Assembly (NCBI GenBank): GCA_013265495.1
Contig: MU060887.1
Span: 4,030,001 to 4,094,000 of the forward strand
Reading direction: 5' to 3'
DNA length: 64,000 bases
From: Vicugna vicugna
Lineage: Eukaryota
The position numbers and the translations under genes were made by a program. Position 1 is the first letter of the stretch; each line of letters begins with the position of its first letter. Below, piece by piece: positions 1-64,000 of this stretch. A model generated the notes under the pieces. That model saw nothing but the letters and a program-made list of their open reading frames with translations, had not been told where the DNA came from and did no database searches.

Positions 1-139
1 CAGCCACAGCATAGGAAGCTTCCAAAGGGAACTTAATTATACTTATAATGTTTAAAACAAAACTTTTAAAGGACCAGGCATCACTGGTAGAATTATAAAT
101 TAATTTGTGTTCCATTGCTTTCTTTCATTATATTCTAAC

Positions 140-224
140 TTTTTTTTTTAAATGGAGGTACTGGGGATTGAACCCAGGACCTCGTGCATGCTAAGCACGT
201 GCTCTACTGAACTAGACCCTCCCC
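140..224 (-). mobile_element. tRNA-Ala-derived SINE (camelid vic-1-like)
   Basis: The reverse complement reads GGGAGGGTCTAGTTCAGTAGAGCACGTGCTTAGCATGCACGAGGTCCTGGGTTCAATCCCCAGTACCTCCA followed by an A tail. Possible TSD tctttcatta at 121-130 and 228-237. Confidence 0.85.
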
Positions 225-488
225 ATGTCTTTCATTAAATTGATTTTTAGCAGATAAATGGACACGGACGGGGGAGGAGGTGATGCAGTGATGGGCAGAC
301 AGGGGAAATACAGGCTCTTAAAGGGCAAGTGACCCCCGAGCTGGCTGCACTGTTTCCCTCCACATCTCCAGGCCGGGACCTGTGCGAGGAGGAAAATTAT
401 ACCAGCAGGTTTCATTTTTCCTGATTGAACCAGTCAGGGCAGCAGCCAGACAACAATTCACTGGTACGGAACTCCTGGGGGTGCCGTC

Positions 489-878
489 TGTCATGGGCTG
501 AACTGTGTCCCCTCCAAACAAGATAGGCTGGAGCCCTAACCCCCAGGAGCTGACCAGGATGGGACCTGATTTGGAAATAGGGTCTCTACAGAGGTGATCC
601 AGTGAAATCATTAGGGTCGGCCCTAATCCAGTAGGACTGGCGTCCTTTTAAAAAGGGGAAATTTGGACACAGACACACACAGAGGGAGAGGGAAGATGAT
701 GGGGAGACCCAAGGGGAAGATGGCCATCGGCAAGCCGAGGAGGGAGGCCCCCGAAGGAACCGGCCCTGCCGACACCTTGATCTTGGACTTTTGGCCTCCA
801 GGCTAGAAGACAACAAATGTCTGTTGCTCTGAGTCACCCAGTTTGCGGTGCTTTGTTACTGTAGCCCCAGAAAACAAG
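489..878 (+). mobile_element. MaLR (MLT1-type) solo LTR
   Basis: TGTCATGGGCTGAACTGTGTCCCC...GATTTGGAAATAGGGTC...GGCCCTAATCCAGT...GACACCTTGATCTTGGACTT...TTTGTTACTGTAGCCCCAG is the characteristic MLT1 layout. Boundaries approximate. Confidence 0.75.
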
Positions 879-1057
879 ATCCAATTGACATTCCACTGCA
901 TCATAAGAAGGCACAGGCGCTTCTGCCCGGAGTCATACCGGAATCTGTAATAACCATGTTTGGTCTGTGTTTTGGCTGGGCTAGACCTAGTGGGTCAGTG
1001 GTGAATAAGTCAGGTCTAAAATACTTCTAGAAAGCTACCCGCAGGTCAGGCACGCAC

Positions 1058-4000
1058 TGGCAGCAACGCTGTGGACGCTGATGTTGGCTTCAGAGATGGA
1101 AGAATACAAGATGTGCTGTCCTTCTCGCACCTGGACAGGGTTGACCAGCTGACCTAGGAGGTAACAGGGCAAATCATGAGACCTGGGTGAGGGCTGGGAA
1201 GGGGATTCCTCTGCCACCCACCGGGCCCTTCAGTTCATGACTCTAATGATAAAGAACCAAGGAAAATGCAGTCATGAGATACAATGTTGCAAGACATCCC
1301 ATGGAACACATTAGGTTTTTTTCTATTATCTATTTTATTTTTTTAATGGAGGTACTGGGGATTGAACCCAGGACTTCCTGTATGCTAAGCATGTGCTCTA
1401 CCACTGAGCTATACCACCTCCCCTACCCCGGAATGTAGTAAGTTTTAAAAATGTGGCCCCCATACGTCTCCTTGATGTGAGAGCTCTGAGGAATGGGCTG
1501 GATATTGGGTGAACACTGTGGGGTGCCTTTTATTATAAGGGTAGCGTGGGAGGAATCAGAGTTTTCTTTCTGGAATGGATTCCCCACATGGGCCAGGTCA
1601 GCCCTGAGCCGTTTCCTTGCGTTGGAAGGAAACAGCCCTATTCAAGCGGCTTGATGGGTGTTGGGGAGTGGGTTGTGACTGTAGGTGCTCTGGCAGCCAC
1701 CCCTGTGCCCAGAGGTCCCTCAGAGCACCTCCTCCTGGGGGGCTGCCTTTCACTCCCCTCCTTAGGCGGGCTGGGGCTCACACGTCCTAGGCCTGCAAAC
1801 AAGATCTGCAGCTCCTGGACTTGGCCCCTCTGCCCTAGGCATCTGGTGACTTGCAGAACCTGCCTACCGGGCCCTAAAGATCCCAGGAGGCGGGAAACAG
1901 GGACACAGTGAAGACGACAAATCAAGGATGGGCTTGTCATTGTCCACTCAAGTCAGGGGAGAGTGAGAGGACGGCTTGTGCTCCCCACCCCCAGCCCCCA
2001 CCCAGGGAGGCAGCCCCAAGGCTGGGCCTCGCTCACCTGCATTCTGAGAAACCAGCAGGCTTTTCTCACACCAGAAGATGAGGATGCCCTTCTGGCCCGG
2101 GGCGATGAGGATGTCAAGAGTCCCGTTGTAGTCAAAGGGCAGCCCGAAATCGAGGTTCAGGGGGTAGTCTGAGTAGCTGAACATGGCCTGAGAGAGGAAT
2201 ACTGAAGCTTGAGCAAGAAAAGAAATCATGGGTCGGCGGTTACCTATGCGGCCCATAGAACTGTGTGGGTCCCTCGTGCTCTGTTATTCAAACTTTCTTC
2301 CAACCTTATTACCTAGTCTGGTGGTTCCCAGCTTCGATGATTCTGCCCCCAAGGGACCCTGGGCGGAGTCTGTGGTCTTCTGTTCTTGTCCCAATTTGAG
2401 AGGCTCCTGGCATCAAGTGGGTGGCGCCAGGGAGTCTGCTCCACACCCCACGCGCCCAGGGCACGCCCCCCATCACAAAGAACCATTTACCCAAAACGCC
2501 CGCTGTGCAAGAGCCCAGCTCCCCCATGTTCTGCTCTGCCCTCGCTGACGCCCTTATACTTAGATTATTATTCAAGCCCATGTCCCCAGGCTGGTCCCCA
2601 GATTCTTGTCCTGCCTGCCATTTGGATCTTGCAACCCTCAAAGGTGACATCTCTTAGGTGAAGTCTAAATTCCTCTGTGTGGATCTCAAAGTTCTCTCTC
2701 ACTTGCTCTTTAACACCATGCAAGGATGGAGTTTAAAAAAAAAAGAAAAAAACCTCACACTTAACACGGGTTTCTAAGCGAGTCCCACAGAGATACCCAC
2801 ACCTCTCTCTCAGAAGATGCACTGTGGCAGAGGGAGAGGTTTCTGCAGCACGGCTTGCCCAGTGCCTCCGAGTCTGCAAAGGTACCGCGCTGCTTTCTAA
2901 GGGGCCCCAGGGTGGTGGGAGGAGCTTAGCGGCCAGGGTGAGGATGGGCTGTTGCCTGGGCTACTGAGCTGGACTAGTCCTACCCGCTGAGCAGTGTGGA
3001 TGGGCTGCCTTGGTCCTGAGACCCTGAGAGAGCGCTCAGCTGAGCTGCCAGGGGTCAGAGGAGCCCAGTTAAGGCAACGAGCCAAACACAAGAGTTCATT
3101 CAGCCTTTAACTGCTTTCTGCCGTGTGGTAAATAAGAGCTGAGGCCAGAGAGAACGCCAAAGTCCCCTGTTTGTCCCTTCCCATGAGATGGCACACCGCC
3201 AGAGGTCCACTGGGTTGGCAGAGGTATGGGGTTCATCACCCCGTGCCAGGGGGCCCCCCGGACAGAAGGTGTCTGCAGTTTTATGCACCCAGGCCCTCAG
3301 GTGGGGAAAAGGCCAGGAGTGAAAAATTGCTGAGTCAGAGTGAAAAGTGGCTTCAGGTTTCCCCCTCCTCCCTCCATAAGGAGGCTGAGGCCTGAAGACC
3401 ACGCCAGGGCTAGGAATGCAAAGATGTCAGCGTCCTTGACTGCAGCGCCTTCAAGTCCATCGTGCTCCAGGCGCGGAGTGGGGAAGGCAGCTTCCCCCCC
3501 GGACGCCCGCCAGGTGCAGCCTTCATGACGAGGAGTGGTCAGGCCCGGGAAACCAGGCGTAGATTGAAACCAGGACGACTCAGCCACCACCACATTCTTG
3601 GGGTTTCCAGAGTGGCAGGAGAGTCTCTGATTCAGCATGGGCCCTGGCAGTTCGTGCTCCGGAGGGGACCCTGGATGGGGGCTTTCAGCCGCCAGGGAGC
3701 AGCCCGGCCTCTGGGAGCTTCCTGGCGGTGGGTCTCCCCAGAACTTCAGAGAGGCACACCCTGCTCACAGATTTTGCAGCCAGAGGGTACTGACTGGACT
3801 TCAGTCTTTGTCTGACTTCATAATTTTTTCTTCAGGTGCACTTGGCATGGACTGATTCCTCTTGTTAACTTAGTCTTATCCTAAATGATACCTGTGAGGT
3901 CCCAGTTTTCATGCCCTGATTTTCTGAATACATGTGAAAATAATTATTATGAAAAGGGTTGACGTGAGGCATTTAAAATGGTCTTGTGTTATCAGCGACA

Positions 4001-7000
4001 CATGCAGCACACCCTGTATTTTATCCCTAGTGCCCAACATAGTGCTTGGCACCTCCTAGACCTTACTTAATATTGCTGAATGCATGACTGAATGAGCAAA
4101 TAAAGGTAGGGGTGTGGGTGAGCAGAAGGGTATATGAATGTATAGGTAGATGGGTGGATGGCTGAGTAGGGGGAGGATGGAAGAGCAGATGGATGAATGG
4201 ATGGATAGGTGGATGCATGCGTAGGTGGGTGGGTCATTGGATGGATGGATAAGTAGGTTGATGGATGGATGAGTAGATGCATGAGAAGATAGGTAGGTAG
4301 ATGGCTGGATGGGTAGGTGGATGAGTGGTTGGATAAATAGACAAATGGAAGAATGGATAGATGGATGGATGTGTGGATGGATGGGTAGGTGGGTGGATGA
4401 ATGGGCAAATGGATAGTTGGGTGGATGGAGATATGGATGGACAGGTGGGTGAAAAGCTAGATGGATTTCAGATATGAAAATCTAAGTGTGTGAGGTTTGA
4501 CAGAAACCTGGCTTGGGGTAAAGGTCACTGAAGTCACTCTTCCCCAGGCTAAAAGTTACTCACCTTCTGCTGGTTGACAAGGAGCAGGCCCACCTGTGAC
4601 AGGGAGTGAAAGTAGAAGATCCCACCCAAGGACCCGACTAGCTCTGCCTGTGGAACAAAGCATCACGTAAGAATAAACGATAAACATGCGCCTAATTCAA
4701 AATTTAACTCTAGATTATCTAGTAGGCTAAAGTGAAGGAAAGTCTTTTATTATGATGATGATGATGATCGCTCTGTCCTCTGTGAAAATGGAGCATCTAG
4801 GGCAGACCTTGAAAGAAGACAGCTGGGCTTGGGGTGTTGCAGGAAGTGGTGTGGCTCAGGCTGCGAGACGCCCGCCTAAACCCTCCACTCTTGCCTGGGT
4901 TTCTCACTCCTGACCGTTGGCTGGTCAGCAACGTGCCCGGCAGGTGAGCCGGAGCATGAGGCCCAGGGCCGCAACCCAGCGAGAGTGGGACAGATGGCCA
5001 CCAGACGTCCTTCAGGTAAGAGAGCAGGACCACTATCTTATTTAAGCCTCTGATACTGGGAGGGAGGCAGAGATTTCTATTATATAAAGTGCCGTGAGCC
5101 AGACTGCGTCCCTGCCGCCGCCGGTGTATGGGCTGAAACCCTAACCCCCTGTCTTATTCCGTTCGGGCTGCTGTGACAAAATACCACAGACTGGGTGGCT
5201 TCTCAGCAACAGAACGTGATTGCTCACAGTTCTGGAGGCTGGCAGTCCGAGAGCGGGCTGCCAGCGTGCTCAGCTGGGGCCCTCTCCTGGGCTGCAGACT
5301 TTCTGCTGGGGCCTCACGTGGAGGGAGTGGTGAGCCAGCTCCCCGGGGCCTCTTTTAGAAGGGCACTAACCTGGGGGCTCCAGCCTCATGACCTAAGCAC
5401 CTCCCAGAGGCCCCGCCTCCTACCACCGTCACATCAGGCATTAGGATTTCAACATACGCATTTTGGGGGGCACAGTGTGATGCTATTTGGAGGCGGGGGT
5501 CTTTGTGTAGTGACTAGGTTTACCTGTGGTCAGGAGGGTGGGGCCTCATGATGGGATTAGTGCCGTTACAAGAAGAGACACCAGAGGGCGCTTTCTTGCT
5601 CCCTCTCCCCCTCCCTCCCATCTGAGGACACAGTAAGGAGGGGGCCGTCTGCAAGACAGGAAAAGAGCCCTCACCAGGAACGAAATCAGCTAGCACCTTG
5701 ATCTTGAACTTCCCAGAAATAAACATGTGTTGCTTCAGTCACCAGCTTGCGGGATCTGCTGTGGCAGCCCGAGCACAGTAAGATGTCCTGTCAGTCTGTC
5801 CCGACTAGCACAGGCGGCCAGGCATCATGGCGGCCCGCCCGTCACCCCGCCACCAGTCACCCCCATGCCTCCTCCCCTGCCGAGAGAACACAGAGGGGCC
5901 TCCATCTCAGGGGATGAGTGGTCACTGCTCTGGACCACACTTAGGAGTCTCAGCCCCTTGGCCATGGGCCCTTGGGCTCCAGGACTTAACCCAGCCATCC
6001 TGGATCTCGGCTGCAGATGGCAGACTGTGGGGCTTCTCTGCCTCCGTGACCGCGTGGGCCAGTTCTTATCGCCTGTCTCCTCTTCCATATGTTTATATCT
6101 CTATCTCTGCGAGTACTTTTGTTTCTCTGGAGAACCCTAAAACCATTGGGGATTTTAGTGACGATGGTTTTCGACTGAGCAAAGACATTAAGTCCGGGTC
6201 CTTCTAGACCTAGTTTCGAATGAAACAATGTGGCTGCTTAGATTCTGGGCTTCGTCGGGCCTCCTGGGCAGGGCCGAGAAACCAGTCTGGGGGTGTGATC
6301 AGAACTTGAGGGCAGAGTGGACCCTCTCTGCCTCCCTTTGGACCAGCTTCCTAAGTGTCTGGGGGGATGAAGCCATTCTCTGCATCGGGACAAAACGCCA
6401 CCATCCTCTTAGCTACCCAAGGATCCTATCTTCTAAGCTGTTCAAACCCCAGCTCTGCCAAGCTGTGTGGCCTTGGCAAGGCCCTGCACCTCTCTGAGCC
6501 TTCGACCCTGTGTTGGTTTCCTAGGGCTGCTATAACAAAGTACCACACACCCAGTGGCTTAAAACAGCAGGGCTGTGATGCCACAGGTGTGGAGGCTGGA
6601 GGTCTGAAGTCAGGGGGTCAGCGGGGTTGGTTCCTTCCGGAAGCTCTGAGGAAGTAAGCCGGTCATTCCTCTCTTCTGGTTCCTCTCCAACCCTGCCTCC
6701 ATCTTCCTGTGGCCTTCTTCTCTGTGTGACCCTCTCCTGTCCTCTCTTCTTACCAGGACGCCAGGTGCTGGTTTTAGAACCCACCCTGACCCAGGATGAC
6801 CTCGTCTTAGCTAATGATATCTGCAAAGACCCTGTTTCTAAGGACAGTCATGTTCTGAGGTTCGGGGTGGACACAGGTTTTGTGGGGGACACACGTTCAA
6901 CCCCATCAAGTTCTCTCATCTGTAAAGTGGGGATGATGGTGGTTCCTGACATATAGCCCTTTGGGTGGGCGTGGGGTTGCGTGTTGTGAGTCACGTGCAG

Positions 7001-10000
7001 CCTGTGCTGTGGCACCAGCTTTCCCCCTAAACAGGGCCGTCTCTTTCCTCACGTCCCAATCTCCTGAGCCAGCTGCTCTGACCTGGAATTTTCCCCTACC
7101 CTCCTAGCTGGCTGGATTCTTCAAGAGAGAAAAGTCCTTGCTCGCCACGGACAACTAATTACTCCTACCGCACAGGGTACTTTTTTTTTGTTGTTGTTGT
7201 TGACTTTCTCACCAGGTTGAACATACCTGCCTTTCGTGGGCATACTTCTGAAATACGTATCCTCGGGTGTTTGAGAAATAGATATTGGTCTGAGATATCT
7301 GATCTCCAAGCAAATAAGCAAAAACCGAGTTGCTTACATCCTGGAAGAACACACACATAGAATGGTCTCTTTAAAAGGAGACAGAGGGAGAAGGGGGGTG
7401 GCTGGGGAGATGTTCTTTAAGTAGATAAATAAGGCCTAGAAGTCAAATGCACAGCACAGTGATTGCAGACAGCAACACTGTATTATAAACTCCAAAGTTG
7501 CTAAGAAACCAAGTCTTAATTGTTCCCACAAAAAAAAGAAATGATAAGTGTGTGATATGGTATGGTGGTGATTGTATTGCTGTACATAAGTCTATCTAAT
7601 CAACACACTGTGGCGTGTCAATTATACCTCTGTTTTTAAAAGAGGGGGCAGATGCCAGTGATCACACTTCTGGGCATTTATCCCAGACAAGTGAAAACTT
7701 ATGTCCAGACAAAAGCCTGTCCATGAATGTCTACAGCAGCCTTATTTCTAACAGCCAAAAAGTAGAAACAACCCACTTCTGGTTCGGCCACACTTTGGAA
7801 AATTCCTCAGAAAGGAACAGACTAGACACATGCACAACAAATCAGACGAGTCTCCAAAGAATGTTGCTGGGACAAGCTAGTCCCCAGAGGTTTCGTATGG
7901 TATGGTCCCACTCATATAACATTCTTGAAATGATAAAATTAGAGAGATGGAAAACAGGTTCGTGGTTGCCAGGGTCAGGGCAGTGCCGGGCGACGTGGAA
8001 AGAGCGCCGGGGTGATGGAACAGTTGGGTATTTTGCCCTCAGTCGCCATTCCCTGACTTGACACAGTTGTGCCCATGTCAATTTCCTGTCTGTATCATAT
8101 TGCGCTTGTGTAAGATGTAACCACTGGGGGGAACTGGGTGAGGGATACGTGGTACTCTTATTTTTTCAACTTCCTGTACATCTATAATTATTTCAAAATA
8201 CCAGGTTAAAAAAAAAAAGAAGATATATGGATACACTCACAGTGTGTCGGCCAGCTGATCTAACAGTAGCTCCGGGGCCCCGCCCGTACCTCAGGTCCTG
8301 TCCTGAGCCCAGGGCAGTGCACCGCCCGAGTCCATCTCAGCCCCAGCCCTCGAGGCGTAACTGCCCTTATTTCCATTCATAATTACCTCTGCTCAGAGCA
8401 GAGTGGACAAACGAGACAGGACACGTGGTACTCACCGCACAAAAGGAATTTCCACTGTAACAACAGTTGTCACCAGAAATGTGGGAAACAGGGTGTTCTA
8501 TACCTGAAAGGAAAGAGAACTGAAATGCCCTCTGAGCTCCCTGCAGGTTCGGGGGGAGGTTAGAGCAGGGCTTCTCGCCGTCCGGCTGACATCTGCGCCC
8601 AGACTGTCCTGGGCACCGCGGGATGTTTTACAGCATCCCTGCTTCTGCTGACTGCCTTACCTTATTGAATCACTTATGCAATAACTTATTTAACTGGTGA
8701 CACTCTTCTCCAGTCTTGACAACTAAAAAATGTCTCCAGACATTGCTAAGTGTCATCTCGGGGTGAGGGGCAAATTATTCCTGATTGAGAACCACTGGTT
8801 TTGCAGAAACTCTTTCAGGATTCTGCCAACATTGCAGGAAGAGTGCCCTTCTCTTAGGGAGGCATTCTTTGATTCTGTTTTAAAAGAAGCTTCAACTCCA
8901 AAGAAAATATACATGTAGCTGACAAGCTCAATATCACTAATCATCAGGGAAATGCAGTGCAAAACCACAGTGAGGTACCTCCCGCCCATTAGGATGGCTA
9001 CCACGAAACAGAAAATGAGTGTTGGTGACGCCTGGAATCCTGCTGCACTGCTGGTGCGAATGTAAAATGGAATGAAAGTAGAATGACCACATGATCCAGG
9101 AATTCCACTTCTGGGTATATACCCCCACAAACATTAAAAGCATGGTCTCCAGGAGACATTTGTATATGGATGTTCAAACCAGCATGATCTATAATAGCTA
9201 AAACATGCAAGCAGCCCGAGTGTCCATTGACAACTGAATAGATTTTTTTATATGTGGTCCATTCACCCCAATGGAATATTATGCAGCCTTAAAAAGGGAG
9301 GAATTCTGACACCTGCTACAACACGGATGAACCTTGAGGACATGATGCTCAGTGAAACAAGCTGGCCATAAAAGGACAAATACTGAATGATCCCATTTAT
9401 TTGAGGTCCCCAGAGAAGTCACATTCATAGAGACAGAAAGTAAAATTGGGGGCACAGGGAATGGAGAAGGGGTATGGGGAGTTCACTCTTTGGATGCTAT
9501 TAAACTGATGGAGAGAAGAGAAAAGACAGAGACCAGACTGACTTACGTTACAGGGAGACCTGATGGTTCCTCAGTAAGTTAAATNNNNNNNNNNNNNNNN
9601 NNNNNNNNNNNNNNNNNNNNNNNNNNNNNNNNNNNNNNNNNNNNNNNNNNNNNNNNNNNNNNNNNNNNNNNNNNNNNNNNNNNNNNNNNNNNNNNNNNNN
9701 NNNNNNNNNNNNNNCATCACAACGAATACACACGAAACAAAACGACAGCAAATTGCCAGATGGTTATCTACCAACTCAGTGGTTTTTGACTGAGGGGATT
9801 TTGACCTGTGGGGGACACTGGGTGATGTCTGGGGACATCTGTGGTTGTCATGACTGGGGGTCTCCTGGCATTGAGTGGGTGGAGGCTGGGGAGGCTGCTC
9901 CACACCCCACGGTGCCCAGGATGGCCCTGCAGAGGATGACCTGGTCCTGATGTCAGCAGGACAGCAGTTAAGAAACCTCGTACTGACTCCTTTCTCACCT

Positions 10001-10519
10001 TGATGAGCCCCTGGTGATTACCTGTCCTCCCTCCCCCTTCTCCTCGTGTCCTGGAAAAGAGGGGCCGTCCTTCCTCTTTTCTAGGGAACATCTCCCTTGT
10101 CTCACTTGGCCCCATCTCTGTCTCCTCCACCAGGGTTCGCTTCTCTCTCTCCTTAAAGCTAGTCTTCTCCACTGTCCCCACCCCTGACGCGACGTACGCA
10201 GGACTATGTCACCCGCCAGCCTTGCCGCCAGTCATCCAGGACTCATCTCTGCGGCACCCCTGTCCTCCCCGTCCTCCCCTCCATCACAGCTCCTGCTGCC
10301 GCACCTTGTGTGCTCCGACCAGAGCAGGGTTTTGTGGCTTGTCACCACGATCCCAGGTGGAAACACTCAGTTCCCACCCTGTGGGAAGGGGATTCAGGCC
10401 AATTTTTATTTGAATTTTAAATGACAATGGAACGGCCAGTGGCTGACATCCAAGTAGCAGTATCGTCTGTACTTCTGAGAATAATAATCTTTTCTCTGGT
10501 GTTGGCTATGCAAAATAAA

Positions 10520-10550
<31 letters not shown>

Positions 10551-11635
10551 GCGAGGGAGGGAGAGAGAGAGGCAGAGAGGGAGAGGGAGAGAGGGAGAGA
10601 CATACCTTTTGATGCATTCCAGGAATTGGCTTCATAGTCATAAATGTAGACTCCTTGGTTCACGACTAACAGCAACACCGAACCAGCAAAATGTGCCGAC
10701 GTTACTTCCGGTGTGCTAACCTACGGATGCGACAGGCGGCACGGTATCAATCCGGGCACCTTTTCGGACATCGATGCAGAAGGCAGTGCTTCTAGATATG
10801 CATCCAAGAAACGCTTATGCCAGCAAGAGTTAGTTGTCTGGTTCCTAGATACTGGAAACTATGCATCCTGGGGACCAGCGAGAAGCAGACTGGGAGGTTA
10901 AAGTTGGCGCCCTCGGACACCTAAGTTCGCTGCATCCCCTTCTCCCATCTCAAAACCTCCTCTGAGGATACAGTCTATAGCACAGATGACGGATGAGGAG
11001 CAGAACCAATAAAGGCATCACTTGAGAGAGAAACTGGTATTTTAACAGATGGCCCTGCGGTAGCATAGGTGGGCAACCATCAAATTTCTCAAGGCAGTTA
11101 CTGAGGGGGTACAGGTTTTTCAGGACTACTTAGGGAGGCCCTGACATCAGTGCATGTAATCTGTTTATTTATAACACACAACAGTTATAAGGAGCACTTG
11201 CAACAATTCTGGTTCTTTTTTCAGGAAAAAAAAAAGGCGCCTATTTTGGGAGTAAGGGGAGAATAGAACCAACCCTTCTTTTGGCTTAGAATTTGCTCTC
11301 AGTGTCTTTAAGAGGCACATCATAAAAGAAGCCCCCAAACCAGCAGGAACAGACCGATGTGGCATTCCCGAACTGTATCTAATCCTAAGTATTATCCACG
11401 TCAAGCATCCTGCGGGTAGTTGGGCAAAACAACCACCTGCAGTGCCGCAGGGATGGAGAGTGGAAGGAGGCTGCTCTCGAAGTTGTCTCTCGTCAGGAAA
11501 GCTTGTCTCCTGAAATGAACAATAAAAGAGTTCAGTCAGGACAGTTTCACACAAGAAAAGAAAAAGACAGTGGCAGGCAATCTAAAAATGTTCCATTCAA
11601 ACAAAATTCCTTTCTTAGCAAGGAGCCATCGTGCA

Positions 11636-11667
<32 letters not shown>

Positions 11668-14600
11668 CCTATCTATCTATTTACCATCTGTCTATTTTTG
11701 CATGAGTAAACCTCTATAGCCCGGGTATTTGACATCTTGAAATAATAACATTATTTTAAAAGCATGATCAAAAATAAAATGATACAAAGTGTACATTAAG
11801 TGACTATTTTGCTCAGGATGAACTTCGGTTTTGTCATTTTAAAATATTTCTATTGCTCTGATCCCGCTAAAGTAAAGGAATGTGTATATAAGAAAGAAGC
11901 AATGTGTTCCCTCACGCAGGAGACCTTTAAGAAGCAAAAGGCCAGCCGTGGACACGGTATACCGCTTCCTTATCCAGGTCTCCCGTCCCTTTAGCAGAAG
12001 AGTTTTATGGTTTTAGACAAAAAGGGGTTCCTGAGTTAATTCCCATGTATCTTAAAGTTTTTGCTGCTATTGTGAATGGCACCCCTCACAACTGCCTTTT
12101 ATAAGTGGTCATGGCTCAGTTCACAGGAGAGCTCTTGATGTTTTTTTCATGTCAGTCTTGCGTTTGGCCATCTTGATGCAATCAATTACTACTTCTGCTA
12201 GTGGGTACTCATAGACTTGGCAGACGTTGTCTCTTTCAATCTAATTGTGTATGTATTTCATATCTTTGTCTTGTCGTATTGCATGGGCTGGGACTACTGA
12301 CAGGAAGTTGAAATGAGAGTGATACGGTTTTCTCGGTTATTTTTACTTTTATATTGTCTCTTTTACATGGTTAAATACTGTCCACATAGATTCTGTTGAC
12401 ATCAAAACCAGCAAAACATTGGGGAAGGGAGGAACTCTGAAGCATGAACTAGGGGATATTATTTTGTCTATCTATTTTTGGTTTTGTTTCTATTTTAGAA
12501 CCTGTCAGTGAAGTGAGATTTCCAAAAAAAAGTTTCCTGAACCATTGCAAGATGTTCACCTACTTTGACCTTAAAAAAAACAAAACAAAACCTCTGATTC
12601 ACTCATTCATTTGGCACACATTTATTGAATACCAGGCTCTAGGGACACAAAGATAACCAAACATAGGCTCTTCTCATAAGAACAGCTCTACTTCACTAGG
12701 AAAAAAATATACAAAGAAGGAAGTTTTGGGTTGAAATACATATATAACGATCACTTTTCCAGGAAGCACAGCTGTCAGAAATCTAGTTAAGAATCCAGAA
12801 CTTAAAAAAAGAAAAAAGAACCCAGAAGTAAGTAAAACAAGCTTCGAACGTGCAAAGTGCAAAATCAACACCATACTGTTAGTAGACTCCAGGTCAAATA
12901 CTTCACTGATATTCTCTCCTTTAAATTTTATGTGGTCTGGTTTTAGACACAATTTTAAAACAGTAAATTAGAGAATGAGTGGTGGACTCCCATGCCGGTC
13001 TCTGCAAGCACTGGCAAGCTGACAGCCACACAATGCGATGGCTGTCAGCAAGGGAGAGAGAAGAAGAATGCTTTCAAAATTAGATGTATCACGGTGTTAT
13101 AGCAAAAGAGGACAGCCAGCCCAAAGGGTGAGGGTTACTGGCATCAGCCTCTCCACTACTTGGAAAACTCGAATGGCTGCCTGTCTCCTAAAGGATCAAG
13201 GGTGAAGCTTCTGAACCACTTACAGGGAGATCCGCTATCTGAACTCTATCCATCTTCCTACTCCAGGGCTTCTCACCCCAGCACCAGGGACGTTGGGTTC
13301 AGACCATTGTCTTGTAGGGAGCTGTCATGGGCACTGCAGGAGGTTGAGCAGCACCCCTGGCCTCCACTAGATGGCAGTAGCATGCCCCAGGCATGACAAC
13401 CACAAATGCCCCGCTGTGCTGCCCAGCCTCCCCTGGGGGAGGGGGGTGCAGAATCGTCCCCAGTTGAGAACTACTGCCCCTGGCTCACGTCTCACCACAC
13501 TGGACTTCTGTTTTACACTCCAACATCACATGCCATACTGTGTCTTTTGTTCATGCCATCTGGTACTGCCTATTTCCTCCAAAGCCAACTCCTATTCATC
13601 CTATGTGGTACTCAGCCTTTACACCAGAAGACAGGAAGTCTAACTCTTAGCTAAGTAGAGCTCTGTGCCCTTCTCCAGGCTGACACCCCATTGTTCCTCC
13701 TCAGTTAAGTGCCTTTGACTCAGCTCAATGCTTTCCAGACCTTCTCCACCCACTTATCCTAATGAGCTGAAATCCTACCTGGGCTAAACTACCTAACTCG
13801 GCTCAGGTGCCTCTTCCTCCATGCAACCTTCCTTGATTTCCCCACAACCCCTCTTCCTCTGAGCCACCACTCTTGTAACCCTATCTCCCTCCGGTGCTGC
13901 CTCCTGGTCTCTCACTGGACCACACCTCAGCTTCTCACTTGTGTCCTCCTTCAGTCTCACCTCTCTGCCTCCTGTTTTCCAACCAGAAGTCAGTGGTCCT
14001 TCAAAAGAGAAGTCAGGTCATGTCCCTCCCCTGTCTAATCGCTGGTGGCTTCCCACGAGAGTTAAGCTGAAATTCAGATTCATCACCATAGCTGACAAAG
14101 CCCCACGTGATGACACTTTGATGTCTCCCTTCACGCTTTACTCTCCATCATGGTGCTTGAGCTGTTCTCCCAACAATCAGACAAGGTCCTGCCTCAGGGC
14201 CTTTGCATATGCTGTCCCTGCTTCGAAGAATGCTCTTCCCCTTGACTGCAGGGGGACAAAGGCCTAGGGCAGGGTATGCATTGGGAACATAAACAAGTTA
14301 TCATTGTAGGTTAACTTTCTGGAAGTGAGATCTGTGTCTGAGAACATGCACTGAACATTTTGACAGATTCTGCCAAACTGTCCTCCACAGAAGAGAGACC
14401 CACTTAGCCTCATCCTCCTTTGCCCTCATCCTCGCCAACACAGTGGGTGAGAAGTGGTATCTTATAACTTTATTATGCATTAGAGTTTCTTATTTCCAGA
14501 AGCTGTTGGAGTCCAATGCTCTCTGATTCCAATGTGTTCTGGGAATGAGGTGCCATTTACGTGTTTTGCTCCACATGAGAGGTCCAGCAAACTTTTTCTG

Positions 14601-17600
14601 TCATTGGCCAGATAGGAAATATTTTAGGGGCCTCTGTCTTCACCCATTCATCTCTGTGAATGGTGCAATCACATAAAGGAATGGACGTGGTCATGTGATA
14701 ATAAAACTTTATTTAGAGACAAGGAAATGTGAATTTCATGTCATTTTTCAAGTGTTGCAAAATCCTAAGTCTTCTTTTGAATTGTTTTCAAGTGTATAAA
14801 GATATAAATACCATTCTTAGCCCACTGGGCTGTAGACAAACAGACCACAGAGCCTTCTGCAGTGAGGGAGAAGCCCTGTTTCCGAGCTGTCCAACACGGC
14901 AGCCGCTGGCCACACTGAGGGCTTGAAATGCGGTTGGTTTGACTGTGGATTTTTCTCTATATTTCATTTCACTTAAAAATATTTAATTTTTAAAATTATG
15001 GTAAAATCCACATAACTTAAAATATATCTTTCACCATTTATTTTAATTGTGCTAAAATATGCATTTAAACCATTTTGAAGTGCACAGTTCAGTGGCATTA
15101 AGCACTCACACTGTCGTGCAACCTTCCCACTGTCCATCTCCAGAACTTTCTCATCTTCCCAAACTAAGACTCTGTCCCCATGAAGCATTCACTCCCCCTT
15201 CCCCTCCCTCAGCCCCTGACACCTACCACNNNNNNNNNNNNNNNNNNNNNNNNNNNNNNNNNNNNNNNNNNNNNNNNNNNNNNNNNNNNNNNNNNNNNNN
15301 NNNNNNNNNNNNNNNNNNNNNNNNNNNNNNNNNNNNNNNNNNNNNNNNNNNNNNNNNNNNNNNNNNGTTTCCTGCATTTTTGGGGCTGAATGATATTCCA
15401 TTGTATGGATGGACCACATTTTATTTATCCATTCACTGGTCAAAGGAAATTTTAAATGTAAATAGCCACATGTGGCTAGGGGCTATTTGATAGGGCAGCC
15501 CAGTCTGAAGGAATGACACAGGAGTCAAGTCTTTTCATTTGAGATGCTTCTGCTGTGGAAGTCCTCACCCTGTTCTGGGCCAGCCTCCACCCTGGTCCCA
15601 GGAAGACCCGTCTCCTTCTCCGTGATCACCCGCTCTCCCCAGGCCCGTCCAGTCAGCCTCCAGACTCTGCCTCCCTAGCTGCTCAGTCTCTGTAGTGACC
15701 TCCCTCCTTTTTCTGTCTGGGCTTGTGGAGAGAGTAACATGAGCTTTGGCTCTCCATGTCCCCGCTTTCTCTTCCATCCTCCCATCGCCTCCAGGGGCTT
15801 CTTACCCACTCACGGGCCCTGGCTCCTCTGTGATGGCCTCCTCTTCAGCTCTGGCCTCTCTCTTTCTCTTCCCTCATCTGCTGCAGAAAATCGATATTCC
15901 CCAGGGTTGCTGGCCGCTAAACAGGTGATTCCTGGGAGGTCGCAAGCTCCCCACCCCATGAATGACCAGTTTCCATCTCCGGTCTTAGGTGTCATTGGTG
16001 TCCTGCAAGAATCAAGTCATCCCCAGCCGCCGACCCATCCCCATTCTCTCCACTGGAAACGTGGGAGCCGCTGTAAACTGCGTGCTCGCCTCCTTCCGCC
16101 AGCAAGTCCTGCTGAGTCTGCCTCCTTCTTCTCCACGTGGCCTTTTCTTCTGTTGAGGCTTTATCACGTTGTGTTGTTTCGGAGTTTTTTTGGCCTGGGT
16201 TTTTGGAAATCCTCCTAAACACAAACTGTGTAGCCCTAAATCCTCCAGTGCCGTTAGGATGAGGGATACCCACTTTGGTATGCTGCATGGATCTAGTTTT
16301 TTAGCTTTGCACCCTGACGATCCCAAGTGCATGAGGTTTCCACTCCTCTGAATGTTCTGCTTCATGGGCATTCATATTTGCTTCTCCCTTTCTCCACGGT
16401 GAACTCCTATTCATGCTTCAAAGCCCAGTTTGGGCATCAATTCCCCAAGAGAAACTTTCTAGGCATTTTCTCCTCAGACTCCCCCATAAGCATTTATAGT
16501 AAGTATCTATGACAGGTGGTACCACGCTATACTGTCATTATTTTAGTGACTTGTTGGTCTCTTCACCTCTCTTCCTCCAGCCTCTACCCCAACTGTGGAC
16601 TCCCTGTAGACCAGCACCTAGCAGCTCAGGACCAAGTTGTTTTTCATAATGTTGACTGAATGAAGGAATGAGGGCAAATATGATGTTTTAATAAAAAGGA
16701 AGGTAACAATACCTAAAATGGTCACTTACCCTAGATACAGGGCTATGTTTTTCTTGCAAGGATGTTTAATCAAGCGAGTTGTCGCAGATGAAAAATACAG
16801 GAGGTCCTAGAGAAAGAGAGTCATAAAACCTTCATCAAATCAGTAGTAATAATTACCTGGCAAAAACCATTTCCTAACGTGCAACACTGAAATTGTAAAT
16901 GTAAAAAAAAAAGAAAATGTAAAAGTGAAATCTAAATTAGGCAGGTGGGTTACATCTAATTTTCCTGTTTTGATGTCATCCCTTGGTCATGTCAGAGGTC
17001 ACCAATGGGGGAAGCTGGGTGAGGGGACCTGGGACATCTCTGCACTGTTTTGCAGCATGCTGTGAATCTATAATTACGTCAAAATTAAAAGTTTAAAGAG
17101 ATTCCCAGGATAATTATACACATCACATCTCATTCTTGTCTCTGTTATGTATTTCCAGGTTATTTGTTATTTGAAAGAGATGCCAGAGGACAAAAATCAT
17201 AAAGCTCGCGTTAGAGACCAGTCACTTGATTTAGAAATGCTGACATCACTTCTGAAATAACGCAACATCAATAGGAAACACATTTGAGATGAAAAAATAG
17301 TTTTTTCTTCTTGTATTTATAGGCACACGTGGGGCAAAAGGAAATTTTCTCCTACACTACGTCATGTAAACAAAGTAAGGGTTTGCTTTCTCTGTCCCTC
17401 TGCATTTAAAACCTTCTATCAGATAGAACGCTAGATAAAAACTCAGGTGAACTGAGTCCTAAACCCAGCGCCCTCTCCTGGCTTTGCTGAGGTTCTGTGA
17501 TCTCTCTCAACCAGTTTTTTAGTGACATGGGAAGATTATCGCCTACTTCAAAAGGCAATGGTAAGGATTAGATTAAGTCATGGTCTATGCCTGCCACAAC

Positions 17601-19579
17601 ACTGACACCCAAGCAAGACTAGAAAAGGTTCCTTGTTATCCAGCAATTAGATGAAAGTCAAGAGTGAATGTTAAATATGGACCCACGTACCCCTTGAATT
17701 TTCTGTCCATCGTGAAATATCTTTCCTGTCCTCACCGTCTGCATGCTAGAGGTAAGAGACGAGAAAGCACCTGTCAATGTTTGTTGAGTATTCCGCAGGA
17801 CTCCTGCCGGGTTGTGTCTGGGTTAACAGTGCAGCATGTTCTTGAAGCTTCTAGACTGACGGGAGCCCCCGGAAAATCTGATGAAAACGTGGTCCCTCCT
17901 TTCCTGAAACAAACTTATTTATGTGCAGAAATGGACATGTTCCCAAGAGCTCTTTAAGGCTCACTTGCAGATCCCAGTTTAGGAAGATTTTCTTTTTTCT
18001 TTTCTTTTTTCCCGATCTTGGTTCTCAGTCTTGGATGTGTGCCAACCCTGGGGGCTTGGTAAACTGTAGATCACTGAGCCCCACTTCTGAGCCTCTGATT
18101 CAGTAGATCCAGGGAACTGCAGTTCTAACAAATTCCCGAGTGATGCTGATGTGGCTGGCCCAGGGCCATGCTTTGAGAACCATTGTGGGCAAAGGGGAGA
18201 ACTGGATGTAACCAGTCTTTTCAGATTTTAAGACATATCCTGCCAGTAAATCTCACTGGAAAACCCTACTCCTGACTCCCCTGTTAAAGGCGAGGGTGTC
18301 TTTAATTTCGATGAGTCTGTTTTCACATTCATCAAGTAAGGTTAAGGAACCACTACACCATGAACCTTGTCCTTAAGATCAAACGAGGCACACCAGAAGC
18401 ACACATTAGCTATTTCATCGGCAAACAGGACCCTGCTCACTCCAGGCAGGACTTCCCTGAGGGCAGGACCTGGGCTTTGGCATCTGCCCAGCCCCCACAG
18501 CACCTCCTGTACACTCTTTACTAATCTAACACTTACTGAAATCTAAAAATTTTCTGCGCAAGGAGTGAATAAGAGAAACACGCTATACACTCATGGAGAG
18601 AATATCCCAGTGACAGCAGGAGACAAGAAAACATTTGTGAAAAGAGTAATGGAAGTTAGTGATGATGGGGAAAAGCAGCTATGGGGAGGAGGGAGGCTTT
18701 AAATAAGGAAGTGTACTATTTCAGCCGGATCTGGGTGATGAGGAAGAAGTAGTGGGGAAAAGCTGGAAGCAAAGTGCTCCAGGAAGGAGTACCAAACGCC
18801 AAGTCTCCCCCCGTTCCCAAGGCTGGCCCGCGTTTGGCATATTCAAGGGACGTGTGGCTGGACCAGTGATTCAGGGGTGGGCAGGGGCCACATCAGTGGT
18901 TGTCACATCCCGAGGGCACCCTTGGCAATACCTAGAGACATGTGATTGATGGGCAGGTCTGCTGAAGGAGATACTACTGGCATCTAATGGGTGGAGGCCA
19001 GGGATACTGCTCCACACTCGATAATATGCAGGATGGCTCCACCCCAGAATGATCTGGCCCCAAATATCAGCAGCGCTAATGACGAACCGTGGGCCAGATC
19101 ATTCGAGGAAATGAAGGCTGCGCAACGGAACTGGGTTTTATTCTGAATGCCACAGAGAACCAGGGGAGGGGAATGACGAGGTCACACTCGTCTATAAACA
19201 GTCCCTCCTGCCAGGATCAACAGGAGGGCACGGACTAGCGTGGTGGAGGTGGCCTGAAAGGATCGGAATCGGGCCAAAGTTTTTAAATGGTGATGAGAGG
19301 ACTTGGTGATGGGCTGCAGGGGTGGGGGGGGGTGAGAGAAAGGGCGGGTATCAAGTTCGCTTCCTAGAAGAGTAAACTTGGAAACCTCAAATGAGGTTGG
19401 GGGGCGGGACGTCTTTCCTGCATCCCACCCAAGCCTCCGCTCAGGGATGAGCCCGCCCGCTCCCCAAACCCTGGGGGCACCCTAGCCACGGGAAAACGGC
19501 CCCACCGGCACAGCGGCTGAGCTCTGGCCAGCGGGCACAGCCGCAAGGTAGTCGCCGCCACCATCACGAACACTAGCAT
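1058..19579 (-). CDS. CATSPERD: Cation channel sperm-associated auxiliary subunit delta (TMEM146); coding exons 1-10, gene continues beyond the left edge
   Basis: Exons (- strand): 19579-19506 (MLVFVMVAATTLRLCPLARAQPLC, signal-peptide-like), 17745-17691 (MQTVRTGKIFHDGQKIQG), 16806-16730 (DLLYFSSATTRLIKHPCKKNIALYLG), 11509-11437 (RQAFLTRDNFESSLLPLSIPAALQ), 10720-10606 (VSTPEVTSAHFAGSVLLLVVNQGVYIYDYEANSWNASK), 8503-8436 (IEHPVSHISGDNCCYSGNSFCA), 7340-7227 (DVSNSVFAYLLGDQISQTNIYFSNTRG...), 4647-4564 (AELVGSLGGIFYFHSLSQVGLLLVNQQK), 2187-2037 (AMFSYSDYPLNLDFGLPFDYNGTLDILIAPGQKG...), 1153-1058 (QLVNPVQVREGQHILYSSISEANISVHSVAA). All introns are GT-AG, the phases match and there are no stops (907 nt). 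Head-to-head with LONP1, as in other mammals. Confidence 0.95.
1330..1423 (-). mobile_element. tRNA-Ala-derived SINE (camelid vic-1-like)
   Basis: Same family: A box TATAGCTCAGTGG, CTTAGCAT loop, B box GGTTCAATCC, A-rich tail. Confidence 0.85.
4110..4470 (+). repeat. Degenerate (GGAT/GGGT/AGAT)n simple repeat
   Basis: About 360 bp of tggatggatgggtaggtggatg-type units in CATSPERD intron 8. Confidence 0.9.
5150..5480 (-). mobile_element. MaLR (MLT1/MST-type) LTR remnant
   Basis: GGGCTGCTGTGACAAAATACCACAGACTGGGTGGCTT...CTCACAGTTCTGGAGGCTGG...GGATTTCAACATA. Boundaries approximate. Confidence 0.7.
5545..5782 (+). mobile_element. MaLR (MLT1-type) LTR 3' part
   Basis: GATGGGATTAGTGCC...GCACCTTGATCTTGAACTTCCCAGAAATAAACATGTGTTG...GTGGCAGCCCGAGC. 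Confidence 0.7.
6510..6900 (-). mobile_element. MaLR (MLT1-type) solo LTR
   Basis: TTTCCTAGGGCTGCTATAACAAAGTACCACA...GGCTTAAAACA...ATCTGCAAAGACCCTGTTTC...GGGGGACAC. Confidence 0.75.
7380..9490 (+). mobile_element. Cluster of old L1 (L1M-type) 3' fragments flanking CATSPERD exon 6
   Basis: L1 3' end hallmarks at ~7380-8210 and ~8915-9490: CACTTCTGGGCATTTATCCCAG, CCACTTCTGGGTATATACCC, ATGGAATATTATGCAGCCTTAAAAAG, GATGAACCTTGAGGACATGATGCTCAGTGAAA. The span includes the exon at 8436-8503, which is not repeat. Confidence 0.7.
9585..9714. other. Assembly gap (130 N)
   Basis: Run of N. Confidence 1.
9775..9975. mobile_element. MER20 (hAT-Charlie) element
   Basis: CAGTGGTTTTTGACTGAGGGGATTTTG...GGGACACTGGGTGATGTCTGGGGACATCTGTGGTTGTCATGACTGGGG. 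Further MER20-like copies at ~8725-8800, ~13345-13480, ~18870-19095 and ~51340-51500. Confidence 0.7.
10521..10600 (+). repeat. Compound (CA)n plus GA-rich microsatellite
   Basis: cacatacacacacacacacacacacacaca followed by gcgagggagggagagagagaggcagagagggagagggagagagggagaga. Confidence 0.95.
11636..11692 (+). repeat. (TCTG)n(TCTA)n tetranucleotide microsatellite
   Basis: tctgtctgtctgtctgtctatctatctatctacctatctatctat. Confidence 0.9.
13520..14270. mobile_element. L2 LINE remnants
   Basis: GGTGGCTTCCCAC...CCTCAGGGCCTTTGCATATGCTGTCCCTGCTTCGAAGAATGCTCTTCCCC. Similar L2-like tracts at ~45380-46000 and ~46400-46700. Confidence 0.55.
14940..15430 (-). mobile_element. L1MB/MC-type 3' end (contains an assembly gap)
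   Basis: CACAGTTCAGTGGCATTAAGCACTCACACTGTCGTGCAACC...TCCAGAACTTTCTCATCTTCCCAAACT...GGCTGAATGATATTCCATTGTATGG. Confidence 0.7.
15230..15366. other. Assembly gap (137 N)
   Basis: Run of N inside an L1 fragment. Confidence 1.
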
Positions 19580-20207
19580 CTCGCTCTGGCCGCCGCCGCC
19601 AACCCACAGCCTCTCAACTGCTGTTACGAGGTCCTTCACAGTCTGGGCATGCGCAAACTGGAGCCTGCGCCTACGCACGTCCGCCACGGAGCCTGGGCAT
19701 GCGCATCTCGTTCCCCGCGAAGCCCGAATCCGTCCAGCTCAACACGCCCCTCCATCGCCTGGGCATGTGCAGACGATCGCCCGTGGGCTGTCTACTTTGA
19801 GCATGCACTTAGCATCTCCCAGGAAGCCCGAATCCGCCAACCAGAGCTTGAGGATGCGCACGCCACCCAAGTGCCTAAGCCCAAGTGTTTGGACCGGTAT
19901 GCCCACATGTTCCCAAAGCTGCGCTTGCAGCCGCAGCTGCTCTCTTTCTAGGGACCGTCGTGCGTGCCCACAGCCTTCCAGGCGCGCTAGCTAGGAGGCC
20001 GGAATAGATGGACGGGACGAAGAAGCCCAAACGCTTTGTTCTTCTCCGTGTAGGCCCCGCCTCCACTCTTCCAAGTCCCGCCCCCGCAGCTGTCCGTTCT
20101 GGGCCACGCCCCCCGCGGGCACCCAGGCACGCGCCCGCTGTCACGTGCGCCCCAGCCTGGCCCGCGGAAGTGACGCAAGTGCCGCGCGCCGCCAGGATGG
20201 CCGGGCC

Positions 20208-39509
<19,302 letters not shown>

Positions 39510-39664
39510 TGGCGGCCCTGGACACTGCTGGCACCGCTGGACCCAGCCTGGGCTGAATCTGTACTGGGGGGCCGAGGCTCCAGGCAGCTGAGCCACAGGA
39601 AACTCAGGAGAAGCCTGGAGTCCAAGACCTCAGTTATGGCTTAATCATCCACTATTTAATTATG

Positions 39665-39670
39665 ATTAAA
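39665..39670 (+). terminator. LONP1 polyadenylation signal (ATTAAA)
   Basis: ATTAAA 155 nt after the LONP1 stop; the first AATAAA/ATTAAA hexamer I saw in the 3' UTR. Confidence 0.7.
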
Positions 39671-39776
39671 AACCATTTCCAGTACTGCAGACTGGCTTCC
39701 TTCTATGCCCACCACCATGCCCCTCAAGTTTCAAAGGACCCCCCTCTTCACCATACCAGCACGTTTCAGAAAAGGT

Positions 39777-39782
39777 TTTATT
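39777..39782 (-). terminator. RPL36 polyadenylation signal (AATAAA)
   Basis: TTTATT on the + strand, 23 nt past the RPL36 stop. Confidence 0.85.
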
Positions 39783-39805
39783 ACACACAGACGCGAGGGA
39801 GGGGC

Positions 39806-41121
<1,316 letters not shown>

Positions 41122-42195
41122 TTACCTCAGCGGGCTCAGGAGTCGGACTGGGTAGGCGTGGCTGTGGCTGCGGTACCTCCCACTGCAGGTGGGTTGAGTT
41201 GGTGGAATCCTACCTCCGCGGCCAGTCGACTGTTCCTGCGCCAGGGACTTCACCTCCCATTACCTGAATTTTTCCATTTATAGGATGATGACAGTAATAG
41301 TACCTATTCCAAGCTATATGAACAAGATATAATGATACCTGGCACAAAATAATACTTCCATAAACCGATGTATCGGTTTTACTATACAGGGAGCCAAGTT
41401 CTGGGCTAGAGCTAAGGAAAGCTTTGTGGTAGAGCGCCCCCTGCTGGCATTTAATATAACTTGATGTAATTTTAGGCGCAGGGATGGGAGGCGTAGTGGA
41501 AACAACAACAAAAAATTGTTTTCTGGTTTTTATCTTTCGATTCTATTTATCTCCAAGAGACAGAATCAATTTCGGGCTGGTCTCTTTGGAGTTAGGCCTT
41601 CTAACACCTGCTGATCTTGGACAGCAGGAGTAGGAGCCTTGGACAGCCAACAGTAGCTAGCATTTTATAACATTGTATTCATTCTAGTTTTTATCTTTAC
41701 AGTTGCTTTTTCTTTACCATTTTAGGGAAAGTGTCCATTTTTAACTCATTAATATAAATATCAGTGATGTGCAGATGCAGCCTACGTGTTGTCTTAAAGA
41801 GGAAGTCTGGTGTCGGAATCCCAGCTTCTGTCATTGACTTCCCCTCTAAGTTTTCTTATCCATAAAATTGTAACAATGGTAGCACAAACTTCCAGTTGTG
41901 AAGATGCCAAGAGGTCATGAATGCCAAGTGCTTAGTGCCTGATGCAAGTTATCATTATTGGTGCATAAACCACATACTTTGTGCTGCCAATAAAGCCTTT
42001 AACCCACAATCAGTTACCCTTCCTTCTATCCGACTTCTTGGGTGAGGTGTAGCTGTCTCTCAGCCTGTTTCTCCACCTGTGAAATGAAGTTAAGAGCTCT
42101 GGAGCCGGTACACACATTCCTCTTAACTCGTCTGCCACCAGCAAGTTGGAAGGACCAAGGAATTTGAACAATAGATGCGCAAAGGAAGAAAGATT

Positions 42196-42201
42196 TTTAT
42201 T
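42196..42201 (-). terminator. Candidate HSD11B1L polyadenylation signal (AATAAA)
   Basis: TTTATT on the + strand, ~525 nt downstream of the HSD11B1L stop. Confidence 0.45.
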
Positions 42202-42725
42202 ATCAAACAGAGGCTGGATCTAGCCCAGAACACGTTCTTTTCCTCCTCCTCATTCTCAGACCCCACGGTCAAATCGACAGCTTGAAGGGCTCCCTCGCTC
42301 CGGCAAGGGTTGGAGGATGCTCCGAGTCTGAGCAAAACAAACAAATCAGGGACGTGGTGGTTTCAGGTTGGAGACTAAGAGGGTTCCCAGGGTGGCTCCG
42401 TGGTGTTGTGACCTGTTTGATGTGGCCAGGAACCTGGGACACTGCCTCTCTGAGTCTCAGTTTTTTCATCTGCAAAATGGAAGCAGCAATCATATCTTCA
42501 GTGACAGTTGAGAAGACTGGGGTGTTGCCTTCCAAGTTCCTGGTAAGATGCCTGGCAAGCTGTCGACAGTTGCACACGGAGTTCTGATTGTTTTCAGGTG
42601 CTGGTAGTTTCTCTCGGTTTTACTTTTCTGTCTTGATGACTTTCTCCTGGACCTCCGCCACTCTCTCAGAGGTGTCTTGGTGTGTGTCCTGGCTCCAGGA
42701 TAGTTAGCTGGAAAGTCTTCTGAGC

Positions 42726-45192
42726 TCAGGCAGCAGCGGGGACCGTGATGTTGAGATCCTGGCGGATGAACCAGGCCCTCGGGTAGGGCAGCCAGCCGCG
42801 AAGCAGGCAGAGCAGGTGGAAGCGCCATGGGTAGAAGACGCCAGAGGCACGTGTGGCGCCGCCTCGGATCACAGCCAGAGCTGCCTTGGGCCCTGGGGCC
42901 GCCTTGGCCTTCGTGACGCCCCTGGGGATGGGAGTGCGCGGTGGGGGCTGGGGCTGAGCGGCTCCCAACCCCAACCCCCGCCTGGTCCACGCTCGCGCCC
43001 TGGGCCTCACCTGACTCCCTCCGCGACTGAGGCGCGATCTCGGAGGCCCAGGACGCACATGGTGATAGCCACATTCACGTCCTGCACGTCCAGCTCCCGC
43101 CGGAGAGAGCCAAAGAAGCTGTCCAGAGCGATCTTGGCCGCCGAGTAGGGGCTGGAGAAGGAGGTGGGCACGCGGCCTGGGGGCGCCGGAGGGCAGCGGC
43201 TGAGCAGTCACACACTGCTCCCCCTCCTCCAGGAAATCTTCCTGGCACCTCCAGGCTCTCCCACATAGAGCCCTGTGGCTTCCCCGCTCCCCGCCCCGCG
43301 TGCACGCACCTAGCAACGAGGACACCACCACCAGGGAGCCCTTGCTGTCGGTCAGACTGGGCAGCGCCAACGAAGTTAGTTGCACGTAACTCAGGAAGTT
43401 CACCTGAAGGCGTCGACTGCGTCACCGGGCGGAGGAGGAACCCAACCCCAACAGGGCAGGGGCGGAGCCTAGAGCACGGGGGTGGGGCTTGGTAGGTAGG
43501 GGCGGGGTTCGAGAAATGGGACGAAGTTCCGAATGGAAGAGGGAGAGCAGGCCAGGGGGCGGAGTCAAGATCGAGAGGGCGGAGCCTAGAACCAGGAAAG
43601 GCGGGGTTTGGAGCTGGGAGTGGCAGGGCCCCAGGAGATGGGGAGAGTCTGGGGCGGGAGGTCGGAGCCAGAACCAAGAGGAGGCGGAGCTGGGGCCGCG
43701 GAGGGTCGGAGCACCTGCATGAGCCAGCGTGTCGCCTGGGCGCTGCGGGCCCGCGTGCCTGCCGGGGCGGCGCCGAGGTGGTTCAGCACCAGGTAGTCCA
43801 GCCCTCCTAGCCCAGAGAGGCCCGTCAGCCCGGAGTCAGTCCTTGAGGCTCCGCCCCCGTGCCTGATAAGACACCGCCCCTAATCCTGCCCCCTGAGCTA
43901 GCAAAGCTCTGACAGAGCACTGACCCAATGAGCTCCGCCCCAGATAGCGCCCCCAACTAAGATCAAAGAAACCCCACTCTACTCCCCTCTTCCCAGATCC
44001 AATGAGGCTCGGTCCACAGTTGCTGGATGCAATGAGGCTCCACCCCTGGCCACGCCCCTTGTCCATAAGTCTCCGCCCTCAGACTCCCGTAACTACCACC
44101 CTCCCACCCTAATTTGGATCCTGCCCCTAAGGCCAAGGCCAAGGTCCCGACTCCAGGCCCCGCCCCTCACCCAGCTTGTCCAGCGCAAACCGCACCACGC
44201 GCTCGGGCACCTCGGGGAAGGCCACGTCCGCAGCGACGTAGAAGACCTTGGCAGCGCCCAGCTCCCGGCAGCTCCCCACCACCTGAGGGGGCCAGAGCTG
44301 CCCGTGGGCCCCTCCGCCGGCCTGCCCCGTTAGGGTCCCAGCCTGAAGCCCCCTCCCCTAGTACGAGCCTCAGATTCCATTCAACATCATTCTCAAAGCT
44401 AACCCCTGGGGTAGCAAACTGGCAGACCGCAGGCCAGGACAGAGGACATTTTATTTGCTCGACCATCAACATTTAAAACTCAGGAGATTTCAAATGCATC
44501 CTGAGATTTCTGACCTCTCTTAAAATTCTGGAAGGTTTATTCCCCAAAACTACATTTCCTTGAAGCAGCACTAGGCTGTTGCTAAGAAGTGTCTACCCAC
44601 CCTGCTTTTGAACTGGAGAACCCTAGCTATCCCTACAGCCTTTGGCCACTCACTATCAGTACTTCCACTCATTGAGGAACACTCCTGGCTTTCCAGCTGT
44701 CTCACTGCATCAACCCAACACCACAAAGTAGGAGAAGGTACTTTTATGGTCTCTGTTTTGTGAGTGAGGAAACTAAGACTCAGAGAGATTAAGTGACTTG
44801 CCCAGGGCCACACAGAAAGCCTGGAGGCTTGCAGGGATTCAAACCCAGACCCTGTCTTTCCCCCATCCCTGCCGCCACCATTAAACTGGAAATGGGGTGT
44901 CTCACCTTCTGCAGGAGAGCCTCGGTGGGGGCAGTGAGCACCAGGTGGGAGCCCAGGAGTGCGTAGTGATAGGCCAGCTCCTCCCCCACACCTGCACTGG
45001 CTCCGGTCAGCAGCACTCGGGCTCCCTGGAGGCTGGCTGGCAGTGAGCAGGGGTGGTCAGCTTGGGGGTTGGACAGGACAGCCGGATCATTCCTCCCTCC
45101 TCCACTCCCAGGCACTCACCTGGGTTAAAGTTGTCATCCTAATAATAGGCAAAGAACAGGGCTCCTAGCCCAGTGAGGAGTAGCATCTTCAT
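42726..45192 (-). pseudogene. HSD11B1L: Hydroxysteroid 11-beta dehydrogenase 1-like (SDR family), 7 coding exons, with a premature stop at codon 18 in this sequence (otherwise an open 287-codon frame)
   Basis: Exons 45192-45120 (MKMLLLTGLGALFFAYY*DDNFNP), 45036-44906 (SLQGARVLLTGASAGVGEELAY..., Rossmann TGxxxGxG), 44282-44171, 43806-43715 (GLDYLVLNH...), 43403-43310 (VNFLSYVQLT...VVVSSLL), 43176-43011 (RVPTSFSSPYSAAK, catalytic YxxxK), 42921-42726. All GT-AG and in phase, 864 nt. The only disruption is TAG at 45141-45139. Gene identity is certain; the confidence reflects pseudogene status. Confidence 0.7.
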
Positions 45193-46929
45193 GGCCCTCC
45201 CTGGGTCTGCAGCAGGAGAGAGGTGGCTGGCACAGGCCTGGCCCACAGTCATACCCATTTCCCCAACTGTGTCTTTGTTCGAAGAGCACGCAGTGATGCC
45301 CCCAGCCTTGGCCCTGCCCCCTCTTGCCTATCTCCATGGCCACCACTGGGTCCAGGTTATCATACAGATCACTGGAACCACTGCACCAATCTCCTCCCCC
45401 TGCTGAAACCTCTGCCTGTATCACTTAGAATCAAAGCCTCGGTGACCAAAAAGGCCTTGCCTGGACCAGCCCCTCTTGTTCACTCTGCTTTGCCACTCCA
45501 TCTTTTTCACTGTTCATCAGAATGAGCCAGTCATCATCCTGGCTCAGAACTTTTGCACTGGCTGTTCCCTCTGCTAGGAATACTTTTCTGGAATACAACC
45601 CAATGGCTTGATCTTTCAAGTCTCACCTCCAAAATCACCTCCTCGGAGGGTGCTTCCCTGGCTTCCTTCTCTAAAGCACCTCTATTCCTGGTCCCTCTCT
45701 CTCCCTTATCTGTAGAACTTTCTTTTCCTTCTCAGCACTTGGTCATCCCCTTAAATTATCTCAATGATTTGTTACATGTTCAGGATCCCTCTTTGCCCTT
45801 GGACTCAGTCCCATGGGGCCAGGAAAGAAATGGAAACCTGCTTCTATTTTGCTCACTTTTGGATCTTCAATGCCCCAAACTGCCAGACATGCAGTACATC
45901 CTCAATAGATATTAGACTAACCCACAGTGATATGAGGAACGTGGGAAGTGAGAAGTGGGAGAGCCCAGAAAGACAACTGTCTGGGGACACCCCATGGAAT
46001 TGAACATTCAGGACTGGTTTTGAGACAGAGGTGTCTGTGTCATCAGGTTAAGATGTGACTTCAGCTGTGGGAATCAAGGTACCTGTTCTAGGCAGAAGGT
46101 GAGAGAGAAATAGGCAAAGTGCTTAACATTCTGGGAGTTGTGGGTCTCCCATGAAAGGGGCATAGGCCCATCACATCTTGGGATTTTTAATCCTCTGAAC
46201 TTCATGGGGCAAAGAAGAAAGGTTGACTTCCAGAACATAGGAAGCTGAGAGGTGTTGGGGTTGGTAAGTCCTCAAATCTCCAAGCTCTAAATCCAGTCTG
46301 ACCTCCTTTGCCCCCACTGCGAAGTTCCAGCTGCCTCCTCCCTGGCTCTCCCATCTTCACACTCCCTCCCTCCCACTCTATCCTTTCCAAACAGCCATAG
46401 GGAGTCTTCAAAAAAAAAAAAAAAAATCTGGCATGTCTCTTCCTGCTCCAAATCCTCCCAGGACTTGCCACTGGCCCAGATGGAGGCAAACTCCTCACCT
46501 CAGCCCACAAGACCCAGTAGGTCTGACCCCTGCCCTCCTGTCCAACCTCATCCAGCCCCGCTCCTGTCTATGAATCTTCCAGTTCTCAGAAAAGTGAACT
46601 CCTCGCCCTGACCCAGTCATGCCAGCATGCCCTCATCAGGGAAAGCTCTCTCACTTCTTCCCACTTCCAGGGAAAAGCTGTGAAGCCCCTCAGCTCAACT
46701 CTCTCCTCAACCCGGCCCGGACCACAGCGGCCCTGCAGGGGTTGGCTGGTAGGCAGGGTGGGTGCATGAATGGATGAATGGGATGGAGGAAGCAGCCAGG
46801 CCGTGATGAGGGATGAAAGGGGAAAACTCGATCCCCGCAGAACCCACCGGCCCCCTGACCTTGCTGGGCCTCAGTTTCCCCTCTGGACAAAGGAGGCGTG
46901 AGACCCACTGCACGCTCCCATCCGCGCAC

Positions 46930-47950
46930 TCACCCAATCAGGCCTAAATTTCTCCCTCGGCCCAGCGGGGCTGGGGTCCGGGCCTGGGAGCCGCGCATGC
47001 GCCCCTCTGCCCTCCCTTCGCAGTCGTGTCCACCCAGCCCGCGACCACGCCCCCTCCCGTAGGACCTGAGCCACTTGGCTCCGAGCCCACCTCCTCGCGG
47101 GGAGGGGCCCGGATGTGGGGGGGACTCTGCGCTGGGCGTTGCCGGGCAACTGCCTCCCCCCTGGCTCTCCCTTGGCCCCGCCCTTGTAGGAAAGCCCCAC
47201 CTACACGATCACGTGACTAAGGATCCGCCTATCTTGTACAAGTCCGCCCTCGTGTTGCCGTGACAACCGGCTTCCTGGCACTGTGTTCCTAGGCCTGGGT
47301 CCTCATTCCCCGCGCGGGCGCGGGTGGATCGCCCAGGCTCCGACATGTCTTTGGTCACCCTCAGGCCTCACTCCAGACACCCAACTCCTCCTTTCCTCAC
47401 GTCGCCAGGGCTGTGGCGCGCCGGACTGCATTTCCTAGGAGGCTGGGCGGCTAAATGAGTTGTCATCACGGGGCGGTGCTGACTACTTTTCCCAGACAGC
47501 TTTGCGGCGGCCGGGCCCTGAGGTAAAAGCTCCGCAGGATCATTTTGCAGTCGGACCGCTACCCATCTCTGTCGTCTCGGAGAGGTACCGAGACTCCGAC
47601 TCCCGGGGGCCTTTGCGACTGATAAGAGACTACGTCTCCCAGAGGGCTTTGCGGCGTCTCGACCGGAAGCGACGGGCGAGCCGAGTGTCCTTGCGCGCGG
47701 AGCCGAGCAATCATGGTACCCCGAGTGTGGTCGCTGATGAGGTTCGTGTGACCACCGGGCGGGCCCCAAGCCCCCGAAAAGGTTCTCTTCTTTGGGCACC
47801 GTACTCTGGTTTGCTCCCGACCAGCTCTTCGCTTCCCGTAGTGCCAGGTCTCCCGTGTCGGTTCGCGGTGGGGCTTCCCGAGGTCGCCCGTCGCCTCCTT
47901 CCCGCTTCCTAGCGAGTCCTTGCTTCCTTACTCTGCACACTAGACCCCTC
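46930..47950. promoter_or_regulatory. CpG island and bidirectional promoter for HSD11B1L (-) and MICOS13 (+)
   Basis: NRF1 palindrome GCGCATGCGC at 46993-47002, E-box ATCACGTGAC at 47208-47217, and repeated ZNF143/SBS-like motifs at 47424-47654, between divergent first exons. Confidence 0.85.
46934..47250 (-). other. HSD11B1L: Probable non-coding first exon of HSD11B1L
   Basis: Strong donor G|gtgagt at 46934/46933 on the minus strand, at the edge of the CpG island shared with MICOS13. The next exon acceptor (ctgcag|ACCC) is at 45206. The 5' end is estimated, not observed. Confidence 0.55.
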
Positions 47951-49163
47951 CGAGCCTCAGCTGTCTGCTCTGTAAAATGGAGCAGGAGTGCCGCACGTGT
48001 TTGTTGGGTGGTTAATGCGCACTCGGAGCTGCGTGTGACATGCAGGACTCTTAGAAACGACCAGGGACTCTTAGAAAACCCTTGCAGGTTGCTTGTGTAG
48101 GATCCGTCCCGGAGCTGGAAGGTAGAAGGTGGTCAGGGGCCTTAAGTCTTCACTGTGCTTACCTCATTAGCTTCCCGGCTTCCGGTGTGTCACTTTGCAT
48201 TGTGGGTCTAAACCCCCACTATCACACCCTTGGGCCTAGACTGGGAAGGTGGCCAGCTGAGCTGCTGTGGTTCCATTCCCTGTCTGCAGGTTTCTCATCA
48301 AGGGCAGTGTGGCTGGTGGTGCTATCTACCTGGTGTACGACCAGGAGCTGCTGGGACCCAGTGACAAGAGCCAGGCCGCCCTTCAGAAGGCAGAGGAGGT
48401 GGTCCCCACCGCCATGTACCAGTTCAGCCAGTACGTGTGTGAGCAGACAGGCCTGAAGATACCCCAGGTACCGCGAGCTGGGATTGAGGCTCAGGCGTGG
48501 CAGGAGCGGGGTTGGGTGTCAGCTCTGGGGTGGCCTTTGATCCCTAGTCCCTGCAGCCCTGCTTGGTGTCCTCCGCGCTGGGGCGTGTGCTGCTCCCCCT
48601 GTCTGTGAGGGAAACTGGGGCTGCCAGGCCTTCCCCTTTCACCCAACCCGTTCTCCCCATCTCTTCCCAGCTCCCAGCCCCTCCAAAGTTTAACTTTCAC
48701 ATCCGGGAGTCCTGGAATTCAGGTAGGCCAGCTGCTTGGGGGTGGCGTGGGAGGGGGGTGTGGCCCCAGATACCTCCCACCTCCCTCCCTGGCCATTCCT
48801 TTCCATTGTTCCCTTCCTGCTGTGTGTACACTTCCCACGGATCTAAAAGAAAAAGGGAGGTGGGGATTCCAGGGGGGTGGAAGCAAGATAGAGCCTCCTT
48901 TGAGGGCCTGGGGCTGCATCAGAGCACATCGTGTGGCCTCTGCCTATTTCCCTGTGTGGAACTGAGTGCTGGAAGTCCTGCTTCTAAAAGTCATGCGGAT
49001 TTAGGGTTTCCTGGGGGTTGGACCAAACCCCTTTGCTGAAGGCGCCGGGCCCTCCCTTCCCACAGGGATCATCACAATGATGTCGGCTCTGTCGGTGGCC
49101 CCCTCCAAGGCCTGGGAGTACTCCAAGGAAGGTTGGGAATACCTGAAGGAGCGAACCAAGTAG
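47713..49163 (+). CDS. MICOS13: MICOS complex subunit MIC13 (QIL1, C19orf70), 118 aa
   Basis: Exons 47713-47741 (MVPRVWSLMR), 48290-48467 (FLIKGSVAGGAIYLVYDQELLGPSDKSQAALQKAEEVVPTAMYQFSQYVCEQTGLKIPQ), 48671-48722 (LPAPPKFNFHIRESWNS), 49066-49163 (IITMMSALSVAPSKAWEYSKEGWEYLKERTK*). Total 357 nt. Contains the GxxxG and WN motifs. Confidence 0.98.
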
Positions 49164-49275
49164 CCTGTCAGAGGACGCCACCTGCCCCAGGCGGGGGAAA
49201 GGGGCAGGGGCACCGAGGACCTAAAGACACCAGACTGGGACCCCACTCCGAGGGCAGCTCCGGCCTTGCCAGTCC

Positions 49276-49281
49276 AATAAA
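49276..49281 (+). terminator. MICOS13 polyadenylation signal (AATAAA)
   Basis: AATAAA 112 nt after the TAG. Confidence 0.85.
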
Positions 49282-52200
49282 GGACTTGGAAGTGTTCCCC
49301 AACCCGTGTGCTGGCCCCGGTGGTGTGGGCTTCTGCCTCCTGGGGGCTCCTTAGGGACTGACCTTAGCTGAAGGCCGAGGCTCACCTTTTCACCTGGGCC
49401 CTGGGCCCTGGGCCCTGGACCTGGCGTGGGGAGTGCTCAGCAGCCCTGGGAAGGGTTGAGAAAGTGCTGAGGGCCCACCTGGGTCGGTGGTCTCCTCAAT
49501 TCTCAGAGGGCTGAGCCCAGAGCAGGGCAGTCTGCGGGTGAGGGCTGATCTACACCACCAGGAGCCCCTGCAGCTGCTGATTCTCTGTCCTGCTCAGCTC
49601 ACTGGTCTGCCTGCCTAGTCTAGTCCCTGCTTGCGCCCTGTGTCCACTCTCATTGCACCCCCTCCCCACAACCTGGGGATTCCTGGGGTCATGGCCTGGT
49701 GGTCATGCCATGCAGGGAGTTTCCTTGACCGATAAGGCCCTGTCCTCCAGACGGCCCCTGCTCCCTTGGGAAGCCACCTCTGACACCCCCGTCCCTCACA
49801 GGGTCAGCTACCTGCTGACCTAAACATCTCTCCATCCGACTGGAGCTGCAGGGAGGGTCTGCCCTTGAGAGGCTCCCTGTGAGGCCCCCAGCATCCAGCC
49901 ACAGAGAGCATCCCACCACGGTGACAGCAGGAGGAAACCTCTGCCCCAGACTAGGTAGGAGGTGGGCTTGGATGGGAGCCAGAGGCCGGCCCAGGAGGCT
50001 CCCCGGAGCAGGGAACTGGCCTGGAAAATGCAGGAGATCCTCTGTTCCTAAAAGTTCTGGGCTTTATGTCATTTGATGTAGGAGACAGCCCACCCAGGGC
50101 CATGAGCCAGGAGGGGACAGCAGTGTTTCAGTTGAGGGAAGCAGAGGCCAGAGGCCGGGCATTTCCCTGGGAGTAGAAGCCAGCACCTGTCTGTCCATCC
50201 CTCTGGCAAGGGAGGAGTAGGGGTAGGGGCAGGGGAGGGAGAGCCCTGAGTGACCTGGTCTCCAGGTGGGTCTCCCATGTCCAGCACGTCACCTGGAAGC
50301 CACTTGGGTCCCACGGGCCCCTGTCCTTGTTGGACCTCTGTGGAGCATGTCTAAGATGAGGCCTGGATAGGCCAGGCCGGGAACTGTCCCTGATCCTCTG
50401 CTGCCCAGGATGGAGCTGGTGCTGGCCATTGCGGAGGCCTGGAGGTCAGCTCGGGTTCAAGGGCAAGCCCTGTGACTAACCCCAGCCTGACTATCCACTG
50501 AGCCCTTTCAGCAGCCTCATGGACCCATTTTACAGGAGAAACTTGCCCCACCAGGTTCCTGGTCCCCTCTATCTGCCCAGAGCCCAGGGTGTGAACTTAA
50601 ACCCTCCCATTATTACTGTTACCATTTTATGGAGGGAGGGGGAGACCTGCCAATGCCACCTGCCTTGAACAACCCTTAGCAGCCCAATATTGGCACAGTG
50701 GAGCACACAGGAAAGGGAAACCAGCCTTGCAGGAAATCCAGGAGCTGCCCTGGGGTTGTACCTGGCCCTCCTGGAAAACTTGACCCCAGACTCTGGTGGC
50801 TGGTCACTGACCACAGCCTGCACCCAGGTGCCCAGGGTCAGCTGCCGGCTCTGCTTGGCCCCACAGCTCTCCCTGCTGTCTGGAGACCAGAGCTGCCTCT
50901 GTCCCCTCGTCCAGTCAGACCCCAATCCCTCTCTACTGACTTGTATTTCTTAACAGCGCCAAGACCACCTCCAGGCCTGCCCCCTCCTGTTTCCGAAGAC
51001 CAAGTCTGACGATGTCACCGCCTTACTCAAACGCGCGTGGCTCTCCACTGCCCTCCTCGTGAGCCCACTCCTCCCCTCCATTCTTGGACAGACTGGCGGC
51101 CCTCAGTTCCCAGAATGCAGCTGGTTTTCCCCACCAGCTTTTGCCCACCAGTTTGCGCCCCCTCCATCAGCCATCCTTCCTCCTGGCTGAATCCTGTTCA
51201 TCCCGCCCTCAGCTTAGCCGCCCCCTCTTCCAGGAAGCCTCCCCTAGCTACTTCCCCGAGCGCCTTCTCTGGGCCTCCTCGGTGCCTGGTGTGTACCCAC
51301 AGCGCCCACCACCCTGGGGCAGAAACTTGCAGCTCAGCATCCCTGACACGGGGGACCGTCCCAGGCATGGCAGGGTGCAGAGCAGCATCCCTGCCCCCAT
51401 CTGCCAAACGCCAGCGGCACCTCCTTACCCCCTCTCATGACAACCACAAATGTCTCCTGGTACAGCCAGAGGTCTTCAGGGGACAGAATGACCCCAGGTG
51501 GTTGGAAATCCAGGCTGAAATCCAGGATGGGCAGGGCTAGTTCCTCCTGGAGGCTCTGGGGGGAGGGATGGGAGGCTACCATTCCCTGCCTTTTCCGACT
51601 TCTGGAAGCTGCTGTGACCCTTGGCCTGCGGCTCACCACCCCCCACTGCCACCCCGTCTTCACAGGCAGCAGGGTAGTTTTCTCTTTGCATCTCCACCCC
51701 TGGCCCTCCTGTCTCCCCATTTCTCTTGTAAAGACCCTTCTGGTAACACAGGATCCACCTGGCCAACCCCAGATAACCTCCCACATGAAGGTCCTTGACT
51801 GAATTCCACCTGCCGCGTCCCCTTTGCCCCGCGAGGTGTGTGTACACGGGCTGCAGGGACCGGGTCTGGGGTGAGCCTGGCCTGGTGGAGCAGGGCTTTG
51901 TTGAGCCAACAGGTGTAAGGGCCTGGGCCTATGTCCCTCCCTGGCTGTGGGCCCTGTGGGGACAGGGGCCCGGGCAGCCTTGGTTGTTGGTGCATCACAC
52001 CCCTCAGACAGGGCAGATCCTACTTGAACGTGTGAGAGATGAACCCCAGAGAGGGGAGGCGACCGGCCTGTTTCCATGGAGCCAAGGGGCAGGTCTGTGG
52101 CCACTCTAACCCTGTAGGGTAGGCTTGCCTCCACCCCATCCACGTAGCCACTAGGACCCTGGAGACAGGACACCACCGTCCCCACAAGCACACCGCCTCA

Positions 52201-52940
52201 ACCAGAAAACGCAGACCCCCTCCCCTGGGAGTCCAGGCAGCACCTGGTCCCTGAACGCACCTGCCTTGCACCTTAAGTGGAGACCCCCCTCCCAACTCCT
52301 GTCCTGACAACTCCCCTACCACTTGGGCCCTCCCCTCCCCTAGGGGACCCCATCACCTCCTGGTGGCAACAGCTCTTCTGCTTCCCTTATACCACACCTG
52401 GTCACATCTTCCCCACTAGGATGCAATTCCACTCAGAAGATCCCTGGAGGAGCCATATCCAGAGACAGGAAGTAAGTGGTGGGTGTCAAGGGCTGGGGGA
52501 GAGGACAGGGAGTCAGTGTTTAATGGGCGCAGAGTTTCAGTTTGGGAAGATGAGTAAGTTCTGGATATGATGGTGGGGATGGTTGTAAGACATCAAGAAT
52601 GTACATAATGCCACTGAAGGCCGCGAGTCTTAGATGTGGAGGTGGGGCAATGGAAACATCTCAAGGCCATGGAGGAGGGACAGGTGGCTGACACACGACC
52701 CAGAAGGTCCTATGAACTCTGGGCCTGGGCTCACGCAGGCTGGGAAGTGTGTGCTGTTGGCAAAGTGGCAAAGTGCTTCTGGAAACCCCAACAGTCCCTG
52801 AAAGCTGCCCCTTTCCATCCTCCTTCACCGAAGGAAGAGCTGTGGCTTAGCACTGATGAGTATAATTCCATTTTACTTAAAGAGGTGGAAATAAAGAGAT
52901 GACACTTTAAATAAATAAAGGGTATGTGAACAGAAACACA

Positions 52941-52946
52941 TTTATT
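52941..52946 (-). terminator. SAFB polyadenylation signal (AATAAA)
   Basis: TTTATT on the + strand, 150 nt past the SAFB stop, following a U-rich 3' UTR. Confidence 0.8.
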
Positions 52947-53096
52947 ACAAAAAACCAAAAAAACAAAAAACAAATTCACATTGTATTGAGCTACAATATG
53001 GCAGCAGATAAAAAAAAATTATTGTACACAGTTTAAGGTAACTCCTAACAGGACATGTTCTGGTTGCCACGTGACGTAACACAGGATTCCAAGCAC

Positions 53097-56000
53097 TTAG
53101 TAGCGGCGAGTGAAGCGGGCATCATTGGGCCTGCTGCCCCGGTTCTGGCCCCCGAAGCCGCCCTGCATGCCGCCGCGCGGGATCACGTGGCCCCGAGAGG
53201 CCCCTCCGGGGGCAAAGCTGCCGCGCCTGGAACAAAGGTGGATTCTGATCGGCCCACATGGCACCAGTCTGTGGGCTCTGGCCTGCGCCCTGCCCTCCAG
53301 GGCTGGCTTCCCTCTGGAGCAGCAGCAGCAGCACCAGGAAACAGACCTGCACTGTTTCAGCAGCAGGGACATCCAGGTGGGAAGGCCTGACTGCCTAGAG
53401 CTTCACCAAGGCAGCCCACATGCAAAGACCAGACTTACCCCGACATGCCTCCCCGGTTCATCATGTGACCCGGCCCAGAGTGACCAGACATACTTCTCTC
53501 GCCACCTACAAGAACAGACACTGCTGTCACGGTGGAGAGAAGCTACGACACCCACGACACCTCTCCTGTGCCAGACCTCAGCCCCACCCCCAGGCCACAA
53601 GGAGCAAGGCCGTGTGCCCTCACGAGCAGGTGCAACATCAGCTTTCCAGGTGTCTCTCCAGAGGTGCCCGTGCCGAGTGCCAGTCCTCACCTTGCCACCT
53701 CTTGTGGTCCCTGTCTATCATGCCTCCGTCGGCGGCGCCCTGCCATGCACGATCATCCTCTATTCTTCGGCCATGGTCCCCCCAGTCACGTCTGCCCCTT
53801 GGAAAAAGACATCTCTGACTTGGATTGCCCCCATTTGCCTTTCAGAACAGCAACATGCTGGGTTCTGGAGGGTGGGTTTAGCATTCCGTGACCCCAGGCC
53901 CCTAGCCCTTTGAGCAGTGGTGGGTGCAGGGGAGCGGAACTGGCTCTGGGTCTGATGCTGCTCAGAGAGCTCAGAGGCAGTCTGGGCCCTGGTGAGTGTG
54001 CTGGGCTGCAGGGCCTGCACTCAGCTCATCCCTGAGACCAGGGATCCTGGGCTGCACAGATCGATCCTGCCAGCTGCGTGTGAGGCCTGCGTGGACACTG
54101 TGCGGTGTGAGACACAAACCTGGGTGGAGGAGGCAGCCCCCGGCCCTCGCTCATCCTCTTGTCAGAGCCGTATCCGCCCCACCCATCGCGGGAGTCCCGC
54201 CCGTGGCGCTCTGGTCCTCCGTGGCGTTCGGGGTAGTGCTAGACGATAAAGGGTCAGAATGAAAAGGCATCAGTACAACCCCGGATCCCAGGGCCTTCGG
54301 GTCAACAAGCTAATGACGATGGATGGTAACTCAGAGAGAAGCACGTGCAGGCCCAAGGTAGTGCCGGCAGGCATCCTGCACCCTGTCTGAAGCCACACAG
54401 GCCATTTCACCTGGCACAACACGGCTGCACCCCCAAAGTCTGCTCATGGCATGGGGAGAAGACAGGACTAGGGTCTCCCCAGTCAGAAGATTCGGGCACC
54501 GACAGATTGAGGGGTGCTGGGGCTGAGTGACTGCTCCACACCAGGCACGGCCCACACTGCCAGGTGCTCGTGTTTAGAATGTAATTACAAGCTGCACAGA
54601 GCCACCAAAGCAGAAGGGCCACCAAGGATCCCTTGACACAACTCACTTCAGGGCCTGACATCTTGTCCCTGCACTGCCCAGGATGCACCCCGTGGCAGCC
54701 CACCGGCCTACTCTGCGGCACTGCCCTGAGAACTGCGAGGCTAGCACAGGCCTCGGGGGGCCCGACCCTGGGAGGATGGAAGAGGAAGCCTCAGTCTGTT
54801 TAAATAAATGTCCACTCCTTTCCTTTCACCCAAAGCCTGCTCCTGCCAGCTGACTGGAAGGTCCAGGTGAGGTGGCTATCGTCCTGGTGCTCTCACGGTT
54901 CCACAAACCCAACCTGTGGCCTTGGGGCTTTCCCCCTAGATTCTGTTCTAAGTGAGGAGTGAGGAGGAAGGAGAAAGGAGTCCTGGAAGTGAAGCCCTGA
55001 GGAGGACCCCTGCAGCCGCCCTGTCACCGTCTGCTCAGCCAGCACGCTCTGACACAGAGGCTCGGACAGGAGCCCTAAGCGTTGGACCTCAGCGCGCTGG
55101 GCAGCACTGCCGCCTGCTCCTCCAAATGTGTGCCGACACCTCCCTCCACACAAGAAACGGGGGTCAATTTTACAAGACGGACAAAATAGAGCAGTGCTCC
55201 TTAAGGAGTGAAATCCCAAGCCAATGTGTCCATGAAAGTCAGTGCTGCCAAATATAACAAGGGCTGCTCAAACAGGACTCCCAAAATAGTTCTACCAACA
55301 ACCTTCAAGGAATGTAGGGCTTTAAAAAATTACAGCTCATGATTGAAGAACGACCTTTTATCAAGAGCCTTCTGAAGACTCCAAACTGGACAGAGAGGCA
55401 TTTAAAGTAGAGAAGTTCACCTCAGCAAGACCTAGTTCTGTCACTGCTGCTTTGCCCCATGTACCATGTGTCACCCTTTGTTGTTTGTGCCTTATTTATG
55501 ATCATGGATGTGAGAAAACCGCCCTGGGAGTTTCAGGGGAGAGAGCACTACCTAATCATGTGAAATGGAGCTAACAATGATTAAGAGCATCAGGAAGGTC
55601 TGGGCAGACACGTGCATCACCCCTAACTCCTGCCACCCTAGGTGGTAGGAACAATCACCCTCATTTCACAGCTGGAGAAACAGGCTCAGCAGAACTGCTG
55701 GTACCAAGATATGACCCTGGTCCAGGTTCTGGAGCCTGGACATTTAACCACGGTGCTCAACGTCTCCACCAAAGGAAACCCAGGAGACTAAGTCTAGATT
55801 TAGTTGCATGTAAGATTTACGTCCAGGAGCAGAAAAAAAGGAATCACGTGAGGGGTAAACAATTACTCCCCAGGCGGCAGAGAATCCTTAGGCGTAGCCA
55901 AGGAGCCTCGTAATCTCTAGCCACATTCTCAGGAGCTGAGGGAGGAGGACAGATCGAAACATCGAGTCAGGGAAAGGAATGACTCACAGGCTAGCGGTTC

Positions 56001-59000
56001 TGTCAGAACAATGCCCTGACCACAGCCTTTCCTATTCCTCTGATTTTCCAAGAAAAGCCACTAAAGAGTCAAGGCTCTTTGAGGAAGTTCTCAATCTAAA
56101 TGTAAGACAGGAGAAAAGGAGAAAACTGAGCTTATTTCCTAATGTGTTAATCCTGCAAGGAGCAGGCACACAAGCCCAGCTCAGGTCTTTCCCAGGGCTC
56201 AGCGGGCTTGGGCTGACTGGCGCCCACTGAGGCTCCAGACGCACCTGGACTCCACAACATGAGGCGTGGCCTCTAGGCAGCACTGTGGGTCGCAAAGCAC
56301 TTTCCAACAGAGCCCGCCAGACTCCTGCCAGGCTCCCCAGCACTTCAGCACTGGTGTAGCCACTAAGTGTACAGAATCTCAGGGTCAAGGCCCAACAAAA
56401 CTTCCGAATGTCTGTTTGGATTTTGGGCCAAGACCGAGCACAAACCATTCACTGTGTTACTCCACAAACGTCGCAGCTGCCGCACTTCCTCACTCGTTCG
56501 TCCTAACTCAGATGGAGGAGGCAGAAGCATGCAGGAGGGAAGAGAGCCAACTCTGTGGGGAAAACCGTGGCTGTAACTGTAGCTTCTGACTTACCTGTCC
56601 TTCTCTTTCTCCCATCATTGACCTTGAACCTTCTCTCCTGAAAAAGGCAATTTAAATGAAACCATAAGGAGAGGAAGATAGGTTGGTTAGATTTTCAAAA
56701 GGAAAACATACCCCAATTTGAACCCAGATAATTCACACACGCCGCTGGATCAAGTGGGCTTGCAATCTAGAGGCCTAGAGCCTAGAAAGGTTACCCAAAT
56801 TCTTCATCATAATAATGAATAAGGACAAAGAAAACTTGCATCAAGCGGGCAGGGTCGGTGGCTGACCTGTCAACTGAGTGGTCAGGGTAGCGGCCCCGGT
56901 CCCTGTGGTCAAAGTCATGGAAGCGGTCCTGGCGGTTGAAGTCAGAATGGTAGCGCTCATCCAGGGCAGCCCGCTTAGCTTCCGGCCAGTAGGCATCGTC
57001 TCGCCTGGGAAGGGAAGCAAGAACGGAGTATGTGCGTAACTAAACCCTCAAACTGTCCCTGGCCCCCATCACTTCACAGAAGGGGGACTATCAGTGAAGC
57101 ATATTCTCTGCTACACAAGCTGACAGAGCCTGGAGGGGTGAGGTGGGATCTGACTCAAAGACTCCATTCTGTCTTACCCAACATGCCCTGCCTCCCCTCA
57201 CAGAAGAGCTTACGTCTCCCTAATAGGAGGTGATCAGTCAAGTGGGCAAGCGCACGTGTGCATCAGCAGATCACCTCTGGGAACCTCTCAAGGCCACGAG
57301 AACAGTGAATGCACAGCTATCTCTTTTGTCCCAATGCAGACTTGATCCAGCAAAGACACCCAGTGGGGAGGACTTTTAGAATCACTTGAAACATAGTTTC
57401 AAAACATTTATGCCCATAACAGACTCCCATATCAGTACTTTGTATAAAAGCATAAAAAGTTCTAAGATAGACTAAAAGCCCTTTTACAGAAGTCTCACTG
57501 TTCTATTACATGGGGACCTCTTTAACCCACGCAGTAGACAGAAGGTTAAAACAAACATGCATCCAGAAGAGCTTTGATAGGCTCAGTGCTAGGATTATTA
57601 CCCCAAACTCCTGACAGTAAGGTCTGAAATAGGTCTGCTATGGGTTAATGTGGGTTAGCATTTTAGTATTGGTATGTCACACCAGCATGCTGGGGGAATT
57701 AAAATTAATCTAACAGAATGAACAAACACAAATTACTGCAATGATTACAAAGCTGGAAGGCGCCCAGAAGGTGGTGCTTTCTGGTCACCGGCCACCTGCC
57801 CAGCACTCGTGTTATGTGCTGCTCTGGGTGCCTGAACTCCTTCCTCAAGGTGGGGTCTGTGCTGGGACTTGAACCTAATGATTAATAAGCACTACTTTAT
57901 CCAACCATTTCTCCACTGATCTCAAACCATCTCAGATTCCTGGATGAAGCACAGGAGATTGAACAGCTGTAGCACGCACCAGCGCTTCCTTTTAAATATA
58001 AATTGCATGTTAACAGGATTCTAGGGACCACAGCACAGTTCTAAACACCACAGGCCACCCACGTGGCGGCTGCTCGCAGCAGCGTGGCTTACCGGCCGTC
58101 CACGTCGTAGGGCCTGCGCACAGCCGGCCTCCGCTCCTGCTCATAGCGCAGCTCCTGCTGGCGCCGCAGCTCCTCGCGCTCGCGGTGGATGCGCTCCTGC
58201 TCGCGCCGGCGCTCGTGCTCAACGTGCATGCGCTCGCGCTCCAGCCGCTCGCGCTCCATGCGCTCCCGCTCCAGGCGGTGTCTGTGGAAGGCCAGCCTCT
58301 CCCGGGCAATGGCCAGCCGCTCGCGCTCCTCCCGCTCCAACTGCGCCTGCATGCGCTGCTCCCGCTCGCTGCGCTCACGCACCCTGCCGGCGGGAGAGTA
58401 GCAGCTGCAGGGGCCCGCGGGCAGCGGCAGTGCGGATGGCCTCTCCCAGGCGGGTGAGCTTTATAGCTGCAGAGCCCCGGCTCCGCCTAGGAAGCCGAGA
58501 CCTGCAGATCCTTTTAGACCTTGCAACTACCAAGGGCCAGGGCAGCTGAGCGGTGGCGCGCAGCAAGGCCCCGCCCAGACCGAGGGCACAGACAGCCCCT
58601 CTTACGCCAGCAATACTGATGGCGCCCAGGGCGCATCCCTCCAGTGTTCATATGCATGCCAGATAAGACGGCTGCCAGGTCCACCCTGTGCTCTGCTCTG
58701 CACTTACAGACACAACGGTACCAGCAGAAACGTATAATCTTGCCCTGCTTTGTTTCTGCATCTTGGACAAAAACGACTGCAGCTTCCTCAGTTCAAGAAA
58801 ACATGTCCTGGGCCCTGCGTGTCCCCATCTCTACAAATGTATGGCAAGCTTCCAGGGAAAAGCCCCTGGAGTGGAGAGGCCACGATTTACAGAACTACAG
58901 GCAGACGTGGGCCTTCTGGTGGTTCCCAGCCTTATGGAAACGGCCCCTCGCCCCCACTTTCTTGAGCACAGTTCCCTTCAGGCAGGTTGGGGTAAGTGCT

Positions 59001-62000
59001 GTTGCTGGGACACCAGGATTCAGAAGGGTGTGCTGCTGCGGGACTTCTCTCCAGGTGGCTGTGCCCACGAACACCCCTCTCCCGCCACCACGAGCACCCA
59101 GCTCCGCACGCTGTAACCCAGATCACACTGACGGATGGAAACTAGCCTCACTGCTGTTTTCATCTGCGTGTCCCTGATCTCCGGTGAGGCTGAATGACAT
59201 TTCATGTTTTGTGACCATGTATACAGTCCCTTCTGTGAACTGCCTTCTGTCCACTTTCCTATCAGGTTGTTTGCTTATTTATTTTAATCTTTTTTCCCCC
59301 GGGGGGAAGGTAATTAGGTTTGTCTCATTTATTTATTTATATTAACGGAGGTACTGGGGATTGGGTGTGCTAAGCACACAATGCCACTGAGCTATACCAT
59401 TCCCACTGCTTATTTATTTTAAAGCACCTTTATGCTCATTTGTTATAAGTCTTTGGACTTCCTCTTTGGTCTTTCATTGTATAGAAGTTAAATTGTGATC
59501 TAGCCTACTTCTCCTTTAAAAATGTTCAGGTCTCTCAAAGCTCAAATTCATAAATAAAAATTTTACTTCACATTATACAGGTAACTTTAGTTTTCACTTT
59601 GACATTCAGCCACCAGCTATACTGACTGCTTTGTCAGTTATGTGAGCCAGAACCCCAAAGGACTGTCCAGAGAAACAGCCAAGTGACCTGAAGCCCTTCT
59701 GGGGGGCAGCTCGTCCTTTTCTCACCAGTTGGAAATGTCACTTTTATTGTGTCAAATTACTGCATGCACATGGGTCAGCTTCGCTGATCTGTTTTGCCAA
59801 TTAATTCACCCTAACTGCACTTTCCTTTGCCCTGCCTGTCCCTCTCTGGCAGGAAGTTCTGTATGGTGCACTACAGAAAACAATGCCCTGCCTCCTGTTC
59901 TCATTCTTATTCTGCTAAACTTTTTACTAATGATTCTTATTTTTTAAATTGTAAACTTTTATTTTTGACAAGACAGATCAACTGTCAATCAGTGTGATCA
60001 ATACCATTTTTTACTTAGTTTTTAAAAATTATGAGGACCTTGTCTTGGGCTGATTTAAGGATGAGGACCTCTCAGCTATCTCACTGGGTCTGTCCCACTG
60101 TTTTTCCCTTTTCACAGCTTCTGGAGCAAATCTGGTATGTTCTGTTAACTAGCACTACTGCTCCAGGAAGGCATCCCATCTCCCTGCTGTTGGTACCTCC
60201 CAGAATCTTCAGGAAGAGGTGGGCCTATCTGCATGAGAAAATCCTTTGAAAAAAGCCACAGGAAGAGAACCAGTGCACAGGAAGTCTACGAACTAAAAGC
60301 CAAAGGAGCAGAGGTTTAAATCAATATTCCACCCACAGGGGACTTAGAAGACATCTTTCCAGGACACAGTTATCACCAGTCTAGGGCAACAACCAAACCA
60401 GCCAACATTCCTGGATCTGACTCACCTGCGGGACTCCGAGTCTCTGGACTTCCTAGGCTCTTTGACTTTATCAAAGGACACAACAGACCGCTTTTCTCTG
60501 CTGGCCGATTTGCGATCCTGGCTCTTGGAAACCTGGTCCATCAAGGAACATGGAGAAGGTAAGATAGAAAGGACAATAGGAAGAATCAGGTGTGTCCAAG
60601 TCTAAGCACCCAGTGAGATCAAAACTGAAGATGAACGTTTAATGAAATCATCAGGTAACAAAGTGTTCTCCCATAAGAAACTGCAGGTTTGCTTATCGTA
60701 ATTCAAAGTCACCAACCGTCATTACCGTTTATTACTAAAATATGACCCATTGAGTACTTTCAAGAGTCAAAATGGAAATGAGTATTTTCCCCAGAAAGTT
60801 TTCAGGAGATCAAGAAAATATTTTAAACTTTGTCTTTTGCATCCAAAACACATTTTTTAATATTGTCCTTTACCTTTGTAATTAAACATGCAGTGATGCC
60901 CAACTGAGGCCACTCCTGGTATGTTTGAGAATTCCACATTTGTGCAGACTGCATTATTATTATTTTTTGAGATCTACCCATCTTGGACCTTGAACCCACT
61001 TTCATTTTACCATTTTATAAGCAATTTTTTAAATAAAATAAGGAAAAAAACACTATAACACAGTAAAATATTTGTACAAACACATGCAGACTGAAATGAA
61101 AACCTCACAGAGGAAACATCAGCTTGCAACTGGTCCACAACATTCAAGAGCTTAAATGGCCTGTCATCTGACAATCTAGCATTCAGGGTGCCCTAGCTGA
61201 CAATTAACTGGTAAGGGTGGTTCACTGTGCCCAGACCATGCAAATGATGCTGAACACCTGCTTTCCTTCCGGGAGTCAGGAAATTTGGTACTTGCCTGGA
61301 GCGGGTGAGTGCTCATGTGATCAGCCCCGAGTACAAAAACCTTGGGGAGCTAAGGCTCTAGTGGGCCTGCCAGGGGAGAAGCAGCACCCACGTGCTGCTG
61401 CATTTTCATTGTGGCGGGCGCCATCATGGGAAGGCGAGAATGCAAGGAAGCATGCAGAACTCCCTCCAGACTCTGCCTGTGTCTTCCCCTGCGTGACTTG
61501 GCTGTGTATGCTCACTGCATCACTGAGGCCAATCTTAGCCCATATGCTGGGTCCAGTGGTCCCCCGAGTTGATTTCGGAATGTGGGCAGTCTTGGGGACT
61601 TGGACTTTTATTTATCAAAGTTGTAAGGCTGTCAAAAGTTAAACATAACAACATCAACAGCTGCCCATGACCCCAATGGCAGGCAGAGTGAAATGGTAAG
61701 AACCTAAGGCCTGGTACTTTGTGGATTCTGGGTTCTGTGGAGCATCTGCAAGGAAACAGTGAATGGACTGTGCAAGGAGGACACTGGGCTTAGAGGCAAG
61801 CTGGGCCACGTGTGGGTTTAGAAATGCACGGGGGGAGAGCTGCTGAAACCTTCAGGGCAGGCAATGGTAACGGACTGCTACGCCCTGATTCAGAGGAAAA
61901 AGCCAATCACTTCCATAACTAAATTTTAAAATTAGTTAAAAAAATTAAAAAGCAACAATTCTCAGCAGAACAAAGCACGAAGGAAAGTTTTTAAACTTTC

Positions 62001-63185
62001 TCAATTTTGTTTTTGCTTTTTTTTTAAAGTTCAGAGCCTACATTTTGAAAAAGTTGACAATTTTTCTCAAATTAAGCTCAGAAACTCCCTAAGATACACA
62101 CAGAAATATAAAGAAAATGTCAAAGAAAATAAATGCTAAATACCCTACACGGAAAAGGAACACTCACTCTCTCTTTGGATCCTGATGTTTTGACACTGAT
62201 AACAGGTACACCTTTAGATTTATCCATCACCACAGTCCGCTCAGTTCCTCGACTTCCTGTGGGAAGAAAGGAACAAGGTAAGAAGAGACACCTCCAAATG
62301 AGAAAAAATACTCAACTCCATGGAAAAGAAACACAGTTTGCATTGCCAACTAACCACAGCAGCCAGGACAGACCACAAGGTGAAACCTCCCACACTCTCT
62401 GGGCAGCTACCTGATTTTGTGGTTCGAGATCGCTCAGAGGGGCCAGGCTTCTGATCATCCTGATCTTTACTCTTTTCTCCACTCCCGTCTTCACCCTTTT
62501 TAGCATCATCTTTTCTGTCGGCTTTGTCTTCCCTCTTCAGGTTTGCAGACCTAGAAAATAACACCCCCGGACATGGAAGAGTGTTAGACGGGCAATTCAG
62601 GGAAGCAAACCAGCCACGCTGGACTCCTGCAACAAGCATCGAGTGGTGAGGCGGAGGCCTCGGAGGCCTCGACAGGAGGGAGAACAGGAGCCCTGGAAGA
62701 GGGACTGGCGTAAGGAGATCGTCTCCCATGAGTGGTGGTGAAACATTCCTCCAGCAAATGTGAAAAAGTGAAGGGGGCAAGGGCCTCACAACTTTGCCCA
62801 TCTGTGGAAGACATAAGGGGCATGAGATGAAGAGGAGGGCTATCTTGGCCACAATCCCACCAGGAAGAATAATACCTGTCAGCGTTGCTAGACTTCTCTT
62901 TTTTCCCCTCCCCTTCTCTTTTGTCAGAAGTTTTCTTCCCAGCAGGTTCATTTTTTGCCTGAAAAAGAAAATCAGGTGGAAGCATCACCTTATTTCCTAA
63001 GACAGTCACACCCTGAGAAGAAAATGGCCCCTTACTTTTTCCACTGAGATCATCTTCCCATGGAGCTCTGTTTTGTGCAGGTGGTTAATGCATTTTGTGG
63101 CCTCTTCTGCTGTGGACATGGTAACAAAGCCATAGCAGCGAGCTCCCGGACTCCGGGCATTTGTCACAACCTTGGCGCCCACCAC
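53097..63185 (-). CDS. SAFB: Scaffold attachment factor B1; last 12 exons (C-terminal half of the RRM, E/R-rich coiled coil, RGG-type tail), 5' part beyond the right edge
   Basis: Exons 63185-63036 ([50 protein letters not shown]; RNP1 RCYGFVTM), 62958-62876, 62550-62411, 62256-62168, 60532-60426, 58383-58093 ([17 protein letters not shown]...), 57004-56867, 56637-56595, 54238-54120, 53797(or 53791)-53691, 53505-53439, 53226-53097 ([12 protein letters not shown]...[11 protein letters not shown]). Total 1464 nt, in frame. The C-terminus and position next to MICOS13 fit SAFB rather than SAFB2. Confidence 0.96.
59288..59406 (-). mobile_element. tRNA-Ala-derived SINE, internally deleted copy, in a SAFB intron
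   Basis: Same head and the same CCTAATTACC tail as the 30189 copy. Perfect 16-bp TSD tgcttatttattttaa at 59272-59287 and 59407-59422. Confidence 0.88.
61190..61620 (+). mobile_element. MER21-like LTR fragment in a SAFB intron
   Basis: GTGCTCATGTGATCAGCCCCGAGTACAAAAACCTTGGG...CTCCCTCCAGACTCTGCC...ATATGCTGGGTCC...GTCTTGGGGAC. Confidence 0.5.
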
Positions 63186-64000
63186 CTTGAAGGAAAGCAC
63201 ACAAACAAAGCTTGGAGACAAAGCTCCCCCCCAGACCCGACAGTGCAGTCACGCTGCTTCCCTCTGACCCACCCCACGTCCTATGCACTCCCGGCCCGAC
63301 CCCCCGGGGACGAGGGCCCATGGGGGAGATGCCGAGAGTGGGTGCCTGACAAACGGCAGGTGAAGACTAGGGTGGATAAGGAATGTGACTGGCTGCTCCT
63401 ACTCCGTCCTGGCGGTTCCTCTAGGGGACCAGGAGGACAGTGTAGAGGACTAGCGAGGAAAGTGAAGTGGAAGGCAGAGTCCTGCCAGCATTCCTTTAAC
63501 TGTCTAAAACTTGTGAAGACATGATTCTGAACATGTGATTACCCATGTGGGCAGTAAAGCAGGAAGACACATATATGGGCAGAGATCGACATAAGGACAG
63601 GTTTATGAAGTGCACTCTGGAACAGAGAGCCCATCCTACTATTAAGAATATTAAAATTCAAGGAGATGTTTCAGGCACTACAGATACACCTTCAGATGCT
63701 ACTTAATTCTCCCAACAAGCACAGCAAGCTGAAGTTAGGGACGCCCTCTTATGCCAGAAGGTACCACAGCTCACAAGTCCCACAGGAGCCACTGGCTGAA
63801 GCTTGTGTTCATCCTCATTATGCCATAAGGAGTCTTATACCCAGGGTAAGCTTTCACAGTGGTCTGGTCCCCTACTCAAGCCACGTGAAGCCTGCAATGC
63901 ACCCCAGACACTGCGAGCTCCAGGCTGACAACTCCCTGCTGAGAGCACCCATCTACTCTAAGGGCCACAGTAGAATCAAGAAAAGGGCCCCATCTTGCAT

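Follow-up and report, generated by a model that had tools for sequence, protein, structure and literature searches.

A nonsense codon in HSD11B1L of a New World camelid, in a gene probably already under relaxed constraint

Has the short-chain dehydrogenase gene HSD11B1L been disabled in the alpaca and llama lineage, and how long ago might it have lost its function? The question arises from the window, by which we mean the whole 64,000-nucleotide stretch of Vicugna vicugna DNA analysed here (contig MU060887.1 of assembly GCA_013265495.1, positions 4,030,001 to 4,094,000 of the forward strand). An initial annotation noticed a stop at codon 18 of what it called an otherwise intact HSD11B1L and read it as a possible very young loss in camelids, caught before the gene had decayed.

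The gene is HSD11B1L (11beta-HSD3/SCDR10), located between MICOS13 and RPL36. Searches with the exon 2 open reading frame and with exon 6 returned HSD11B1L proteins from many mammals, with HSD11B1L as the top matches, and this homology agrees with the MICOS13/RPL36 synteny in supporting the name first given to the gene. The window is colinear with the dromedary locus (GCA_000803125.3, L007) over 7.7 kb at 96.3% identity. In dromedary, the QIL1/MICOS13 gene lies upstream of HSD11B1L, and the human gene order is SAFB - HSD11B1L - RPL36 (PMC5592779). Rebuilding the full model gave seven coding exons with a total of 864 nt, corresponding to 287 codons plus TGA (Table 1). The six exons downstream of the stop were found in frame with canonical splice sites, as had been described: all 12 splice sites at the internal boundaries conform to AG...GT, with 0 gaps against the dromedary coding sequence. 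Both motifs of the SDR family have been kept, TGxxxGxG as TGASAGVG at residues 35-42 and Y178xxxK182 as YSAAK at residues 178-182. Single window exons gave weak matches to the adh_short profile, the dromedary orthologue scored 114.7 bits, and the adh_short domain spans residues 32-207. Orthologous position, identity along all exons, and the cofactor and catalytic motifs thus identify the gene.

Table 1. Coordinates of the HSD11B1L gene model and neighbouring features in the window.
Feature	Position	Strand	Content or basis
Exon 1 (first coding; codons 1-24 + 1 nt; encodes N-terminal membrane anchor)	45192-45120	minus	translation
In-frame TAG, codon 18 (TGG>TAG; G>A at 45140 on minus strand)	45139..45141	minus	TGG in dromedary, warthog, and muntjac
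Exon 2	45036-44906	minus	TGASAGVG at 45007-44984; window-specific R51L (CGC>CTC, 44959-44957); camelid-shared Pro61 (44929-44927)
Weak-to-strong substitution tract, window lineage	43800..44699	minus	3' intron 2, exon 3, 5' intron 3
Exon 3	44282-44171	minus	window-specific N72S, K75E, P79A, I84V, M88V and 1 synonymous change; all changes to G
Exon 4	43806-43715	minus	Met135 at 43720-43718, first in-frame ATG past the stop
Exon 5	43403-43310	minus	protein same as Camelus
Exon 6	43176-43011	minus	Y178xxxK182 at 43147-43133; window-specific F183I (43132-43130), A218V (43027-43025)
Exon 7 and TGA stop (42728-42726)	42921-42726	minus	protein same as Camelus
RPL36 coding exons, downstream, apparently intact; mark conserved synteny	39806..41115	minus	ORF translations

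The frame from the conserved start is interrupted by TAG at codon 18. Minus-strand translation of exon 1 gives MKMLLLTGLGALFFAYY, a stop, and then DDNFNP, confirming the codon reported before; the exon begins ATG AAG ATG and ends TAT TAT TAG GAT GAC AAC TTT AAC CCA G, running into gtgagt with its GT donor directly 3' at 45119-45118. A conserved acceptor, cag followed by ACCCAGGGAGGGCCATG, is located 14 nt upstream of the ATG, and the exon aligns without gaps to exon 1 of dromedary, warthog, and muntjac. Orthologues read YYW(D/A/N/G)DNF at this site, and Trp occupies the position of codon 18 in 156 of 158 orthologue sequences, counted among fetched sequences with at least 70% identity. The codon is TGG in dromedary, warthog, and muntjac, so one G>A transition, at a non-CpG site, accounts for the stop, in agreement with the YYWDDNF that the initial annotation gave for the orthologue. 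Trp18 is also present in the dromedary, Bactrian, and wild camels, the proteins of Camelus dromedarius, C. bactrianus, and C. ferus reading AYYWDDNFNP within a full-length open reading frame. With Trp18 retained in three Camelus species and in 156 of 158 orthologues, TGG>TAG is derived on the Lamini side only. The stop is thereby lineage-specific, as had been claimed; the proposed loss would concern the New World side (alpaca/llama) and not camelids overall.

Could a functional enzyme still be produced from such an allele? The closest solved relative is 11beta-HSD1 (HSD11B1; PDB 4bb5, 1xu7; E=1.7e-65), which is also a classical SDR and likewise has a membrane anchor at its N-terminus as well as TGxxxGxG and YxxxK; it differs in that it is encoded by a paralogue elsewhere in the genome and is known as a glucocorticoid reductase, whereas HSD11B1L is an orphan enzyme with no agreed substrate (PMC5592779). 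In the alignment with 11beta-HSD1, codon 18 falls where the membrane anchor ends. Translation would therefore be predicted to stop with a 17-residue membrane-anchor fragment and not to reach the cofactor-binding fold, whose start lies close to residue 30. Met135 (mRNA nt 403, codon 135) is indeed the in-frame ATG that follows, and the 153 residues left from there form the longest remaining in-frame open reading frame. They cover only adh_short profile positions 105-178, so that the Rossmann fold is encoded from no downstream in-frame ATG, as had been argued. Reinitiation at Met135 would yield a piece lacking both the TGxxxGxG half and ER targeting. With the stop ahead of the fold and the Met135 piece incomplete, no enzyme would be expected from the stop-bearing allele.

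Other starts and isoforms offer no better prospect. The first ATG past the stop, at mRNA nt 56, is out of frame and its frame ends after 15 codons when the canonical acceptor is used, and M88V removes an in-frame ATG that is used elsewhere, judging by length, for the 200-residue isoforms (P0046 begins MASPE). Exon 1 is part of every isoform with a coding sequence for the Rossmann fold, and transcripts from each of the published human start sites run through it as well (PMC5592779). An exon-3-skipped isoform with an acceptor shifted by 4 nt (goat, P0039; the 230-residue type) would stay open in the window; we rejected it as a rescue because its N-terminus is read out of frame and has no glycine motif. 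The 57-residue N-terminal extension of the Camelus "isoform X3" lies upstream of the conserved acceptor, is closed in the window by a second TAG, and is irrelevant to the enzyme. It seems extremely unlikely, then, that the stop is bypassed and the enzyme still made, be it by UAG>UIG editing to Trp, by readthrough, by initiation at GTG32 or CTG33, or from an alternative isoform. UAG is the preferred ADAR triplet, but the 281 nt around the stop showed no folding advantage over shuffled versions (z=+0.78) and the candidate A for editing lies in only a 4-bp stem, so that we saw no sign of an RNA-editing substrate in this segment. UAG-G is not known to be a readthrough context. Although N-terminally truncated 11beta-HSD1 folds in crystals, with PDB chains beginning near alignment residue 20-24, a HSD11B1L protein starting from residue 32 would be without its ER anchor. 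The lesion lies in a constitutive exon and we found no rescue, one of the features expected of a unitary pseudogene.

The coding sequence bears more than the stop. Between the window and dromedary we counted 16 differences in 864 nt (98.1% identity, no gaps), which were polarised with two outgroups, warthog (L008) and muntjac (L009). The window branch has nine non-synonymous changes (W18stop, R51L, N72S, K75E, P79A, I84V, M88V, F183I, and A218V) and two synonymous ones, whereas the dromedary branch has no non-synonymous and three synonymous changes, a further two synonymous changes being ambiguous; the ratios of 9:2 and 0:3 differ at p=0.027 (Fisher). With the exception of A218, each replaced residue is shared by at least 95% of the orthologue sequences that were fetched, Arg51 by 165 of 168 and Phe183 by 201 of 207. 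Calling the gene otherwise intact and caught before decay was therefore too strong, with eight missense changes on the window branch against none in dromedary.

The branch-specific dN/dS comparison that the initial annotation had suggested was carried out with a codon model of the GY94 type (four taxa, F3x4, codon 18 left out). With all codons, omega was 0.65 on the window branch and 0.10 in the background (2dlnL 7.79, LRT p=0.005); omega=1 was not rejected for the window branch (p=0.56), with a profile 95% interval of about 0.19-5. When the exon 3 codons were removed, leaving three missense changes and one synonymous change, window omega was 0.75 and the test was not significant (p=0.079). 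The probability of observing at least three missense changes outside exon 3 at omega 0.10 is about 0.05. Introns differ by 2.9% pairwise between the window and dromedary, and the 11-13 coding changes on the window branch compare with the 12.7 that neutral DNA would collect if it changed as fast as the introns. The same neutral expectation is 0.34 nonsense changes, with one seen, and 1.5 indels, with none seen (P(0)=0.22), both compatible with neutrality. The separation of Old and New World camelids is put at about 16.3 Mya (PMC12127551); taken at face value, the omega estimate would leave roughly 60% of the ~16 My branch unconstrained. The missense excess together with an omega of 0.65 against 0.10, statistically indistinguishable from 1, suggests relaxed constraint over a substantial part of this branch rather than the very young event first supposed. 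Because the changes outside exon 3 are few and the test without exon 3 gave p=0.079, long-standing relaxed selection on the window lineage is suggestive and not proven.

The replacements in exon 3 lie within a tract of biased substitution. In a 5.4-kb four-species alignment, window-derived weak-to-strong and strong-to-weak changes stand at 17:1 within a 0.9-kb tract around this exon, compared with 8:28 elsewhere (Fisher p=3e-7), and the tract holds 20 window-derived versus 7 dromedary-derived changes. Six window-derived changes lie within 53 nt of exon 3, all to G, and five of the eight window missense changes are in exon 3, inside the tract. Such a pattern resembles what GC-biased gene conversion would leave at a former hotspot. 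Conversion by a paralogue or a retrocopy was considered as the source of the exon 3 cluster and rejected, since the tract reaches into both introns. Even where a gene still works, mildly harmful replacements can become fixed by biased gene conversion. With five of eight missense changes in the GC-biased tract, the dating of the relaxation is soft.

A second view of the lineage comes from the NCBI product of Vicugna pacos, isoform X2 (P0295; XP_015096618.1 / XP_031545532.1), which comprises 153 aa, begins at Met135, and equals window exons 5-7 exactly, including I183 and V218, both of which differ from Camelus. This match and the 96.3% identity to dromedary place the window among New World camelids (Lamini) of alpaca type. 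The Met135 start recurs in two annotation releases. It would be the expected output of an annotator if the alpaca reference were also without an open N-terminus. The alpaca reference versions both come from one animal, and VicPac3.1 gained about 190x Illumina coverage (PMC6598621). Since P0295 and the window may share an animal or assembly of origin, P0295 does not amount to clearly independent evidence. We also searched for independent Lamini DNA. Exact look-ups with P0295 and with five window open reading frames from the region of exons 1-7 gave no record, no metagenome contig matched a 43-nt pattern from exon 1 that allowed either allele, and a homology search with P0295 gave no further Lamini cluster. 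The homology search with the exon 2 genomic open reading frame returned other mammals only, none with the camelid NFNP signature, and the exact look-up of the Camelus protein P0202 returned no record. Contigs retrieved for P0002 were about 82% identical to the window, indicating a distant mammal, and were left out.

Taken together, we consider it fairly probable that the window records a real germline TGG>TAG change in a New World camelid HSD11B1L already under relaxed constraint. The sequences show the stop, its derived state, the missense excess, and the weak-to-strong tract; what we infer from them is a real TAG as opposed to an erroneous consensus, its fixation, and when the loss took place. 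An assembly or consensus error, according to which the animal has TGG and a functional gene, appears unlikely. Such an error would need to affect only a single base in a single assembly, and the published alpaca assemblies are fragmented meta-assemblies of 454/Sanger heritage (PMC6598621). However, substitution errors are much rarer than homopolymer indels, the region differs from dromedary by an unremarkable 2.7-2.9% with evenly split indels (8 and 8), and the adjoining RPL36 exons are intact. The added Illumina coverage of VicPac3.1 and the recurrence of the alpaca RefSeq start at Met135 in both annotation releases also argue against a base-calling artefact, as does the missense excess, an independent feature of the same lineage.

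A young null allele, either segregating, perhaps as a heterozygous site in a single animal, or fixed a short time ago in a gene that had worked until then, is a more serious contender but still unlikely. It would attribute the missense changes to biased gene conversion and chance, and the weak-to-strong tract does account for the exon 3 cluster, leaving a relaxed-selection test at p=0.079. The gene also has one stop and no indels, with the 12 internal splice sites and both motifs intact; the lack of any frameshift or splice-site lesion speaks against an old loss and, by itself, fits a recent event. What such an allele explains less well are R51L and F183I, which lie outside the tract at the strongly conserved positions noted above, the low probability that at least three missense changes would fall outside exon 3 under the background omega, and the dromedary branch, which accumulated no missense change over the same time. 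The NCBI alpaca model beginning at Met135 fits poorly with a young allele as well.

How does this locus compare with known cases? The Old World camels (C. dromedarius KAB1259511.1 = P0292; C. ferus / C. bactrianus XP_010965053.1 = P0202) have the same locus with the same seven coding exons and share the camelid-specific N23, P61, F90, K226, Y273, and D281 with the window, but they have TGG at codon 18 and have kept all eight residues replaced in the window. In mouse and rat this orphan SDR is missing from the conserved SAFB-RPL36 neighbourhood, again as a lineage-specific loss (PMC5592779); in murids no gene is annotated, whereas the window retains a recognisable whole gene body with one stop. 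HSD11B1L has been described as absent in rabbit and all rodents (PMC5592779), and the initial annotation likewise listed mouse, rat, and rabbit. The statement holds for murids and not for rabbit: full-length HSD11B1L is annotated in rabbit, pika, beaver, squirrels, and kangaroo rats, contradicting the published claim. Among camelids, the unitary pseudogenes TAS2R16, CES3, and CPA3 similarly carry a nonsense or frameshift lesion in one tribe (PMC12127551), but they are specific to the Old World side and confirmed in several species, whereas the HSD11B1L lesion is on the New World side. The main text of that study, which concerns Old World-specific losses, does not contain HSD11B1L, and among the papers searched we found no report of a camelid HSD11B1L loss. 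The loss is thus apparently unreported, although tribe-specific camelid pseudogenes are already known (PMC12127551). The TOGA "uncertain loss" rule quoted in PMC12127551 looks at the coding sequence's middle 80% and would not count the HSD11B1L stop, which falls in the first 10%; stops this early lie beyond the part of the gene that such loss screens use.

In the account that we favour, relaxed constraint with a real stop, HSD11B1L of the window would be the single-copy New World camelid orthologue with a germline nonsense mutation, its coding sequence having evolved at an about neutral rate on the Lamini branch and under strong purifying selection in Camelus. From the sequence comparison, such a rate would make HSD11B1L most likely a unitary pseudogene, or a gene on the way to becoming one, in the lineage of alpaca and llama. 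The onset of the relaxation probably dates back millions of years and is not very recent, and local GC-biased gene conversion around exon 3 may have fixed several damaging replacements. The loss would then probably be an ordinary, lineage-specific one that is older than the initial annotation supposed. It is also conceivable, if distinctly unlikely, that the ancestor shared by alpaca, vicuna, llama, and guanaco already had a disabled HSD11B1L and that the conversion hotspot struck first, driving four or five deleterious replacements in the cofactor half (exon 3) to fixation, and that the stop drifted in later. If that were true, the South American camelids would be a natural knockout, with Camelus as the intact sister control. 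In either case, the tract illustrates that biased gene conversion can mimic or exaggerate relaxed selection.

The brain and the pituitary-gonadal axis express HSD11B1L in primates and sheep, and there is no mouse model of it because murids do not have the gene (PMC5592779). If the loss on the New World side is confirmed, alpaca and llama would provide a large and accessible domestic natural knockout, with camels as the intact control. The comparison could help to find the function of HSD11B1L, and the loss would show once again that the enzyme is dispensable.

The lineage of the window carries a burst of weak-to-strong (W>S) substitutions spanning exon 3 of HSD11B1L together with the introns on either side. 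In a four-species alignment, 17 W>S changes against a single strong-to-weak (S>W) change were assigned to this lineage within the segment, compared with a ratio of 8:28 over the remaining alignment. The segment looks like a past hotspot of GC-biased gene conversion.

Exon 3 is 98.2% identical, silent sites included, between the dromedary (L007, GCA_000803125.3) and muntjac (L009) loci, well above the other HSD11B1L exons in the same comparison (only 86–93%). The excess over the other exons hints at an additional constraint on exon 3, which might have been lost in the window lineage. Compared with dromedary and muntjac, the window carries a 20-bp deletion approximately 37 nt 5' of the acceptor of exon 3, within the region expected to hold a branch point.

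Features at and around HSD11B1L and runs of N in the window
Feature	Position	Size
Run of N	9585-9714	130 nt
Run of N	15230-15366	137 nt
W>S substitution burst	43800-44699	
Deletion upstream of exon 3	~44319 (minus strand)	20 bp
Codon for residue 61	44927-44929	
Tandem acceptor at exon 2 start	45033-45040	
Upstream TGG>TAG difference	45327-45329	

Exon 2 begins at a tandem acceptor (cag/ccag/). Usage of the 4-nt-shifted acceptor combined with skipping of exon 3 gives rise to out-of-frame isoforms of 230 residues, which are annotated in several species, goat among them, and this frame is likewise open in the window. Residue 61, common to the window and the dromedary locus, is Pro (TAPTE) in all camelids and His (TAHTE) in other mammals. 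It aligns to the Arg of TARS in 11beta-HSD1, a residue that contacts the 2'-phosphate of NADP. Camelus HSD11B1L is under strong constraint despite Pro61.

Besides the stop at codon 18, the window differs from dromedary by TGG>TAG at one more site, in the leader or an intron 5' of the coding exon. The upstream open reading frame from which Camelus "isoform X3" draws its 57-residue N-terminal extension is closed by this TAG. The difference is probably neutral.

Full-length HSD11B1L is annotated in rabbit, pika, beaver, squirrel, and kangaroo rat (e.g., the fetched proteins P0250, P0253, P0203, P0208, and P0256). The published claim that the gene is missing from rabbit and all rodents (PMC5592779) is therefore out of date.
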